Source: Acidobacteriota bacterium
Lineage (GTDB): Bacteria; Acidobacteriota; UBA6911
Length of the DNA: 64,000 nt
Direction: 5' to 3'
Assembly (NCBI GenBank): GCA_963664705.1
Contig: OY761556.1
Span: forward strand, 6,656,001-6,720,000
Shown: in pieces, positions 1-64,000 of the stretch
Layout of the letters: the number at the start of each line of letters is the position of its first letter
How positions within the stretch are numbered: position 1 is the first letter of the stretch
Notes under the pieces: model-generated
Told to the model about the DNA's origin: nothing
Databases searched by the model: none
The model's input: the letters and a program-made list of their open reading frames with translations, nothing else
Program-made: the position numbers and the translations under genes

Positions 1-20
1 TCATCTTTTTAAGGATTGTC

Positions 21-1328
21 ATGAGCACTGAGATTGCGAACGAAAAGCGAAGCGCTTTTCCTGCGGTTTTCTGGATAGCCAACACCATCGAAATCCTGGA
101 GCGACTGGCCTATTACGGAATCTATTTCGGATTCGGCATCTACATGGAACGGCTGGGATACACGCGGGCCCAGCTTGGGAACGTTCAGAGCTTATTCCTC
201 CTGCTTTCCTACGGGATGCCTGTAATATCCGGATCCTTTGCCGACAGGTTCGGCTTTAAAAAGGTGCTCATTGTTTCGTACCTTGCGTATTTGCCTTCTA
301 TTTTGCTGTTGATGTATACCAAGAGCTATTCGGGAATCCTCCTGACGATGCTCTCGATCGGACTGTCGGCGGGAATTTTCAAGCCGCTGGTAGCCGGAAC
401 TGTTCGTGCCGTCACCGACAGAACCAACAAGACCCTGGGGTTCGGCATTTTTTACGCCATGGTCAATATTGGAGGGACTTTTGGGCCCATTATCATGGGG
501 AAACTGCGGGCCATCTCCTGGGACCATGCTTTTATCGCAGCCGCCATTTCCATCTGCTTCATGCTGCTGCTTACCATTTTCTTCTATAAGGAACCGGAAC
601 GGGAGATAGAGGGAACAACCCTTGGTCAGAAAATGAAGGAGATAGGGATCGCGCTCCGGGATTACAAATTCACCTTTCTCCTCGTTTTGATGGGGTTTTT
701 CTTTTGGCTCCCCTTCTGGGCATTTTTCAACCTCAGCGCCGTATATGTCGACCGCAACCTTGATACCGTCCGGCTATACGAAAATATTCGAAGCCTGCTG
801 GGTTCCGGATTTGCCAACTTCTTTTCTTCCGTGGATGAAAAAGGCGTGCGCCGAATCCTGGGCGAAACCCTTTCGAGTACCGGCTACATCATCATTGTTT
901 TCCAGTTGCTTGTATCTCGAATTTCGGAACGTTTCAGGGCCATGCCCACCTTTCTGTTCGGGTTGATTCTCCTGACGGTAGGATTTGGAGTGATCGGTCT
1001 GGCCGCCGTGACCTTCCCCGCAATTGTGTTCCTGGGCATCTTTATTTTTGCGATCGGTGAAATGGTCTCTTCGCCCCGTATCCAGGAGTATCTCACCTGG
1101 ATAGCCCCAAAAGAAAAAGCCGGGTTGTATATGGGGATGAATTTTCTTGCCACCATGATTGGCGCCGCTTTGAGCGGAATCACCTATACGCGTCTCTCCG
1201 GATACTTCAATGAGCAGGGTTCCCCGGAATACACCTGGTATGTTCTGGCAGTGCATAGCGCCCTGGGGATTATCGCATTGGCGGCCTATACAAAGCTGAT
1301 CGGGGAGTTCAAGGAACAGGCACGATAG
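21..1328 (+). CDS. MFS transporter, POT/PTR (peptide:H+ symporter)-like
   Basis: 435 aa, about 12 TM segments; N-terminal EILERLAYYG (ExxERxxYYG POT motif); GSFADRFG MFS motif A; GFGIFYAMVNIG. Confidence 0.85.
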   Translation: MSTEIANEKRSAFPAVFWIANTIEILERLAYYGIYFGFGIYMERLGYTRAQLGNVQSLFLLLSYGMPVISGSFADRFGFKKVLIVSYLAYLPSILLLMYTKSYSGILLTMLSIGLSAGIFKPLVAGTVRAVTDRTNKTLGFGIFYAMVNIGGTFGPIIMGKLRAISWDHAFIAAAISICFMLLLTIFFYKEPEREIEGTTLGQKMKEIGIALRDYKFTFLLVLMGFFFWLPFWAFFNLSAVYVDRNLDTVRLYENIRSLLGSGFANFFSSVDEKGVRRILGETLSSTGYIIIVFQLLVSRISERFRAMPTFLFGLILLTVGFGVIGLAAVTFPAIVFLGIFIFAIGEMVSSPRIQEYLTWIAPKEKAGLYMGMNFLATMIGAALSGITYTRLSGYFNEQGSPEYTWYVLAVHSALGIIALAAYTKLIGEFKEQAR

Positions 1329-1523
1329 GCAATAGGCAGTGGGTTGATATGGTTTTTCGGGTATCATTCCGGGGATATTTACCCGAAAGGCACTGAGGGC
1401 CGATACATTTCCACTTGCTTTAGTTGGCTCGCAAAGATAGATATTATAGGTTTTATTGGGAGAACTATCGGTTCGCCGACTGCATTCTCGATCGCGCTAT
1501 AATTAGGAAGAACAGGATTACGG

Positions 1524-2621
1524 ATGGATCAACTTATTACTGCAAACTTACGATCAAGGCCAACCCGCACTCTTATCAGCGTTTTTGCTGTTGCCATGGG
1601 CGTGATTCTCATGCTGGTTATCCAGGGAATAACCTCGGGCACGCTGAATGACACCGTTAATAGAACCTTGGGCGTGGGCGCCGACTTTATACTTCAACCC
1701 AGCGATACGGGCATTCTCTTTGCTTTGGGTTCCGGGAGTCTCCCCGTGAAACTTGGTGAAAAGATCAGTGAAATCCCGGGCGTTGGAGCTGTGACGCCGG
1801 TCCTGACCAACTTCAGTGCGAAGGGGGGCTTTGGATTGGTGTTTGGGATCGACCTGCCCAGCTATGATCGGTTTCCCGGAAGTCTGCAGATCGTGGAAGG
1901 CAAACGGTCGCTTCAGGGGAATGATGTTATTGTGGATCAGTTGTATGCCAGAACCCACAAAGTAAAGCCCGGCATGTCGATAAAAATCAGTGACCACGAA
2001 TTTGTAATTTCGGGGATTTGCCGGGAGGGTGCCGCGGTTCGACAGTTCGTGCCGCTGCAAACACTGCAGGAAATCAAGGAAACGCGGGATAAGGTCAGCA
2101 TATTTTTTATCAAAGCTGCACCCGGTGTGAACCCTGCCGCGCTGGAGGCTGAACTCAGAAAGATTTTTTATGGATATCATATACTCACAGCCAATGATGC
2201 CGCCCAGATGTTGCAGGGAACAAACATCCCGATGCTGAAGGAATTCAGTGTGGCCGTGATTGCGATTTCCATGCTGATCAGCTTCATGGTCATCCTGCTG
2301 GCCATGTATACCACCATTTTTGAGCGCACGCGCGAAATCGGGATTCTCAAATCCCTGGGCGCGTCCCGTGTCTTTGTCGTGAAGATGGTTTTGCGCGAAT
2401 CGGTGTTCATCTGCTTCCTGGGAGTCCTTTTGGGTACGGGAATCAGCCAAATCATCAGAAAGGCTATTACCACGGCATTCCCGACGCTCCAGGTCCAGAT
2501 GAGTCTGAGCCAGATCGGGTTTGCGTGCCTGCTTGGGCTGATCGCTGGAATGCTTGGCGCACTGTATCCGGCAGTCAAGGCCGCTCGCATGGACCCGGTA
2601 AAAGCTCTCAGCTACGAATAG
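1524..2621 (+). CDS. ABC transporter permease, FtsX/MacB family
   Basis: N-terminal TM, periplasmic domain, ERTREIGILKSLGA and YPAVKAARMDPVKAL signatures. Confidence 0.9.
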   Translation: MDQLITANLRSRPTRTLISVFAVAMGVILMLVIQGITSGTLNDTVNRTLGVGADFILQPSDTGILFALGSGSLPVKLGEKISEIPGVGAVTPVLTNFSAKGGFGLVFGIDLPSYDRFPGSLQIVEGKRSLQGNDVIVDQLYARTHKVKPGMSIKISDHEFVISGICREGAAVRQFVPLQTLQEIKETRDKVSIFFIKAAPGVNPAALEAELRKIFYGYHILTANDAAQMLQGTNIPMLKEFSVAVIAISMLISFMVILLAMYTTIFERTREIGILKSLGASRVFVVKMVLRESVFICFLGVLLGTGISQIIRKAITTAFPTLQVQMSLSQIGFACLLGLIAGMLGALYPAVKAARMDPVKALSYE

Positions 2622-2677
2622 CGCATCCTGAATCCGTACCCCGCTGACGTGCAGCAAGCCCTTGCAGTAAGCCTGCG

Positions 2678-2729
2678 CCCGCCTTTGCTGGAGTTCCGGC
2701 TTGCCGGACAAAGCTCCAGCAAAGGCGGG
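2678..2729. terminator. Long intergenic hairpin (terminator or REP-like)
   Basis: CCCGCCTTTGCTGGAG (2678-2693) pairs with CTCCAGCAAAGGCGGG (2714-2729) after the permease stop. Confidence 0.55.
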
Positions 2730-2828
2730 TCATTCCTCCAGCCTAACCACCCAATCAGTGCTATAGTTGTTTTTTACTCAAATGTATAATTTTGCAGATG
2801 CGAGTCCAGTTCAACTCGACAAAGGAGT

Positions 2829-4031
2829 ATGCGAATGCGCCATTTCACCAGGATTATCGCGATAGTGTTGATTGCCTTTTCGGCATTGCTTGCAGTCGGA
2901 ACCGTTTTTCCGCAGGAGAAGCCGCAGCCAAAACCTCAAATCCCTCCGGTTACATCGCCGGAAGTCATGTCTGACGGGAAAATAGTGTTCCGGATTCTCG
3001 CGCCCAAAGCCGAAAGCGTGGGCTTGCAGGCAGGAGATATTCCGGGCTTCATGCGCGGCGGCCCCCAGTTCGCCAAAAACGAAAACGGTGTCTGGGAGGC
3101 GACGATCGGCCCAATCGAGCCCGGTGCATATCGGTACACATACATGGTCAATGGAGTCGCCGTTGTGGATCCCAGAAACGCCTCCGTGAGCGAATCCAAC
3201 GGGAATGTGTCGAGTCTGGTTTACGTTCCGGGAGCGAAGTTCATGGATAGCGGGAAGGTGTCGCACGGCGCTGTTGCGACCATCAATTATTTTTCCACGG
3301 CTCTAGGCCGCGATCGACGCATGCATATCTATACGCCGCCCGGGTATGAACTGGGCCAGGCAAAATATCCGGTATTCTACCTGCTGCATGGGGCAGGCGA
3401 TTGTGACGATTCCTGGTCAACGGTTGGCAGGGCTGGATTCATACTCGACAATCTCATCGCGGAGAAAAGGGCCAAACCCATGATCGTGGTAATGCCGGCC
3501 GGGCATACGTCCACATCGTTTGGCATGGGTGCGGGCCGAGGCGCTTCATCCATGGTCGACGAATTTGGCCAGGATTTTGAAAAGGATGTCGTGCCGTATG
3601 TCGAAGGCCACTATCGAGTGCTTCCGGAAGCGCGAAACCGGGCAATCGCGGGATTGTCGATGGGGGGAATGCAAACGCTGAATATCATGGTGAGGGACCT
3701 GAAAAAGTTTGCCTACGTCGGTGTGTTCAGTTCCGGCATTTTTGGCATGGCTCCGAGCAAGCCGGCGGTTTCGGGAGCTTCCGCCGCTCCTGCCCCTGAT
3801 TTCGAGAAGCAGTATGCCGCAGTGCTGGATAACCCTGAGTTGAAGAAAGGGCTGAAACTTTTGTGGTTTTCGACCGGGTCGGAGGATTTCCTGCTGAGCA
3901 CGACCAAGGCTTCAATTGAGATGTTGAAGAAGCACGGTTTTGCGCCGGTGTATAAGGAAAGCGGCGGTGGCCATACTTGGGTCAACTGGCGCAATTATCT
4001 ATGCGAATTCGCTCCGCAGCTTTTCCAGTAG
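2829..4031 (+). CDS. Secreted esterase (CBM48-like N-domain plus CE1/enterochelin-esterase-like hydrolase)
   Basis: Signal peptide; YPVFYLLHGAG; GLSMGG nucleophile elbow; GGHTWVNWR catalytic His. Confidence 0.88.
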   Translation: MRMRHFTRIIAIVLIAFSALLAVGTVFPQEKPQPKPQIPPVTSPEVMSDGKIVFRILAPKAESVGLQAGDIPGFMRGGPQFAKNENGVWEATIGPIEPGAYRYTYMVNGVAVVDPRNASVSESNGNVSSLVYVPGAKFMDSGKVSHGAVATINYFSTALGRDRRMHIYTPPGYELGQAKYPVFYLLHGAGDCDDSWSTVGRAGFILDNLIAEKRAKPMIVVMPAGHTSTSFGMGAGRGASSMVDEFGQDFEKDVVPYVEGHYRVLPEARNRAIAGLSMGGMQTLNIMVRDLKKFAYVGVFSSGIFGMAPSKPAVSGASAAPAPDFEKQYAAVLDNPELKKGLKLLWFSTGSEDFLLSTTKASIEMLKKHGFAPVYKESGGGHTWVNWRNYLCEFAPQLFQ

Positions 4032-4078
4032 GAGTTATGACCGCCGGGAGCGCTGGCGTTCCGCCATAGAAGCGGTTT

Positions 4079-4112
4079 GGAATCTGAAATCTGGAATCTG
4101 GAATCTGGAATT
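4079..4112. repeat. Heptamer tandem repeat (GGAATCT)n
   Basis: GGAATCT GAAATCT GGAATCT GGAATCT GGAATT, intergenic; related copies near 45810-45843 and, inverted, 50371-50394. Confidence 0.8.
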
Positions 4113-4170
4113 CTGCCTGCCCTTCCCCTGAAGGCTTGCCAGGGTGGTAGACTTTAGAGAGGAGGCGACC

Positions 4171-5016
4171 ATGGCGATCAGAGCTGTCAGACATATCACA
4201 AAAGCAAAGCCAACACTTGAGGGTGCAGGCGTACACCTTCACCGCGCTTTCGGGTTCGGCAATCCATCGGAGTTTGACCCTTTCCTTCTGCTTGACGATT
4301 TTCGCAGCGATGATCCGAAGGAGTATACGGCTGGTTTCCCATGGCATCCGCATCGTGGGATTGAAACGATTACCTATGTTCTTGCCGGGACGGTTGAACA
4401 CGGAGACAGCATGGGGAATCGAGGCACAATCGGTGCCGGGGATGTTCAATGGATGACAGCCGGCAGCGGGATCATTCATCAGGAAATGCCGCAGGGAGAC
4501 TCTGCGGGCCGGATGTACGGGTTTCAATTGTGGGCGAATCTTCCGGCCGCCATGAAGATGACGCGTCCTCGATATCAGGAGGTCAAGGCAGGAGACATTC
4601 CGATCGTCAGGGAGGCGGATGGAGCTGAAATCCGCCTCGTTTGTGGAAATTATGGGGGGGTGAAGGGTCCTGTCACCAGCATTGCCGCGGATCCCGTTTA
4701 TCTGGACATCCGCATCCCACCCGGTGGTGAGAAGAGAATCGGCGTCGCATCGGATTGCAATGTTTTTGCGTATGTTTTTGAGGGTTCCGGGGATTTCGGC
4801 GACTCCGCGCAAGCGGGCAACCGCTCCCTGGTGGGTTTCGGCGAAGGGCAGGATGTGCAGGTTCGAGCGGGAGATGCCGGGGTCCGCTTTCTACTCTGTT
4901 CCGGAAAGCCTCTGCACGAGACGATTGCCTGGCGTGGTCCCGTCGTCATGAATACGCGGGAAGAACTGCAATTGGCCTTTGAGGAGCTCGACAAGGGAAC
5001 GTTTTTGAAGCATTGA
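4171..5016 (+). CDS. Pirin family protein
   Basis: DPFLLLD, GFPWHPHRGIETITY, WMTAGSGIIHQE motifs; GGAGG RBS before ATG 4171. Confidence 0.95.
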   Translation: MAIRAVRHITKAKPTLEGAGVHLHRAFGFGNPSEFDPFLLLDDFRSDDPKEYTAGFPWHPHRGIETITYVLAGTVEHGDSMGNRGTIGAGDVQWMTAGSGIIHQEMPQGDSAGRMYGFQLWANLPAAMKMTRPRYQEVKAGDIPIVREADGAEIRLVCGNYGGVKGPVTSIAADPVYLDIRIPPGGEKRIGVASDCNVFAYVFEGSGDFGDSAQAGNRSLVGFGEGQDVQVRAGDAGVRFLLCSGKPLHETIAWRGPVVMNTREELQLAFEELDKGTFLKH

Positions 5017-5019
5017 CGA

Positions 5020-5058
5020 TTTGAGGGTGCTTCGGATTTTGTCCGAGGCACCCTCAAA
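5020..5058. terminator. Bidirectional terminator hairpin
   Basis: TTTGAGGGTGCTTCGGA-TTTTG-TCCGAGGCACCCTCAAA between convergent genes. Confidence 0.75.
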
Positions 5059-5070
5059 ACTGTCCCGGTT

Positions 5071-6603
5071 TTATTTGCAGAGGAAATTTTCCGCGTCGTT
5101 CATACTGCCGGATCCCTTGTATGCAGCCACCTTCGGATATGGGCAAAGAGGACGGGTCATGTCGACGGAGTTGCCCGTTACATGAGATGCGGGGATCTGG
5201 TCCGGTGCGGTACCCGATTCCCTCCAGCGTTCGATCACAGCCATTTTGTTGAACTGGTCGGTGCCGGGTCCTCCGCTGCAGTGCCCCATGCCTGGAACCA
5301 TGAATAGACGGATCCAGTCATCCTGCTTGTCTCCCATTTTTGAAAGTACCCCTTTATAGATGTTCACCGTGTTTCCTGCCGCGATTCCCGGGTCGGCCCA
5401 GCCGTGATACATCAGCAGTTTGCCGCCTCGGGCTTTAAACGCGCTCAGATCTCGCGTGTGTACATCAATGAACCCCGCTTTTTCCCGCGCAAGCGCCGTG
5501 TCCCGATCCAGGTCCCACGTGTGCCAATCCCAGTTGGGATCCTGGTAGGCAAGAATGCGAATACTGTCCAGCGGGAAACTGGAGGGTGGAGAATTGGGGT
5601 CGATTTTTTCGCTCAGAGACGCATATTGCAATTCGCCGCCCAGAGGGAATCCTGTCCAAATGACCTCGCCCTTCCTGGTTTTGATATCGCCATAAATAAT
5701 TGTTGCGGCTTCAACCTGCGCGGGTGTGAGGCAGGAGTCGGAGTCGGAGCCTTTACACAACAGCGCAGCCGGGTCGAATTTGCATTTTTCAGGATTTCCA
5801 ACCAGGCCATCCTTGGCTCCGTCCAGTGCATCGCACGCATTTAAGACGGCTTTGTGCAGAGTCGCTACTTTGGCTGGACTCAGGACATGCCCCGGATCCT
5901 TCCGCAGCCGCATGTTTCGTTCGATATCGCCCGCGTGCAGGTAGAGGTGAGGATTCGCCGGGGCCCCAACGATAGCGCCATCGAAATCCTCCGGATAGCG
6001 CGTGACCTCCATCAATCCCTGCCTGCCGCCCGTGGAGCAGCCGTTGTAATAGGAGAATTTCGGATTGCTGTTGTACAGAGCCACAATCATGGCCTTTGCC
6101 TTCACGGTCGTTTCGTGCAGCGCGCGGTACCCGAAGTCAACGAGCTTTTCCGGGTGTCCCAGGGCGAACATGCCATTGCCGCCGGCATCGTTGGACTTAT
6201 GCCCCGTGTCGGTGGAAGCGGTCGCATATCCCTCCTTCAACGCCGCGACCATGGCCGAATAGCTGATGGAACCTGCCCAGCCGCCGTTTCCGACCACCTG
6301 CAGCTTGCCGTTCCAGGTATCGGCAGGAAGCCAGACTTCGGATTCAATATGGGAGTCCTTGGTCGGGGTTAAAACCATCGCGACCCGGCAATATGCGGGC
6401 AGCGTTATAGCCGGCTGACCCTTGGGGGCGGGTGCGTTTGGAAATGGAGATGGCATGCTGTAGGGACCGGCTGGCACAAATTCGACAGCCGTCATGGAAG
6501 TGTCCGGCAAGGATAGTGTTTTCAGCTTGTCACACGGATTTTGTGCCATGGCTGATGCTGCAACCAATAAGACAAGGGGCAGAAGCAATCTGCAAAATCT
6601 CAT
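5071..6603 (-). CDS. Tannase/feruloyl esterase family alpha/beta hydrolase (secreted)
   Basis: Signal peptide; GNGGWAG, STDTGH, GCSTGGRQG, HGWAD, PGMGHC (CS-D-HC motif), RPLCPYP. Confidence 0.93.
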   Translation of the reverse strand: MRFCRLLLPLVLLVAASAMAQNPCDKLKTLSLPDTSMTAVEFVPAGPYSMPSPFPNAPAPKGQPAITLPAYCRVAMVLTPTKDSHIESEVWLPADTWNGKLQVVGNGGWAGSISYSAMVAALKEGYATASTDTGHKSNDAGGNGMFALGHPEKLVDFGYRALHETTVKAKAMIVALYNSNPKFSYYNGCSTGGRQGLMEVTRYPEDFDGAIVGAPANPHLYLHAGDIERNMRLRKDPGHVLSPAKVATLHKAVLNACDALDGAKDGLVGNPEKCKFDPAALLCKGSDSDSCLTPAQVEAATIIYGDIKTRKGEVIWTGFPLGGELQYASLSEKIDPNSPPSSFPLDSIRILAYQDPNWDWHTWDLDRDTALAREKAGFIDVHTRDLSAFKARGGKLLMYHGWADPGIAAGNTVNIYKGVLSKMGDKQDDWIRLFMVPGMGHCSGGPGTDQFNKMAVIERWRESGTAPDQIPASHVTGNSVDMTRPLCPYPKVAAYKGSGSMNDAENFLCK

Positions 6604-6674
6604 AATCCTCCTGGCAACTCTATCGATAGATGCGGCGAGTTTAACGCTAAACCATTGGAAGCTTCAAAGATAAA

Positions 6675-6714
6675 GTTGGACGTTGGACGTTGGACGTTGG
6701 ATGTTGGACGTTGA
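6675..6714. repeat. Heptamer tandem repeat (GTTGGAC)n
   Basis: About 5.5 copies in the divergent intergenic region. Confidence 0.85.
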
Positions 6715-7027
6715 AGAGAACATAAGAACAGCTACTTGATAGGGCGTTGGTCATAAATCGGCTGAATTGTAAAAAAAAGTAAACATCCCAAGAAAGGTGA
6801 AACTATTTGGGGGGGTAAACTGTATATGACGGTATGGGCAAGTGAGCGACTGCTCCAGTTGGTTTTTTGTGCCTAGTTCCTGTTGAAACACTTGCCCTCC
6901 TTTCTCGATTTTTCCGTCCCCGGTTGCCAACTCAAGAACTGACAATTGAAAGCGCTCTTTAATTGCGTCCTGACGAATTTGGTATACCCTATATGTCGAA
7001 GGGTTTGCTTCAACCAAAGGAGGAGCG

Positions 7028-8200
7028 ATGTCAGTAAAAAATATAGGGGTTCTGACCGGCGGAGGCGATGTTCCGGGCCTGAACTCCGCCATCAAGGCAA
7101 TAACGGCGGCTGGCTATCACCGGAACATATCAACGGTTGGAGTCCGGCGCGGATGGGAAGGCTTAACCCATCTGGATGTGAACGATCCCGCCAGCCTGGA
7201 GCGGTACATAATGCCGCTCAATCGTGATAATACCCGGACTATCGATCGGACCGGTGGAACAATGCTGCACACAAGTCGAACAAACCCGGCGAAGATGAAA
7301 AGCCTCCCGGAGCACCTGAAGGAAAGCGATTTTCCCAGGAAGGAATCGAAGAAGGGAACGACGTACGATATTACGCGACAGGTTCTGAAAAACCTGGAAA
7401 AGCTCCAGATCGACTGTCTGATCTCGATTGGCGGCGATGACACCCTCAGCTACTCTTCCATACTGCATGATGCAGGAGTCAAGATCATCGCCATCCCGAA
7501 GACCATGGACAATGACGTGCGCAACACCGAGTATTGCATCGGGTTCTCAACCGCGATGACACGGGCTGTCGATGCGATCCAGCGGCAACGATCCACCATC
7601 GGCTCGCACGAACGCATTGGAGTCTTCAGGGTTTTCGGGCGTGATGCCGGGTACACTTCTCTCTATACGGCTTATGTGACCTCCGTACGGTGCGCCATTC
7701 CTGAATTCAAGTTTGATCTCGAGACCATGGTTGAACTGGTGGTCCGCGACAAGAAGGATAATCCCAGCAATTACAGTATCGTAGTCCTTTCGGAAGGTGC
7801 TGAATGGGAAGGGTATCATTTGCGGGAGTATGGCGAAGCCGATGCCTTTGGGCATCGGAAGAAGGCCAATGTCGCCGAGGATCTCGGGGATGAAATCCGC
7901 AGGATAACCAGGCAGGAAACGGTTATCAGCGACCTGACCTACGATCTGCGCAGCGGCGAACCGGACTTCCTGGACAAGTTGATCGCCGGAACATTTGGGA
8001 ATATGGCCGTCGAAGCTATTGCCGACGGAAAAAGCGGATTGATGGCATCCATCACCAATGGCTGTTACCGCATGGTGCCGATCCCGGACGGAAAGCTGGG
8101 GCCGAGACATCTTGATGTCGATTCCATGTACGATACCGATCAATACCGCCCCAAGTTCAATAATAAAGAAGGCCTGCCTGTTTTTCTGACCAGAGTCTGA
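7028..8200 (+). CDS. pfkA: 6-phosphofructokinase, PfkA family, likely PPi-dependent
   Basis: LTGGGDVPGLN, GGTMLHTSR, GGDD and PKTMDND motifs; AAGGAGG RBS. Confidence 0.88.
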   Translation: MSVKNIGVLTGGGDVPGLNSAIKAITAAGYHRNISTVGVRRGWEGLTHLDVNDPASLERYIMPLNRDNTRTIDRTGGTMLHTSRTNPAKMKSLPEHLKESDFPRKESKKGTTYDITRQVLKNLEKLQIDCLISIGGDDTLSYSSILHDAGVKIIAIPKTMDNDVRNTEYCIGFSTAMTRAVDAIQRQRSTIGSHERIGVFRVFGRDAGYTSLYTAYVTSVRCAIPEFKFDLETMVELVVRDKKDNPSNYSIVVLSEGAEWEGYHLREYGEADAFGHRKKANVAEDLGDEIRRITRQETVISDLTYDLRSGEPDFLDKLIAGTFGNMAVEAIADGKSGLMASITNGCYRMVPIPDGKLGPRHLDVDSMYDTDQYRPKFNNKEGLPVFLTRV

Positions 8201-8299
8201 CGAAATTCGTTGGGCGCATCAATCGGGGATTTCCCGCTGGTTTCCCAGCTTCAATTGCGAAAACTGGTGAACGAGCGGGATGTCCCCAATTTTGTGAAT

Positions 8300-9577
8300 A
8301 TGGAACAACTATCCTCCCATGAAGTGGTTGTGATGCTTCTTGGCGCTGCCACCCTGTTGACCTGTGCCAGGGTGTTGGGCGATGCAGCAAAACGGCTGAA
8401 CCAGCCTGCCATTGTTGGGGAGATCCTTGCCGGAATACTCCTCGGTCCAACGGTCATGGGCACGGTTGCCCCCGCGGCAAGCGCCTGGCTCTTTCCAGCG
8501 CATGGTTCCAATGCCGTGGTTCTCAACGGTCTGACAACGTTGGCCATTTCGCTTTTTCTTCTGGTAGCGGGGATGGAAGTCGATCTTTCGACTATTTGGC
8601 GCCAGGGGAGGGCGGCTTTTATGGTTGGGACGGCCGGCGTGGTCTTCCCATTCATTCTGGGCTTTGGAGTTGCCTGGCTGGCTCCGCGCAGCCTGCTGGC
8701 AGACCCTGGTTCCAACCGGCTGGTTTTTGCCCTCTTCATTGCGGTTGCCCTTTCCATTACAGCACTTCCCGTGATTGTCCGAATCCTGATGGACCTCAAT
8801 CTTTATCGCAGTGAATTGGGCATGGTCATTGTCGCTGCGGCCGTGTTCGATGACATCGTGGGTTGGATCGTTTTTGCGACGATCCTGGGGATGATGGGAG
8901 CCGCCTCTGGCAATGGCTTAGCAATTGGACACACGATCGGGTTGACCCTCGGCTTTACCCTCGTGATGTTGACCGTTGGGCGTTGGCTGGTCCATCGCGC
9001 GTTTGCATGGCTGCGCGCACATACCGCGCGATCCGGCGCGATCCTTGGTTTTTCTCTGTCGTTGGGTCTCTTCGGAGCGGCCTTTACGGAGTGGATAGGG
9101 ATTCACGCCATTTTCGGCGCTTTTCTGACCGGCGTGGCGATTGGCGATTCTACCCATCTGAAGGAGCATACCCGTTCGACGATGGGCCAGTTTATCGGCT
9201 TTATTTTCGCACCGCTATTCTTCGCCAGCATTGGTCTGCGGGTCGACTTCTCCGCCCACTTCAGCCTCCTCCTGGTGTTAATCATGCTGGGCGTTATCCT
9301 GGTCGGCAAGATACCAAGCTGCGCCATGGGTGCTCACTTTGGCGGTTTGCCCTGGCCGGAATCCTGGGCGGTGGGTTTCGGCATGATGGCCAAAGGGACG
9401 ATGGGTATCATCCTGGGGCTGTTGGCTCTGCAAAAGGGAGTCATTAGTGAGACTTTGTTTGTTGCCATTGTGATCACATCCCTGGTGACCTCGATGATCG
9501 CCGGTCCACTGATGCAGTGGGTTTTGAAAAGAGGGCAGCCTGGGTCTGCAAAAAAGCGAGCGGAGAGTCAGGCCTAG
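8300..9577 (+). CDS. Cation:proton antiporter (CPA2, Kef-type)
   Basis: QPAIVGEILAGILLGP, AAVFDDIVGW, FGAFLTG, PLFFASIG; polytopic membrane protein; start uncertain. Confidence 0.88.
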   Translation: MEQLSSHEVVVMLLGAATLLTCARVLGDAAKRLNQPAIVGEILAGILLGPTVMGTVAPAASAWLFPAHGSNAVVLNGLTTLAISLFLLVAGMEVDLSTIWRQGRAAFMVGTAGVVFPFILGFGVAWLAPRSLLADPGSNRLVFALFIAVALSITALPVIVRILMDLNLYRSELGMVIVAAAVFDDIVGWIVFATILGMMGAASGNGLAIGHTIGLTLGFTLVMLTVGRWLVHRAFAWLRAHTARSGAILGFSLSLGLFGAAFTEWIGIHAIFGAFLTGVAIGDSTHLKEHTRSTMGQFIGFIFAPLFFASIGLRVDFSAHFSLLLVLIMLGVILVGKIPSCAMGAHFGGLPWPESWAVGFGMMAKGTMGIILGLLALQKGVISETLFVAIVITSLVTSMIAGPLMQWVLKRGQPGSAKKRAESQA

Positions 9578-9585
9578 GAGGGAGT

Positions 9586-9972
9586 TTACGGAAGGCCTAT
9601 GGCGGTGCTGGAGGTGATATTGGTAATGACCGGGAGTGCATTGGTCAGGGCTTTCCATCGCATTTGAAGGAATTTGTCGCCCTCTTCTCCGCCATATCCA
9701 TTCTGCGCCAGTTCTCCGGATTCATAGAGGTGAACCAGCCGCTCTTCTTCTTCATTAGCCGGTTCAGGTTTGATGGCCTGTCTTTGGTAGAGCACATCGG
9801 CGAGAGCAATGAATCCGTTTTCGAGATCGCTCCTGTCGGCCCGCTCTCCTTCGGAGGCGAGGATCATCATTCGGCCGTATGCCTCCTGCACCATGTCCGC
9901 GATGGAAACTGGACCCGCCACCAGCATTTTGTTCATCAGCTCACTCATGTTCATGTAGTTGGCAATTCCCAT
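9586..9972 (-). CDS. Hypothetical protein
   Basis: 128 aa ORF with GAGG RBS; no motif recognised. Confidence 0.55.
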   Translation of the reverse strand: MGIANYMNMSELMNKMLVAGPVSIADMVQEAYGRMMILASEGERADRSDLENGFIALADVLYQRQAIKPEPANEEEERLVHLYESGELAQNGYGGEEGDKFLQMRWKALTNALPVITNITSSTAIGLP

Positions 9973-10026
9973 CGGTTTATTTTCCTCTCTACTTTCAGGC
10001 GCTGGGAGCCTCGACGCTCCCGGCAA

Positions 10027-10281
10027 TCAGAAACAATCGCAACTGATCAACTGTCCGCCGCATTTCGGACAGTGCTCATTATCGCAGTTGGAATGGTGTT
10101 TTCCACCCGGTACCACGTTGCAGTCCGGACAGCGGTACCAGTTCGGCAAATGGAGCCTTTTGGGATCGTATGGTATGGGTCGAAGGACCGTTCCGTCCGG
10201 AAATTGAACCTGGGTGTTTGCCTCACAGGTTGTAACCTCGGCATCGGTAATCTCTTTATGACAAAGCCTGCAAATGGTCAT
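10027..10281 (-). CDS. Small Cys/His-rich metal-binding protein
   Basis: 84 aa; CxxC, RCPDC, HHSNCD, CPKCGGQLISCDC; GGAGGT RBS. Confidence 0.75.
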   Translation of the reverse strand: MTICRLCHKEITDAEVTTCEANTQVQFPDGTVLRPIPYDPKRLHLPNWYRCPDCNVVPGGKHHSNCDNEHCPKCGGQLISCDCF

Positions 10282-10365
10282 TATACCTCCGCGGCTGGTT
10301 TAATCGCTGGAGCGACCGATGCAGCCCCATTCGACGAGCGGTTATTGTGGATCCAGTGGGAAAAT

Positions 10366-10398
10366 GGATGCGGGCATGAAAGTTTCATGCCCGCATCC
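10366..10398 (-). terminator. Hairpin downstream of coxG-like gene
   Basis: GGATGCGGGCATGAAA-G-TTTCATGCCCGCATCC, followed by ATTTT on the minus strand. Confidence 0.65.
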
Positions 10399-10444
10399 GG
10401 GAACAGTGCAGAGCGATTGATGCGCGGGTCCGCAGTGGAACGAA

Positions 10445-10906
10445 CTAAGCGCCGGCTTCGCTGGTCTGAAGCTTTGACTGCAGATTGGCCGTGAACTCGT
10501 CGCCCACTTCCTTTGCCTTGGCGCGCATGATTCTTTCACCGAAGGTGGCCAATCGGCCGACCAGCGATACATTCGCCATGTAGGAAACTTCAACGGTGTT
10601 CGGAGCTGTTTCATTCAGCTTCACTTCGATTTCGGTCGAGAAATTGCCGAGCTTGGTAACGTCGGCGCCTCTTCCAACCGCCTTGATGTAGTTCGGCGGA
10701 CGTACTTCTGTCAGCTTCGTCGTGAATTTCAGCTTAACTTTGAATGGTCCTACGCGCTGTTTGACGACGCTTTCATAAGTTTCCGCGTCGATGGCTTCCA
10801 TCATTTCGGTGCCGGGCACGCAGGTGCCGAGCGTCTTGGGATCCAGCAGTGAATCCCACACTTTCTGAATGGGGGCTTTCAGCGTAAATTGCCCGTCAAT
10901 AATCAT
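10445..10906 (-). CDS. coxG: CoxG/SRPBCC family protein
   Basis: VWDSLLDP..LGTCVPG and GRLATFG motifs; AAGGAG RBS; downstream of molybdoenzyme operon. Confidence 0.85.
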   Translation of the reverse strand: MIIDGQFTLKAPIQKVWDSLLDPKTLGTCVPGTEMMEAIDAETYESVVKQRVGPFKVKLKFTTKLTEVRPPNYIKAVGRGADVTKLGNFSTEIEVKLNETAPNTVEVSYMANVSLVGRLATFGERIMRAKAKEVGDEFTANLQSKLQTSEAGA

Positions 10907-11051
10907 TGGTATGACTCCTTTCGGTTTCGGCCTGGTTCCTCGAGGCCGTGCAGGACTGTCGCGGAACGATGTCGGCCGCAAGAATCTTCAGATTGATTGC
11001 GGCTGCCTGCAGTTATGGTGTTTTGCGGAGCGTTCGATGATATTTGCGCTT

Positions 11052-11089
11052 AAAAGCTCCAGTCACCGAGTCCGCTCGGTGACTGGAGC
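11052..11089 (-). terminator. Intrinsic terminator after C2H2 gene
   Basis: Perfect 15-bp stem GCTCCAGTCACCGAG/CTCGGTGACTGGAGC with a TTTT tail on the minus strand. Confidence 0.7.
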
Positions 11090-11103
11090 CGGTGTTTTCG
11101 GTC

Positions 11104-11331
11104 TTAGCCTTCGGTGACTTCGGCGGCCTCGGTTTTCAGCACGTCGGCCAGGGCCTGGTAGCCCTTGTTTCCGAACTCGGTGACCTGAGCCTTGATCAAG
11201 GATGCATAAGAAAGGCCCTGAGTCTTCAGCCATTCTTTGTGTTTCTTGTCGGTCTGGCCCAGATAATGCCGGGCCAAATCAAGATGATTGGAGCAAATCT
11301 TGCGACACATCGGACAACGATAATTAGCCAT
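11104..11331 (-). CDS. Small C2H2-like zinc-finger protein
   Basis: YRCPMC-x9-LARH-x7-H pattern; GGAGG RBS; 13 bp after the large-subunit stop. Confidence 0.75.
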   Translation of the reverse strand: MANYRCPMCRKICSNHLDLARHYLGQTDKKHKEWLKTQGLSYASLIKAQVTEFGNKGYQALADVLKTEAAEVTEG

Positions 11332-11344
11332 ATATAATTTCCTC

Positions 11345-13654
11345 CTAGTACGCTGTCTGCGCAGCTGCTTTTGCTTTCTGGTCCTTTTCCTTAACCGCCT
11401 TCAAAACCTTTTCCGGTTTCAGGACGTTGCTAAAGAATTCGGCACCGACAGCTTGATATACCGCATTCGCCAACGCGGGGGCTGCGGGCGCGATCGTCGC
11501 TTCGGCAGCTTCCTTGGCGCCAAACGGTCCGTTGGGTTCAAAGGTGGGAACTTCCAGGATCTCAATTTCCGGCATGTCGCGAGTCCGGAGGATTTTATAA
11601 TCCACGAATTCCGGGTTCAGAAGCATGCCCTGATCCATCGGCATCTCTTCACAGAGACCATAACCGAGTCCCATGTGAATCGATCCTTCCACCTGGCCGC
11701 GTGCGCCCAGCGGGTTGATGATCTGGCCGGAGTCATGAACCACCAGAACATCCTGTGCGGTTACGTGACCGGTTTCACGGTCGACTTTGGCTTTGATGGC
11801 CATGATTCCCATGCCGTAGGCAGGCGAAATCATGCCTTTGTTATGAGGTGTGTAATGGCCGGTTCCAGTCAGAGGCACGCCGTCATTGGCCCTGATTGCA
11901 TCTTTTACGAGGTCGTAATAGGAGAGTCCCCGTTCCGGGCGCAGCTCAAGGTAGATCCTGTGGTCTTTGGCAATGAGGTCGTAGGCGATATTTTCGCCCA
12001 GCTTCAGCCTTGCGATATCGACGAGCTTCTGTTTGACCTGTGACGCGGCATCCTTAATGGCATTGCCGTTCATCAGGGTCTCGCGGCTGCCCCACGCGCC
12101 GAGATCGGTGTAGGCATGAGCGGTGTCCCCCATGTGCAGGCGGATATCCTTGATCCCGATGCCCAGCTCTTCCGCGCAGATCATGGCGGCTACCGTGTTG
12201 TGCCCCTGTCCGCAATCGGCTGCCTGGCTGTACAGATCGACCGTTCCATCGTAGTTCACCTTGATGTGAGCCGAGGAATAGGCGTACGGAGTATCGATCC
12301 AGTTGAAGATACCACCGGACATGTAGGCAAATCCGCAATATCCGATACCTTCATCCTTTTCGAGTTTGGGCCATTTTTCCTTGACCCGCACTTCCATCTT
12401 CTCGATGCAGGGCTGGATCCCGCAGCTTTCAAATTTATACTGGCCGGGAGCCGTGTAGCCGGGAGCCACCGCATTGATCTTCCGGATCTGCAGCGGATCA
12501 ATTCCCAAATCCTTGGCAGCTCTGTCCAACTGGGTTTCAGCACAATACTTGGCCGGAACGGCTCCGAAACCGCGGATCGAGGTGCCCCATACGATGTTCG
12601 TGTATGTACGAACGCCGTCGTATCGGTAATTGGGGATCTTATAAGGCATGGTGATGAACGTGCCGGTCAGATAGAGCGTCGTGGCGCCCAGGCCGGTGAA
12701 TGCGCCTCCATTGGTGATCGTCTTCACTTCAAACGCGACGATCTCGCCCGTCTTCTTCAACCCGACCTTCAGGGCCATGTGTTGGGCGGTGCGGTGTTCC
12801 GTGGTGGTGAATTCTTCGTCTCTGTTGAAGACGATCTTGACAGGTCGCCCGGTCTTCATGGAGAGGATGGCCGCGTTGGTGGCATCCGGCATGGTGGAAT
12901 TCTTGCCGCCATAGTGGCCGCCGACATGCGGTTTGATCACGCGGACGTCGCCTTCGCGGATTTTCAATGCTTCCGCCAGGTTCTGCTGGACGAAGTAAGG
13001 AGATCCAGTGGAGGTCCATACGGTCAACCGACCCGTGCCTTTGTCGTAGCTGGCGATGGTGTTGTGCACTTCCATCGCGCAGGGATGAGCCGCTTCGAGA
13101 ACGTACCGATCTTCACGAACGTAATCCGCCTGGGCAAATCCTTCGTCCACGTTGCCCCATTCAATGTGGCGCGTCGCGTTGATGTTGCTGGGGAAGTCTT
13201 CGTGAACCATCGGCGCATCGTCTTTGATGGCTTCAATCGGATCGAAAACGGCCGGCAACGGCTCATAATCGACTTCGATCAAATCCAGAGCCTTTTCGGC
13301 AATCTCTTCAGTCGTAGCCGCAACGGCAGCCACGGGGTCACCGATGAAACGGACCTTGTCGGTCGCCAGAGCCGTCTGATCGGCCAGTTCGCGGAAGCGT
13401 CTCCACAAGCCCCATTTTCCGCCCGGGGTGTCTTTCGCGGTGATGATGCATTTCACGCCCGGCAGTTTTTCGGCTTCGCTGGTGTTGACGCTGACGATTT
13501 TTGCATGCGGATACGGGCTTCTCAGAAGCTTGCCGTACAGCATATTCGGCAGGGTAATGTCGATGGCGTAGGCCGCTTCGCCCGTAACCTTCGCAGGTCC
13601 GTCGACGTTGGGTGTCGGTTTACCGATGATGGAATATTTGGAATTCTCGCTCAT
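11345..13654 (-). CDS. Xanthine dehydrogenase family molybdopterin-binding subunit (4-hydroxybenzoyl-CoA reductase alpha-like)
   Basis: LRSPYPHAKI, GGHYGGK, RGFG, GQGHNT, GAWGSR, GQVEGS, FGAKEAAE; start overlaps small-subunit stop (TAATG); no CODH AYxCSFR/AYxGAGR loop. Confidence 0.88.
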   Translation of the reverse strand: MSENSKYSIIGKPTPNVDGPAKVTGEAAYAIDITLPNMLYGKLLRSPYPHAKIVSVNTSEAEKLPGVKCIITAKDTPGGKWGLWRRFRELADQTALATDKVRFIGDPVAAVAATTEEIAEKALDLIEVDYEPLPAVFDPIEAIKDDAPMVHEDFPSNINATRHIEWGNVDEGFAQADYVREDRYVLEAAHPCAMEVHNTIASYDKGTGRLTVWTSTGSPYFVQQNLAEALKIREGDVRVIKPHVGGHYGGKNSTMPDATNAAILSMKTGRPVKIVFNRDEEFTTTEHRTAQHMALKVGLKKTGEIVAFEVKTITNGGAFTGLGATTLYLTGTFITMPYKIPNYRYDGVRTYTNIVWGTSIRGFGAVPAKYCAETQLDRAAKDLGIDPLQIRKINAVAPGYTAPGQYKFESCGIQPCIEKMEVRVKEKWPKLEKDEGIGYCGFAYMSGGIFNWIDTPYAYSSAHIKVNYDGTVDLYSQAADCGQGHNTVAAMICAEELGIGIKDIRLHMGDTAHAYTDLGAWGSRETLMNGNAIKDAASQVKQKLVDIARLKLGENIAYDLIAKDHRIYLELRPERGLSYYDLVKDAIRANDGVPLTGTGHYTPHNKGMISPAYGMGIMAIKAKVDRETGHVTAQDVLVVHDSGQIINPLGARGQVEGSIHMGLGYGLCEEMPMDQGMLLNPEFVDYKILRTRDMPEIEILEVPTFEPNGPFGAKEAAEATIAPAAPALANAVYQAVGAEFFSNVLKPEKVLKAVKEKDQKAKAAAQTAY

Positions 13655-14223
13655 TATGCCCCCTTCCCTGACTTCGCCGTCTGCGCCCACTTTTGCGCGG
13701 TTGCTTTGCCCGGCAATTTCATTGCAGCCTCTTTCTGCGCTTCCTGATTTTTCTGCGCCTGCAGGCGCTTTGCCGCGTCCTGGACGGCTTCGATAATCAT
13801 GTTGTAGCCGGTACAACGGCAGATGTGGCCATCCAGCTGTTCCTGGATCTGTACCCTGGTAGGATCGGGATTCTCATCCAGCAGGGCTTTGGTCGCCATG
13901 ATCTGGCCTGATGTGCAGAATCCGCACTGGAAAGCCCAATTATCAACAAATGACTGCTGAATCGGGTGCAACTGTGTGCCCTGCGCGAGTCCTTCGACCG
14001 TCAGAACTTCCTTGCCGTTTACCTGCATTGCCAGAATGGAGCAGGATTTGACCGCCTTGCCTTCAATGACGACGGTGCATGCTGCACAGGAGCTGCTGTC
14101 GCACGCCTGATGCGTACCCTTCAGCCCCAGGTGTTCCCGGATTACCTGAACCAGAAGAGTCTTGGGTTCGATAAAAAGCTCGTGCGACTCCCCGTTCACA
14201 ACTATGTTAAACTGCTGTTTCAT
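13654..14223 (-). CDS. 2x[2Fe-2S] small subunit (CoxS/HcrC-like)
   Basis: CDSSSCAAC..C and QCGFC..ICRCTGY motifs. Confidence 0.93.
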   Translation of the reverse strand: MKQQFNIVVNGESHELFIEPKTLLVQVIREHLGLKGTHQACDSSSCAACTVVIEGKAVKSCSILAMQVNGKEVLTVEGLAQGTQLHPIQQSFVDNWAFQCGFCTSGQIMATKALLDENPDPTRVQIQEQLDGHICRCTGYNMIIEAVQDAAKRLQAQKNQEAQKEAAMKLPGKATAQKWAQTAKSGKGA

Positions 14224-14247
14224 AACGTACCCCCATTTGTCCTAGAA

Positions 14248-15135
14248 TTAGGCCTTCTGCGCTCTTTCCAAGGCTATCTTTCCAACTCGTCTCACCAAGG
14301 TTCCCGCCAGTTCCTTCTTGTATTCCGCGGATGCTTCAATGCCGGATACAGGGCTGGTTTCTTCTGAAGCTACTTTCGCTGCCTCAGCAAGCACCTCATC
14401 GGTGATCTTCTTCCCAATCAGAACGGCTTCCGCCTGCTTGGCTCTGAGCGGAGCGGTAGCAACGCCGCCCAACCCGATCCTGGCATTGGTGCACACTTCT
14501 TTTTTCTGATCGAGGGTGATCAACACGGAGGCGGATGCGAGGGCATAGTCTCCCTGCATCTGGGAATATTTTGTGAAATAGACGCCGGTATTCGGCGGCA
14601 GGGCAGGAATCGAAATTTCAGTAGCCATCTCGCCAGGCTGGACGGTGGTTTCGAAAAAGTCCAAAGCGAACTCTTCGGCATCAACCACTCTCTCTTCGCC
14701 TTTGCTGGCTACCTTGATTTTTGCATCCAGCGCAATCAGCGGCGGACCGGGATCGACGGCAGGATCTGCATTGCAGAGATCGCCGACGACTGTGCCCCAG
14801 TTTCGCGTTTCAACGGAGGCAACGTTCTCTTCCATCTCGCAAAGCACGGCGTACTTTTCCCGAACGATCGGTGACAGCTCGAGAGACCGGTGCGTGGCAC
14901 AGGCACCAATCTTCAACCCTTCCTTCGGATCGAAGGTAATGTAATCGAGATCGGCAACATTCTTGATGTCAATGATGTATTCAGGCGCGATCAATCGGTG
15001 CTTCATCGCGGTGTTCAAAGACTGGCCACCTGCGATGATTCTGTATTCATCGTCTTTGTGTTGGGAAAGCAGTTCAAGCGCTTCCTCAACCGTTGTTGCA
15101 GGTAAATATTCAAAATCAGTGGTAATGGCCTTCAT
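14248..15135 (-). CDS. FAD-binding medium subunit (CoxM/HcrB-like, no [4Fe-4S] insert)
   Basis: IAGGQSL, RNWGTVVGDLCNADP motifs; 295 aa. Confidence 0.9.
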   Translation of the reverse strand: MKAITTDFEYLPATTVEEALELLSQHKDDEYRIIAGGQSLNTAMKHRLIAPEYIIDIKNVADLDYITFDPKEGLKIGACATHRSLELSPIVREKYAVLCEMEENVASVETRNWGTVVGDLCNADPAVDPGPPLIALDAKIKVASKGEERVVDAEEFALDFFETTVQPGEMATEISIPALPPNTGVYFTKYSQMQGDYALASASVLITLDQKKEVCTNARIGLGGVATAPLRAKQAEAVLIGKKITDEVLAEAAKVASEETSPVSGIEASAEYKKELAGTLVRRVGKIALERAQKA

Positions 15136-15534
15136 TTGAGCTTGACCCCCTTATCTTTACAGTTTGTTTCTCTCCCTCAAGGGCGGCAAAGGAAGCAGCA
15201 ATCACCTGTCATGAAGAGAAAAAAGAACGGAGAAAACTGCATGATTACTTGATTCCCCGGTGTGCTTCCCTGTTTCCATTTTGGATAATGCCGGATTACA
15301 TCAACTACAACGCTTGCCCGGATTTTGGATAGATTGAGGGATTCTGCTATAAGCGGAGCTATTCAATCCGGGGATTTCTACACACATCTCCTAACATAAT
15401 AACAAGTTGGCTTGCCCTGTCCTCGGTTCGGGGTGTTTGCTGCATTCCAATCTTCTGTCCCCCAATATGGGCAATAATCAGTTTACTAATGAATTAGGTG
15501 CCTGCGAGCCATCATAAGGATATAGCTTAGCTGG

Positions 15535-15765
15535 TTAGGAATTAACCACCAGATACCCGGTAGAGCATTGATCGCACTTGACGATTTTTGCAGCGGCGGG
15601 GTAGCCCATGCTTTCGAGCGGGCCAGTGAGCTTTGTGCTGTCTCCTCTATAATGATCCTGGAAGCAGGCATTGAAATGCCGTCCCCTATAGAGGGAGCAA
15701 TTAATGCACGCTCTGCCTGAGAGCGGGCACTTTACGATGTTCTTGGACACCTTGCGTTTTACCAT
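15535..15765 (-). CDS. Small Cys-rich protein
   Basis: 76 aa; CPLSGRACINCSLYRGRHFNACF and C-terminal CxxC; AGAGGT RBS; first ORF after the sigma54 promoter. Confidence 0.65.
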   Translation of the reverse strand: MVKRKVSKNIVKCPLSGRACINCSLYRGRHFNACFQDHYRGDSTKLTGPLESMGYPAAAKIVKCDQCSTGYLVVNS

Positions 15766-15928
15766 AACTACCTCTCTAAATCTAAAGAAACGCCTCATCT
15801 TAGAAAAACGAAGTTGAGACTGTCAATACAATAGTTTCACTCTACGGAACTGCCGATCTGCTTCGCTTTGCGGCAGTAACAACGAGCTTTCAATCCTGAT
15901 GCTGCGCTTGCTAATTTCCGGGCGTGTG

Positions 15929-15945
15929 TGCATAAATCATGCCAA
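15929..15945 (-). promoter_or_regulatory. Sigma54 (-24/-12) promoter
   Basis: Minus strand TTGGCATGATTTATGCA, exact GG-N10-GC spacing, pointing at the molybdoenzyme operon. Confidence 0.72.
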
Positions 15946-15946
15946 G

Positions 15947-16399
15947 TTAGATCCAGCGTCTAAGTGTTTATCACAAAGTCCAGTTTTTTTCCACGAATAA
16001 CAGTTTTCTTTTTTGTCATAGATTTGAGCATATGCTCTTGTCGTCATAGATCCCGTGTATGAAATAGACTTGCCGTCTAAAAACTGGTCGTGATGATTGT
16101 ACATAAAAACCAACCCAGGCGCGGTCTGGAGACGCTATTGATACAAAAGGCATCCCGTCTTTAAACTGGATTATTTGTCCACAAATCTATCATCTCCTCC
16201 AGAAAGGTTGATAAAACAAATTTCCTATAGCGATCAAAAAGCATCGTCCGCAGAATTCCCACGCTCCGTTTCCAGCCGCATGAAGCTTCCCCGGAATCCT
16301 CGTTCAGGCCGCCGGCCAGGTGGAATTCGACCCCCTGCGATCATTATTCGAAAGAAAAATAAAAGGCGGATTTGGAGCAATAATAGATTTGACGTCTAA
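15947..16399. promoter_or_regulatory. Three copies of palindromic site WTAGAY-N5-GTCTAA
   Basis: TTAGATCCAGCGTCTAA (15947-15963), ATAGACTTGCCGTCTAA (16064-16080), ATAGATTTGACGTCTAA (16383-16399). Confidence 0.6.
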
Positions 16400-17000
16400 A
16401 CATTCGTCACGGGATCCATTTTATTATGAACATTATACATATGTTTTTCTTCATTGATCTGGACATGCCATCCAAATAGTCCCGGTTCCGGTGTCTCAGC
16501 ACCCAAGGCTTTTCCCTTGACAACACCGTTCCATCTGGTGGAATGTAATCCGCGTTGTTTGGGGTCGTAGTAGGAAATTGCCATGGCACGGTTGCCGGTC
16601 AGCCCGTTATGGCGGCCTGGTTTTTTTGTAAAATTTCCATGACAAAACAACCGCTGATTGGGTTTTCGGCCAGCCTTACCGAATCCCCAGTGTTGTTGGG
16701 CATTATCTTAAATGAAGCGAAGGAGTCGAACTCTACCGGGACCGGATCAGGTTTTGTTATTCAAGCGGAAGATCCTCCCGGCCTTAAGCTGAAATCGTTT
16801 GGCGGCGAATGGTTGTAGATTTGAATGTTACTCGTTTTATTCAGTAATAGTAAATCAGATGAAGCAATGAACAACCGCCACTAGGTTTCAATGCCACGTT
16901 ACCACGCGCGCCGCACGGTTCTAGTCTGTCTGCTCATTCTGTTCTATGCGAAGTTGTCCGGGAGACAGAACAGGGCCGCCGATGCGGGAAGGAGTCTACA

Positions 17001-18962
17001 ATGATTGTAGGAGTGATAGGCTCGGGTTCAATCGGACCCGACCTGGCGTATGGTTTCCTCTCTTCCCTTGCAGCGGGGGAGGGGGGGAAGGTGTACCTCC
17101 TCGATATTAAGAAGGAGGCTTTAGACGCTGGAGTTGCACGTATCGAAGGATACATCGGCAAAGCCCTGGCACGCGGTCGTATGAGCCAGAAGGCCGCCGA
17201 AGCCACCCGCGCAGCCCTTATCCCGACGATGGAGATCAAAGACCTCGCGGGCTGCGACTACGTTCTTGAGGCCGCAACAGAAGACCTCAAAATCAAGAAA
17301 GTCATTCTCAAAAATCTGGAATCGGTCGTCCGCGCGGATTGCCTGATCGGCTTCGCCACGTCCGCAATTCCAAGAGCCTGGATTGCCGTAGATGCCGCGC
17401 ACCCGGAACGGTGTTTTGTGAATCATCCGTTCTACCCGGCATGGCGCGCGCTCCCGATCGAGGTCGTTTCCTCCGGCGATGCTGCGCTGACCAAAAAGAT
17501 GATGGATGTAATGCAGACGCTCGGAAAGGTGCCGATCGCGACGGCGGATGTCGTCGCTTTTGCTTCCGATGACGTATTCAGCAATTACATTGTTGAAGCG
17601 GTGCGCATTGTACAGGAAGGGATTGCAACCGCTCCCCAGGTGGATCAGATCGTCAATAACGCGATTGGCGGCGGTGGGCCGCTCAACGTGATGGATCTGA
17701 CCAACGGCAACGTGCTGGTTGTGCACATTCAGGAGTTGATGCAGGAGGCTTATGGAGAGTGGTTCGCGCCGCCGGCATTGCTTGTGAAGAAGGGCACGGA
17801 CAGATGGCGTAACCCGAAGGGACCCGAGGATACAACCTACACAGCGGAACAAGCAAAGCAGGTGATGGATCGAATCCTCGCCGTTCTGCTCGGTCGCGCC
17901 TACGCTGTCGCCGAAAACGGCGTATGCGATCCTTCGGATCTGAACTGGCTCCTGAAGTTCTCTCTGGGCTACAACGAGGGAACGCTGGACCTCGGCAAGA
18001 AGCTTGGCGCCGACAAAGTGGCCGAGCTTTGCCTGAATTTCCAGAAAAAATTCCCCAGCTTCCCGGTTCCGAAATGCGTAGTCGAGAAGAAGCTGCCGGT
18101 TTATTACCGTGATGTCACGGTTGCCCGTGATGGCGACATCGCCGTGGTTGCGGTTCGCAGGCCCGAGTCCAAGAATGCGCTCTGCATGCAGGCCGTTCAG
18201 GAACTCAAGACTGTGTTCGAATCGCTGGAAGCCGACGCAAGCGTCAAAGGCGTTGTATTCACAGGCTTCGGTGGCGCGCTTTCCGGCGCCGATGTCAATG
18301 AATTCACTACTTTGACCACTCGTGAAGAGACGCTGGGCATCTGTTTCAAGGCTCATCCCGTGCAGAAATTCATCGCCGGCATGAAGAAGCCCGTTGTCGC
18401 GGCCGTGGATGGTCCGGTCATGGGCGGCGGCGCGGAATTCTGCATGTCCTGCCATGCCCGCGTGGTCGGTCCGAACCTGGTTTTCGGACAGCCTGAAGTC
18501 AACCTCGGAATCATTCCCGGATACGGCGCCACGCAGCGCCTGCCGCGCATTGTCGGCGTGGAAAAAGCTCTCGAGCTGCTGCGGACTGCCCGCTCCATCG
18601 GTGCCAAGGAAGCCTGCGAAATCGGCTGGGCAACCGGCAAACCTGAGGCAGACTATATCGGTGCGGCCAAGGCTCTCATCCGCGAACACCTCGCAGGAAA
18701 AGTGAAGCTTGCCTCCGTCAACCCGGCTCCCATTGCGGTTCCGGACCAGATTCCCAATGTTGAAATCGGCCACCGGTCTTTGGTCATCGACAAGATTCTG
18801 GTCAATGCGGTCAAACAGGGATTGCGACTCCCGCTCGACGAAGGACTCAAAGTCGAGGCGAATGCTTTCGCCGACTCCAAAGTGACGGTTGATGCGGACA
18901 TCGGTATCAAAAACTTTTCCCAGAACGGCCCGCGTACACCGGCCGCCTTTATCAACGAGTAG
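17001..18962 (+). CDS. 3-hydroxyacyl-CoA dehydrogenase / enoyl-CoA hydratase fusion (dehydrogenase N-terminal)
   Basis: GSGSIG Rossmann motif, EAATEDLKIK, HPFYPA..IE; C-terminal crotonase GAD, GGGAE, QPEVNLGIIPGYGATQRLPR. Confidence 0.88.
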   Translation: MIVGVIGSGSIGPDLAYGFLSSLAAGEGGKVYLLDIKKEALDAGVARIEGYIGKALARGRMSQKAAEATRAALIPTMEIKDLAGCDYVLEAATEDLKIKKVILKNLESVVRADCLIGFATSAIPRAWIAVDAAHPERCFVNHPFYPAWRALPIEVVSSGDAALTKKMMDVMQTLGKVPIATADVVAFASDDVFSNYIVEAVRIVQEGIATAPQVDQIVNNAIGGGGPLNVMDLTNGNVLVVHIQELMQEAYGEWFAPPALLVKKGTDRWRNPKGPEDTTYTAEQAKQVMDRILAVLLGRAYAVAENGVCDPSDLNWLLKFSLGYNEGTLDLGKKLGADKVAELCLNFQKKFPSFPVPKCVVEKKLPVYYRDVTVARDGDIAVVAVRRPESKNALCMQAVQELKTVFESLEADASVKGVVFTGFGGALSGADVNEFTTLTTREETLGICFKAHPVQKFIAGMKKPVVAAVDGPVMGGGAEFCMSCHARVVGPNLVFGQPEVNLGIIPGYGATQRLPRIVGVEKALELLRTARSIGAKEACEIGWATGKPEADYIGAAKALIREHLAGKVKLASVNPAPIAVPDQIPNVEIGHRSLVIDKILVNAVKQGLRLPLDEGLKVEANAFADSKVTVDADIGIKNFSQNGPRTPAAFINE

Positions 18963-18976
18963 GAGGGACAGCGACT

Positions 18977-20260
18977 ATGGCCAAAGAAAAATCAATTGTC
19001 GTTCTCGATGGCGGCCGCCGGCTGCCTCGGGCAGACATACTGCACAACAATAAGGGCCCTGGGCTCTTTACCCGATTTACCGCTACTCAACTTGGCGGAC
19101 TCGCCGTGAAAGCGGCTTTGGATCACACCCCGATCGACAAAAAGCTGATCGGCGGCGTGGTCATGGGGATGGCGGCGCATAGCCATCGCGACTCCATCTA
19201 TGGAGCGCAAGGGATGAAATGGCGGGCCGGCATCGGTTTCGATGTTCCGGCGCTGACCGTTGCCCGTATCTGCGGCAGCGGAGCAGAAGCGATTTCGGTG
19301 GCCTCCGAAATGGCTCTGGCGGGATTGCGGCATGACGAGGCACGCCCATTCTATATCGCGGGCGGTGCCGAGAGCATGCAGTACCCGTTCTCTCTTTACA
19401 ACATGCGCGGCAAACAGGTAGGAACTTCCGTTCAGAAGTACGGTCCTATCGACAGCAAGTCTCTCCCTCCCGGAACCGCGATCCAGGATGCACTCATGAT
19501 GTGCCTGTATGATCCGAGTGCTCAGATGGCGATGTCCAATACCGCCGAGGAACTTGGACGACGGTACGGCATCACCCGCGAGGAGTGCGATCGCTTCGGC
19601 TATCGCTCCCACGTGAATGCCAAAGCCGCCCGGGACGCCGGATACTTTGACGAAGAGATTGAGCCGGTCCTGGTTGAAGGGAACGGATCAACCGCTCCGA
19701 TTACCGTCAAGTACGACACCCATATCCTTGAAAATCCATCCCTGGAAGGCATGGCAAAACTGCCACCCGCGTTCGAGGCAAATGGTGTGATCACGGCCGG
19801 AAATGCCAGTGCTGTCGTCGACGGCGCGGCTGCCATGGTGCTCGGCCTGGAATCGGATGCCCAGAAGTACGGTCTGAAGCCTCTGTGCCGGATTATCGGT
19901 TATGGGCTCGCCGGTGTGGAATCCAAGATCATGGGAATCGGCCCGGTCCCTGCGACCCAGAAAGCCCTGGCAAAGGCCGGGATCAAGGGTGAACAGGTCG
20001 ACATCGTCGAAATCAACGAAGCGTTCTCGCCGCAGTCTCTGGCTTGCGCCCGCGATTTTGAAAAGATGGGAATTGACCCGGAAAAACTGAATCCTATGGG
20101 GAACGCCATCGCCCTGGGCCACCCGCTCGGTGCAACCGGTGCCATCCTGACTCTGACCTGCGCTTATGCCCTCCGCCGCAGAAAACTGCGCTACGGAGTG
20201 GTGACCATGTGCATCGGAGGCGGGCAAGGTATCGCTCTGGTCCTCGAATCGATCCACTAA
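18977..20260 (+). CDS. Thiolase (acetyl-CoA C-acyltransferase)
   Basis: ICGSG, TAGNAS..DGAAA, EINEAF, GHPLGATG, CIGGGQG. Confidence 0.93.
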   Translation: MAKEKSIVVLDGGRRLPRADILHNNKGPGLFTRFTATQLGGLAVKAALDHTPIDKKLIGGVVMGMAAHSHRDSIYGAQGMKWRAGIGFDVPALTVARICGSGAEAISVASEMALAGLRHDEARPFYIAGGAESMQYPFSLYNMRGKQVGTSVQKYGPIDSKSLPPGTAIQDALMMCLYDPSAQMAMSNTAEELGRRYGITREECDRFGYRSHVNAKAARDAGYFDEEIEPVLVEGNGSTAPITVKYDTHILENPSLEGMAKLPPAFEANGVITAGNASAVVDGAAAMVLGLESDAQKYGLKPLCRIIGYGLAGVESKIMGIGPVPATQKALAKAGIKGEQVDIVEINEAFSPQSLACARDFEKMGIDPEKLNPMGNAIALGHPLGATGAILTLTCAYALRRRKLRYGVVTMCIGGGQGIALVLESIH

Positions 20261-20320
20261 TTGCGGATTTCAGATTGCGGATTGCGGATTAAACTGATTT
20301 ATAATTCGCAATCCGCAATT
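20260..20320. repeat. Heptamer (GATTGCG)n with inverted copies
   Basis: TTGCGGATTTCAGATTGCGGATTGCGGATT ... AATTCGCAATCCGCAATT; a related (GATTGAC) array lies at about 20654-20680. Confidence 0.65.
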
Positions 20321-20746
20321 TTTATCTCGTGGATAATCCGATGGTTTGGCACCAGGGTGCTCCCTCCGGTGCAAACAGGATTGAATGGCACACTCCAAAG
20401 GTTGCCGGTTGAAACTAAGGCATAAGAAATAACCTGATAATTTGGATGATGTTCTGATAGATTCCTGAAAGGCTGAAAGAATAAAGTAGGCTGTTAGTGT
20501 TTGGAATTTGCGAATCGAGGACAGGTGCGAGGCGTCTGCTATCCTGGTAACCTCATCGTTGTTACTGCCGTATTCCCGTGCAGCCCGATTTCCAAATTCA
20601 TGACTTTCGATACGCTCCGCACCGTATCCGGTTTGGGCGCTGTTTGAATTTATGATTGACGATTTGCGATTGACGATTGAAAAGCCTCCAATCGTGCATC
20701 GGCAGTAAATCAATGTCGCCTGCGAGAACAACATTAAGGAGGAAAG

Positions 20747-22204
20747 ATGATAAGTAAGGATGAGCTGGCAAAAATAGTTGGCAAGGAGAACGTGAGCGAT
20801 GCTCCGGAAATGCTGCTCAAGTACTCCAAAGACCGCAGCCTGGTTCCTCCGGGGATGCCCGAATATGTGGTCTGTCCGACAAGCTCGGAAAAAGTGAGCG
20901 AGATTTTGAAGTGGGCCAATACGAACAATGTGCCCGTCGTTCCGGTTTCTTCAAAGGTTCATTTTAATGGCGGCGCCATTCCGAAACAGGGCGGCGTTGT
21001 CATGGACCTGTCCAACATGAACAAAATTCTTGAAGTCGACGAAGACCTCAAGAAAGTCCGCATTGAAGCGGGCGTCACCTGGGGACAGTTGCATACTGTT
21101 CTGGCCGAAAAGGGCCTGCGCGTCCCGATGCCATTCCTGCCTCACGCAGACAGGTCTGTGCTTTCCGATTATCTTGACCGGGAAGTTCCGACCAACACCG
21201 TGTACGATTACGGCGAACCCATGCAGGCGTTCGAAGTCGTATGGCCGACCGGCGATGTGTTCCGCCTTGGTTCCGCCAGCGTGAACGGTTATCCCGATTC
21301 CGGTTCTCACGGTGGAAACCCCTCCGGTCCCGGTATCGATTTTTATCGTTTCGTGCAGGGAGCCCAGGGAACCATGGGTGTTGTGACCTGGACCAACCTG
21401 AAGGTGATGTACACGACGGCTAAAGACAAAGTATTCTTTGCCGCTATCGATGATCTGGCCTACGTGCAGGAATTCCTCTACCGGCTTCTGCCCCGCAGAG
21501 TCGGACAGGAAGTCGTCCTTCTCAACCGGACCGACCTGGCCACGATTGTTGCCGAAAATTTCCCGGCCGACTTTGAACGGCTGCGTGCAACTCTGCCTCA
21601 ATGGACACTGGCCATCGTGATTTCCGGCCTGGCTCGACGCCCCGATGAGAAGATTGCGTACGAAGTGAAGTTCCTCAAGGAACTGGTTCAAAACGAATAC
21701 CGCAAGATCACGATCGATGAAGCGCTGCCCGGATTCCCGGGACTCGGCGGAAAGCTCCTTTCATTGCTCCGCAACCCGTATCCTGCCAATGTGCCTTTCT
21801 GGAAGGATCGCTGGAAGGGGGCTTCCCAGAGCCTGTTCTTCATCGCCCGTCCGGAAAAGACTCCGAAGTTTGTTGAGATCGTTGAGGCTGTTGCCCCGAA
21901 ACACGGATACCCGGTTGCCGACATCGGAAGTTACATCCAGCCCATCGAGCACAACCGCGGTTGCCAGGTGGAATTCTCCTTCTTCTATGATGAGAATGAC
22001 GCTGCCGCCAAGGCGCGCATCGCTGCTCTCTACAAGGATGCGGCCCGCGCTCTGATTGCCGAGGGCGCTCTCTTTACCAGACCCTATGGCGATCTGGCGC
22101 CCATGGTCTACGAACGCGCTGCCAGCTATGTAATGGGGCTCAAACGGACGAAGAAGGTTTTCGACCCCAACAACATCATGAACCCGGGCAATTTGTGTTT
22201 CTAG
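20747..22204 (+). CDS. FAD-binding oxidoreductase (VAO/PCMH, GlcD-like)
   Basis: VVMDLSNMNKILEVD, VRIEAGVT, GAQGTMGVVT, KVFDPNNIMNPG. Confidence 0.85.
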   Translation: MISKDELAKIVGKENVSDAPEMLLKYSKDRSLVPPGMPEYVVCPTSSEKVSEILKWANTNNVPVVPVSSKVHFNGGAIPKQGGVVMDLSNMNKILEVDEDLKKVRIEAGVTWGQLHTVLAEKGLRVPMPFLPHADRSVLSDYLDREVPTNTVYDYGEPMQAFEVVWPTGDVFRLGSASVNGYPDSGSHGGNPSGPGIDFYRFVQGAQGTMGVVTWTNLKVMYTTAKDKVFFAAIDDLAYVQEFLYRLLPRRVGQEVVLLNRTDLATIVAENFPADFERLRATLPQWTLAIVISGLARRPDEKIAYEVKFLKELVQNEYRKITIDEALPGFPGLGGKLLSLLRNPYPANVPFWKDRWKGASQSLFFIARPEKTPKFVEIVEAVAPKHGYPVADIGSYIQPIEHNRGCQVEFSFFYDENDAAAKARIAALYKDAARALIAEGALFTRPYGDLAPMVYERAASYVMGLKRTKKVFDPNNIMNPGNLCF

Positions 22205-22214
22205 GGAGGCGACG

Positions 22215-23507
22215 ATGCCAACAAAAGTAAATTTGGAAACAACTGATCTGAATAATTATCGATACGACATGAGCCGCTGCATCAAATGCAAAGGCTGCTA
22301 TTGGGTCGAGCACACCTATATGCCCGGCACGAAGTTCAGCGTTCGCTGCCCCAGCAACTACTGGAACGATTTCGATTCCTACGGCGCCTTCGGGAAAATG
22401 CGAATCGGCACGGGTATGGTTGAAGGAAAACTCAACTGGACGCCGACATTGCTCGAAATTGTCTATGCGGATCCTCTTTGCGGCGCCTGCGACGTAGGCT
22501 GCAAGAGAAACCTCGATCTCGAAATCGAACTTTCTCTCGAAGCTATGCGCGTAAAGGCCGTCCAGGATGGCGTCGGCCCTATGCCGGCCCATAAAAAGAT
22601 CGCCGAAAATATCGCGGCTACGCATAACCTGTTCGGCGCGGCTCATGCCGACAGGAAAAGCTGGGTGACCAGTGATATCCAGGTTGCGGAAAAAGCGGAC
22701 GTACTCTATTTCGTCGGATGCACCGCATCCTACACGAACAAGGAAATCGCCCGGGCCACAGCCAAAATTCTCAACGCGACCAAAACGCCTTTCATGCTGA
22801 TGCCCGATGAATGGTGCTGCGGCAACACGCTGCAGTCCGTCGGCATGCTGGATGAAGCCCGCGCACTGGCGCAGCGCAATATCGAGATGGTGAAGAGCAC
22901 CGGTGCGAAGACCGTTCTGTTGTCCTGCGCCGAAGGCTACCGGATGTGGAAGGTTGAATATCCGAAGCTGCTCAACATCGCGACCTCCGACCTGCCGTTC
23001 AAGGTCGTCCATCTGACCGAATTCGCGGATGAAGCCCTCAAGAACGGTTCGCTCAAGCCGGTCAAAGCCGTCAACAAACGGGTGACCTATCACGATTCCT
23101 GCAGCATCAGCCGTCTGGCCGATCCATGGACACCCTGGAGCGGAGAACGTGGCTGGATGGGAACCGTTACCCCGCCGCTGAAACGCCGCCGTGGAACCAA
23201 GGGATTGTATGCGCAGCCGAGAAACGTGATCAACGCGATCCCCGGCGTCAGCTTTACTGAAATGATCCGGACCAGAGAAAACGCATTCTGCTGCGGTGCA
23301 GGACGCGGAGCGCAAGCCGCCTTCCCGACACTCGCTTCCACATCCGCGAAACACCGGATGGAAGAAGTGAAGGAAGTAGGAGCCGAAGTCCTGATTTCTG
23401 CATGCCCGTGGTGCAAAAACAACTTCGCGAGTGCCGTGAAAGAAGACGGCAACAGCGTGACGGTGATGGACTTCTCTGAACTTATTCTCGCTTCGTTGGA
23501 CGTATAG
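22215..23507 (+). CDS. (Fe-S)-binding CCG-domain protein (GlcF/HdrD-like)
   Basis: CIKCKGC..CP; YFVGC, WCCG, YHDSC, FCCGAG, SACPWC. Confidence 0.88.
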   Translation: MPTKVNLETTDLNNYRYDMSRCIKCKGCYWVEHTYMPGTKFSVRCPSNYWNDFDSYGAFGKMRIGTGMVEGKLNWTPTLLEIVYADPLCGACDVGCKRNLDLEIELSLEAMRVKAVQDGVGPMPAHKKIAENIAATHNLFGAAHADRKSWVTSDIQVAEKADVLYFVGCTASYTNKEIARATAKILNATKTPFMLMPDEWCCGNTLQSVGMLDEARALAQRNIEMVKSTGAKTVLLSCAEGYRMWKVEYPKLLNIATSDLPFKVVHLTEFADEALKNGSLKPVKAVNKRVTYHDSCSISRLADPWTPWSGERGWMGTVTPPLKRRRGTKGLYAQPRNVINAIPGVSFTEMIRTRENAFCCGAGRGAQAAFPTLASTSAKHRMEEVKEVGAEVLISACPWCKNNFASAVKEDGNSVTVMDFSELILASLDV

Positions 23508-23517
23508 GAGGAAACTC

Positions 23518-25197
23518 ATGGCCATAGTTAAAGAAGCATATAAAGCACTAGAAACTGTTGTCGGAGCCAAATACCTGTCCGACGATCCGGTTATTTGCGA
23601 AGGATACCGGTCCGGCCCGGCCGGCTACGAAGCGGGCACTGGGTATGAACGCGTGATGACCAAGATACCGGGCGCCGTGATCATGCCGAGGACGACGGAA
23701 GAAGTTCAGAAGATTGTCAAGATCTGCGTCCGTTATACTATTCCGTACGTTCCCTACAGCACCGGTTTTTACGGACCGCGCTCTCACCCACACATTGAGA
23801 ACGCGCTCCTCGTCGACCTCAAGCGCCTGAACGATTTCGAGTTCGATGAAAAACACTGGTATGCCACTCTCGGGACCGGCGTTATCTACTCGCAATTCCA
23901 GGAAGAATGCCTGAAACGCGGCGGATACGTTGTCATCGGCGGCGGCGGCGCACAGGCGTCCGTCATTGCCAACCTGATCGGTGATGGCTGGTCTCCTTTG
24001 AGCCATAGAATCGGTCTCCCGCATCGACGCATCCTGGGAACCGAGATGGTATTGCCCGATGGCGAAATCCTGAAAATGGGATCGCTGGCTGTCGGCGATG
24101 ACTGGTACTGGGGCGACGGTATCGGTCCGGATCTCCGCGGCATCCTCCGTGGTTACACCGGACTGCGCGGCTGCCTCGGCATCGTCACCAAGATGGCCGT
24201 GAAGGTGCTCCCGTTCCAGCCGGAAAAGCTCGTGCCCACAGGCATCGCGCCCAACACCGCGCTGGCACTTCCGGAAAAGCGGGTCAAGTGGATCAACTAC
24301 ATCATGCCCAGCAAAGACGCCCAGGTGAAGGCAATGTACGAAATCGGCAAGGCCGAAATCGGCGGCGCGGTAACCAAGGTTCCTCTATTCTGGCGCCACA
24401 TCGCAAAAGCGGAGTGCAAAGAGGATTTCTGGGAGACATGGCTGAAGGAAACGCCGCAGACTGTGGCTGATTTCCACATCGTGCGCGTGCTGCTCATCGG
24501 CTTCACCAATGAAGAACAGCTCACGTATGACGAGAATGTCCTCAATGACATTATGTTGGAATTGGGCGGCCAGGCGCGCCCGACAAAGCCCAGCGACGAA
24601 TCCTGGATCAAGAACGCAGATTCAGCCGGCATGTGGCTGATGTGCGGATCCTATGTATCCGTCGACTACGTTATCGAAACTCTAAAACAGGCCACGGAAC
24701 ATGGCCCGGTCTATGCGAAGCTGAAAGAGAAGTACACGCCTCCGCTCATGCCGGATCATGGCGATCCGGGTTGGTTCCAGAGCTTCGAACTCGGATACCA
24801 GGGCTATTCCGAATTCCTCATTTACTGGGATCAGGACGAAGATACGACGGGCGTCGATCACTTCTATCTTGAGACATCCAAGATGAACATCGATCACCGT
24901 TTCTATACCGCCCTGATCGGACCGCATCAGCCGATGTACCTCACCGGCCCGATGTACGGCCCGAACTACCATGAATGGATGATCCGGATTAAGGATGAAT
25001 TTGATCCGACCTGGGTTTGCCATCCGCCGGTACCGTTTGCCCACGATGAATTCGTGGAACGCGCACCCTGGATGCAGGAATTGAAAACCTGGAAAACTCC
25101 GAAGGAATATCCGTATCCGGAGTGGTTGAAGAAGCAGATGGCCGTGGAGACCAAAGCCTTCAAAGCAAGTTTGAAACCGGCCAAGGCTAAGAAGTAG
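23518..25197 (+). CDS. FAD-binding oxidoreductase (VAO/PCMH family)
   Basis: MPRTTEEVQKIV, LVDLKRLN, LGTEMVLPDGEIL, GPDLRG, GCLGIVTK, KDEFDP. Confidence 0.83.
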   Translation: MAIVKEAYKALETVVGAKYLSDDPVICEGYRSGPAGYEAGTGYERVMTKIPGAVIMPRTTEEVQKIVKICVRYTIPYVPYSTGFYGPRSHPHIENALLVDLKRLNDFEFDEKHWYATLGTGVIYSQFQEECLKRGGYVVIGGGGAQASVIANLIGDGWSPLSHRIGLPHRRILGTEMVLPDGEILKMGSLAVGDDWYWGDGIGPDLRGILRGYTGLRGCLGIVTKMAVKVLPFQPEKLVPTGIAPNTALALPEKRVKWINYIMPSKDAQVKAMYEIGKAEIGGAVTKVPLFWRHIAKAECKEDFWETWLKETPQTVADFHIVRVLLIGFTNEEQLTYDENVLNDIMLELGGQARPTKPSDESWIKNADSAGMWLMCGSYVSVDYVIETLKQATEHGPVYAKLKEKYTPPLMPDHGDPGWFQSFELGYQGYSEFLIYWDQDEDTTGVDHFYLETSKMNIDHRFYTALIGPHQPMYLTGPMYGPNYHEWMIRIKDEFDPTWVCHPPVPFAHDEFVERAPWMQELKTWKTPKEYPYPEWLKKQMAVETKAFKASLKPAKAKK

Positions 25198-25219
25198 TAT
25201 TTTTACCCCTTGTTGGACC

Positions 25220-25259
25220 AAGCCCGGACTGTGTTCCCATAACGCAGCCCGGGCTTTTT
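25220..25259 (+). terminator. Intrinsic terminator
   Basis: AAGCCCGGACTGTGTT...AACGCAGCCCGGGCTT followed by a T-run. Confidence 0.75.
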
Positions 25260-25433
25260 GCATTTATGGCCCACACGAGGCGCCCCCGTCCCGCCCAATG
25301 CCATTTACTTTTTTCGGGTATCTTTCTTTCGCCCCTGGCGGGTCCTGGCGGGGCTTGTTGATTCTTTGGTCGAGAACCAGGGGGTGCTGCGCTGCAGCCC
25401 TGGAACCGGACTTGACCGAAATAGTAACCCCGT

Positions 25434-25701
25434 TAACCGCAAAGACCTCGAAGACCGCAAAGAAAATATTTTTGAAGGCTTTGCGGCTATCATTCTCGCC
25501 AGATCATACGCCGGATTCCATCCTTGATGCTTCAACATTAGGCACCACTGACAAACGGACTCCAGCAATCCTGGCGCTGTATGGATTGCCACCGCTGAAT
25601 CGACAATATAATGCGCAACTTCTTTCCTATCCAGTACACTGTCTCATTGCCCAGCGGCAAATGAGCAAAAATCTTTGCGGTCTTCGCGGTCTTCGTGGTT
25701 C
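25434..25701. repeat. Inverted arrays of 9-mer repeats flanking about 210 bp
   Basis: AACCGCAAAGACCTCGAAGACCGCAAAGA ... TCTTTGCGGTCTTCGCGGTCTTCGTGGTT. Confidence 0.65.
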
Positions 25702-25797
25702 AAATATAAAAACTAAGCAACGCCGTTTATTTATGAAACCTGGTCGGTGAAAGAGGTCAAGCAGTTCCCGATGATAAATGCTGTGTTTGGGGAATAT

Positions 25798-25813
25798 TTC
25801 CCTGATCAGGGAA
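25798..25813. promoter_or_regulatory. Perfect 16-bp palindrome, candidate enhancer (UAS)
   Basis: TTCCCTGATCAGGGAA about 85 bp upstream of a sigma54 promoter. Confidence 0.5.
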
Positions 25814-25897
25814 TTAGTTCTGCCACGTGATTCTCTTTGGACATTCAGTAAACTGACATATAGATAGGTTTCCATCTTTTTTCAAAATGTGAAATTC

Positions 25898-25914
25898 CTG
25901 GCATACTCCTTGCA
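25898..25914 (+). promoter_or_regulatory. Sigma54 (-24/-12) promoter of the Crp/Fnr gene
   Basis: CTGGCATACTCCTTGCA, near consensus, GG-N10-GC. Confidence 0.8.
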
Positions 25915-25980
25915 TTTAAAACCGCTGTATCCGTGGAATCTTGTTTTTTAACGATAACCCTGCGTTTCAAGGAATAGCGC

Positions 25981-26679
25981 ATGAATACAGCGACTCCTTT
26001 GCCCTTTAACCTGCGACCCCCCGAGGCGACAGAGCAAGAGCCGACCGCGGCTTTGTTTGAATACATGGAGCAGCGCTTTGGCGATGCATGCACACAGCTC
26101 AAAGTAAAACGGAACACAGTCATCTGTACGCAAGGATCAAGGCCCTCGTGTCTTTATTTGATTAAACAAGGGGAGGTCTTATTAACACGGCTGTCGCCTG
26201 ATGGCCGTGAGACTCTGATATCCATTTTGGGACCCGGCGAATTTTTTGGTGAAAGCTCTCTTTTAAGCGGGACCGCGGTTACATTCAGTGCCGGTGCAAC
26301 AAGGCGATCAGTGCTGCTGCAGCTGCCTGACAGAAAATTCAGACTTTTGCTGAATGATCCTCAGGCTTGCCGCACGTTGCTGGAAGCCATAGCCAGGCGC
26401 TGTGATGACGCCTGGACTCAAATGGAAGTACTTGGATGCACGCACGTTCGTGACAAAGTGCGGTCCTGCCTTCTCTGGCTCTCCGGTAGAATCGGCGTAG
26501 AGACCGGCGACGGCGTCCGCATTGACCTCAACCAGACTCAGCTGGCGCGAATGGTCGGCTGTGCCCGCGAGACACTCAGTCGCGAGGTGAGCGAGTTGAG
26601 GAAGTTGCGAACGATCGATGTGCGCCACAGCAATGGACGAAAATCACTCTTCGTCGTCAATCCGAATGGTCTGAGCTGA
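25981..26679 (+). CDS. Crp/Fnr family transcriptional regulator
   Basis: LGPGEFFGE cNMP-binding fold; C-terminal HTH QLARMVGCARETLSR. Confidence 0.92.
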   Translation: MNTATPLPFNLRPPEATEQEPTAALFEYMEQRFGDACTQLKVKRNTVICTQGSRPSCLYLIKQGEVLLTRLSPDGRETLISILGPGEFFGESSLLSGTAVTFSAGATRRSVLLQLPDRKFRLLLNDPQACRTLLEAIARRCDDAWTQMEVLGCTHVRDKVRSCLLWLSGRIGVETGDGVRIDLNQTQLARMVGCARETLSREVSELRKLRTIDVRHSNGRKSLFVVNPNGLS

Positions 26680-26706
26680 TCCTTCCGGCCTATCGGGCTT
26701 CAAGCC

Positions 26707-26736
26707 ACAGGTTGCAGGTATGAACCTGCAACCTGT
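26707..26736. terminator. Hairpin after the Crp/Fnr gene
   Basis: ACAGGTTGCAGGT-ATGA-ACCTGCAACCTGT. Confidence 0.55.
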
Positions 26737-26834
26737 AAACCCATGCCATTTTTCTCCGAGTCTTCCTCAAATATTTTCCTCTCCCCCCTTCTGGGTTTGG
26801 GCTAAACTCTACACTCTTGTTCTGGAGGAGTTTC

Positions 26835-27017
26835 ATGAGTTCAAAAAGCCTTACGGTTACCTGTCCAATATGCGGCCGAAAAAATGATCACCCGGTGGAA
26901 TCTCTGGCAGAAGGGAAAATTATGGAATGCCCTTCCTGCAAAGTGAGACTCAATCTGCATGGCCACATGTGGGAGGAGATAAAGGCCGATCTGGAGAAGT
27001 TGGACCAGGAGGCTTAG
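26835..27017 (+). CDS. Small zinc-ribbon protein
   Basis: 60 aa; CPIC-x16-CPSC; GGAGG RBS. Confidence 0.7.
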   Translation: MSSKSLTVTCPICGRKNDHPVESLAEGKIMECPSCKVRLNLHGHMWEEIKADLEKLDQEA

Positions 27018-27066
27018 CCGATACGGCGCGCCACCGCTTCCCGCGAATTGTGCGAAGGAGACATTC

Positions 27067-27597
27067 ATGATCCTGACTCGTGACCGCATTTTGGACGCAG
27101 TGAAAAGGGGCGATGTCCAAATCGATCCATTTGATGAACGGGCACTCGATGCCGCATCCTATGATCTGACCCTGTTTCACCAGATTCGCGTTTTCATCGA
27201 AGGGCTTAACGAGATCGACCTGATGGATATTGCGCAGGACGCGCATAACCTGATGAAGATTACGCGGCTGGTGTCTATCCCGGAAGGCAGCTACTACCTT
27301 CTAAAGCCGGGTGAACTCGTTTTGGGCATGACCGTGGAAAAGCTGACGCTGGCGCCCAATATTGCCGGGTCGCTGGAAGGCCGAAGCCGATTCGCGCGCA
27401 TGGGCTTGATGGTCCATGTCACGGCAAGTTTCCTGCAGCCCGGAATCAACGGTACCCGACAGGTGTTTGAAATCTTCAATGCCAGTCGCAATGCGATCAA
27501 GCTGCGATCCGGCGTCCGCATCGCGCAGGTGGTGTTCGAGCGGTGCGAAGGGAATGCCGTCTACAAAGGAGTCTTTTCAAGGCAGCGCAAGCTGTAA
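27067..27597 (+). CDS. dcd: dCTP deaminase
   Basis: ASYDLTL, LKPGELVLG, EGRSRFARMGL, IAQVVF. Confidence 0.9.
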   Translation: MILTRDRILDAVKRGDVQIDPFDERALDAASYDLTLFHQIRVFIEGLNEIDLMDIAQDAHNLMKITRLVSIPEGSYYLLKPGELVLGMTVEKLTLAPNIAGSLEGRSRFARMGLMVHVTASFLQPGINGTRQVFEIFNASRNAIKLRSGVRIAQVVFERCEGNAVYKGVFSRQRKL

Positions 27598-27784
27598 CCG
27601 CCTCAAGCCTTTAACCCCCGATACCCTTTCAATGCCGTGGACCGCCACCTTGGCAAGAAGTGCGGCATGGAGTACGCTTAGGATAGACTGGATTTGGAAG
27701 TGACCGCATTGCTTGTGCTGCTGTCATCATGGTTTCCCCCCTTCTGACTGCAAAAGCGATGGATCGGGAGGGATTGTAGTACCC

Positions 27785-28270
27785 ATGGGAAGAACCATGA
27801 ATGCAGAATCCTGCGCGTATCGACCGATTGAAATACTTCTGGTGGAAGACAACCCCGGCGATGTGGAGTTGACCCGCGAAGCACTCGAAGCGGCGAAGGT
27901 TTTCAATCGGCTGCATGTTGTCGACGATGGGGCGGATGCCGTAGATTTTCTTTATCGACGGGGTAGATTTGCGCAAGCACCCAGGCCCGATATTATCCTT
28001 CTCGATCTGAACCTGCCAAAGAAAGACGGACGCCAGGTGTTGGCCGAAATCAAGGTGGATGCCGGACTGGCTCAGATACCTGTGGTCGTGCTCACAACAT
28101 CCCAGGCGGATGAAGATGTTTTCCGCGCCTATCAGCTGCACGCAAACTGCTATGTGACCAAGCCGGTCGACTTCAACCAGTTTCTGCACATCATATCCAC
28201 CATCGAGGAATTCTGGCTTACGGTCGTCAAACTGCCGAGGCATAACTCCGAAAGTCAAGGAGGGTTTTAA
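27785..28270 (+). CDS. Single-domain response regulator (Rcp1-like)
   Basis: [32 protein letters not shown]; start may be 27797. Confidence 0.9.
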
Positions 28271-30756
28271 TGGAGGAAATTCTCCATATCCTGTTGGTCG
28301 AGGATAATCCGGCAGAAGCATTTCTGCTGCAGGAATCGGTCGCGCAGGTGCAGAATCCGCCTGAAGTCATTCATGCCGAACGGCTGGATCAGGCGCTGAA
28401 GTTTTTGAAAGAAAAACCGATAGATGCCGTCCTCCTGGACTTGGCCCTGCCGGACAGCGAAGGGTTGTCAACGCTGGAGAAGGCGAACGCTGCCGCAGAC
28501 TACCTCCCCATTATCGTTTTGACCGGGCTCGAAGACGAAGCCGTTGCGATTGAAGCGGTGCGCAAAGGCGCGCAGGATTACCTGCTCAAAGGGCAGTCAG
28601 GCGCACGGCAGCTGATGCAGACCATATACCACGCGGTTGAACGCAAGCGGCTGGAAAGAGCGGTTTCCCAGGCTGCCCAGAAGAATCTGTTGCTGGCAGA
28701 GGCGTCTGCCGTAGTCGTGGGACAACGGGACTTGAAGGGATTGCTTGAAAAAGTGGCCGATGCGGCACGCGAGTTGACTGAAACACGCATCTGCTGCACC
28801 GGTGCGGGCTATGTCGACGGCCAATTTCGCATCCGTGCGGTATCCTGTTCGGCAGAGTCGTCTGATGGAGCTTTGAGCGGATACGGTTGCGATGGAGCCT
28901 ACCTGGGGCTTTTTGAACAGCGGGAAACCGTGCTTTTGTCCGCGACGGAGTGGAGTGAATACTGCCGACAGCGGGGCGTATCCGCCGAATTTGCCGGCAC
29001 AAACGGTTTCCTGGGCGCGAGGCTGGTGGATGCCGGCGGCCGTTCCGCCGGCGTAATCGTTGTCAGCGACCGGATGCAGGGCGGTGAGTTCAGCAAAGAA
29101 GATGAGGCATTGCTGAGGCAGTTAGCGCTGATCACATCGCTGGCGATGCAGCATATTGATTCGCGAACCGCAGCCGAGGCGGCCAGCATAGCCAAAAGCC
29201 AGTTCCTTGCCAATATGAGCCACGAATTGCGCACTCCCATGAATGCGATCCTGGGAATGACAGACCTGGCGCTGAATGAGCCGTTGCCTCCCTCCGTGCG
29301 GGATTGCCTGCAAACGGCAAGAGAATCCGCAGATGTCCTGCTGGAGCTTCTGAACCAGATTCTCGATCTGTCGCGCATCGAAGCGGGCCGTTTTGAACTT
29401 GAATCGACGGAATTCAGCATTCAGAAAACAGTCGAACACGTGATCAAGACTTTGCGAGTCCGGGCCAGCGCAAAGGGACTGGCCTTGATTTACAACCTGC
29501 CATCCGATGTGCCTGAGACCGTATCTGGAGACCCGCTGCGCTTCCGGCAAATTTTGATGAATCTGGTGGATAATGCCATCAAGTTTACGCAGGCCGGAAG
29601 AATTGCGGTGAAGGCGGAAATCCGCGAACAATCCAGGGGAGCGGTGACTCTGGAATTCATGGTGTCGGATACGGGCATTGGAATCTCTCCGGAGGATCAG
29701 AGCCGTATATTTATCGCGTTTACCCAGGCGGACGCTTCCACGACCCGCAATTATGGCGGGACTGGCCTGGGGCTCACGATTTCTCGCAAACTGGTTGAGT
29801 TGATGAACGGGCGGATCTGGGTCGAGAGCAAACCCAATCGCGGCAGCACATTCCATTTCACCGTCCGGCTGAAAGTACACGAGGGCGCGGCAACACAAAG
29901 GGATGAGCGCATGATTCCGCCTCGATCCGGAGTGTCCCGGCGCGCACTTCGCGTGCTTTTGGCCGAGGATACTCCCACCAATCAGAAGCTCGCCGAGTAT
30001 ATTCTTACCAGGCGGGGACACCGCGTTGAAATCGCGCAGAATGGACAACAGGCATGGGACATGCTGCAGCATTCCAATTACGATATCGTGTTGATGGATG
30101 TTCAGATGCCGGTCATGGATGGATTTCAGGCCACCGCAAAAATTCGAGCCTCTTCAGATCCGATAAAAGCGCAGATCCCGATTGTCGCCATGACCGCACA
30201 TGCGCTGAAAGGGGACGCGGAGCGCTGTCTGGCTGCGGGCATGGACGCCTATGTGAGCAAGCCAATCCAGCAGGAGGAATTTATCGAAATTGTGGAGGTC
30301 CTTGGAAATAGCGAGGAAGAACCACCCGCCGCAGCCTTGCAGCTTGTCTCAAACAGACCCCCGGAAATTGCAGAAACGCACGGGAAGGACGGGATGGTTT
30401 TTGATCTCAACGAAGCTGTCAGCCGGTGTTTCGGGAAATACGAATTCTTCCTGGAAATGGTCGCCTGCTTTTTCTGCGAAACGGATGACATGTTCCGGAC
30501 CCTGCGGGAAGCGCGAGCGCAGGAGAATGCGGAAGAAGTGAGAGCTATTGCGCACCGAATGAAAAATACCATTGTGTATCTCGGCGCCCGGCCCGCAACC
30601 CAGGCTATTCTGGAGGTGGAGAAGACAGCCAAGAACAAGGCGTTCCCGGAATTGGATCAGGCATTGAGTTGCCTGGACGCTGAACTGGAAAGGCTCAAGC
30701 AGGCTCTGGCGTCTTACCGGGGGCAGGATTCAAAAAAAACAAACTTGAGAGTTTAG
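28270..30756 (+). CDS. Hybrid histidine kinase (REC-GAF-HisKA-HATPase-REC-Hpt)
   Basis: FLANMSHELRTP, NLVDNAIKFT, DTGIG, GGTGLGL, LMDVQMP, AHRMK Hpt. Confidence 0.93.
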   Translation: MEEILHILLVEDNPAEAFLLQESVAQVQNPPEVIHAERLDQALKFLKEKPIDAVLLDLALPDSEGLSTLEKANAAADYLPIIVLTGLEDEAVAIEAVRKGAQDYLLKGQSGARQLMQTIYHAVERKRLERAVSQAAQKNLLLAEASAVVVGQRDLKGLLEKVADAARELTETRICCTGAGYVDGQFRIRAVSCSAESSDGALSGYGCDGAYLGLFEQRETVLLSATEWSEYCRQRGVSAEFAGTNGFLGARLVDAGGRSAGVIVVSDRMQGGEFSKEDEALLRQLALITSLAMQHIDSRTAAEAASIAKSQFLANMSHELRTPMNAILGMTDLALNEPLPPSVRDCLQTARESADVLLELLNQILDLSRIEAGRFELESTEFSIQKTVEHVIKTLRVRASAKGLALIYNLPSDVPETVSGDPLRFRQILMNLVDNAIKFTQAGRIAVKAEIREQSRGAVTLEFMVSDTGIGISPEDQSRIFIAFTQADASTTRNYGGTGLGLTISRKLVELMNGRIWVESKPNRGSTFHFTVRLKVHEGAATQRDERMIPPRSGVSRRALRVLLAEDTPTNQKLAEYILTRRGHRVEIAQNGQQAWDMLQHSNYDIVLMDVQMPVMDGFQATAKIRASSDPIKAQIPIVAMTAHALKGDAERCLAAGMDAYVSKPIQQEEFIEIVEVLGNSEEEPPAAALQLVSNRPPEIAETHGKDGMVFDLNEAVSRCFGKYEFFLEMVACFFCETDDMFRTLREARAQENAEEVRAIAHRMKNTIVYLGARPATQAILEVEKTAKNKAFPELDQALSCLDAELERLKQALASYRGQDSKKTNLRV

Positions 30757-30847
30757 AATTCGGAATGGGAGCCGTTGGAGTGCGGTGCCACCGCACTCCA
30801 ACGGGCTTCGTCCCTCGAAGCATTAGGCGAGACGGCAGCGCTCCCCG

Positions 30848-32206
30848 TTATTTTTCCAACACTTCATCTATCGTCACCAAATCCACCAGCCCCCGGCAGC
30901 CATACAAAACAGGAAGTATTTGTTCCGGAGGATATTTCCGGCGCAGAGCCGCTACTTTCTCCGTGCCCGCGCGGTAGGCGGGTAAACACATTCGGCCCAG
31001 AAGGGGATGCCGCCCCCAGGCTCCCGACAGCGATTTTGCCCGCTCTTCCGAAACGAGATAATCCCGGCGCAGCACCGCCGCGACCGCTCCCTGCTCCATG
31101 CCCTCCTGCCAAGTGAGCCAGGAAGCCTGGTTCTTGGCGTCGTCCTGAAGAAGCGCGAGGAGTACACCAATCTGCAGATCGGGTGCCGGGAGTTGATCCA
31201 CTTCGGTGACTCCATAGGCAATCAGGATTGCGTTGTTGGCCAATCCCTCAAACAGAGAGGCCGCGAGCGTATTCATCGTCAACACCGTGGCCTCAAATCC
31301 AACCTTCTCCCTTTCATACAGGTTCTGCAGAAATGCAAATGTTGTGACATGCCCGGGAACCACCTCGTGGCTGACGAGCTGCTGAAATTCAGGAACGGCT
31401 ATATGCAGTGATGCGTTGATTTCATAGCTGGCTTCGTATTCGGGGCTTCCATCAGCCCTTCGTGCCCGTCCCAGATAGTTCATGGATCCGGAAAACCACG
31501 CGCCGGTGATCGGCAGAAAGCGGATGTTTGCCATGGGCACCGAGTGAAAGGCCTTGGGAAGATGGGGTAACAGATTTTTTCGCGTCAACTGTTCCAGTTC
31601 GGCAATAAATGCGGAACCCAGAGCTGGGATAGAGCTGGTAGGAGTTGCGCGCTCCGCACGCCACGCATCCGCGGCCGCACACAATTCATCGCTGCCGGAG
31701 GAGGGATATCCGGCGCGATCCAACAATTCACGCACGCGCTTGCGTTTTGCAGAAGGATGGGAGGGTTGAGGTGCTGATCCCGTTGAGGCAAGGACGCATT
31801 GTTCATAGGAAACCCTGGGGCCTTTTCCGAGGCGTTCCATTGCGAGATCCCACATAACTTTAAAGCAGGGGATAAGACCTTGCAGATACGATCGTCTCTG
31901 CCGGGGAAATGCTTCGGCCTGTTCCGCCAGATCCTCGATGGCTCCCCGCACATCGACCACGTCAAGGAAAGATTCAATGGCGCTCCGGTCCAGCCTCTTT
32001 GCGCCAACGCCGCCGGCTTTGCGCAACTCTGCGGCCGCAGGGTGCGTGTAAGCCTCCGGCAAGGGGGCTCCTGAAAACCAGGAGTCGGCGATGAATCGTC
32101 CGGTTCCGGAAGGGTGCATGACATCGCCACCCCAGAGTGTGTCAATTCCAATAACGGCATCGGCAATCAGGCGATCGAGTTTTGTGACTTCCTTGACGGA
32201 CCCCAT
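30848..32206 (-). CDS. DUF885-like putative metalloprotein
   Basis: SHEVVPGH (HExxPGH) followed by FEGLA; GGAGG RBS. Confidence 0.6.
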   Translation of the reverse strand: MGSVKEVTKLDRLIADAVIGIDTLWGGDVMHPSGTGRFIADSWFSGAPLPEAYTHPAAAELRKAGGVGAKRLDRSAIESFLDVVDVRGAIEDLAEQAEAFPRQRRSYLQGLIPCFKVMWDLAMERLGKGPRVSYEQCVLASTGSAPQPSHPSAKRKRVRELLDRAGYPSSGSDELCAAADAWRAERATPTSSIPALGSAFIAELEQLTRKNLLPHLPKAFHSVPMANIRFLPITGAWFSGSMNYLGRARRADGSPEYEASYEINASLHIAVPEFQQLVSHEVVPGHVTTFAFLQNLYEREKVGFEATVLTMNTLAASLFEGLANNAILIAYGVTEVDQLPAPDLQIGVLLALLQDDAKNQASWLTWQEGMEQGAVAAVLRRDYLVSEERAKSLSGAWGRHPLLGRMCLPAYRAGTEKVAALRRKYPPEQILPVLYGCRGLVDLVTIDEVLEK

Positions 32207-32481
32207 TTCAACCCCTCCTTGTGTATACAACCAGGTTATTGGCTCGAAGACACGAGGATACTGAGCGACGGTCACGAGAACAGGAATTGGAGCCACTTCC
32301 GGAAAACTAGTAATTCTGATTTAAAGCGTTGAAGTCATTATAGCAGGGAAAGATATTCAAGTCTGCAGCTTTGAGCACTGGCGCGGGTTTGGAGTCCATG
32401 GCACATAAAAGAAATCTAATGTCCCGCCGGGCCGCGCGCTTTACAGGCGTGTTTGCAAGCGCCATCCTCCAATAGGAATTA

Positions 32482-34371
32482 TCATTTTGCGATGGCAACC
32501 GATTGGATGAAACCCGCGAACTCCTGCCCTGTAACAGTCAGATACTCAATCTCGACTCGACTGCCCGGCAACTCTTCGCAGGGTTCAAAGCCGGTTTTGC
32601 CAGGCGCGCCCACGGCGTAGTACTGGACCTTGTAGTAATTTTCGGCGCGCAGCATCTTTTGTTTTCCGGCCGATTCAAGAACAACAATCATCGTGGCGGG
32701 GAAGTCGCAATAAACGGATTTGACGATTCCCGCGACTTTAGCGGCGGGCCCTTTTTTTACTCCCGACAGATCGGGTTTGGGCGGTGCGGGGGGCAAAGGT
32801 TCTTCCTGGCGCTGCCGTTCGAGCTGGGCAACTCTCCGGGCATATTCCTCCTGCTCCCGCCTTTGAAATTCCTCCTCCTGCGACTGCTTGCGTCGATTGG
32901 ACTCGAGCACCCATTCCTGGTGCTTCTTGATTCCGAATAGGATCGACTCGGCCAGGTTCTTCTCTGCGTCTGTTTTTGCCAGCTTGAGAACATCTTCCGC
33001 GATGCGGGAGGCTTCGTCATATCGTTCCATGGCGGCCAGCACCTGGCTTTCATTGATGCGGTACCTCAATTCGGCCGGTTCGAGTGCGGAAGCTTTCCGG
33101 GTCAGGGCAAGAGCTTCCGGCAGTTTCGTTTTCTGCATGGTCAGAATCTGGGCCAGCATATTGATGCCCGGCACGAACTCGGGATTCAAAGCGAGTGCGG
33201 CGCGAAGATATTGTTCGGCTGCGGAATAGTTCCTTCCGTTTTCAAACTCCATTTGTGCGGCATAAAATTGTGCCAGCAGACTCCTGGAATTCTGCCTTGC
33301 CGCCGAGAGAAAGAAACCGCGGGCTTTATCTCGGCTCCCAAGTCTTAACTGCAGCAGGCCCATGCCTTCGTTGGCTTCAGCGTTTTGGGCATCCAATTGA
33401 AGCGATCGCTCCAGCATTGCCTGGGCATCGGGCAGGCGATTCGAACTGACAAGAAACTGCCCCCGCAGCGCTGTTGATTCAGCTTCGGTCAATGTTTTTA
33501 GTCCGTATTCCTCCTCCCTCATCCCCAGCTTTGCCGGCACCTGGTAGGCATAGAAAGCGAGGTCATTGATGTAGCTGCCCAGTTTTTTCTCCAGGCTGCT
33601 CATGTCGCCAAAGGCCTGGGTCGCAGCCTGCTCATCCGGAACGCCCTTCAGCAGCAATGTCAGGAAGGAAGCCATCTGCTCCCGATGCGCTCCCTTGTCT
33701 CCAATCATGAGGTAGTGTGTAAGAGCCCACGATTGGGCATAAAAGACCTGGGCCTTCTCCTGCTGGTTGTAATGCGGGGAATCGCTGCTGATGCTCATCA
33801 GCGTGGAGAGCGGGATCATGGAGAGTCGCTTCAAAGTTTGAATCAATTCCGGGCTTGCCATCCCCAGCGTCGATTCCCCTTCGCCGATCTTTGCATAGGA
33901 AAAAAATTCGGCAAGTCCTTCCATGAGCCAGAGCGGCAGCTTCCCAAAATTCAGTCCCATGACCTTATGAACATATTCATGATAGATGACGTGAAATGCT
34001 CTTTCCTCGGGAAGGTCGAGTCGGACCGCAACAAAACTTCTTTCAGGATTGCCGAGAAACACGCCGGACCACTCCGCCGCATCCTTTCCCTGTCGTATGG
34101 GAAGAAGAGATTTCAGCCCTTTCAGGTCGCGGGTCGCGAAGATTTCGAGCGGGGCACCCGAGTCGACTTTCAGATTGGGCTGCCACGCCTGGAGCAGGAG
34201 GCGGAACTGTTCGAAGGATCGGGCTGTGCGCCGGGCTTGAGACTGGCTTGCATTGCTGATGACGATGAAATTCGGGCTCTGCACCTCGATCCATGATTCC
34301 TCTTCGGATATGCCTGTTGCAGGTAAGATCAGCCACACCAGGCTGCACAATATCCACGCTCGCAGATGCAT
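32482..34371 (-). CDS. Secreted DUF1570/gluzincin-like domain plus TPR repeats
   Basis: Signal peptide; HEYVH..WLMEGLAE; YAQSWALTHY; TPR helices. Confidence 0.78.
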   Translation of the reverse strand: MHLRAWILCSLVWLILPATGISEEESWIEVQSPNFIVISNASQSQARRTARSFEQFRLLLQAWQPNLKVDSGAPLEIFATRDLKGLKSLLPIRQGKDAAEWSGVFLGNPERSFVAVRLDLPEERAFHVIYHEYVHKVMGLNFGKLPLWLMEGLAEFFSYAKIGEGESTLGMASPELIQTLKRLSMIPLSTLMSISSDSPHYNQQEKAQVFYAQSWALTHYLMIGDKGAHREQMASFLTLLLKGVPDEQAATQAFGDMSSLEKKLGSYINDLAFYAYQVPAKLGMREEEYGLKTLTEAESTALRGQFLVSSNRLPDAQAMLERSLQLDAQNAEANEGMGLLQLRLGSRDKARGFFLSAARQNSRSLLAQFYAAQMEFENGRNYSAAEQYLRAALALNPEFVPGINMLAQILTMQKTKLPEALALTRKASALEPAELRYRINESQVLAAMERYDEASRIAEDVLKLAKTDAEKNLAESILFGIKKHQEWVLESNRRKQSQEEEFQRREQEEYARRVAQLERQRQEEPLPPAPPKPDLSGVKKGPAAKVAGIVKSVYCDFPATMIVVLESAGKQKMLRAENYYKVQYYAVGAPGKTGFEPCEELPGSRVEIEYLTVTGQEFAGFIQSVAIAK

Positions 34372-34407
34372 AGAGCTTCCTCAGGTAAACCGATGGTGAT
34401 CCGGGAA

Positions 34408-35031
34408 CTACGAGTCCGCAATCAGAGCGGCAATTCCAAGCCAGAGTTGATAGGTTCCCAGCCCCGCCAGTGCAACGGACGATATTCCGGTCAGGCTTTT
34501 CCTTATCCCGGGTGCGAGTTTCCTCGCGGTTGCAAAGAGAACAACCATCGCAATCATTGTTCCTATCATCGTAACATAGAAGCCGAGCAGCGGCACAAGT
34601 CCCATGGAAGCCGATTTCTTCCAGCCGCCCAGAACGATGGGGCCCAGAACAATGCTCCAGGAAAGATAGACATTGGGATTAAACCAGTTCACTACAGCGG
34701 CTTTCCATAAATTATCCGAGCCGGTATTGACCGACGTCGGACCGGTTGCATCGTTCGCCGCCCAGGATCTATAGGCTCCATGCGCAAGATAGAAGATAAA
34801 CAGGCCTCCGGGAATCCTCAGGAGTTCAACCGAACTTGATGGGACCTGGCTCAGAATTGCCAGGACAAGAATGGCAATCGGTCCGTCGCTGATCAGCGGC
34901 GAAAAGGCAACGGGAAGGGCACGGCGCCATCCGGCCGCCATCGCCTGGGAGATAAGATAGATAGCCAGCGGACCGGGAGTAACCGCGGCGGCAAATCCAT
35001 AAGCAATTGCCGGAATCACAGATGAAAGCAT
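34408..35031 (-). CDS. LysE family translocator
   Basis: TPGP motif, VNWFNP, 6 TM segments. Confidence 0.85.
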   Translation of the reverse strand: MLSSVIPAIAYGFAAAVTPGPLAIYLISQAMAAGWRRALPVAFSPLISDGPIAILVLAILSQVPSSSVELLRIPGGLFIFYLAHGAYRSWAANDATGPTSVNTGSDNLWKAAVVNWFNPNVYLSWSIVLGPIVLGGWKKSASMGLVPLLGFYVTMIGTMIAMVVLFATARKLAPGIRKSLTGISSVALAGLGTYQLWLGIAALIADS

Positions 35032-35234
35032 TCGTTAAGCTCGCTGAAAAGGAACAGGTATATCATGATCAAAGATAGAAAATGAAGCGCACATCGGGAG
35101 TATTCGACAGGAGATTCCAGGCACTGGAGGGGGGCCGTCTCTCCGGCAAGGTGTGTGGCTGCTTGCATGGTGCTGGCTGCCGGGACAGCTACGGCTGCAT
35201 ATTATTTGTTTGAATCCCTGGGACGCGAGCGAAG

Positions 35235-35422
35235 CACCAGGCCCGGAGGGCCGAAAGAGAGTAGCCGGAGGTGAGCGCTTTTTGCGAACCCCCGGTAGAG
35301 ATAAGCGCGAGAAAGAGCCCTGAAGGGACGAAAGATCGGCATTCTGCCGCCCCCTTTGGGGCTTGCTACTGGTCTAATCAAAATCCAGGCGTTCGCTGCG
35401 CTTCGCCCCTTCGGGCCTGGCG
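35235..35422. repeat. REP/REPIN/MITE-like palindromic element, copy 1
   Basis: Terminal inverted CCAGGCCCGGAGGG..GAA / TTC..CCCTTCGGGCCTGG; internal segments shared with 41124-41456. Confidence 0.7.
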
Positions 35423-35496
35423 CTTCACTCGCGCCGCAGAGCTCAGAACAATTAGCATGCGGCATTAGTCGGGGCGGCGGCGATTCCAGTGGGGAT

Positions 35497-36483
35497 TCAG
35501 TGCAACACTTGCCGACGGGACGATCGTGCTCCCAGTTGCCCGATTTTTTGCGACAAGGCAAAGAGGTGTCCGACTTTTAACAATCCTCCGATGCGGTAAT
35601 TTGCCAGACCTGCAAAGCCTGCGGCCGCAATGCAGCCGCATTCGCTGCACTCCGGCTGTCCTCCAATCTGGCAGGGCCGAACCGGCGTGTCGAGGTCAGC
35701 TGCGACGCATTGTGTGATCTGGGCAAAGAGACATTCAGCCGGTGATTTTGGAGGCGTGCGCATGCCATCGAGCAAAATGTCCGGCGCATGTACTTTGGGA
35801 TATCCGGTTCGCAGTCTGGCAATTTCGTGAATGGCTTTCCTGCGCTGCTCCGGGTTAAGCCTTTGCCTGGAAGCATCCTCTCGTTGCGGTGTGAAAAGGC
35901 TGAACCATATTTTGCGGGCGCTTGCCTGCGCGGACCACAGGGAGACAAATTCCTCGAGGTAGCCGGGGTCATCAAGAAACTGGGGCAGAACGGTGCAATG
36001 GATAATGACGCGGTGCCCCTGTATGTTTTTCAGTATGCGTTCATAGGTAGCGGGGAATCGCCGCGCATCATGGTCGGAGGTCAATCCGTCCACAGAAACA
36101 ACCAAGTGAAGATTGGGAATCCTTGCCCATTCTTCCGGGATGGGTCGAACCGCGCTGGTAACGATTTGCACTTCGATCCCCCGTGTGTTGAGCTGCGGGA
36201 TCACCTCATTTAGCTCCCGGTGGCGCAACAGTGGTTCTCCTCCCACAAAGGAGACATGCAGCGGGCGGCACGCCCGGATCAGTGCGAGCGTTTTTCCCAC
36301 AAGTTCTCCCCCTTGCCATTCGGAAAGCTCGCGCATAGTCTGCCCATTGCCCAGGTGAGCCGAATCGAATGCATAACAGCCGGGGCAGCGGAGCGGACAT
36401 TGTTTGGTAATTTCGACTGAAAGAAAGGGCCGGTATCCACGGAGAATACACGCCCATGCGGGAAGAATGGCGCTGGCACGCAT
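35497..36483 (-). CDS. Radical SAM protein
   Basis: CPLRCPGC (CxxxCxxC), VGGEPLL, VSVDG; C-terminal Cys cluster. Confidence 0.88.
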   Translation of the reverse strand: MRASAILPAWACILRGYRPFLSVEITKQCPLRCPGCYAFDSAHLGNGQTMRELSEWQGGELVGKTLALIRACRPLHVSFVGGEPLLRHRELNEVIPQLNTRGIEVQIVTSAVRPIPEEWARIPNLHLVVSVDGLTSDHDARRFPATYERILKNIQGHRVIIHCTVLPQFLDDPGYLEEFVSLWSAQASARKIWFSLFTPQREDASRQRLNPEQRRKAIHEIARLRTGYPKVHAPDILLDGMRTPPKSPAECLFAQITQCVAADLDTPVRPCQIGGQPECSECGCIAAAGFAGLANYRIGGLLKVGHLFALSQKIGQLGARSSRRQVLH

Positions 36484-36519
36484 CGGATGATTTCCTTCCT
36501 TTAGGGGGGGTAAACCTGG

Positions 36520-37818
36520 TTACTCTCCAAAACTTCCGGTTGTTCCGCGAAATCCGTTCAGAGCCTGTTTCAATGTCCAGCGGATAGCGCGGCTGGCATG
36601 GTAGCAGTAAGCCAGATTATGGTTCAGCGTTGAGAAACAATGGGGCTGACATTCCCGTTTCAGCTGGCGGAGCTGCTCATGTTGGAATTGTGGATTCCTG
36701 ACAACACCCCAGTCGTGGCTGGCTGAATACATCGGGAAGCATGGCCCCAGTGTCCCGTCAGTTCGAATGATCAGGGAGTTTTGTCCCGCACGGCAGTCCC
36801 AATCCTGCAGTTTGCCCCGCATAAACTGTTTCATCTCCTCAAGACGATGCACTGAATTGACCATTTTGTAGCCCGAGCGATTTTTGTCGATCAGCCAGTC
36901 GATCAATGCATCCACTTCAGGCCAGTCCTCCCGCATGATGAAGGTATTGTTACGATCGTTGTGCCGGAAGTGCGGCTGATCCAGCATTGGAGATTCGTTG
37001 ATGTGATAATCGGTGGCAATCCCGTTGTCGTGCGCAATTTCCGTGAGCTGCCTTACATCGTTCAGGTTAATGCGCGTGATGTTGATGTTGAAGAAAACGC
37101 TGAAGCCGTAGACGTATTGTTTCTTTAAAAGGTATCTGAAATACGGCAGGATCGGATTCAGGGCTTTCGGTAACTCCACACGATCGTCGACCGAATCGAC
37201 CGCCAGATTGACGGTAGCGACTCCTGCGTCCCCCAGCCGATCGATAACTTCCTCGCGCAGCAGCCGCCCATTTGTGGGGACGTAGACCCAGAATCCCCTT
37301 TTCGCTGCGGCATACACAACTTTGTGGGCGAACCCGGGACGGAGCAGCACTTCGCCTCCCATGAGGGCGAGCACGCGGCATCCTGTGTCGTGCAGCCAGT
37401 CGATCGATCTCCTGGCAATATCCTCTGTCATCCCCTGAACTCTGTTGTTAAAAGCCCAGCAATAATGACAGTCCAGGTTGCATTTCCATTCTGTGAAAAG
37501 GTACGCAATGATGGGGTGCAGGTCTCCGGGTGCAAGCCTGGACCGCACATAGGGATAAAGCCAGCCACGCAATGCGCGCCTCAGGATGAATGGAGTGATG
37601 CGTGTACGATAGGGGTTTCCATTCGATGGGATGTACCTGGTGTCGGGTTCCACATTGCCCAGCAGTTCCGGGTATTGAGGGAATACCGGTTCAGGCAAGG
37701 CCGTGGTGTTTTCCGGTACCGGCGATTCCAATTTTTGAACTCCCTTTAGCTGATCGAGGGCCTTGCGGGCCAGCCTGAAATGCGGTTCAGGCGCTGCCGT
37801 CGATTTATGCTCTAACAT
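36520..37818 (-). CDS. Radical SAM protein with twitch/SPASM-like C-terminus
   Basis: CNLDCHYC, MGGE, TNG; CRAG..DGTLGPC..C..C; AAGGAG RBS. Confidence 0.88.
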   Translation of the reverse strand: MLEHKSTAAPEPHFRLARKALDQLKGVQKLESPVPENTTALPEPVFPQYPELLGNVEPDTRYIPSNGNPYRTRITPFILRRALRGWLYPYVRSRLAPGDLHPIIAYLFTEWKCNLDCHYCWAFNNRVQGMTEDIARRSIDWLHDTGCRVLALMGGEVLLRPGFAHKVVYAAAKRGFWVYVPTNGRLLREEVIDRLGDAGVATVNLAVDSVDDRVELPKALNPILPYFRYLLKKQYVYGFSVFFNINITRINLNDVRQLTEIAHDNGIATDYHINESPMLDQPHFRHNDRNNTFIMREDWPEVDALIDWLIDKNRSGYKMVNSVHRLEEMKQFMRGKLQDWDCRAGQNSLIIRTDGTLGPCFPMYSASHDWGVVRNPQFQHEQLRQLKRECQPHCFSTLNHNLAYCYHASRAIRWTLKQALNGFRGTTGSFGE

Positions 37819-38054
37819 GAGATGCAATCTCCTTGCAGGTCGGATGAGCGGGGGGCAGGAATAACAAGCTTGAAAATAAAATATAAGAACGAGGCAAAAA
37901 TACAAGGACCTATTTGAATCGAAATCTGAAATTTCTTTCAGGCTCAAAGCTCCGATTAGCTAGGGTCTTGCCGGGGCTTTCGGTGGAAAAAGATTGTTTG
38001 AATATACCCGGGACATCATAATGCCGTGCGAAATCATTCTATGGAGGTGCGGCT

Positions 38055-38885
38055 GTGAAAATTGCGGATCTCTTCAAAGTGGAAGGATACGGAGTTGTCA
38101 TCACGGGTGGCGGAAGCGGGATAGGCTTGGGCTATGCGGAAGCGCTCGCCGCGAACGGCGCACGCGTAACGATCCTCGATGTGGATTCCAAGCGCGTGGA
38201 AGCGGAGGCGAAACGGCTGTCCGGGGCCGGATATGACGTTCGCGGGCAGGTCGTAGATGTCACGGATCATAACGGGCTGGATGCCGCTATCGATGAGGCC
38301 GTGCGTATTTACGGGAGACTCGATGTCGTTTTTGCCAATGCGGGCATCGATCCCGGTGTCGGATTTATCGGCGGATGGCCTGGCAATGAACGGCCTCGCG
38401 TTCCGGAAGGCGCGCTGGAAAACTATACCGACGAGCGGTGGAACCGCCTGATTGAGATCAACCTGAATGGCGTGTTTGCAACGGTTCGTGCGGCCGTTCG
38501 GCATATGAGGCCGCGAAAGTCCGGGCGCATCATCATTACGACTTCGCTGGCATCAACTCGCGTGGAGCCCGCCATTGGAGCCGCTTATATGGCTGCCAAA
38601 GCCGGATCGGCAAATTTCATGAAAAGCGTGGCCCTGGAGCTTGCGGCATACAACATCACGGTTAATGCGATTGCGCCTGGCTACATTGTTACCAATATCG
38701 GCGGAGGGCATGCTCATGATCCTGTCGAGCAGAAAGCCGTGGCATCCACAATACCCATGCATCGCGTTGGCTTTCCGGAAGATATGCAGGGGTTGGCGCT
38801 CTTCTTTGCATCCCATGCCTCTGATTACATCACCGGTCAGGAAGTAATCGTGGATGGCGGTCAACACATCGGCGTGGCGGACTGA
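38055..38885 (+). CDS. SDR family oxidoreductase
   Basis: TGGGSGIG, ANAG, YMAAK, VNAIAPG, TGQ..VDGG. Confidence 0.93.
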   Translation: MKIADLFKVEGYGVVITGGGSGIGLGYAEALAANGARVTILDVDSKRVEAEAKRLSGAGYDVRGQVVDVTDHNGLDAAIDEAVRIYGRLDVVFANAGIDPGVGFIGGWPGNERPRVPEGALENYTDERWNRLIEINLNGVFATVRAAVRHMRPRKSGRIIITTSLASTRVEPAIGAAYMAAKAGSANFMKSVALELAAYNITVNAIAPGYIVTNIGGGHAHDPVEQKAVASTIPMHRVGFPEDMQGLALFFASHASDYITGQEVIVDGGQHIGVAD

Positions 38886-39027
38886 TTCTGCCTGCCGGAA
38901 GCGCTGGCGCCTCGCCGGCGCTTCCAGTGCGCTCTTTCGCTATTCCCGGAAGGATCTTCTGCCGATATTACAAGTGAATCAATGATCGGCTTGAGATTCG
39001 ACTGAAGATTGGCCGAAGGAGGCAGGA

Positions 39028-40971
39028 TTGAGAAAGAAAATCGGCGAGACTTTGGTCGCTCAAGGTGTCATCAACGAAGAGCAGCTGCAACGGGCTCGTC
39101 TGGAGCAAAGACGGTCCGGGGGGCGCCTGGGCGACATTCTCGTTCGCCAGAAGGCTGCCACCGAACTTCAGATTGCCAAAGCCCTGGCAGAACAAAACAA
39201 CATTCCCCTGATGAACTTTGACCGGGAAGAGTGTGACCCGAGCGTCGTTAGGCTGATTCCCCGGCAATTTGCCGAGAAATACCGCTGTATCCCGCACCGG
39301 ATTGTCAACCAGGAGTTGTGGGTGGTAATGGCAGACCCGCTCTCCCTGTCGGTCATCCACGACCTGGAATTTGCCACGGGCAAGCGCATCCGATTGTGTC
39401 TTTCCACTCCCTCTCAAATCCTGGCCGCGATTGGGAGGTTCTATTCGGAAGGCGGGGCAAATCCCCAAAAGCAATCCGGCAGGGATTCTTTGCAACCTGA
39501 CAATGAACCGCCGGAGCAGAGTCCGATCGAAGTAGTCGCCGACTCGCAGGATCGTGGTCCGGAGGCCACGGGGCCGGTTGCGGAGATGGTCGATGAAATA
39601 CTGGAGCAGGCCATTTTGTCCGGCGCGAGCGATATCCACATCGAAGCCTGTGAAAATGAAGTGACGGTACGTCATCGCCTGGATGGCTTGCTGAAAGAGG
39701 TGTCTACAGTTCCGAAGCTGGTTCAGGACGGTTTGGTCAGCCGCCTGAAAATCATGGCTTCGATGGATATCGCCGAGAAGCGGCTCCCGCAGGATGGAAG
39801 GTTGAGGATCTGGTCAAAAGAAGGGCGCAAAGTGGATTTCAGAGTCTCCTCTTTGAGAACCCTCCACGGAGAAAAGGTCGTTCTGCGAATGCTGGACCAT
39901 TCAAGGGGATTGCCTTCCCTGGATACGCTTGGATTTTCCGCGGGAGATTTGAAGCAGGTGCGGAGCTTTTTGAAGCATCAATATGGAATGATCCTGACGG
40001 TCGGACCCACGGGAAGCGGCAAATCCACGACCCTTGCGGCTGCCCTGGCAAGCATACGCACTCCCGAGGTCAATATCGTGACCATCGAAGACCCGGTTGA
40101 ATATGAAATTGCCGGGATCAACCAGACGCAGGTCCACGAAAAGATCAAGCTCACGTTTGCACGATCGCTGCGGGCCATTCTGCGACAGGACCCGGATGTA
40201 ATTCTGGTTGGCGAGATCCGTGACCAGGAAACGGCCAGGATCGCTATGCAGGCGGCGCAGACCGGGCACCTGGTCTTGTCAACGCTGCACACGGATGATG
40301 CGCCGTCCGCCGTGACCAGGCTCTGTGATATGGGCATCGAGCCCTATATTATCGGTTCAACGCTGATCGGAGTAATTGCGCAGCGGTTGGTCCGAAAACT
40401 CTGCGAGCATTGTCGCAAACCATATGTTCCTTCCGATGATGTACTGAAAGAGCTGAACATTACCCGACGCGATCTGTCCTGGCCTATGTATCACTCGGTA
40501 GGCTGCCCGGAATGCCGGCATACCGGCTATCGCGGACGCACAGGGATCTATCAGCTCATGGGTGTCAGCGACAGGATTTCCCGGATGATATCCCTGCATG
40601 CCGATGAAAATGCCATCCGCGATGCCGCTCTGGAAACCGGCATGATGACGCTTGGCGAAGATGGACTTGCCAAGGTGAAGGATGGCATCACCTCCCCGGA
40701 CGAATTGCTGCGTGTGGTGACGGAGGTGAATGAAATTCGGACGGTTTGCCCTTCCTGCGGGTGTTCCATCGGCGTGGATTTTCATGTTTGCCCCGATTGC
40801 GGCCGACGAATCGGAGGCGGGTGCAACCACTGCGGCCGTGCCTTGAAACCCTCCTGGCACTACTGTCCGTTCTGTTCGAACCCGGTTTCTCCGCAGCGAG
40901 CGGCTGTCGGAGGCAATGCCGTGGAGTTCCGTGAAACCGGGAACGCCGCCGCCGAAGCTCGTCATCGCTGA
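39028..40971 (+). CDS. GspE/PilB family ATPase with MshEN domain and C-terminal double zinc ribbon
   Basis: KIGETL..G..QL..Q..RLGDIL; ASDIHIE, EKRLPQDG, GPTGSGKST, LRQDPD, GHLVLSTLH; four C-terminal CxxC. Confidence 0.92.
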   Translation: MRKKIGETLVAQGVINEEQLQRARLEQRRSGGRLGDILVRQKAATELQIAKALAEQNNIPLMNFDREECDPSVVRLIPRQFAEKYRCIPHRIVNQELWVVMADPLSLSVIHDLEFATGKRIRLCLSTPSQILAAIGRFYSEGGANPQKQSGRDSLQPDNEPPEQSPIEVVADSQDRGPEATGPVAEMVDEILEQAILSGASDIHIEACENEVTVRHRLDGLLKEVSTVPKLVQDGLVSRLKIMASMDIAEKRLPQDGRLRIWSKEGRKVDFRVSSLRTLHGEKVVLRMLDHSRGLPSLDTLGFSAGDLKQVRSFLKHQYGMILTVGPTGSGKSTTLAAALASIRTPEVNIVTIEDPVEYEIAGINQTQVHEKIKLTFARSLRAILRQDPDVILVGEIRDQETARIAMQAAQTGHLVLSTLHTDDAPSAVTRLCDMGIEPYIIGSTLIGVIAQRLVRKLCEHCRKPYVPSDDVLKELNITRRDLSWPMYHSVGCPECRHTGYRGRTGIYQLMGVSDRISRMISLHADENAIRDAALETGMMTLGEDGLAKVKDGITSPDELLRVVTEVNEIRTVCPSCGCSIGVDFHVCPDCGRRIGGGCNHCGRALKPSWHYCPFCSNPVSPQRAAVGGNAVEFRETGNAAAEARHR

Positions 40972-41123
40972 ACTGTGACCGGGGCCCCACCGGGAGCGCC
41001 GCCGTCCCGGCCAATGCTGCATGATATTCGCGCAAGGAACTTGCAAGAGCAATGCATTGCAGCCCCGGCAAGGGGTGCGGTTAGAAAGGTCGATAATCAT
41101 TCCTCGTTGGGTCGAATCCAATC

Positions 41124-41456
41124 CAGCCCCGGCAGGGGCGATCAGAAATTAGCCAGGGGTGAAGCGAAGCGAACCCCTGGTAAAGACAAGCGGGAGAATG
41201 AGCCCCGGTAGGGGCGAAAGATCGGTCCTTCTGCCGCCCCTTCAGCAGCCCGCCCACCGGTGGTGTTCCAAACATCAAGGGAACTCGATTTATTTTTTGC
41301 TTTTTCTCTGTTTAGTTAAATACTTGGAACAAATATAGTTATGATTCCCGATTTGCATCGAGCGCCTTAGGAGGGCTTGTTACTGGCCTAATCCAATCCA
41401 GGGGTTCGCTGCGCTCACGCCTGGATACTCGCTTTCGGCCCCCTCCGGGCCTGGTG
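41124..41456. repeat. REP/REPIN/MITE-like palindromic element, copy 2, with AT-rich insert
   Basis: AGCCCCGG(C/T)AGGGGCGA units; GAAAGATCGG..TCTGCCGCCCC and GGCTTG.TACTGG.CTAATC.AATCCAGG.GTTCGCTGCGCT shared with copy 1. Confidence 0.7.
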
Positions 41457-41537
41457 CCGACAAATATTCCTATTCCCGGCTGGAACATAGACTCTCTGTG
41501 TCTTTGCAGTGTATGCTGGCGCTTTCCGAAAGGGTCT

Positions 41538-42098
41538 ATGAAATCACTGCGGCAATACATCCTTCACAGTCTTCTCATGCTCATTGTTGCCGGTGGCTTT
41601 GCATCCATTTCTGCACAGCCACGGCGAGAGGTGCAAGCGATCGGATGCTACATAGGCAAAAGCGCGGATGGAAATAAGCCCGGGTATTCCGTGCCGCTCT
41701 GGTCATGGAACAGCCAAATCATTGGATTGATCGAATACCGGCATAATCGTCCGGGTGAGCAGCGGCCGCAAGGCCTGTTGACCGAGGTCCAATACGATTC
41801 GGGCACGGGCCGGATTTCCTTTGAGACAAAGATGACGACCGGCGTGCACTCCTGCCCGAAGCATCGCAAGGTTCCTTCGCATGACCTGTTGTCTTTCCGT
41901 GGAGTATTGAAGGAAGACAGGCTGGAAGGGGATCTGGTGCTTTGGGATCAACTCGATGCTCCGCCCGTAGCCCTGGACCGCCATCCAGGTTTTGTGCTTC
42001 CTTTGGATGAAAGCTGCCGTCCGATGACCTTCGAAGCCTATGAAGTATGGCATTGGTTTCTGAATCCGGAATATCAGTCGCGCGGCCCTAAATGGTGA
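41538..42098 (+). CDS. Secreted hypothetical protein
   Basis: Signal peptide-like N-terminus; adjacent to the carboxylesterase gene. Confidence 0.6.
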   Translation: MKSLRQYILHSLLMLIVAGGFASISAQPRREVQAIGCYIGKSADGNKPGYSVPLWSWNSQIIGLIEYRHNRPGEQRPQGLLTEVQYDSGTGRISFETKMTTGVHSCPKHRKVPSHDLLSFRGVLKEDRLEGDLVLWDQLDAPPVALDRHPGFVLPLDESCRPMTFEAYEVWHWFLNPEYQSRGPKW

Positions 42099-42136
42099 GA
42101 TATTCGAACCGCTATATTGGTACTGGAGGAATTCGC

Positions 42137-43714
42137 ATGCGCATAGTTCTTGCGGGTTTGGTTTTGTTGGCATTGGTTGTCCCGTCGCTTCCTGCCGCCA
42201 TAAAACAACCGGTCAAGGTGGACGGAGGCCTGGTATCCGGAGCGCCCGGCAAGGATCCCTCGGTCACCGCCTTCAAGGGCATCCCCTTTGCCGCGCCGCC
42301 TGCAGGCGCACTGCGCTGGAAAGCTCCCGCTCCGTTGGTCGCATGGAAAGGGATCCGGAAGGCGGACAGCTTCGGGCCCAGCTGCATCCAGACAATTGCA
42401 AAGGAGCGCAAACCCTGGACGTATGAGTTTATGACGCACGGGGAGATCAGCGAGGATTGCCTGTCGCTGAATGTGTGGACTGCGGCGAAATCCGCAGACG
42501 AGAAGCGGCCGGTGTATGTGTATTTCTATGGCGGCGGTTTCAATGAAGGTTCAGGCGCCGTTCCGGTTTATGACGGCGAGGGATTGGCGAGGAAGGGAAT
42601 TGTTGTCGTAACCACGAACTACCGCGTTGGCGTGCTTGGTTTTCTTTCGCATCCGGAGCTTTCGGCGGAAACCTCCCCTAAGGCCTCGGGAAATTACGGT
42701 CTGCTGGACCAGATCGCGGCGCTGCACTGGGTGCAAAACAACATCCGGGCATTTGGCGGCAATCCCGCAAGCGTCACCATCGGAGGGCAATCCGCCGGAG
42801 GCATGTCCGTGCACAGCCTCATCGCTTCGCCCCTGGCCAAAGGGCTCTTCCACCGCGCCATTGTTCAAAGCGGCGGCTCCACCATTGGCGGCGCCGGCAT
42901 TTCCCTGGGAGGCCGAAACCTTGCGGATGCTGAAAAGGATGGATTGAAGTTTGCGGAATCCAAGGGCGCGAAGTCCCTGGCTGAGCTGCGAGCCATGTCT
43001 TGGCAGACACTGACGGCGCCAGCGGGAGCTTCGGCTTCACCCGCCCCGATGCTGCGTTTCTCGCCGATTGTCGACGGATACGTTTTGCCTGCGGCTGCGC
43101 AGCAGGTTGTGATTGAGGGCAAACAAAATGATGTTCCGGTTCTGACGGGGCAAAATACGGGTGAACTCGGCGGGCTTATGGCACCGCAGGCACGCATGAC
43201 TGCCGAGTCTTTTGCCAAGCAGGCACGCCAGCGCTATCGGGATGCGGCCGAGGAGTTTCTGAAGTTGTATCCGGCTGCAACGGACGCTGAAGCGGAGGCC
43301 GCGCAGGCGAAGAGCAGCCGCGATCAGGCGATGGTTGCAATGTATCTCTGGGCGCAGCAGCGGGCAAAGACCGCAAAAACAAAAGCTTTCATTTATCTCT
43401 GGGATCATACGCTGCCGGGACCGGATGCGGCTCAATATGGCGCCTTTCATACCGGTGAAGTGCCCTACGTGATGAATACGCTGTATATGTCCGATCGCCC
43501 CTTTGTGGCTGCCGACCGGAAGATCGCGGAAATGATGTCTTCCTACTGGGCCAATTTTATCGCTGCGGGAGATCCGAATGGAAAAGGTCTGAACCGCTGG
43601 CCCGAAGTTGGGGATAAGAAAGAGGTCATGGAATTGGGCGACGTCACTCAGCCCGTACCGCTGGCGGGAAGCGATGCCCGGTTCGAATTCTTCAAGCGGT
43701 TTCTGACTCGCTAG
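42137..43714 (+). CDS. Carboxylesterase type B (secreted)
   Basis: FKGIPFAAPP, SEDCLSLNVW, GGGF, GNYGLLDQ, GQSAGG, GAFHTGE. Confidence 0.95.
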   Translation: MRIVLAGLVLLALVVPSLPAAIKQPVKVDGGLVSGAPGKDPSVTAFKGIPFAAPPAGALRWKAPAPLVAWKGIRKADSFGPSCIQTIAKERKPWTYEFMTHGEISEDCLSLNVWTAAKSADEKRPVYVYFYGGGFNEGSGAVPVYDGEGLARKGIVVVTTNYRVGVLGFLSHPELSAETSPKASGNYGLLDQIAALHWVQNNIRAFGGNPASVTIGGQSAGGMSVHSLIASPLAKGLFHRAIVQSGGSTIGGAGISLGGRNLADAEKDGLKFAESKGAKSLAELRAMSWQTLTAPAGASASPAPMLRFSPIVDGYVLPAAAQQVVIEGKQNDVPVLTGQNTGELGGLMAPQARMTAESFAKQARQRYRDAAEEFLKLYPAATDAEAEAAQAKSSRDQAMVAMYLWAQQRAKTAKTKAFIYLWDHTLPGPDAAQYGAFHTGEVPYVMNTLYMSDRPFVAADRKIAEMMSSYWANFIAAGDPNGKGLNRWPEVGDKKEVMELGDVTQPVPLAGSDARFEFFKRFLTR

Positions 43715-43726
43715 GAGACGAAAGTC

Positions 43727-44344
43727 TTGAGTTTACAATCTTCCTGCAAAGTTCTCGCCCTGGATGCAATGGGCGTCATCTACGCTGAAGCCGATGATGG
43801 CCCCAACCTGCTTTATCCCTTTATCGTCCATAAGGGAGGGTGCGGCGATGTGCGGGAAGTCATCCGGCTTTATATTGACGCCAGTGCGGGCAGGATTTCA
43901 TCGTCCGAGTTCTGGCGTTCTGTCGGCCTGGATCCCATGCTGGAGGACGAGTATCTCGAGCAGCACCGGTTGTCGGAAGGGCTGCTCGAGTTTCTCGACA
44001 CCATGGCGGGTAAGAGAATGGATCTGTGGTGCCTTTCCAATGATGTTTCAGAATGGTCAAGAAAGCTGCGTGAAAAATTCAACCTCGGACGCTACTTTCG
44101 AGGGTTTGTCATCAGCGGTGATGTGGGCGTTCAGAAGCCGGATCCCGGTATTTATCGCAGACTGATGGAAAGGACCGGGCGCGGGCCAAACGAAACCGTC
44201 TTTGTCGATGACCGGCTGAGAAACATTGAAGCCGCGGCTATCCTGGGAATGAACGCCATTCTCTTCAAGCCCGCCGCAAAAGAGCTGCAGGGACACTCCT
44301 ATCCTATCGCCTTGAATTTCAGGGAACTCCTCAACTACCTCTAG
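43727..44344 (+). CDS. HAD-IA family hydrolase
   Basis: LDAMGV, LSN, KPDP, FVDD. Confidence 0.85.
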   Translation: MSLQSSCKVLALDAMGVIYAEADDGPNLLYPFIVHKGGCGDVREVIRLYIDASAGRISSSEFWRSVGLDPMLEDEYLEQHRLSEGLLEFLDTMAGKRMDLWCLSNDVSEWSRKLREKFNLGRYFRGFVISGDVGVQKPDPGIYRRLMERTGRGPNETVFVDDRLRNIEAAAILGMNAILFKPAAKELQGHSYPIALNFRELLNYL

Positions 44345-44356
44345 CGTTGCGAAAGC

Positions 44357-45619
44357 TTAGGCCGAGATCGCTTCCTTTACATTATCCGGATTTTGGGCGA
44401 GCGCTCCGGTTTTTACCGGGGCTGTTTCCTTCAGGAACAGCGCCAGAAGCGTTCCACCCAGGGCACACACAGCGGCGATTTGAAGCGGGGCAGCCAGCGT
44501 GGTTGCGTCGGCAATCCGGCCCGCGATGAGAGGCGCACAGGAACCGCCGACTACTTCTCCGACTAAAGTAACCAGCCCCATGGCTGTGGCGGTATAGCGT
44601 GCCGGAAGTGTTTCACCCGGGACGACCGCCATGAACAGAGCGAACGCAGCAGTCCCTACCCAGCCCACAACCATCAGCGCGGTCAGGCTTGCCAGGGAGC
44701 CGTGAAAGAACAGTCCGGAAAGCGGCGTGATCAGACTAAGGAGACACGTGCCGATGATGACCGGCTTTCGACCAAGGCGGTCGGAGATGCCGGCTCCAAC
44801 GAAACCAACGATTGCCGCGCAATAGCCGGTGGCACTCATGACATCTCCGGCCTGAACCTTGGTGGTACCACGAACCGTCGTAAGGAAAAGGGTCAGAAAA
44901 TTCTGGTGCAGCATCAGCCACGAGACCATGAGGCATGCAATCAGGCAGCACAGGCGGATGTTGCGCTCTTTAAGCACAAAGGAAACGGCTTCCAGCGTGG
45001 TCGAATTTTTGGAGCTTCCGCCGACAGGCGCGGTAAATTCAGGCTCACGGACCCACCGGAGGATGGCCAGCGCACAGAGTATCCCGGGGATTCCCGAAAT
45101 AAAGAATGCGATGCGCCAGCTGAAAAGTGCGGCAAGCCGAACCAGCACCGAAGGAGCAATGGCTGCTCCAAGGAGCGAAGCGAACAGACTCTGCACGATG
45201 CCGATGTTGAGTCCGCGACGCTTTGGCGAGGATTCTACCGTCAGCAGCGCAACGCAGATCGGCATGAAGGGGCCCTCTGCAATGCCCATCAAAAGCCTCG
45301 ACGCGAGCAGGGTAGGAAATGACCTTGCCAGGCCCGACAGGATCGAGCAGACGGAGAAAACCATCAGGATCCCTACCAGAAAGGGTTTGCGAACTCCGAC
45401 CGCATCGGACCACCGGCCGATGACAAATGCGGATATCGCCCAACTGAGCGCCAGCGCAGATCCGAGCATGCCGACCTGAGTGTTGTTCAGTCCAAGATCC
45501 GGAACAATGAAGGGTGCCAGGTAGTTGATGGCGTTGCGGTCGAGGAAGGCAAACCCAAAGCTCAGGCCAAGGAGGAACAATAAACGGTTTTCGTAAGACC
45601 AGAAACCTTTTAAGGACAA
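44357..45619 (-). CDS. MFS transporter
   Basis: FLDR, GRWSDAVG, RLLMGIAEG, SDRLGRK; 12 TM segments. Confidence 0.9.
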   Translation of the reverse strand: MSLKGFWSYENRLLFLLGLSFGFAFLDRNAINYLAPFIVPDLGLNNTQVGMLGSALALSWAISAFVIGRWSDAVGVRKPFLVGILMVFSVCSILSGLARSFPTLLASRLLMGIAEGPFMPICVALLTVESSPKRRGLNIGIVQSLFASLLGAAIAPSVLVRLAALFSWRIAFFISGIPGILCALAILRWVREPEFTAPVGGSSKNSTTLEAVSFVLKERNIRLCCLIACLMVSWLMLHQNFLTLFLTTVRGTTKVQAGDVMSATGYCAAIVGFVGAGISDRLGRKPVIIGTCLLSLITPLSGLFFHGSLASLTALMVVGWVGTAAFALFMAVVPGETLPARYTATAMGLVTLVGEVVGGSCAPLIAGRIADATTLAAPLQIAAVCALGGTLLALFLKETAPVKTGALAQNPDNVKEAISA

Positions 45620-45870
45620 GCGGCACCCCCGTGCGTAAATCCCGTCGCGGGAACTTCACAAGCAATGCAACTGATCGTGTCTTCTCAACAAGTTGAATCG
45701 GGTGGCGCCATTCTTACGGAGCCGCGGGGAAAAAGCAACACAAACCAAATTGGGTGTACGGCGAGCGCCGCCGTTCCGGCCGCATCGGTGTTGTGGAAGA
45801 CACGGTGTGTGGAATTTGGAATCTGGAATCTGGAATTTGCAATTCCGCACGTTCCCAGTCGGCTTCCTTC

Positions 45871-46644
45871 TTACTGACGGGAGGCTGACGCTTCCGATAG
45901 AATCTTTTCGAGCTCGCGGACTCGTTCGGAGATCGGTGGATGAGATGAAAGATACTCTGCCAGCCCTGAGGGATCGGAGCCGACCTGCGCCAGGCGCTGC
46001 AGCGCAGAAACCGAGGCGCGGCTGGCAAATCCCGCGGCCGATGAAAGCCGAAGTGCTTCCCGATCTGCTTCGAGCTCCTGCAGTTGCGAATATCCCTGGC
46101 TCAATACCGTGCGAAGCAACTGGCCGGCTGCCGGGACTCTCGACATTACGGCGTTGAAGAAGGTGTTCGCCGTCATTTGATCTCTTGCGTGTCCTCGCAG
46201 GACATGCCCCATTTCGTGCCCCAGAAAAAAGGCAATCTCATCTCTATCCCGCCCGCACAGATCCAGAAGGGCCGTGGTTATGAAGATAAACCCTCCGGGG
46301 AGGGCAAAGGCGTTGGCTGCAGCGGTTCCGGCGACCTCAATGCGGAAACTGCGGCGCGAATCCTTGACCGCCTGCGCGAGCCTGGCGCCGACGCTATCCA
46401 CGAGCTCCCGGTCGCCGCGAGATGTTTTGCCGGAAAACTGTGCCGCAAAGGCGCGGGCACACTCCGCCCCATATTCGTGCTCGGCCTGTATCGTTTCATC
46501 CTCGGTTCCCGCAAATGAACTCCAGACCCATTTGGCCTGGCGGTACGGTTTTCGGGATTTTCCGCCCAGCCAGCTTCCGAGGCCCGGTAGAATGCCCGGG
46601 TTGAACAGAAGAATCAGGATGATGATAATAATCAGTGCCGGCAA
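45871..46644 (-). CDS. M48 family metallopeptidase
   Basis: NAFALPGG, HEMGH, ELEAD, SSHP..ER. Confidence 0.92.
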   Translation of the reverse strand: MPALIIIIILILLFNPGILPGLGSWLGGKSRKPYRQAKWVWSSFAGTEDETIQAEHEYGAECARAFAAQFSGKTSRGDRELVDSVGARLAQAVKDSRRSFRIEVAGTAAANAFALPGGFIFITTALLDLCGRDRDEIAFFLGHEMGHVLRGHARDQMTANTFFNAVMSRVPAAGQLLRTVLSQGYSQLQELEADREALRLSSAAGFASRASVSALQRLAQVGSDPSGLAEYLSSHPPISERVRELEKILSEASASRQ

Positions 46645-46818
46645 TGCAGTCCCTCCTCCAAGTCATCCAGAGCAATGAAACAAGCCACAAATTACATGAA
46701 TTCCGCCCAAAGGGGAACCTTGGACTTTTTCTCGCGCAAAATGAGACCTGAACCGCTCTCCCTCATCCAATCAGGAGGATGAAGAGAAGTTAATATCCCG
46801 GTGTTGAGGCGAAACTCT

Positions 46819-48708
46819 ATGACACAGCCCGTGCGCAGGAGCATTGGATTAGCGGTCATGATCGTTTTCGGTTTGCCCTTCGGCAATCCGTTGTTTGCGC
46901 AGTCGGATTCGCCGGCGCCGGCCGCCGCCTCCCTGACAGTCCTTTCGGGCCAGAAGATAATCATGCAGCTCGACACTCCCATGCATAGCCGTACTACCAA
47001 AAAAGGGGAGCGCATTGAGTTCACGGCGGCGGGGGATGTGTATGTCGACAACCAGTTGGCGATTCCGACCAAAAGCCTCATCCGGGGCACCGTCACAAAG
47101 TCGAAGCGCGCCGGCCGTCTCTTTGGGCGCGCGGAAATTCTGTTGCGCTTCGACGATATCAAGCTCGCCGACGGCAGCATTGTTCCCATGAAGGCGACCA
47201 TTACCCGCATCGGATTTGACCCGGTTGATCCCAAGACCGGGGAGGATACAAAAATAAAAGGAGATTCCGGCGGGACCGGCGGCGATGTCAAAACTATTGC
47301 CGGCACGAGTGCGCAGGGTGCCATCATCGGCGTACTGACCGGCGGTCTTCGCGGCGGGATGTACGGGGCGGGGGCAGGCGCTGCGGTTGCAGTTGCGCAG
47401 GCGGCCATGCGTCGCGGGCCGGACATCGATCTGCCGCGCAGCACCATGTTTGAAGCCCGTTTCGATGCACCGCTGAGTGTGTCCGGGACGGCGGTTCTGG
47501 CGGCCCAGAGGCCGATCGTGGTTCCATCGGGAAAGCAGCCCCGGGTTGCCGACAATTCCGGCCGCGAAGATCGGCCGCAAATCGCCGATGTCTCTCCCTC
47601 AACGACGGGCGGTTCTTCCTCCGACGAGGAGTCCGTCACCGCCAGGCGTCCTGTGTTGAAACGACGCAGCGCTTCTCCGGAAGAACCGGCGGTTGCCGAT
47701 GCGACCACGCCGCCTGTGGATTTGCCTTCGGAAATGCCGGATAAACCGCCGGTGGAATCGCGCCGGGTGTCTGTGGAGCCATCCCCCATTGATCCGACGG
47801 TCCCGACCATCAGCGTGAAGGTCCGGATGGTTCAGGTGGATGCGGTTGTTCGGGATCGCAGCGGACGCATGATGGAGAATCTCCGGTCGGAGGATTTCCG
47901 GATTTACGAGGATGGCGTCCTGCAGCAAATTCAAAACTTCTCGCGGGACGAACTCCCGATTGCCGTGGCGCTGGTGGTGGACCGCAGCGGAAGCGTCGCG
48001 CCGTACATCAACGAATTGCGCCGGATAGCCTCCCGTGCGTTGAACCAGCTGAAACGGGGCGATGAGGTGTGTCTTTTCTCGTTTGCGGCCGACGTCGAGC
48101 GGCTGGAGGATTTGACGACCGATCGGCAGCGGGTTGTAAATGCACTCGACCACATTCACGCGAGCGGAGGAACCGATATCACCGGCGCGCTGTATGCGGC
48201 CGTCAAATACCTGTCCCGAAGCGCTTCCGGACGGCGCCATGTTGTCATTCTTATTTCTGACAATCAGCAGACGGTGAATTCCGGAGCCAGCGAATCGGAA
48301 ACCATCAAAAGCGCCATGGAAAGCGAAACGGTTGTATACAGCCTGAAGACCGCCGGAGCGCCGTTTCAAATCGGGTCTCAACTCCCGTCGCTGATCCTCG
48401 GCGGCGGGCCCGTCGGCAAGATCACGCAGGAAACGGGCGGTGAAGTCATCGGCGTGAATGCGATTTCATCTCTCGATACGGCGCTTGGCTCCGTGATTTC
48501 CCGGCTGAGAACGAGATACTCGCTTGGCTACTATCCTTCCGGCACGGCGCAGGGCGGCGCGTTTCACGAAATCAAGGTCCGTCTGGATGACCGCTTTGGC
48601 AAGGCGGGGAGCGACTATTACATGCATGCCAAACGCGGCTATTATGCGACCGGCGGCTCGCAGGATTACGCGGCAGACACAAAATTCCAGATTACCGACA
48701 ACCGGTAA
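46819..48708 (+). CDS. Secreted protein: TrbI/VirB10-like beta domain, linker, acidobacterial VWA domain
   Basis: Signal peptide; Gly-zipper; MIDAS DRSGS, GGT, LISD; YSLGYYP; RGYY. Confidence 0.82.
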   Translation: MTQPVRRSIGLAVMIVFGLPFGNPLFAQSDSPAPAAASLTVLSGQKIIMQLDTPMHSRTTKKGERIEFTAAGDVYVDNQLAIPTKSLIRGTVTKSKRAGRLFGRAEILLRFDDIKLADGSIVPMKATITRIGFDPVDPKTGEDTKIKGDSGGTGGDVKTIAGTSAQGAIIGVLTGGLRGGMYGAGAGAAVAVAQAAMRRGPDIDLPRSTMFEARFDAPLSVSGTAVLAAQRPIVVPSGKQPRVADNSGREDRPQIADVSPSTTGGSSSDEESVTARRPVLKRRSASPEEPAVADATTPPVDLPSEMPDKPPVESRRVSVEPSPIDPTVPTISVKVRMVQVDAVVRDRSGRMMENLRSEDFRIYEDGVLQQIQNFSRDELPIAVALVVDRSGSVAPYINELRRIASRALNQLKRGDEVCLFSFAADVERLEDLTTDRQRVVNALDHIHASGGTDITGALYAAVKYLSRSASGRRHVVILISDNQQTVNSGASESETIKSAMESETVVYSLKTAGAPFQIGSQLPSLILGGGPVGKITQETGGEVIGVNAISSLDTALGSVISRLRTRYSLGYYPSGTAQGGAFHEIKVRLDDRFGKAGSDYYMHAKRGYYATGGSQDYAADTKFQITDNR

Positions 48709-48736
48709 TGCCTGCCGGTTGAGCCCGGGTACGTTC

Positions 48737-49438
48737 CTAGTATTCGAGTTTGCCTTTGTAGGTCATCTTTCTGAGGCTGAATTTTACCGCCAGGTCATTG
48801 CCTTTGATGGTTGCTTTGAACTGCAGTTCCTTGTCCTCCGCCGTTACCAATGGAGTTCCGCCCGGCAGATTTCTCGGAAAATAAAAGAGCGCGCCCAGTT
48901 CATGTTTGTCCGGTGGGATAAAGCGACTCATCCGGACATGTTTGCCGGTGTCGGTGGACAAGGTGGTTGGGGGAGTCATGTCGGCGAAGCGGGAGGGAAG
49001 CCGGTCGTCTTTGAAGAACTCTTTGCCGCCGCGGATCGTCAGGCTGACAACGATGAACCGGGCGTCCAGCTGCGCCATGAATTTGCCCTTTTCCGAAACA
49101 AGATATTTCTGCAGGCGTGCGTTTTCTTTTTCCTCCTTGGTGCCCTGGATTTCCTGCACGCTGATGGTCTGCTCGGAAGATTCCAGCGCGCCCAGTCTCA
49201 GCAATGCTTCCTCCACGGGCTTGGCCGTGAGTAGTCGAACCTGGTAAAAACCGTTGGCGGGTCCGGGGGCAAAGGGAGCGATGCTGCCGGGTTTTGCCCA
49301 TGGGGAGTCGCGGAGCACTTCGTACACGTCGTAAAGAGACCAGCGTGTGTAGGGTTTTTTATCCCATTGTTTCGCGGCGATGGACAGGGCAGGAATAAGA
49401 AGTAATGCCAGGATGCACGCAACGATTCTTTTTCTCAT
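48737..49438 (-). CDS. Secreted hypothetical protein
   Basis: Signal peptide; W..KPY..W..DSPW and KM.YKGKLEY pattern. Confidence 0.7.
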   Translation of the reverse strand: MRKRIVACILALLLIPALSIAAKQWDKKPYTRWSLYDVYEVLRDSPWAKPGSIAPFAPGPANGFYQVRLLTAKPVEEALLRLGALESSEQTISVQEIQGTKEEKENARLQKYLVSEKGKFMAQLDARFIVVSLTIRGGKEFFKDDRLPSRFADMTPPTTLSTDTGKHVRMSRFIPPDKHELGALFYFPRNLPGGTPLVTAEDKELQFKATIKGNDLAVKFSLRKMTYKGKLEY

Positions 49439-49465
49439 GGGTAGCCCCCACGAATTTTCCGCCTG

Positions 49466-50263
49466 TTATTGGGCCTTCGAAGGAATAACCGCGCCTTTCT
49501 TCGGGAATTCTCCCTTCAGCGCACTTCGAACGATCTGTTTGATGTTCTGGCTGAACTCCCCTTTATCTGCAATCCAGACGAGATAGTCCGCGTCCTTTTC
49601 CGCGATTTCCTGGAGCAATCGGCCGCGATACTTGCCGAAGGTGAACGCCGCATTGGACCCGCTCCATTCGAATTTTCCTTCCGGGTCAACGGATCGGTTG
49701 AACAGGCTGTTCAGGCCCGATGGGTCGCGCGGCAGGTCTTCGTAGCGGATCAACTGGGCGTTGAGGACCTTCCAGGTGGCAATGACGTCATCCAGCGCCG
49801 TGTGTGCGTTTTCGTGGGCTTCATTCAGATAGAACCGGCAGGCAGCTTCGAGCGTCCTGGGTTCCTTCGCGTGGTAGATCTGTTTCGCATCCACAATGGC
49901 CCGGTCGTTGCAGAGGAATGGAATGGAAGCCCGATCGAATTCGCGCTGCAGCATGCGCAGGTCATAGCCTGAAAGATTGAAGCCGGCAAGATCGCACTCA
50001 TTCAGGAAATCGGCGATCTCCTGGGCGACTGCTTTGAAAGGAGGTTCATGCGCCACGTCCTCGTTCCGGATTCCGTGCACGGCGGTTGCTTCCGGAGGGA
50101 TCGGCATTTGCGGGTGGATCCTCCTGACGTACTGGGATGAAGATCCATCCGGGGCAATCCGAAGAATGGCAATTTCGACGATGCGGTCCTGATCCGGCCG
50201 GAGGCCGGTAGTTTCGAGGTCCAGGACCGCCAATGGGCGCTTCAGTTTGATCGACAATTCCAT
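49466..50263 (-). CDS. 3'-5' exonuclease, DnaQ/DEDDh family
   Basis: LDLETTG, GFN..YD, AHTALDD; C-terminal FGKYRG. Confidence 0.9.
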   Translation of the reverse strand: MELSIKLKRPLAVLDLETTGLRPDQDRIVEIAILRIAPDGSSSQYVRRIHPQMPIPPEATAVHGIRNEDVAHEPPFKAVAQEIADFLNECDLAGFNLSGYDLRMLQREFDRASIPFLCNDRAIVDAKQIYHAKEPRTLEAACRFYLNEAHENAHTALDDVIATWKVLNAQLIRYEDLPRDPSGLNSLFNRSVDPEGKFEWSGSNAAFTFGKYRGRLLQEIAEKDADYLVWIADKGEFSQNIKQIVRSALKGEFPKKGAVIPSKAQ

Positions 50264-50476
50264 ATGCATGCCTCGCGTTCTCCCAGGTTCTGTTGAAAAA
50301 GCAGTTTGTCTCATACGCTGTGGTGAACGCAACTGGAATAGCGCCGGAGGTGCCGGCGTCGTCTTTTGCAGGATTTCAGATTCCAAATTCCAGACCACGA
50401 CTGGGGAGGATTTACTGGGAGATGGAAGCAGCCACGCTCTTGTCGGCGAGACGGCCGCGCACGCGGTGATTTATCT

Positions 50477-51076
50477 TCAGTTCGGCTGGCGGGACGACGG
50501 TGCCACGGGAAGCAATTGGAGGTTCTGTTCCCGGGAAAAAACGAGATCCTTCAATTCCTGATCCATATCGGCGTTGATTGCGCGCGAGTGGGGGAGAATG
50601 TAGTCCCTGGTTTCAGAGAGAATTTTATTCACGAAGGTTCGATCGTGGACATATCCAAGGGAGATGAGGTTGCTGATGCGATCGGCCAGCTTCAGAATTT
50701 TTGCGCGTTCGCTGCCGGTTTCCATGATTCGTTTCAGGTATGCGGACTTTGGTTCTTTGACCCCTTCCGTATTGATTCTTCGCGTGAGTTCGAGCATAAG
50801 CTGGTACACCTGCTCGCCGTCGGAGTCGATGGCGGCGATATCCTGATGGCTGATACCGGGCATCCCGAGGGCGTCCTCGGCGAGGTCGTGGATGATGCTT
50901 GTTTTGAGGAGCACGGGGTCGATGATCAGGTAATCCAGGAGGATGGTCAGCGTCATCATCTGGTGGCGGAACATATTTCCGCCGGAGATTCTTGGCACCC
51001 CGATCAAAGCGCGGGCTTTGCCAATGTAGGGAGCCAGTGTCATTTGTGCCAGTTGTTGGATCCAGTCCCCTGTCAT
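50477..51076 (-). CDS. HD-domain protein, Mesh1/small alarmone hydrolase-like
   Basis: R..G..FRH, IIHDLAED, LTR, KLADRISN. Confidence 0.72.
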   Translation of the reverse strand: MTGDWIQQLAQMTLAPYIGKARALIGVPRISGGNMFRHQMMTLTILLDYLIIDPVLLKTSIIHDLAEDALGMPGISHQDIAAIDSDGEQVYQLMLELTRRINTEGVKEPKSAYLKRIMETGSERAKILKLADRISNLISLGYVHDRTFVNKILSETRDYILPHSRAINADMDQELKDLVFSREQNLQLLPVAPSSRQPN

Positions 51077-51330
51077 CCCGGTTTCCTCCGATTCGATTCG
51101 AAGCGCGCTTCTCTTCCATGCATGACTGCAAAACTCCAAGGCTGGAAAAGTCCGTTCTCCTGGTGCTTGTTTCGATTTCAGGCTGTAAGATGCAGAGTAC
51201 AGGGATCGGACTCCAACATGCAACCGGCATCTTGCGGACATGGAACCGGAGGCGGGTGTGCGCAGCCTCGATCTGTATGGGCTGAGATAATTGGGTGCAA
51301 AGCAAAACCGTGATCCAGGGAATAGGGACA

Positions 51331-51825
51331 ATGATGAAAATTGTCGGAGTGATGGGGCCGGGTGAGGCTGCCACGGAAGATGAGAAGGGTTTGGCATTTG
51401 AGTTGGGGCATGCGCTTGCCCGGCAGGGATGGGTTTTGCTCACGGGCGGGCGCAATGTCGGGGTCATGGATGCGGCGAGCCGGGGAGCGAAATCCGCACA
51501 AGGGCTTGTTGTGGGGATTCTTCCTGGCGCGGATCACGGTGGAATTTCTTCCGCTGTGGACATTCCTATCGTTACTGGGATGGGCGAAGCCAGGGATAAC
51601 ATTAATGTGCTTTCCAGCCAGGTGTTGTTCTTTATCGGGATGAATCCCGGCACCGCCTGCGAACTTGCGCTGGCGATCAAGCATGAGAAGCCGATTATTC
51701 TGGTTCGCCCGGGCGAAGACGTCGCTCGTTTCTACAGATCCATGAGCGGCGGCATACAGGAGGTGGAGGATATCCCCTCTGCCGTAGCGGTCGCCAGTCG
51801 CATTTTGGGCGATATGGAGCCCTAG
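51331..51825 (+). CDS. LOG/SLOG family protein (TIGR00725-like)
   Basis: LTGG..GVMDA..GA, VGILP, TGMGEARDNIN, GT..E. Confidence 0.85.
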   Translation: MMKIVGVMGPGEAATEDEKGLAFELGHALARQGWVLLTGGRNVGVMDAASRGAKSAQGLVVGILPGADHGGISSAVDIPIVTGMGEARDNINVLSSQVLFFIGMNPGTACELALAIKHEKPIILVRPGEDVARFYRSMSGGIQEVEDIPSAVAVASRILGDMEP

Positions 51826-51976
51826 CCTGGTGGAATGCGGGAGGACGGGTGTCATTGCGATCGCACTGTATCTCGACCGGGCATTTGGGCCGGATAGATT
51901 ATTTGCCGGCCGAAGATACAAATCGGGTGTTGCGGAGTTGGGAATTATTGGCTATATTATTGCGGCTGTTTGCAAT

Positions 51977-52053
51977 GCGCCCGTAGCTCAGCTGGATAGA
52001 GCGTTTGACTACGAATCAAAAGGTCGCAAGTTCGAGTCTTGCCGGGCGCACCA
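51977..52053 (+). tRNA. tRNA-Arg(ACG)
   Basis: GCGCCCG acceptor stem, D-arm AGCTCAGCTGGATAGAGC, anticodon arm TTTGA-CTACGAA-TCAAA, TTCGA T-loop, encoded CCA. Confidence 0.97.
52007..52051 (+). repeat. attL core (tRNA 3' part)
   Basis: GACTACGAATCAAAAGGTCGCAAGTTCGAGTCTTGCCGGGCGCAC, identical to 63370-63414. Confidence 0.95.
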
Positions 52054-52117
52054 CAAATCCTTGATTCTTCTGTAGTTGCCCATCTTCTGAAATCCGTAGT
52101 CCCTGGCCATAAGCACC

Positions 52118-52138
52118 TTGGGGGTTATTTGGGGGTAA
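52118..52138. other. Putative integrase arm-type binding site
   Basis: TTGGGGGTTATTTGGGGGTAA, identical at 61612-61632 and 63222-63242, variant at 63481-63500. Confidence 0.7.
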
Positions 52139-53212
52139 TCAGGCGGTTTTCGTCTTGTCTTTCGACGTAACTGCCAGCGAAGCTCCAAGCGCATTCATTG
52201 CCGCCCGGGTGTGCTCCGACGAGAGGTGAGCATATCTCAGTGTCATCTCAAAATCCTTATGCCTGAGAATTTCCTTCACGGTCGCGAGCGGAACTCCGCT
52301 CATGACCATGTGAGAGGCAGCGGTGTGTCTCAGTGTGTGGAATGTGACGTCTTCCAGCTTTGCCGCCTTGACAGCTTCCTCGAACTGCCGCTTGAGATCC
52401 CAGTAGGGCTGCCCTTTGATCTTCCCAGTGAAGACATAAGGAGAATCAAAGCGACGTGGAATGGATCGAAGAATCTCAACCGCTCTTTTGTCCAGCGGGA
52501 TGGTGGAATATTCGCCGTTCTTCTGGTCGAGGATTTCCAGATATTCCTGGCGAAGGTTGACATGCTCCCACTTCAGTCGAAAGACTTCGCTTTTGCGCAG
52601 TCCGGTGTGAAGTGCGAGCTCAATCATCTGCTTTAAGTCCGGAGTTGGACTGGCGTCCAGAAGAATGCTGCATTCTTCCGCGGTCAGATATCGCAACCGG
52701 CGATTGTTTTCCTTGAACTGCTTTACTCCGTGGCATGGATGGCTTTGGATAACCTTCCACTCAACAGCTTTGCTGAACAGATGCCGCAGACAAGCCATGC
52801 GGCGGTTGACCGTTGCCGGTTTGAACGGCAATTTGCGCCGGCTTTCTTTGTTCATCAGTTCAGCCTGGTACTTTTCAATGTCGGCACGTGTGATGCTGCT
52901 AAGCAAAGTGCCACTTCCGAATTGTGCTTTGATGCTCTCCAGATGAGACTCCTTGCTTTTGGCAGCTTTCTGGCCGATATCCTGGCACCATTGCGAATAC
53001 CGATCGGCGAATTGTCCGAGTGTGTCTTTGGAGACTCGTTTCTTTTCCAGGTATCGATCTTCATCAATGAGGGTCTGTATTTTCCTGAGATTTGTTTCAG
53101 CCATTTCCGGGGTAGCGCATGTTTCTCTTATTCGTACCCCTTTGAAGAACGTGTCTATCCTCCAGCGGTTGCCACGAGGCGCGATGCCAGGTGGTAACTT
53201 CTTTTTGCTCAT
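52139..53212 (-). CDS. int: Tyrosine recombinase (phage integrase)
   Basis: HTGLRKSE, QKNG, FHTLRHT, LRH, TLRYAH catalytic residues; adjacent to the tRNA. Confidence 0.96.
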   Translation of the reverse strand: MSKKKLPPGIAPRGNRWRIDTFFKGVRIRETCATPEMAETNLRKIQTLIDEDRYLEKKRVSKDTLGQFADRYSQWCQDIGQKAAKSKESHLESIKAQFGSGTLLSSITRADIEKYQAELMNKESRRKLPFKPATVNRRMACLRHLFSKAVEWKVIQSHPCHGVKQFKENNRRLRYLTAEECSILLDASPTPDLKQMIELALHTGLRKSEVFRLKWEHVNLRQEYLEILDQKNGEYSTIPLDKRAVEILRSIPRRFDSPYVFTGKIKGQPYWDLKRQFEEAVKAAKLEDVTFHTLRHTAASHMVMSGVPLATVKEILRHKDFEMTLRYAHLSSEHTRAAMNALGASLAVTSKDKTKTA

Positions 53213-53304
53213 ATTTGTATCTCTCCGTTGGTAAAGGATTGTCGATCAATAACATCCCTGGTTTAGGATGCACGTTCATTCATTGACACGGCTGTGTGGA
53301 GGTG

Positions 53305-53520
53305 TCAATTGGATTTTGGCTTGATCAATGCTCGTTCGCTTCTCCGGAATAAGACAAGGTATCGCCAAAAGTGCCCATTGGGATCCTGGAAGACGATGGC
53401 AGTTTCGGATTTCCAGACAATCCTGTGCACAAAATGACCATCCAAAATCAGGGCAGGGGAAACAGATTTCGTTACCTCGTGCCGGGCCAGATGGATTTTT
53501 GTCATCTCAAGAAAGCTCAT
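53305..53520 (-). CDS. Small hypothetical protein
   Basis: 71 aa between primase and integrase, same strand. Confidence 0.45.
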   Translation of the reverse strand: MSFLEMTKIHLARHEVTKSVSPALILDGHFVHRIVWKSETAIVFQDPNGHFWRYLVLFRRSERALIKPKSN

Positions 53521-53540
53521 GCTATTGATTCCTCAGGTTG

Positions 53541-53589
53541 CGAGAAAAGCGGGATAAGCGAGATAAGCCGCCTTTTCTCGCTTTTCACG
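53541..53589. repeat. 9-bp iteron cluster, putative origin
   Basis: CGAGAAAAG CGGGATAAG CGAGATAAG, then inverted CTTTTCTCG CTTTTCACG, at the primase 3' end. Confidence 0.65.
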
Positions 53590-55666
53590 CAGATTTCCAT
53601 ACGGTTAACGGCCTTCCTTTGGTCTGTTTGCTCTCTTTTGTCACTTTGCCCACGCGCAATAATATATCCAGAGCTAGATCTTTCTCGCGAGTTCGATGCC
53701 CTCCAAAAAGGCGCCCAATCTCATCGTCTGTCAGGGATCCATCCGCTGATTCCTGCAAGGCATCGATAATCCTATCCGCACACTGATTCCCGGTCTTGGT
53801 TCCGAAGACATAGCGAACTGATGCATCGCAATAGTCCCATACTGCTGTTGCCGCCTGGAGATGTTCAATGCGGATCACGTTGGAACAATCCATTAGCGCA
53901 TAAATCAGGCTCAGCCGAAGCACTTGTGCCTCTGCCCGATTCAATAATCCACCAGCCAACCCAGGTTGGCCTTCAGATAAAGGGAAATAGATTGTTTCCC
54001 ACATTTCATTTGCCGGCGTATTGCGGACGATCCTGCCGGCGTTTCGGGCAAGGATCACGGCTCGTTCCATCTGTTCCGTCAGGCTGTTCAGTATCTCAGG
54101 CGGCAACGCCGCGCCGTGTGGTAATGCTTTTGATCTTTTTGCCAGCAGCCACAGGAACCGATTGCCAAACCCATTGCTCTGTTCTGTCGCAGACAGACAT
54201 CGGATCAATTCGTCTTTTGTGGTATGCCCGATGATCGAGACATGAGCGCCAGTTGAGTGGATAGGATTGTTACGAGTGAGCGTGGAAAGATTTCCGCTGT
54301 CCCACGCTTGCCGGATAACTCCTGAAAGGCTGTTTCCTTCTCGCCCCATGATCTTCAGCATGTTGGAAAATTCCGACTCGATGCAAAACAGACGCTTGTC
54401 TGGTTCTCCGGAATCAACAATCTCCTCTTCATAGTCGATAATTCGCCCACCCCTTTTTACCGGGACGGTTTTCCTCAATTCATCTCTGACGTGATAGATG
54501 AGTCCCTCTCCAGATGACAGCCCGCAGCGGACTCTACCTTCGGACCACTTGCCGTCAATCCTGCTGAATATTTCCCTTGGTGTGCTCCAGGATGTTCCTT
54601 TCCTCCCTTTGGAAGATTCTCCAATCACCACGGCGAAAATCCGAGCTGGATGCAGGTCATTTTGCACGGCTGCGTGTGCGCTGGACCCAATGATGTTTCC
54701 AAACGCGGCTAACACATGGATGAGCACAGAGGCCGGATCCGCTTCAGTATATGGGTCTATCGCGCGGACAATATCGCCAGGCAATCCATATAGAGCTTCA
54801 GGAGCCAGAACTGGCCATGAAAGAACTGTCGGTTCATTTTTCTGGCGCATCGAAATGTAGGGAGTCTTTTCATATGGAGACCCCTTTTGCATATGCTGGA
54901 TCAATTGATCATAAGTGCCTCCAGCTTGAATCCAATCGGACACATCTCCCTTTTCCGGCAATCCAGGAAGCGTCACAATCCCGACTCGGTTAGCGATAGG
55001 CATCAGATTGCGGGCAACGTCTCTTGCATGCCGTTCACCTGGCTCATCGTTATCTGGAAATATGGTCACTTCTTTACCGGTGAACAATGAATTGAAGTCC
55101 GCCCTCCATTTGCCGGCTCCTCCCGGATTGCAGGTTGCGGGAATGCCAATTGACCAGAGATGATCAACGTCCTTTTCGCCTTCGACGACGCAGACCATCT
55201 TTGAATCTTTCCATTCCGGCAACCTGTAGGGCAACAGCTTCACGCCCTGCATGCATCCCTCACCGCCGATCCACCCGCTGCCGTCCGCTCGCTCCTGAAC
55301 GAATGTCTTGCCTATTTGCGTCTTGTATCTTTTCACCCGAAACAGAGGATCCCCGTTCTCATTTCTATACACATAATCACAAATAAACTCCCAGCTGTTT
55401 TTCCCATTCAGCAGCCCATGATCACGCAGCCAGGATGAGACCGCTTTCCGGTTATCGGGATGAAGGCCGGAAATAAACGCCGCCAGATCCCAGGCATTGC
55501 CTGATTTGCCACAGGGGCCGCAGAGCCAGCAGTTCTTTTCCGGATTGATTGAAAGGCTGGGATGTTGATCGTCATGGCGAGGACACCGAAAAAGCATCTC
55601 TCTTCCTAAATACCGTCCACCCAAAAGGGCAGCTGCACGTGCGATCTCTATGCATTGGAGGGTCAT
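53585..55666 (-). CDS. Primase-helicase: CHC2 zinc finger, Toprim, DUF3987-like P-loop domain
   Basis: CPRHDD.HPSL..CGPC; VVEGEKD, PDNDEPG; GESSKGRKGTS; start coupled (ATGA) to upstream HTH gene. Confidence 0.85.
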   Translation of the reverse strand: MTLQCIEIARAAALLGGRYLGREMLFRCPRHDDQHPSLSINPEKNCWLCGPCGKSGNAWDLAAFISGLHPDNRKAVSSWLRDHGLLNGKNSWEFICDYVYRNENGDPLFRVKRYKTQIGKTFVQERADGSGWIGGEGCMQGVKLLPYRLPEWKDSKMVCVVEGEKDVDHLWSIGIPATCNPGGAGKWRADFNSLFTGKEVTIFPDNDEPGERHARDVARNLMPIANRVGIVTLPGLPEKGDVSDWIQAGGTYDQLIQHMQKGSPYEKTPYISMRQKNEPTVLSWPVLAPEALYGLPGDIVRAIDPYTEADPASVLIHVLAAFGNIIGSSAHAAVQNDLHPARIFAVVIGESSKGRKGTSWSTPREIFSRIDGKWSEGRVRCGLSSGEGLIYHVRDELRKTVPVKRGGRIIDYEEEIVDSGEPDKRLFCIESEFSNMLKIMGREGNSLSGVIRQAWDSGNLSTLTRNNPIHSTGAHVSIIGHTTKDELIRCLSATEQSNGFGNRFLWLLAKRSKALPHGAALPPEILNSLTEQMERAVILARNAGRIVRNTPANEMWETIYFPLSEGQPGLAGGLLNRAEAQVLRLSLIYALMDCSNVIRIEHLQAATAVWDYCDASVRYVFGTKTGNQCADRIIDALQESADGSLTDDEIGRLFGGHRTREKDLALDILLRVGKVTKESKQTKGRPLTVWKSA

Positions 55667-55863
55667 GTCCGCCCGACCTCCCGTTGTTTCATCCACTTCG
55701 TCAGATCGGACGGCTTTACGCGAAAGACCCGTCGGCAGGCTCCCTGGGACACAATCACGCTTGGGATCTCGCCACTGGCAATCATCTGGTGGATCTTGCT
55801 TCGCCGGAGATTGAGGATTTCGCCGACTTCCTTGGGCCCCAAAAGTTTTTCAATAATCTCCAT
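55663..55863 (-). CDS. Excisionase/AlpA-like HTH protein
   Basis: 66 aa, LL..KEV..IL..S.I..M..GEIPS..RV..DL..W; AAGGAG RBS. Confidence 0.85.
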   Translation of the reverse strand: MEIIEKLLGPKEVGEILNLRRSKIHQMIASGEIPSVIVSQGACRRVFRVKPSDLTKWMKQREVGRT

Positions 55864-55889
55864 TGTTCCAGGCTCCTTGTGAGATGAAG

Positions 55890-56300
55890 TTAATGGCCTT
55901 CTGCTTCGAGCTTTTTCCGTATTGCCGCAGCCTCTTCTTTGGGTAGCCGGTGCAGGTTGTATCGTTCACTGTAGGTGAACTCGAAAACAGGCTTTGGCGT
56001 TTCCTGACGGGGCAGCAGCGGAATAAATCGCTCCTGGTGGGGCATTTGGGGACTATCCGCCTTATGTTGAATCGATAGAGTTTTTCTAGCCTCAGCATCC
56101 TTTCGAAAAAAATACACCTTGCGCCCACCGGATCGTGCTTTGACAAATTTTGCGATGGCTGCATGCTGAATGATCAGGCCGTGCCTCTCACGCAGAATGA
56201 CGGCAATTCGCCTGTAGGAGACAGGCGGCCGTTCGCTTCGCAAATCGCTGATTTCACTTTTGTATGGGATCAAGCTTGATTGAAATGGTTTTCCCGGCAC
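55890..56300 (-). CDS. Basic putative DNA-binding (HTH-like) protein
   Basis: GTG start after AGGA; SYRRIAVILRERHGL..I..FVK helix pattern; repeat array directly upstream. Confidence 0.65.
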   Translation of the reverse strand: MPGKPFQSSLIPYKSEISDLRSERPPVSYRRIAVILRERHGLIIQHAAIAKFVKARSGGRKVYFFRKDAEARKTLSIQHKADSPQMPHQERFIPLLPRQETPKPVFEFTYSERYNLHRLPKEEAAAIRKKLEAEGH

Positions 56301-56350
56301 GGGTTATTCCTTTCTGTTTCTGCAACATGGCGCTATGGAAAGAGGCAACA

Positions 56351-56456
56351 TGTCTCCGCTTTGTATCCGCTGTGTGTCCACTTCAGCGTTGAGGATGTAG
56401 AAAAGTGGAGACAGAGTGGAGACAAAGCGGATACAAGTCTCCACTTTGTCTCCACT
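56351..56456. repeat. Array of eight TGTNTCCRCT-type 10-mers, 11-bp period, mixed orientation
   Basis: Direct at 56351, 56362, 56373; inverted at 56404, 56415, 56426; direct at 56436, 56447. Confidence 0.85.
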
Positions 56457-57141
56457 CCATTGGGGCTCGATGGGATGCTTCGAGGTATTGCGTCTAGGAT
56501 TGGAAGGGACCAATCCTAGAATTTCCATCAAGGCTTCCGTGGCTAACCGGCAACATGTAACATCGAATGAATCGCGCTCGATAGACAGAAAAAGGTGGGA
56601 GACATTTCTTGTCACGGCAATCTCCAATTAATGGGAAAGCATTGGTTCTTCCACCACTCATAGACAACGAGCGGGAAAATGGCTCAAAACTTACCGGGCA
56701 TTTTTCCGTATTGTCCTTTTTATCCGTGGCTCATTGCCGAATACCGTTTTGATAAAGAGTGAATGCCGTTCCGACCACCGGTTGCAGCACGTCAGTTTAT
56801 GTACCAAGAAAGGTCGTCACGCTGTCTTTCCATGCGCAGAAAATCCAGGAAAGAGTATACAGGCGATTTGAGAACACTTTTGTGGATGGCGGCTCATGAG
56901 GCCGCGAAAGAGGCCATTTGCCGGGCCAATTGAACAATGGTGAAACATGGAGAATCGATATGAACAATCACCCGGACGCAGAATAATAAAAAAACAAAAT
57001 GCAATTACCTATTGACACATTAAAGAATAAATACTCTTTTTTTAACGATCAATGGTTCAAGAAGTCACCGGAACGAGTGACGATAATTGCCTTCTTGATT
57101 CTGCCTCATCATGTGAAAATGGAGTCAAATTGGAGGCGTGC

Positions 57142-57534
57142 ATGGCTGCGGGTGATCCCCAGAGAACGTGGTTCCCGGAGATGATCCAGAAATTGCGGTT
57201 AGAGTGGAATGAAAGCATGGCTATCCCGGATCTAGTGGCACTATGCGATTCATTAGATAGCATGCTTCATGAAATTCGCTCCACTCGAAATATTCGCCCA
57301 CCTATCGTGAAGTGTCCTAAATGCGGAAAGGTTGGACCTGCCGCAGAAAGACATGTGAGTGTTCGTGCCATGATTCTTTCGCTAAGCCGGTTCGACATCG
57401 TCGATTCGGAGCGTGTAAAAATATTAGAGAAAAAATGGGCGGCTTATCGTAAAGAAAACGGGCTCAATCTCTATGGCAAGGCTGAAACTGGCGAAGTCAG
57501 AATCAGAAGCTGTGTCGATTCCGAAGCCGAGTAA
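57142..57534 (+). CDS. Hypothetical protein with CPKC motif
   Basis: 130 aa; GGAGG RBS. Confidence 0.7.
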   Translation: MAAGDPQRTWFPEMIQKLRLEWNESMAIPDLVALCDSLDSMLHEIRSTRNIRPPIVKCPKCGKVGPAAERHVSVRAMILSLSRFDIVDSERVKILEKKWAAYRKENGLNLYGKAETGEVRIRSCVDSEAE

Positions 57535-57718
57535 TGCGTCGCAGAATAAAGCTCCTGAAGGGAACTTTCAGGTGGTAGGCGGTCCTCACGCAATTTTTGG
57601 CGTTTTATATAAGTTAGGGACCCGACTTTACATATTGGCGTTCTTTCCCCCAATCGGACTTATCGGGACCGGTGATTCTGATTAGTGTTTTCTATGCGGC
57701 TAGAGCTATGGTAGAGGT

Positions 57719-58099
57719 ATGAACCTTCTGAATCGTTCAGTTCTCGGCTTTTTGGTTTTTGCTATCTCCATATGCTTTGGGGCATTGCTTGCGTTCTCGG
57801 CCAGTTCCGTTTTTCGGATGCATCCTTTTGGGGATAAGACTTCGGTTTTGTTTCCAGTATTAGTAGGGATACCATTGGGCTGCGCGCTTGGAAGTGCCAC
57901 GAATCTAAAAATGCATAGACCAAAGATATATGAGAATCGCGGCATCCTGGTGGCGGCGGCGATTGTGGGAGCTTTGGGAGCAATGCTGTGCGTTGTTTTG
58001 GCTGATGCGCTTGAAGGCAAAATATTGCTCCTAAGCCCCTTCATTGTGAGCATCCTGTCTTTTGGAGCATTTTGCTTTTTAATTCATTCCAGGCCCTGA
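57719..58099 (+). CDS. Small 4-TM membrane protein
   Basis: 126 aa hydrophobic ORF; AGAGGT close upstream. Confidence 0.55.
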   Translation: MNLLNRSVLGFLVFAISICFGALLAFSASSVFRMHPFGDKTSVLFPVLVGIPLGCALGSATNLKMHRPKIYENRGILVAAAIVGALGAMLCVVLADALEGKILLLSPFIVSILSFGAFCFLIHSRP

Positions 58100-58259
58100 G
58101 ACAATTACCATTATGGCGTTCTCTCCCATATTCGGACTTCCTGGGACTTGTGTCTAGAAATATGTGATCTAAAATCAATTGTTTCACATCCTACAAGTCA
58201 GCTACAGTTTAGCCTTGGTCTGCGTCAGTTACGCAATTGCATTATGTGAGGGGCTGAAA

Positions 58260-59702
58260 TTGTCTGTCCAAGCGAAATGGTGCAAATTAGCGATGCACTG
58301 TATGGTTTTTACGTCCATACTGCATTATTCTGCTTTCAGTCAATCCGAAAGTAAGAACCCGATAGACAAGGCGCAATCCAGCGGTTCGTTCAATATTCAT
58401 GTGGATGTCGATTTAGTTACTACTGACGTGACCGTGACTGGAGCCGACGCGCCAGAATTTCAGGCCAGCGATTTTGCAATTTATGAAGACGATGTTTCTC
58501 AAAATCTAACCTACTTCTCTCGTGATCAACTTCCGATTGCAGTTGCGTTGTTGGTTGACAGCAGCGGCAGCATTGAAAAGCATCTGAATGAATTGCAAAT
58601 TGCGGCGCTGACTGCATTACGGCGTCTGAAAGCGGAAGATCAAGTCGCGCTCTATTCCTTTTCAGGCGGCTACAGGAAACTGAGCAACCTCACAGCTGAT
58701 CGATTGCATATAGCCAAATTACTCAGCCATCTCTCAATCATGGAAGGCGGGACTGATATATTTTATGCACTCCAGGATGCAACGCGTTACCTAAAAAGGG
58801 CAGCTCCGCATCATCGCAGAGCGATTATTCTTATTTCCGACAATTGCCATGCCAATGGCAAAGCCAGGCCCGACAAAATGCTGAATGAGTTGCTGGAAAG
58901 TGCCACCACGCTTTATGATATTGTAACTCCCAGCGACCATAGTGACTTGCCTTACTGTTTGATGACGGATCCCGCCATAAGAAAAATTTCTGCCGATTCC
59001 GGCGGTGAAATTGTGGATGTAAGAAACTCGATGTCGCTCAAAGGAGCATTGGGAAAAGCTATATCCAGAATTCGAATGCAATACACTTTGGGTTTCAATC
59101 CATCTGATCCCAGCCCAAAGGGGACATATCATAGATTAAAGGTCCGCTTTGCCGATGAGAATCGTTGCCGAACATGCAGAATTATCGGACGTAGCGGATA
59201 TTATTCAGGAGCATCGTTATCCGTTGCAGTTTCCGGCAAGACACAAGAAATAGCGCCACCTCACTCGACAGACTCTGATCAGCAGTTGTTGCAGAGAATT
59301 ATCCTTATTGCAGGGACATCTTCGCCAGAATTTCGTGAAATTCCATTCACGGTTACAACTGAAAAGCAAACAGCTCTCAGTGGAAAAAGAGAGGTTAAAC
59401 TTGATTTGCGGATTAATCCTTCTGAAATAGAGTTTCAGATTTCCAAGGGAAAACGAACCTACAAAGTGGTTGCAGCCATTCTGCACGCAGATGCGAAAGG
59501 AGAGATAAAAGGCTGCGAATCGTGGGTACTTGAAGATCAGCTTAGCAGGGAGGAATTTGATCGCATAATTAGGGACGGAATTCATGTAACTACTACGGTC
59601 AATTTGGAGCCACAAAATCAAATGCTAAAAGCCGTAATTTATGATGAAAACAGCGGCAAACTAGGCAGTGGATTTGTTTTTGGCTCTTACGGCGAGCGCT
59701 GA
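58260..59702 (+). CDS. Secreted acidobacterial VWA domain protein (island cargo)
   Basis: MIDAS DSSGS, GGTD, LISD, QYTLGF, RSGYY; start uncertain (58179-58293). Confidence 0.82.
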   Translation: MSVQAKWCKLAMHCMVFTSILHYSAFSQSESKNPIDKAQSSGSFNIHVDVDLVTTDVTVTGADAPEFQASDFAIYEDDVSQNLTYFSRDQLPIAVALLVDSSGSIEKHLNELQIAALTALRRLKAEDQVALYSFSGGYRKLSNLTADRLHIAKLLSHLSIMEGGTDIFYALQDATRYLKRAAPHHRRAIILISDNCHANGKARPDKMLNELLESATTLYDIVTPSDHSDLPYCLMTDPAIRKISADSGGEIVDVRNSMSLKGALGKAISRIRMQYTLGFNPSDPSPKGTYHRLKVRFADENRCRTCRIIGRSGYYSGASLSVAVSGKTQEIAPPHSTDSDQQLLQRIILIAGTSSPEFREIPFTVTTEKQTALSGKREVKLDLRINPSEIEFQISKGKRTYKVVAAILHADAKGEIKGCESWVLEDQLSREEFDRIIRDGIHVTTTVNLEPQNQMLKAVIYDENSGKLGSGFVFGSYGER

Positions 59703-59729
59703 TCACAACCATGATGGGAGGCATTCCCA

Positions 59730-60956
59730 ATGCGAGAAGCTGATATTTCGTTAAAAAATAACCGGATTTTAATACTTCTGATAATTGGAATCGTTTTTGT
59801 TTGCTTTTCAGTGCGTGTGAATAGCAGAGAGAATCAGATTCAATCTGTGGACAGGGTGCAACAGTCCAGCGGGCCGGATGGAGATGCAAAAATCCGAGTC
59901 TCCGCTAAAGAGATAAGATTTGATGCTGTAGTTTTAGATAAGAGCGGCCATCAAGCCATTGATCTAAAATCAGCTGATTTTGATATCTATCAAGATAATA
60001 AGAAGCAAACAGTCAATTCATGCACTTATATCGCCCATAGGCCAATCCATCTTGCAGTGCCAACTCACGTGTCAAAGGGATCAAAGACGGAGTCAATGAT
60101 AGCTTCTTCCGGACTGAGCGGCGTCGATACTCGACGAAAGATAGTCTTTTTCCCAAACTATCCCGCTATGACCCTCAAGCAAAGTCATGAGACCCAGATG
60201 TTTATTAAGAAGTTTATTGAGGACGAAATGCAGGAAGGGGATCTGGTCGCGATCACAATGAATCCGCAGGGCGATACGGAGTCGCAGATCTTCAGCTCTG
60301 ATAAAGCTTTTGTTCTTTCCGTGCTGACCCAGGGTAAATGGTGGAGCGGGCCACAACAGAATATGGAAGGGTATGGCTTGCCACTTAGTAATTGTATTCG
60401 TAAATTACAAAATATTCCCGGCCGCAAATCGTTAATAGTAATCTCACCTGAGCCGGCGTATTTGGCCGGCTACGTATACCAAGTAATATCCCCTGAATTA
60501 TTAGAGAAGATGCATGAAGTACCGGCTGATGCCGCTTTCCGGGCCGGAGTTGTCATTCACATAATAGATATTAGCGAACCGAAAAAACTTGATGCGATTG
60601 ATCACACTTTTTCTTCAGCTGGGAGTATTAGTGCTGCGGAAGAAGCAAACATGATTCGCCATGAACTCGCGAGAAAAAGTGCTGAGTCTCAATTTCCTTT
60701 GGCAAAAAGAACCGGAGGCCTTTTGGCCAAGAATTTATCAGCAAAAACAATGGAAAACATAAAGGAACAATTAGGCGGTTATTACCTGCTAACTTATACT
60801 CCGGAAGAGAGCACTTTCACTCCTCCCCCAGACTTGAGTAGGAGGCCTCCCTATCGCAAGATAAAAATCAAAGTGAAGCGATCAGGTATGGAAGTATATG
60901 CGCGAGATGGTTTCTTTGGAGTGCCATCACGCGAGAACACTGTAACGGGGAAATGA
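59730..60956 (+). CDS. Secreted acidobacterial VWA-related protein, degenerate MIDAS (island cargo)
   Basis: N-terminal TM/signal; DAVVLDK.G..DL...DF.IYQD, PGRKSL, TGG, YYLLTY.P, ARDGFF; GGAGG RBS. Confidence 0.78.
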   Translation: MREADISLKNNRILILLIIGIVFVCFSVRVNSRENQIQSVDRVQQSSGPDGDAKIRVSAKEIRFDAVVLDKSGHQAIDLKSADFDIYQDNKKQTVNSCTYIAHRPIHLAVPTHVSKGSKTESMIASSGLSGVDTRRKIVFFPNYPAMTLKQSHETQMFIKKFIEDEMQEGDLVAITMNPQGDTESQIFSSDKAFVLSVLTQGKWWSGPQQNMEGYGLPLSNCIRKLQNIPGRKSLIVISPEPAYLAGYVYQVISPELLEKMHEVPADAAFRAGVVIHIIDISEPKKLDAIDHTFSSAGSISAAEEANMIRHELARKSAESQFPLAKRTGGLLAKNLSAKTMENIKEQLGGYYLLTYTPEESTFTPPPDLSRRPPYRKIKIKVKRSGMEVYARDGFFGVPSRENTVTGK

Positions 60957-61166
60957 TTTCCTCATTTCTGACCCTTTAAAAACCGCATTTTTGTCTTAAG
61001 TCCCAAGAAACGGCATTCGAGGAAACTACTCTGGCTTTGCAACAGTGGCGGATTCCATTTTTGCTGGCAGCTAAGTTTCAAGCTTTGAAAGATGACGCTT
61101 TTGTGGAATGATCTCTGGAATCGCTTCTAATCTTATAGTCCATGAAATTACTTGGCCTAAATTCGA

Positions 61167-61216
61167 GACGCACTAAACACGCAGAATTTACGCACCATCG
61201 GCGCACCAAGCACGCA
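61167..61216. repeat. Five (A/G)CGCA-core repeats at 11-bp period
   Basis: GACGCAC, CACGCAG, TACGCAC, GGCGCAC, CACGCAT at 61167, 61178, 61189, 61200, 61211. Confidence 0.7.
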
Positions 61217-61308
61217 TCCGGATAAATGCCCTTCCGGAAACTTGAATTCTAAGGCGAAGCCTTAGGGATGGTGTCTTACTACAGATATTTCCACAAGCAG
61301 CAACACCT

Positions 61309-61391
61309 CACCGGACCATACCCTGACAAACACCGGACAAGCGCCGGACACCGAACAGACGTCGAACAACAGTCGAACAAACACCGAACAG
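61309..61391. repeat. About eight CACCG(G/A)ACA-type repeats, mostly 11-bp period
   Basis: CACCGGACCA, CACCGGACAA, CGCCGGACA, CACCGAACAG, CGTCGAACAA, AGTCGAACAA, CACCGAACAG. Confidence 0.75.
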
Positions 61392-61531
61392 TAGATATCC
61401 AGAATGCCTTCTCTGTGCGTATTCTGATCTGCGTTCTGATAAAGGTTGATAGAGAACGCAAGCTGAACAATGGGGTACTAGTGGATCGATGATTGAGGCT
61501 CCGACCGGTGCTCAGTCATTCATAGCCCAGA

Positions 61532-61632
61532 CTTTTCTCGCTTATCTCGCTTTTCTCGCATGCCCGGATATTTTGAATTGTTCCCGCGATGTCGGAATTA
61601 CTTGAAAATTCTTGGGGGTTATTTGGGGGTAA
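61532..61632 (+). repeat. Imperfect ~100-bp direct repeat, copy 1 (three iterons plus arm site)
   Basis: CTTTTCTCG CTTATCTCG CTTTTCTCG ... GAAAATTCTTGGGGGTTATTTGGGGGTAA; homologous to 63139-63242. Confidence 0.85.
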
Positions 61633-61642
61633 ATATCGATGT

Positions 61643-61663
61643 TTATTTATTTACAATAAATAA
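61643..61663. promoter_or_regulatory. Inverted repeat in the abiE promoter, candidate AbiEi operator
   Basis: TTATTTATT-TAC-AATAAATAA overlapping a TTTACA -35-like hexamer. Confidence 0.55.
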
Positions 61664-61684
61664 CAAATATGTTAATTATTATAT

Positions 61685-62326
61685 ATGAAATATGGATCGC
61701 TGGTTGAGCTGGTTGGCTCCATGGAATGCTTCGATCTGCAGCTGCTTGTGCAGGCATTCGCTGAACCGCGAGAAATTATCCGGGTGCAGTTGTCCCGCTG
61801 GATCAGCGACCACAAGGTAATCAGTCTGCGACGCGGAGTTTATACGCTCCCAGACACCTATCGCCGCGTATCTATCGTGCCGGCAAGACTGGCGAATCAA
61901 CTCTATCACCCATCTTATCTGAGCGGCTTGTGGGCTTTGGGTTACTACGACATGATCCCCGAAAGAGTCGTATGGTTGACGAGCGTAACTCCTCGGGTGC
62001 CCCGTCGTTTTGACAATTCTCTTGGCATTTTCGATTATCGCAGCATTAAACAGAAGGCGTTTTTCGGATCTGTAACCGCACCCTACGGCGATCGGTCCAT
62101 ATTGGTTGCGGAACCTGAGAAAGCGCTACTGGATCATTGGCATCTCACATCGGGTGAGTGGACTGCAGAACGCCTTGAGGAAATGCGCTATCAGCATTGT
62201 CGGCAGGTGAATAGGGACAAGCTTCAAGCCTATGCAGATCGTTTCCAAAGCCCGCGCTTATATCGAGCAGCCGAACGCTGGCTGACGGTAACAGCCGAAG
62301 AAGAGAAAGGCACGGTTACTCTATGA
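61685..62326 (+). CDS. abiEi: Type IV TA antitoxin, AbiEi-like
   Basis: LSRW...LRRGVY, PSYLS...AL.YY.MIPE, AEPEKALLD; overlaps toxin start (ATGA). Confidence 0.88.
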   Translation: MKYGSLVELVGSMECFDLQLLVQAFAEPREIIRVQLSRWISDHKVISLRRGVYTLPDTYRRVSIVPARLANQLYHPSYLSGLWALGYYDMIPERVVWLTSVTPRVPRRFDNSLGIFDYRSIKQKAFFGSVTAPYGDRSILVAEPEKALLDHWHLTSGEWTAERLEEMRYQHCRQVNRDKLQAYADRFQSPRLYRAAERWLTVTAEEEKGTVTL

Positions 62327-63129
62327 GGGATCAGGCACTGGCACTTGCACGTGGAGCAAAAGATCCGGGGCAGGCGCTCAACCTGCTGCGAGAATATCTC
62401 CAAACGCTTGTCCTGCGATCATTTCATGAGTGTGAGGCATTTCGTAATCTGGCGTTTGTCGGCGGTACAGCGTTACGCTTCCTCCATAATCTGCCGCGTT
62501 TTTCTGAAGATCTCGATTTCTCGATGGTGTCTGAAAAGGGCTATGCCGGCATGGAGTGGATGTCGAAAGTCAAACGTGATTTGTCTCTGGCAGGATTCGA
62601 TCCCCACCTCACCTGGAATGATCGCAAGGTTGTTCATACAGGATGGATCCGGCTGGCAGGGCTGCTTTATGACGCCGGCATTTCCGGAGTGCCGGACCAG
62701 AAGCTGGCCATCAAGCTGGAAATTGACACTCGTCCACCGGCTGGGGCAATCTGCGAAAGAAGCATCATTACCCGTACCGTGACTTTTTTTGTCCAGCATT
62801 ACGATCTGCCGTCCATGATGGCGGGCAAGCTTCATGCTGCAATTACACGAAAATATGTCAAAGGCCGCGACTGGTATGATCTCCTGTGGTACAGGACGCA
62901 ACGTCCGCCAGTTGAACCGAACATTAATTTGCTTCAGAAGGCTTTGGATCAAACTCATCGTTCAGCCAAATACAATGCCCATGCGTGGCAAAGCTTGGTG
63001 AGTGATCGTCTGGCGTCAATCAGCATCAAAGATATTACCGGCGACGTTTATCCATTTTTGGAACACCCTCAGGATGCCGCACTCCTTACGCGGGAAAATC
63101 TGTCTGGTTTATTTTCAGTTCAACATTGA
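62323..63129 (+). CDS. abiEii: Type IV TA toxin, AbiEii/AbiGii nucleotidyltransferase
   Basis: FVGGTALR, RFSEDLDF, KLEID, KLHA, KGRDWYDL. Confidence 0.92.
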   Translation: MRDQALALARGAKDPGQALNLLREYLQTLVLRSFHECEAFRNLAFVGGTALRFLHNLPRFSEDLDFSMVSEKGYAGMEWMSKVKRDLSLAGFDPHLTWNDRKVVHTGWIRLAGLLYDAGISGVPDQKLAIKLEIDTRPPAGAICERSIITRTVTFFVQHYDLPSMMAGKLHAAITRKYVKGRDWYDLLWYRTQRPPVEPNINLLQKALDQTHRSAKYNAHAWQSLVSDRLASISIKDITGDVYPFLEHPQDAALLTRENLSGLFSVQH

Positions 63130-63138
63130 GGTTGCGCC

Positions 63139-63242
63139 CTTATCTCGCTTTTCCCGCTTTTCTCGCAAGCCGGGATAAGCTTGAAGTGCCCCTTGCGATG
63201 CTGGAATTTGCCGGAAAATTCTTGGGGGTTATTTGGGGGTAA
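63139..63242 (+). repeat. Imperfect ~100-bp direct repeat, copy 2 (three iterons plus arm site)
   Basis: CTTATCTCG CTTTTCCCG CTTTTCTCG ... GAAAATTCTTGGGGGTTATTTGGGGGTAA. Confidence 0.85.
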
Positions 63243-63369
63243 TTGGGAGGCAAAAACAGCTTTTGGTGAACAAGATGGACAAATCAAATATCCTAATTAC
63301 AGCTAATAACCATGAGGGTGCGACGCATATTCTTGATTTATCTGGATTTATGAAAAATGCTCCTGGAGG

Positions 63370-63414
63370 GACTACGAATCAAAAGGTCGCAAGTTCGAGT
63401 CTTGCCGGGCGCAC
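63370..63414 (+). repeat. attR core (45-bp duplicate of tRNA-Arg 3' part)
   Basis: Identical to 52007-52051; lacks the tRNA 5' half. Confidence 0.95.
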
Positions 63415-63438
63415 TCTAACCCCTTCAATCCTCTTAAC

Positions 63439-63654
63439 TTAAGCACCCGGTTCAATTCGCAACTCCTGTTCATGCTGTCCTTGGGGGCTATATGGGGGCA
63501 GTTGTGCTGTTTTTGCCTCTTCTTTGGGTTTCACTTTCAAAGCTTTACTCAATGCTTCCAATGCTTCTTGCCGATGTTCCGGTGATAGATGCGAATATCT
63601 CAGGGTTGTTGAATAATCCTAGTGTCTGAGGATTTCCTTCACCGTGTGCAGATC
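63439..63654 (-). pseudogene. C-terminal remnant of a second tyrosine integrase
   Basis: Minus strand reads DLHTVKEILRH*DYSTTLRYSHLSPEHRQEALEALSKALKVKPKEEAKTA versus intact PLATVKEILRHKDFEMTLRYAHLSSEHTRAAMNALGASLAVTSKDKTKTA; in-frame TAG at 63619-63621; homology lost upstream. Confidence 0.85.
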
Positions 63655-64000
63655 CCGCAGGGAAAGCCTCAAAGCGGGATTGGTGAACGAAAACACGGAA
63701 AAGAAAGCCAAGCAACCCAAGGAGGGAAGCGGAGCATGAGCCCTGCCAGTCTTCAAAATATTCTCGCATCCGGTAGACGTTCCCCCGCATTTTGCGTTCT
63801 TGGATAGTAAGGGTTACTTGTTGGCAGCATGATTGCCAGATTCGTGAGGGTGGTGGTAGGCTCTTGAAACCCAAGGAGGTTTTCATTGCGGAAGCCTTTT
63901 GATAAGAAAATGCATCAGCTTCAGAATAGCCTTTTGGTTGGCGTTCTAATATTCATTATTTCCTGCGTTATTGCCGTTACAGCAAAGAACAACATTGCCC

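Follow-up and report, generated by a model that had tools for sequence, protein, structure and literature searches.

The window, 64,000 nt of the 6.89-Mb chromosome of an Acidobacteriota bacterium (genome GC 53.2%), contains an 11.4-kb island integrated at a tRNA-Arg(ACG) gene and flanked by a gene for a SLOG protein; fis is not the insertion site. A first-pass annotation had proposed a mobile element that is integrated in a probable acidobacterial host, depends on a helper and is bounded by perfect 45-bp att repeats, and all of this is upheld. Comparison of the two repeat copies shows an exact direct repeat with no backward extension. GC content is 48.1% across the element and 44.9% in its cargo, compared to 57.2% in the left flank. 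The features of the boundaries are:

51977..52053, + strand: tRNA-Arg(ACG), the integration target (ARAGORN; Rfam RF00005)
52007..52051, + strand: attL core, 45 bp, exact repeat of 63370-63414
63370..63414, + strand: attR core, 45 bp, exact repeat of 52007-52051
52120..52138, + strand: G-rich motif, likely an arm-type site of the integrase, with more copies at 61614, 63224 and 63483
63505..63651, - strand: outside the element, remnant comprising the 3′ terminus of another integrase gene from this family (57% over residues 309-357; repeats D1 and D4)

The G-rich motif occurs six times in the genome, always at island ends or integrase remnants of this integrase family. Several relatives possess tRNA-Arg(ACG) with no such integrase nearby, but none of the relatives compared offers a strict empty site sharing both flanks, the flanking genes differing between these species.

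The left part of the island encodes the integration and replication functions:

52139..53212, - strand: tyrosine integrase, 357 aa, intact (PF00589, E 4e-31; phrog_1)
53305..53520, - strand: 71-aa ORF between the integrase and primase genes, 68-69% identical in L056 and L141
53540..53581, no strand: candidate replication origin of 9-bp iterons (three in direct and one in inverted orientation) close to the 3′ end of the primase gene, on its downstream side
53585..55696, - strand: CHC2-Toprim primase fused to a DUF3987 helicase (PF01807; Toprim, weak; PF13148 at 28.2 bits, cut-off 27)
55663..55863, - strand: Xis/AlpA-like HTH protein, 66 aa (PF12728, E 1.7e-9; TIGR01764)

These profile matches confirm an intact integrase and an Xis-like HTH gene coupled to a CHC2-Toprim-DUF3987 primase. 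The integrase retains its R, HxxR, H and Y motifs and falls in a clade of tRNA-Arg integrases that are 54-62% identical to it, within which the integrase tree does not resolve the branching. The primase probably starts at ATG 55666, overlapping the xis stop, and is 693 aa long; in passages of PMC4889955, DUF3987 is described as an SF6/MCM-like helicase. The 71-aa ORF gave no family match in profile searches, and its position between the integrase and primase genes is kept in sister elements. The same iteron triplet lies 3′ of the primase gene in L056, L141 and L098. The first-pass annotation had passed over the 71-aa ORF, the oriT-like region (about 56290-56530), the iteron-like and arm-like repeats, and the integrase remnant past attR.

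The primase-helicase makes self-replication plausible, but read depth gives it no consistent backing. In four runs from a single sample, which is probably the source, the contig depth of the element against its left/right neighbours is 12.5 vs 7.9/8.6, 17.7 vs 26.1/19.5, 24.5 vs 18.5/29.5 and 4.8 vs 5.6/6.5, with no excess that holds across the four. The contigs of these runs break at the 45-bp repeat, so attP and attB junctions lie outside what they can show. Small-share wetland and sediment runs contain only pieces that are 90-97% identical.

The right part of the island carries the cargo:

57052..57534, + strand: 160-aa ORF, no family match; an IS-rich island region of G042 has a homologue with 75% identity
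57719..58099, + strand: 126-aa hydrophobic ORF, likely a membrane protein judging by its sequence (phrog_35519, function unknown)
58179..59702, + strand: acidobacterial VWA protein with a DxSxS motif (TIGR03436, 110.5 bits; best host paralogue 38%)
59730..60956, + strand: acidobacterial VWA-family protein without DxSxS (TIGR03436, 110.4 bits; best host paralogue 32%)
61532..61632, + strand: unit of about 100 bp left of abiE, with the iteron triplet and an arm-like motif; second copy at 63139-63242, the copies 82% identical
61685..62326, + strand: AbiEi antitoxin (PADLOC, E 5e-46)
62323..63129, + strand: AbiEii nucleotidyltransferase toxin of a type IV toxin-antitoxin system, phage defence (PF08843; PADLOC, E 5e-65)

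Both VWA genes pass the TIGR03436 cut-off, and to that extent they are host-type, as first described. Recent copying from this host is rejected, since the best paralogues among 31 family matches in the genome are only 38% and 32% identical. The abiEi and abiEii genes are adjacent with a 4-nt overlap, as in an AbiE type IV pair, and the PADLOC matches bear out their earlier assignment. A copy of this cassette lies beyond attR of the G014 island and is 87% identical to it at the DNA level. Pfam, NCBIfam and PHROGs profiles matched no capsid, terminase, relaxase or T4SS gene in the 10 element ORFs scanned, in agreement with the first reading.

This gene content raises the possibility of a phage satellite of the PICMI or PICI type, one that excises and replicates and, by means of a cis signal, enters the particles of a helper phage, and in which the segment derived from integrative and conjugative elements (ICEs) described below would be incidental. 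Three of the four PICMI model genes are present (PF00589; AlpA, by PF05930 or PF12728, here the latter; and a DUF3987/DUF5906 primase, here PF13148), the island is satellite-sized, and the chromosome contains a tailed prophage at about 2.56-2.58 Mb with TerL, portal, protease, tail and tape-measure genes. The satellite-type layout thus stands in part, without integration at fis. Moreover, the element has no TerS, capsid or sid/psu gene and no CxxCxH gene, and a search of IMG/VR returned no primase relative, no o136 relative and no match to the 14-mer motif introduced below, an absence that is still compatible with packaging. We regard packaging by a phage as an improbable account of this island.

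Between the Xis gene and the cargo lies the region on which the transfer route turns:

55890..56300, - strand: o136, a TraK/StbA-like HTH protein, homologue of a gene between the relaxase and a ParA-like ATPase in MOB_F ICEs
56352..56455, no strand: array of eight repeats of 8 bp, occurring in either orientation and separating the 14-mer motif from o136; by analogy with stbDRs (PMC3098194), candidate sites for binding of o136
56466..56528, + strand: oriT-like core, differing from the copies in the two resident ICEs at 2 and 5 of 51 bp
56466-56470/56480-56484: hairpin IR2, part of the core
56482-56495: nearly invariant 14-mer GAGGTATTGCGTCT, part of the core
56493-56503/56510-56520: hairpin IR1, part of the core

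The gene first described as HTH-like is o136, and its structure model is indeed a three-helix HTH; it is also a homologue of an ICE gene beside the MOB_F relaxase and the key to the proposed transfer route. Its identity to its counterparts in the two resident ICEs is 52% and 39%. In the ICEs it is the first of three genes, is followed by a KGGxGKST ATPase of the ParA/MinD type and has repeats upstream; the 8-bp repeat unit differs from element to element. The protein looks TraK/StbA-like, with remote homology. Its Atlas look-alikes are TraK (0.91) and StbA (0.90), with PF17273 (34% of cluster, 0.91) and PF28167 (91%, 0.90). The model aligns with the StbA DNA-binding domain (7pc1; Z 5.4, rmsd 4.5, 58 aligned) in a tie with generic HTHs, and with a TerS HTH (Z 6.3) in a tie with other HTHs, while its homologues sit in ICE tra clusters. 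There was no significant Pfam, NCBIfam or PHROG match (HTH_32 matched weakly in 67 of 108 alignment members) and nothing significant in the PDB by Foldseek or an HMM search of PDB sequences. No relatives were found in PLSDB plasmids, and a single-sequence query of a 401-genome phylum draw returned only the own genome; the profile found o136 in 7 of 30 genus genomes. A 107-aa ORF at 56304-56627 is not counted as a gene: it overlaps the oriT-like DNA, and its tblastn matches reflect conserved non-coding sequence.

Two complete-looking MOB_F/MPF_T ICEs reside on the same chromosome, with complete relaxase, coupling protein and VirB sets (VirB4, B6, B9, B10 and B11 by Pfam, and homologous candidates for B2, B3, B5 and B8). 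Their relaxase genes are the only PF08751 matches in the whole genome, none being in the element. o136 and the non-coding DNA preceding it match the ICE segment between the MOB_F relaxase and the ParA-like and coupling-protein genes. The DNA common to the element and both ICE regions is limited to 56403-56556 and 55890-55994, plus an att-like copy, and of six intergenic regions tested in one ICE (ICE1), only the oriT-like one matched all six comparison loci. The exact 14-mer occurs three times in 6.89 Mb, in this element and once beside each of the two TrwC genes, compared to 0.05 occurrences expected under an order-5 Markov model.

The core is conserved well beyond this genome. A strict form of the motif lies upstream of o136 homologues at 65 of 74 distinct loci (69 when a looser form is allowed), usually at a distance of 155-190 bp from the start of the homologue, although these loci are related to one another and the counts are not independent. 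Across 35 distinct cores, 373 of 385 IR1 cells are Watson-Crick paired, and one position shows four types of pair. None of the mismatches is G.T on the mRNA-like strand, evidence against a hairpin formed in RNA, and Rfam gave no credible match, only sub-threshold miRNA ones. Within the motif, GTATTG[CG]TCT/A resembles the R388 nic sequence GGTGCGTATTGTCT/ATAGC (PMC4814116), and TAGCTC continues the motif in the two most distant ICEs. The nick is predicted after 56495 on the + strand, or about 8 nt past IR1 on the - strand. We leave the strand ambiguous because placement by likeness to R388 would send the stb-like genes last, whereas stb genes are reported to lie always 3′ of the nick (PMC3098194). 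Against the oriT reading, the motif is downstream of the ICE relaxase gene, while most oriTs are upstream.

The captured segment could instead be a partition or regulatory unit, in which the StbA-like protein and stbS-like repeats stabilize the excised, replicating circle and the motif is an operator with no part in conjugation. R388 StbA does stabilize its plasmid through stbDRs without StbB (PMC3098194), and the element keeps o136 with cognate-looking repeats and drops the ATPase. However, the 14-mer is fixed while o136 and its repeats diverge, and no sigma-70-like promoter overlaps it. In a class-wide check of 137 genomes, IR1 accompanies the motif at 27 of 30 fetched loci, and eight of the 30 have motif and IR1 with no relaxase and no o136 within 1.5 kb, indicating a DNA site that is kept on its own. 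An exclusive partition role is therefore quite improbable in our judgment; such a role can coexist with conjugative transfer.

Comparison of related islands addresses how the segment arrived. Five sister islands have the motif and o136 in front of the same xis-primase pair, and across the six xis-primase elements the Xis proteins are 82-89% and the primases 71-83% identical. Their o136 copies are polyphyletic, with monophyly rejected (AU p 4e-55) and at least five changes forced; the AU test used a 31-row subset picked after viewing the full 82-row o136 tree, which was run in quick mode only. Because o136 is polyphyletic while Xis and primase are closely related, the cassette appears to have been captured and retained repeatedly, and the tree points to several ICE lineages as sources; the copy in L141 shares 90% identity with one from an ICE. 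Packaging by a helper phage leaves this repeated capture unexplained. Among 80 metagenome loci, 52 are beside tra genes, four directly precede xis-primase, seven are near other integrases or primases without tra, and 17 are uninformative. In G012, which carries a sister element, no TrwC was found (89% complete, 590 contigs).

A decayed composite, immobile or dying and holding an ICE fragment by chance, would fit the integrase remnant after attR, the weak IR2 (-4.7 kcal/mol compared to -13.5 in ICE1, with a degenerate distal arm), and the damage in some sisters, where the integrase (L056) or the primase (L098, L145 and L057) is broken or truncated. No circle was seen, in contigs that break at the 45-bp repeat. 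Set against this, the core ORFs and both att sites are intact here, the module was placed at the same position at least five times independently, and the ICE integrases are only 27-30% identical to that of the element, which is thus not a deleted ICE. We consider decay very unlikely.

The island is probably a relaxase-less, oriT-carrying element of the iOriT type that is mobilized in trans by the conjugation machinery of the resident MOB_F ICEs, and not a phage satellite; this reading is drawn from comparative sequence analysis. The integrase and Xis would excise a circle, which the primase-helicase could copy from the iterons beside its gene. o136 would bind its own repeats beside the motif and ready the site, where an ICE TrwC-type relaxase may nick at the 14-mer for export of the strand by the ICE coupling protein and T4SS, and the integrase would reinsert the DNA at tRNA-Arg. 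AbiE may stabilize the island or defend against phage, and the VWA genes are presumably passenger cargo. The earlier satellite reading thus keeps its helper dependence and satellite-like backbone but loses the phage, there being no packaging gene and the likely helper being conjugative. In place of a transfer route described as unknown there is now a concrete candidate, the oriT-like motif and TraK/StbA-like gene that the island shares with two MOB_F/MPF_T ICEs of its own chromosome.

The motif is missing from two islands that belong to the element's integrase clade; these carry a gene that is also found immediately 5′ of phage terminase large-subunit genes, an observation that favours phage packaging. 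The G014 copy aligns with Sf6 TerS (Z 5.1, rmsd 4.3, 89 aligned) in a tie, its BFVD matches are all above E 0.01, and it has no direct phage tblastn match. It is conceivable, if somewhat doubtful, that one tRNA-Arg island family (integrase, Xis and primase) swaps its transfer module, some members riding phages with a small-terminase-like gene and others riding conjugation with a captured MOB_F-ICE oriT and TraK/StbA-like cassette, so that one backbone may switch between phage and conjugative helpers. The integrase tree gives no resolution inside the clade on the direction of exchange. If true, a single cassette exchange would cross the line between phage satellites and conjugative hitchers, and should the relatives with the terminase-like gene prove to be genuine satellites, a change in helper class could be tested directly in this family.

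An integrase, AlpA and primase without virion genes do not by themselves imply phage dependence, and here a testable transfer route is available for an island that tools relying on gene content would classify as a phage satellite. The exact motif, with its two candidate nick positions, offers a candidate oriT family for one family of MOB_F/MPF_T ICEs in Acidobacteriota, beyond the six species surveyed for iOriTs. The origin of hitchers is an open question (PMC11389934); the accessory-gene tree bears on it by indicating that an unrelated backbone has repeatedly taken up the oriT cassette of a helper.

We found no description of this element family in the open-access literature searched. PICMIs (PMC10803314) share the integrase, AlpA/PF12728 and DUF3987 primase, the lack of capsid-remodelling genes and small defence cargo, but are about 6.7 kb long and integrate at fis, while the present element has an ICE-derived oriT-like module and no signs of phage packaging. 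PICIs and P4-like satellites (bioRxiv 10.1101/2022.09.14.508007) likewise have an integrase, a regulator and a primase-replicase in about 10 kb; the element has three of the five PICI core components, with no TerS or capsid morphogenesis gene, and no psu-delta-sid operon of the P4 type in the ORFs scanned (Pfam, PHROGs). The R388 oriT-stbABC and RP4 oriT-traKLM regions resemble the module in their hairpin and TATTG..TCT-type motif with a MOB_F helper (PMC3098194; PMC4814116), and in having repeats ahead of a small DNA-binding gene, after which the ICEs have a gene for a KGGxGK[ST] ATPase and then a third gene. They differ in that transcription of the ICE relaxase gene runs towards the site, only the first gene is kept in the island and the homology of o136 to StbA/TraK is remote.

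The closest likeness is to iOriTs, relaxase-less integrative elements carrying only an oriT, for which the main text of the preprint cites MGIVflInd1 as an example and covers six nosocomial Proteobacteria (bioRxiv 10.64898/2026.01.13.699239); "Acidobacter", "primase" and "TraK" have no matches in that main text. MGIVchHai6-type hitchers, as described there, also carry an accessory protein (MobI) and no relaxase, but their oriT is unlike that of the helper, whereas the present core nearly matches that of the helper and its accessory gene encodes an HTH protein unrelated to MobI. The element lacks the relaxase of its own that an iMOB, a relaxase-coding IME, would have. Like the iOriTs of that text, it is an att-delimited island with a single intact tyrosine integrase, no relaxase or MPF genes, defence cargo near the oriT, and a non-coding, relaxase-adjacent type of sequence common to co-resident ICEs, the candidate helpers, to which it is otherwise little related, o136 being the one extra shared gene. 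Unlike them, it also encodes a primase-helicase of the satellite type and a TraK/StbA-like protein of its own, and the corresponding site lies downstream of the helper relaxase.

The island lies at tRNA-Arg(ACG) in a genome that consists of one contig of 6.89 Mb, with a GC content of 48.1% in the element against 57.2% in its left flank. The first-pass annotation described perfect 45-bp att repeats, an integrase, a Xis coupled to a CHC2-Toprim-DUF3987 primase, and a cargo of two VWA genes and abiEi/abiEii, and all of these were recovered: the repeat is exact, the integrase matches PF00589, the Xis matches PF12728/TIGR01764, the three primase domains were found, and the VWA genes (TIGR03436) and abiE pair were matched. 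It had also recognised no capsid, terminase, relaxase or T4SS gene, and profiles for virion, terminase, relaxase and T4SS genes gave zero matches among the ten element ORFs scanned. The closest primases are 82% and 80% identical, both from Acidobacteriota. Calling the VWA genes host-type holds for the family, which has 31 matches in this genome, but not for recent descent; the best host paralogues are only 38% and 32% identical, so the two genes are host-type cargo and not recent copies.

Features of the island and of the elements compared with it (G, genomes, G000 being the one that holds the island; L, individual loci)
51977-52053, tRNA-Arg(ACG), integration site with attL inside
52007-52051 and 63370-63414, attL and attR core, 45-bp exact repeat
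56482-56495, 14-mer GAGGTATTG(C/T)GTCT, between two hairpins
G000 ~5.64-5.66 Mb (L005/L164) and ~6.48-6.50 Mb (L006/L169), ICEs, MOB_F/MPF_T
G000:C1:1332197-1351344 (L003), island at tRNA-Arg(TCG), same integrase clade, 54%
L051:12404-12892 (G014), sister island, also at tRNA-Arg(ACG), with a CxxCxH-HTH gene

A unit of ~100 bp, comprising an iteron triplet and an arm-like motif, occurs in the window at 61532-61632 and 63139-63242, in G000 at 5743653, and at L054:9448 and 13879. It recurs at the right ends of islands, brackets defence or toxin-antitoxin cassettes, and could be a mark left behind when a cassette was gained at attR. Outside attR in G014 lies a cassette 87% identical to the abiE cassette of the island. 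Low-GC DNA (46.5%) runs ~5 kb beyond attR (window 63415-64000, L001:2000-6300), contains the remnant of an integrase, genes for small exported proteins and a transposase of IS3 type, and is an older island of this tRNA site. In the sisters L098, L145 and L057, CHC2 and Toprim are deleted and the DUF3987 helicase part directly follows xis.

The 136-aa HTH-like ORF of the island (o136, 55890-56300, minus strand) and the DNA preceding it form a module that the first-pass annotation overlooked; they match two further chromosomal sites, at 5.658 and 6.485 Mb, both of which are ICEs. Each carries a TrwC relaxase (PF08751), a ParA/MinD-like ATPase and, upstream of ardC, a TrwB-type coupling protein. 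Pfam identifies VirB4, B6, B9, B10 and B11 in both, and candidates for B2, B3, B5 and B8 are homologous between the two. The gene order is relaxase, 117-aa ORF, non-coding core, o136, ATPase, unknown gene, coupling protein, ardC. Besides an att-like copy, what the island has in common with them is limited to the core and a portion of o136, and its integrase is 27-30% identical to theirs. Both ICEs belong to tandem arrays of islands, one at tRNA-Ala(GGC) and the other at tRNA-Met; where the ICE1 array begins, 230 bp past tRNA-Ala(GGC), G000:C1:5584530-5584573 matches the tRNA-Arg(ACG) att core at 43 of 44 positions. The ICE relaxases are ~30% identical to the best plasmid relaxase among the matches listed, and five ICE-type loci (L094, L114, L128, L139, L143) have o136 genes duplicated in tandem.

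The core, in which hairpins IR1 and IR2 flank the 14-mer, looks like an oriT. The 14-mer has three copies in the genome versus 0.05 expected, and the 51-bp core of the window has 2 mismatches to one ICE copy and 5 to the other. When six intergenic regions of ICE1 were compared with six other ICE loci, only the core region matched in all six. Among 88 loci with an o136 start, 74 distinct ones passed a 250-bp length filter; the strict motif is present in 65 of these and the loose motif in 69, two of the five motif-lacking loci being without true upstream sequence. IR1 is Watson-Crick paired in 373 of 385 cells over 35 distinct hairpins, and three positions show compensatory changes; since the sequences are related, the cells do not count as independent. 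Its mismatches include eight A.C and no G.T on the mRNA-like strand, a pattern that does not fit an RNA hairpin formed by the ICE transcript. Across 137 genomes of the class, the 14-mer has 33 matches in 19 genomes (reversed control, one match), and IR1 is present in 27 of the 30 loci fetched: ten by a relaxase, one with the 117-aa ORF, o136 and ATPase, three with o136 and ATPase, five with o136 only, and eight alone. The stand-alone copies (L187, L189, L190, L191, L196, L197, L203, L206; no o136 or relaxase within 1.5 kb) come from genomes of the same family, some lying near integrases or tRNA. In L077 and in G495:C23, two motif copies lie in opposite orientation ~4 kb apart.

Two nick positions were weighed. 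A nick ~8 nt beyond IR1 on the minus strand fits better with the stb genes, which the available text of PMC3098194 reports to be 3′ of the nick, and with the stand-alone copies, which keep IR1 and lose IR2; we consider it the somewhat less probable of the two. In R388, the cut in GGTGCGTATTGTCT/ATAGC comes after a hairpin arm and 8 nt (available text of PMC4814116); the island motif resembles this site, and by this analogy we lean towards a predicted nick after 56495 on the plus strand.

The product of o136 looks TraK/StbA-like, with remote homology. Its predicted model is a three-helix HTH whose ESM Atlas look-alikes include TraK (0.91) and StbA (0.90) clusters; the StbA DNA-binding domain scores Z 5.4 against the model, tied with generic HTHs, and Pfam gives weak HTH matches only. 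Synteny is the stronger argument: in stbABC and traKLM, a small DNA-binding gene with upstream repeats is followed by an ATPase beside the transfer origin, and the ICEs are arranged alike, with a KGGxGKST ATPase. The repeat unit between motif and o136 varies from element to element, as expected for cognate binding sites, and o136 presumably binds these repeats.

The best 80 of 159 metagenome o136 loci were sorted by their neighbours: 52 lie beside tra-cluster genes (11 with a relaxase on the contig), four directly before the same xis-primase pair as in the window, and seven by other integrases or primases without tra genes, while 17 are uninformative. The order motif, o136, xis, primase occurs in six islands, including those of the window and G012. 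The sisters are 82-89% identical to the window in Xis and 71-83% in the primase, but only 45-51% in o136. A single origin of the six island o136 copies was rejected (p-AU 4e-55) on a 31-row tree, a subset picked after a quick 82-row tree, and for one island copy the identity to a copy in an ICE is 90%. Because o136 is polyphyletic, xis and primase are alike, one copy closely matches an ICE, and the integrases are so distant, an unrelated backbone appears to have taken up and kept the motif-o136 cassette several times, by capture and not decay.

For what the first-pass annotation called a satellite-like, helper-dependent element, we consider conjugation the likely route, the island being a probable oriT hitchhiker with a satellite-type backbone and candidate helpers on the same chromosome. 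Int and Xis would excise it as a circle, which the primase and a helicase of SF6 type (available text of PMC4889955) would copy from iterons at 53540-53581; these iterons are found again behind the primase in three sisters. The o136 protein would bind its own repeats and a resident ICE relaxase would nick the motif, after which the ICE coupling protein and T4SS would transfer the strand and Int would insert the island at tRNA-Arg in the recipient. AbiE may stabilise the island or defend against phage. Counting against this mechanism, IR2 is weak in the window copy, and TrwC was not found in the G012 genome, a fragmented assembly. No excision or amplification was seen in four runs of one sample, in which contigs break at the att repeat, making this no real test.

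Eight tRNA-Arg integrases form one clade (98/98). Two members, L003 and L051, are without the motif, and their variable region, upstream of xis, contains a CxxCxH-HTH gene. L003 has a D5-type primase, unlike that of the window, and type I restriction genes; homologues of its CxxCxH-HTH gene immediately precede the terminase gene of the phages MK071653 and PQ109080, and in a third phage, NC_074642, the homologue lies two genes ahead of it. PQ109080 annotates a different gene as TerS. The L051 island is 56% identical to the window in its integrase and 59% in the N-part of its primase. Its CxxCxH-HTH gene has a 56% identical homologue ahead of TerL-like ORFs in IMG/VR contig L225, and the family profile matches the phage genes of MK071653, PQ109080 and NC_074642 at E ~2e-7. 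A TerS PHROG weakly matches 25 of 113 family members, and structure searches are suggestive only. Should these genes be small terminases, a single island family would span phage and conjugative helpers, a division among its members that we propose tentatively, as the less probable case. The genome of the window contains a tailed prophage (L239, ~2.56-2.58 Mb) with TerL, portal, protease, major tail, tape-measure and tail-fibre genes, which could act as a helper for satellites there. A cf-PICI-like element at tRNA-Val (L009, 1.035-1.045 Mb) has integrase, primase, HNH, TerL, capsid, protease and portal genes, with no tail gene among the ORFs scanned, and an element at tRNA-Lys (L008, 1.93 Mb) has capsid only.

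No account of this element family appeared in the literature searched, nor, in the text available from it, any single backbone that relies on helpers of both classes. As the available texts define these systems, the island has three of the four PICMI model genes and is not integrated at fis (PMC10803314), has three of five PICI components, and lacks the psu-delta-sid of P4 (10.1101/2022.09.14.508007). The available part of a review (PMC11389934) describes how plasmids capture an oriT and how hitchers originate de novo. The iOriT study deals with six nosocomial species; Acidobacteria, primases and TraK go unmentioned in its main text (bioRxiv 10.64898/2026.01.13.699239). The island appears to work like the iOriTs described there, sharing every defining feature that can be read from sequence, and we regard it as a real element, probably a variant of the oriT hitchhiker with a satellite-type backbone.

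What the first reader, a model, noticed from the sequence alone, without database searches (positions are those of the whole stretch)
61532..63242. AbiE cassette bracketed by a duplicated iteron-plus-arm-site module
Seen: abiEi-abiEii lies exactly between two imperfect ~100-bp direct repeats. Each has three 9-bp CTT(T/A)TC(T/C)CG iterons and ends in the identical 21-mer TTGGGGGTTATTTGGGGGTAA, which also occurs just inside attL. Inference: the element's right arm has been duplicated around the defence pair, making a swappable cassette that could be gained or lost by recombination between arm copies, or a scar from fusion of two related elements. This would be a way to exchange defence cargo at the attP arm.
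Basis: partly seen in the sequence, partly recalled or inferred. Interest (0 to 1): 0.75.

Follow-up and report, generated by a model that had tools for sequence, protein, structure and literature searches.

The report
Fusion scar around AbiE defence genes
The two ~100-base repeats around the abiE toxin-antitoxin pair are real: the outer one is the normal right end of a small tRNA-integrated mobile element, and the inner one is likely a cut-off leftover from the fusion of two related elements rather than a purpose-built swappable cassette.

Summary
The repeats are real (86/105 identical; the 21-mer occurs 3 times, 0 expected). Copy B is the ordinary right arm of an 11.4-kb tRNA-Arg element: iteron triplet, ~53 bp, tandem 21-mer, ~130 bp, tRNA core. 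Twenty-two further modules were found; 15 run on to a tRNA core. In the 20 outside this lineage the neighbouring gene varies and is toxin-antitoxin/defence-like in 15, so the cargo slot is real but needs only one arm. Copy A stops at the 21-mer and has no core. One related contig has the same A-abiE-B layout, with A decayed (80/101, second half-site lost) and B kept (102/104). Six close abiE relatives have no flanking modules; two sit just outside a tRNA-Arg(ACG) att core. Another genome shows module-core-cargo-truncated module. No A-to-B deletion and no other cargo between two modules without a core was seen. Best reading: tandem accretion followed by loss of the inner core (0.6). The arm-site call is supported by position, covariation and a predicted lambda-like N-domain. 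In passing: the element has no relaxase but two oriT-like segments matching TrwC elements.

The parts
51977..52053 (+). tRNA-Arg(ACG), integration target; attL core 52007-52051
   Evidence: ARAGORN; 45-bp identity with 63370-63414
52118..52138 (+). Left 21-mer (tandem 10-bp repeat), likely arm-type site, directly after the integrase stop codon
   Evidence: same position in related elements
52139..53212 (-). Tyrosine integrase, 357 aa, R-K-H-R-H-Y residues present, predicted three-strand-plus-helix N-domain
53539..53603 (-). Copy C: iteron triplet (53539-53567) plus two inverted units at the primase stop; likely replication origin
   Evidence: function inferred from position
53585..55696 (-). 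Primase-helicase (CHC2 zinc finger, Toprim, DUF3987), 703 aa
55663..55863 (-). HTH_17 excisionase-like gene
55890..56300 (-). 136-aa gene homologous (52% and 39%) to the genes beside the oriT-like segments of the host's two TrwC elements
56403..56553 (+). oriT-like segment 1 with 11-bp hairpin; homologous to DNA just past the 3' end of both host TrwC genes
   Evidence: oriT function inferred
58179..60956 (+). Two cargo genes: a VWA-domain protein and a 408-aa protein without Pfam match
61245..61281 (+). oriT-like segment 2: 7-bp hairpin plus conserved tail, found about 460-570 bp past other TrwC-like genes in 6 of 10 loci that hold it
   Evidence: oriT function inferred
61532..61632 (+). Copy A: iteron triplet, 52-bp spacer, 21-mer; cut off after the 21-mer, no core
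61643..61692 (+). Imperfect palindrome (18/25 here, perfect 50 bp in G039) over the abiEi promoter; likely AbiEi operator; abiE homology to relatives begins here
61685..62326 (+). abiEi antitoxin
62323..63129 (+). abiEii nucleotidyltransferase toxin
63139..63242 (+). Copy B: iteron triplet, 55-bp spacer, 21-mer; the complete right-arm module
63243..63414 (+). Conserved right-arm continuation and attR core (63370-63414, tRNA-Arg 3' part)
63415..63651 (+). Left end of an older island pushed downstream: arm-site variant at 63481 and integrase 3' fragment

Best explanation
Copy B is the normal right arm of an 11.4-kb tRNA-Arg-integrated element, and copy A is likely the cut-off right arm of a related element, left behind when two islands that had stacked at the same tRNA fused and lost the attachment core between them. 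Shown: the module is the family's standard right end; A lacks the arm continuation and core; the layout is inherited and A has decayed in a relative; close abiE relatives occur without modules, twice just outside a tRNA-Arg(ACG) core. Inferred: an incoming element (oriT2-A-core) integrated in front of a resident mini-island (left junk-abiE-B-core); a deletion from the end of A's arm site to the abiE promoter removed the inner core; the integrase would now excise only between attL and the outer attR, so abiE travels with the element and would help keep it. A and B share only 29 bp of perfect identity, so loss of abiE by recombination would be rare and likely counter-selected by the toxin.
For: 24 distinct modules with the arm 42-55 bp after the triplet (23 at 52-55), 15 of the 22 non-window ones reaching a tRNA core about 200 bp after the triplet. 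A-B spacer identity 71%, against a median of 58% over 171 pairs, i.e. related but well diverged. L142 has the same layout: B 102/104, abiE region 93%, A 80/101 with the second half-site lost. G039: abiE 87% identical, 215 bp outside attR of a tRNA-Arg(ACG) element; G042: complete module plus tRNA-Arg(ACG) core, abiE 85% identical 2.4 kb further out. G041: tandem tRNA-Arg(ACG) cores, complete module-core-decayed left arm-TA-type cargo-second module cut right after the 21-mer. Integrase-less mini-islands tRNA-cargo-module-core exist (G040 L037, G042 L241). The window itself has an older island remnant stacked behind attR. Tandem accretion with CIMEs is described in PMC5704250 (passages).
Against: No abiE-B-core island without A, the predicted resident partner, was found: in G039 and G042 no module follows abiE. 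The four A/B rows form one branch in the best tree, though with support of only 80/41, which fits a duplication inside one lineage equally well. The window's A keeps a perfect 21-mer and a 29-bp run identical to B, which could reflect selection or gene conversion. The bases after A do not resemble a left-arm continuation. Only two lineages with the double module are known.
Confidence: 0.6

Rival explanations
1. One-off gain by single crossover: a small circle carrying abiE and one module recombined into the resident module, giving module-abiE-module directly, with no inner core ever present; A has since decayed.
For: Explains the missing inner core without a separate deletion and the grouping of A with B in the best tree. 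Mini-islands with near-identical left and right 21-mers as direct repeats exist and could shed such a circle (G042 L241, G000 L001).
Against: No such circle or single-hybrid product was seen. L142 has about 115 extra unrelated bases after A that match nothing held, so at least one later deletion or insertion is needed anyway. Tree support is low.
Confidence: 0.22
2. Maintained swappable cassette: the two modules are kept so that defence cargo between them is gained, lost or exchanged by recombination.
For: Direct repeats with 29 bp perfect identity flank a self-contained operon. The slot inside the arm does hold varied TA/defence genes. Identity to L142 is patchy along abiE (third-position differences 33/107 in the first half of abiEi, 2/88 at the end of abiEii), which suggests recombination near the right end.
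Against: 0 of the 20 modules outside this lineage form a coreless pair around cargo; the second double-module contig has the same abiE and a decayed A. 0 of 6 close abiE relatives in genomes are bracketed. Cargo varies with a single arm.
Confidence: 0.1
3. Copy A is kept as a working second iteron cluster or regulator site (a cis replication or excision-control element), and its position next to abiE is incidental.
For: The triplet is largely intact in A of both lineages; the same triplet marks the primase end in 5 elements; fixed 52-55 bp spacing to the arm site suggests a protein-DNA architecture. P4 crr, a repeated iteron block apart from ori, is a recalled parallel only.
Against: All other elements found do with one right-arm triplet. 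A diverges between the two lineages about as much as the noncoding DNA beside it (80/101 against 84%).
Confidence: 0.08

Closest known systems
Tandem accretion of ICE/IME with CIMEs (ICESt1 family; PMC5704250 passages; Pavlovic 2004 and Bellanger 2011 seen only as reference titles there)
   Same: Related elements stack at one tRNA 3' end; decayed integrase-less islands keep att ends; composites can move as one and capture genes.
   Different: Here the inner att core is gone and only the inner arm (iterons plus arm site) is left; the host is inferred to be Acidobacteriota; excision was not tested.
Arm-type sites of heterobivalent tyrosine integrases (lambda Int; KplE1 IntS, PMC2951348 passages)
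   Same: Tandem 10-bp direct repeats on both sides of the core (67 and 127 bp away), matching within an element; best fold match is full-length lambda Int.
   Different: Binding not shown; an iteron triplet identical to the primase-end one sits at fixed spacing outside the right arm site.
iOriT elements: integrative elements with oriT but no relaxase (bioRxiv 10.64898/2026.01.13.699239, abstract and passages)
   Same: Integrase, att sites, oriT-like DNA shared with co-resident relaxase elements, defence genes near the oriT.
   Different: That survey covered six Pseudomonadota species and does not mention DUF3987 or primase; this element has two different oriT-like segments and its own primase-helicase.
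AbiE type IV toxin-antitoxin (PMC3985639, PMC11062541 passages)
   Same: Bicistronic abiEi-abiEii, palindrome over the promoter, located on an integrative element.
   Different: Stabilisation and phage defence untested for this pair; bracketing by arm modules is not part of the described systems.
Integrase plus DUF3987 helicase elements at tRNA genes (PMC11724360 passages)
   Same: tRNA-integrated, DUF3987 helicase, variable defence-type cargo.
   Different: Primase here is CHC2-Toprim fused to DUF3987, not a separate AEP; that paper does not mention iterons.

Membership tests
Integrase arm-type sites | Short tandem direct repeats on both arms, tens to ~150 bp from the core | tested here: met
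   52118-52138 (67 bp from attL core) and 63222-63242 (127 bp from attR core); same positions in relatives
Integrase arm-type sites | Left and right sites match within an element and differ between integrases | tested here: met
   Window 21/21, G039 21/21 with its own variant, G000 tRNA-Arg(TCG) element 20/21 with a different sequence, G000 tRNA-Ala remnant 20/21. G040 C9 differs in the central bases between left and right.
Integrase arm-type sites | Cognate integrase has an N-terminal arm-binding domain | tested here: met
   Model shows three strands (10-32) plus helix (35-50), pLDDT about 74-84; top Foldseek hits are full-length lambda Int over about 350 columns; Pfam Arm-DNA-bind_2 only E 0.02, under cut-off; phmmer of the N-terminus against PDB found nothing
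Integrase arm-type sites | Direct binding by the integrase N-domain | not testable with these tools
   needs EMSA or footprinting
Accreted ICE/IME-CIME composite | Related elements or remnants in tandem at one att site | tested here: met
   Older remnant after attR in the window; tandem cores in G041 and G042
Accreted ICE/IME-CIME composite | Internal att (attI) between the two members | tested here: not met
   No tRNA core between A and abiE in the window or in L142; its loss is inferred, so this is filed as 'works like', not as a member
Accreted ICE/IME-CIME composite | Excision and transfer of the composite | not testable with these tools
   No attP joint listed in contigs; contigs cannot show rare circles
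Recombination-swappable cassette between repeats | Different cargo between the same two repeats in relatives | tested here: not met
   Only L142 (and an X7 contig of the same type) has the coreless pair, with the same abiE
Recombination-swappable cassette between repeats | Deletion form with one hybrid repeat in the same lineage | tested here: inconclusive
   No 61632-to-63243 joint in X2, X5, X6, X7, X8, X9; contigs drop rare variants and X6, X8 and X7 were read only about half
iOriT (oriT-only integrative element) | Integrase and att sites, no relaxase or mating-pair genes | tested here: met
   ORF inventory and Pfam/PHROG scans; TrwC search of the genome hits only two other places
iOriT (oriT-only integrative element) | oriT shared with a relaxase-coding element | tested here: inconclusive
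   Two conserved hairpin segments at matching positions beside TrwC genes; nicking not shown; resemblance to MOBF nic motifs is recalled
AbiE type IV TA | abiEi-abiEii bicistron with promoter inverted repeat | tested here: met
AbiE type IV TA | Toxicity, antitoxicity, phage defence or element stabilisation | not testable with these tools
   needs expression tests
Phage satellites (P4-like, PICI) | Capsid-redirecting or packaging genes | tested here: not met
   No PHROG match for the three unassigned backbone ORFs scanned; no backbone DNA match in 50,697 phage records apart from tRNA-Arg

The most novel reading that the evidence does not exclude
This family's right arm is a compound device, replication iterons fixed ~53 bp from the integrase arm site, that also serves as the anchor for trading toxin-antitoxin and defence genes; duplicated arms like A and B are working exchange cassettes in a relaxase-less element that hitch-hikes on two different TrwC conjugation systems.
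Probability: 0.12. Interest if true: 0.62.

Novelty: new variant of a known kind. Interest (0 to 1): 0.35.

Why it matters
If the best reading holds, this is a clear snapshot of how a small integrative element captures an addiction/defence pair: islands stack at a tRNA, the inner core is lost and the cargo becomes fixed. That route is known in outline. What I did not find described is the right-arm module with primase-end iterons at fixed spacing from the arm site, the TA-rich slot beside it, and an oriT-only element with two oriT types in Acidobacteriota. These give testable sites for integrase, primase-helicase and relaxase binding in a little-studied phylum.

Tried and rejected
Viral scan with a degenerate 21-mer: 83 stretches, 80 listed; none had DNA similarity to the element and only six weak integrase hits at 22-30%. 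Plasmid search with 61500-63420: no match. Phage search with the backbone: tRNA-Arg only. Phylum-wide DNA search (401 genomes): only abiE homologues and tRNA cores outside the own genome; the module pattern occurs in 7 of 137 class genomes, all one genus. Sequencing runs: no RNA holder listed, no evidence either way. No A-to-B or attP joint in the contigs laid: weak, since contigs drop rare variants; X2 may be the source sample and X6, X7, X9 are one sample. A 60946-to-62509 joint in one X5 contig does not use the repeats, and about half of X5's pieces are only partly alignable, so I set it aside as probably chimeric. Idea that the triplet recurs at the right arm of all related elements: rejected; G039 and the G000 tRNA-Arg(TCG) element have other primase-end repeats and none were found at their right arms. 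Idea that the palindrome before abiEi is a dif/Xer site: dropped by eye (motif recalled), it matches the abiE promoter of unbracketed relatives; its folding z-score is -0.43. Promoter scan: 2 found, 2.0 expected, uninformative. Tree test of A+B as one clade: neither shown nor rejected. In the census script the 'continuation' flag was too loose and the 'core' hit for L265 is spurious; I read those columns from the sequences. Thirteen of its 37 rows (primase-end copies and triplets with no arm at 42-55 bp) were left out of the 24. Literature search for P4 crr/ori1 returned nothing, so that parallel is recalled only. Earlier-findings look-ups by place returned nothing. No supplements were read.

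Full report
Observation. The sequence shows two direct repeats, A (61532-61632) and B (63139-63242), with 86 identities in 105 columns and a longest perfect run of 29 bp. Each has three 9-bp units and ends in the same 21-mer, which also lies at 52118-52138; three exact matches against 0.00 expected. abiEi and abiEii between them are confirmed by PADLOC and Pfam. A third, inverted triplet (C, 53539-53567) follows the primase stop.

The element. It runs from tRNA-Arg(ACG) to a 45-bp copy of the tRNA 3' part at 63370-63414, 11.4 kb. It encodes a tyrosine integrase with its catalytic residues present, a CHC2-Toprim-DUF3987 primase-helicase, an HTH_17 excisionase-like protein and two cargo genes, one with a VWA domain. 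Behind attR lies the left end of an older island with an arm-site variant and an integrase fragment. Records carrying the same 21-mer are mostly titled Acidobacteriota (5 of 6), so the host phylum is inferred.

The 21-mer is likely an arm site. It is a tandem 10-bp repeat 67 bp from the left core and 127 bp from the right core. In G039 a different variant occupies both positions (21/21), and in a second G000 element at tRNA-Arg(TCG) yet another sequence does (20/21); a tRNA-Ala remnant in G000 has the window's version at both ends. In G040 C9 left and right differ in the middle. The integrase model has a three-strand-plus-helix N-domain and its best fold matches are full-length lambda integrase; the Pfam arm-binding match is weak (E 0.02). 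Binding is untested.

The module is the family's ordinary right end. Scans of related genomes and metagenome contigs gave 24 distinct modules with the arm 42-55 bp after the triplet, 23 of them at 52-55 bp. Of the 22 outside the window, 15 reach a tRNA core (Arg or Ala) about 200 bp after the triplet, 1 contig ends first, 4 follow the arm continuation for a stretch and then diverge, and 2 stop at the arm site. Some contigs are near-identical (L140 and L144, 98% in the spacer) and not independent. The pattern occurs in 7 of 137 class genomes, all one genus. For the 20 modules outside this lineage the gene just inside is Fic in 5, another AbiE subfamily in 3, Gp49/RelE-like or its HTH partner in 3, AAA_14-DUF4143 in 3 and DUF5615 in 1; the other 5 are HEAT, MFS, HATPase-like or unmatched. 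Calling those 15 TA/defence-like rests on general knowledge of the families. So the variable slot is real, and it works with one arm. In G033 L253 the order is oriT-like hairpin, two TA pairs, one module with longer spacing, core.

Copy A is a stump. It ends at the 21-mer; 10 bases later the abiE promoter palindrome begins. Metagenome contig L142 has the same layout: upstream DNA 84%, abiE to right arm 93%, B 102/104, but A 80/101 with the second half-site lost and about 115 unrelated bases before the promoter. A contig in run X7 shows the same junction type and the same letters beyond 63360 and may be the same strain. The double layout is therefore inherited, not an assembly error (a single X2 contig also spans 52022-63399), and A is not held to the B sequence. 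In a tree of 23 modules the two A rows pair (94/91), the two B rows pair (97/91) and A+B group with weak support (80/41).

abiE moves on its own. Six of 50 related genomes have AbiEii at 76-91% identity. None has the module directly beside abiE (five with upstream DNA, six with downstream DNA). Homology starts at the promoter palindrome and ends at the abiEii stop. In G039 abiE lies 215 bp outside attR of a tRNA-Arg(ACG) element; in G042 it lies 2.4 kb beyond a complete module and tRNA-Arg(ACG) core. G041 has tandem tRNA-Arg(ACG) cores with module, core, decayed left arm, TA-type genes and a second module cut right after the 21-mer, close to the intermediate that stacking predicts, although there it is the outer module that is cut.

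Mechanism. Most likely (0.6) an element ending oriT2-A-core integrated ahead of a resident island holding abiE-B-core, and a deletion removed the inner core. Tandem accretion with decayed islands is described in PMC5704250 (passages). With no core after A, excision would use the outer attR and carry abiE along; AbiE stabilised a plasmid in PMC3985639 and an ICE in PMC11062541 (passages). Against this: the resident partner without A was not found, and the tree fits an in-lineage duplication too. A one-off single crossover with a module-bearing abiE circle (0.22) gives the same product. A maintained swap cassette (0.1) predicts other cargo between two coreless modules or hybrid junctions; neither was seen, though contigs drop rare variants and patchy identity along abiE hints at recombination near the right end. 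A functional role for A's iterons (0.08) is not excluded.

The triplet. It sits at the primase stop in five elements (window, G033, G045, two in G040), at the position where a more distant primase has different inverted repeats. That points to origin iterons (inference). A binding site for the HTH_17 protein is the rival; KplE1 TorI sites include a block of three (PMC2951348 passages). The copy at the right arm is specific to this subfamily.

Mobility, noticed on the way. The element has no relaxase. Segment 56403-56553 matches DNA just past the 3' end of both TrwC genes of the host genome (76% and 83%), and the neighbouring 136-aa gene matches the genes beside those (52%, 39%). Segment 61245-61281 lies about 460-570 bp past other TrwC-like genes in 6 of 10 loci that hold it. 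Both form hairpins (z about -2). They are likely oriT copies for two relaxase types, which makes the element work like the iOriT class (bioRxiv 10.64898/2026.01.13.699239, abstract and passages); nicking is untested and the likeness to MOBF nic motifs is recalled.

Novelty and score. Accretion scars, arm sites, AbiE on integrative elements and oriT-only islands are known kinds. Searches found no description of this module or family; the library lacks most subscription papers. Verdict: observation confirmed, cassette mechanism not supported, fusion scar favoured; new variant of a known kind; interest 0.35.

Noticed in passing
window 56403-56553 and 55890-56300: oriT-like hairpin and adjacent gene shared with the two TrwC (MOBF) elements elsewhere in the same genome (G000:C1:5657835-5657985 and 6484514-6484594); potential helper and hitcher in one genome.
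   Followed up: partly
window 61150-61440: Second oriT-like hairpin (61245-61281) among short repeats (CGCACC, CCGGACA, CGAACA types); found beside a different TrwC lineage in relatives, and only once in this genome.
   Followed up: partly
window 56339-56447: 45-bp inverted repeat with GTGGAGACA units next to the first oriT-like hairpin; the host TrwC elements have analogous but different repeats there.
   Followed up: no
window 63415-63651 and beyond: Older island remnant stacked after attR: arm-site variant and integrase 3' fragment; a similar remnant follows attR of the G000 tRNA-Arg(TCG) element.
   Followed up: partly
L001 (G000:C1:5738438-5743917): Degenerate sister element between tRNA-Ala 3' repeats with one module, a Fic gene and a 1114-aa cargo gene, one of several tRNA-Ala 3' copies scattered over about 170 kb.
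   Followed up: partly
L002 (G000:C1:1332197-1351241): Intact related integrase element at tRNA-Arg(TCG) with its own arm 21-mer, a different primase and genes that look like a type I restriction-modification system (by eye).
   Followed up: partly
L240 (G041:C7:113700-124900): Tandem tRNA-Arg(ACG) cores with TA-type cassettes, a duplicated doc/Fic block, and a 27-bp repeat following both a decayed left arm and the truncated module.
   Followed up: partly
L239 and L246 (G040 C9, C18): Two decayed copies in which the primase end and triplet are joined directly to an internal integrase fragment.
   Followed up: no
window 53305-53520 (-): Small 71-aa ORF right after triplet C, conserved in position after the primase in relatives; no PHROG match.
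   Followed up: partly
window 60946-62509: One contig of run X5 joins these two places; not at the repeats and probably chimeric.
   Followed up: no
window 4090-4116, 45807-45848, 50368-50395; 25435-25700; 35176-35481: Intergenic TCTGGAA-type heptamer runs and longer inverted repeats in host DNA outside the element.
   Followed up: no
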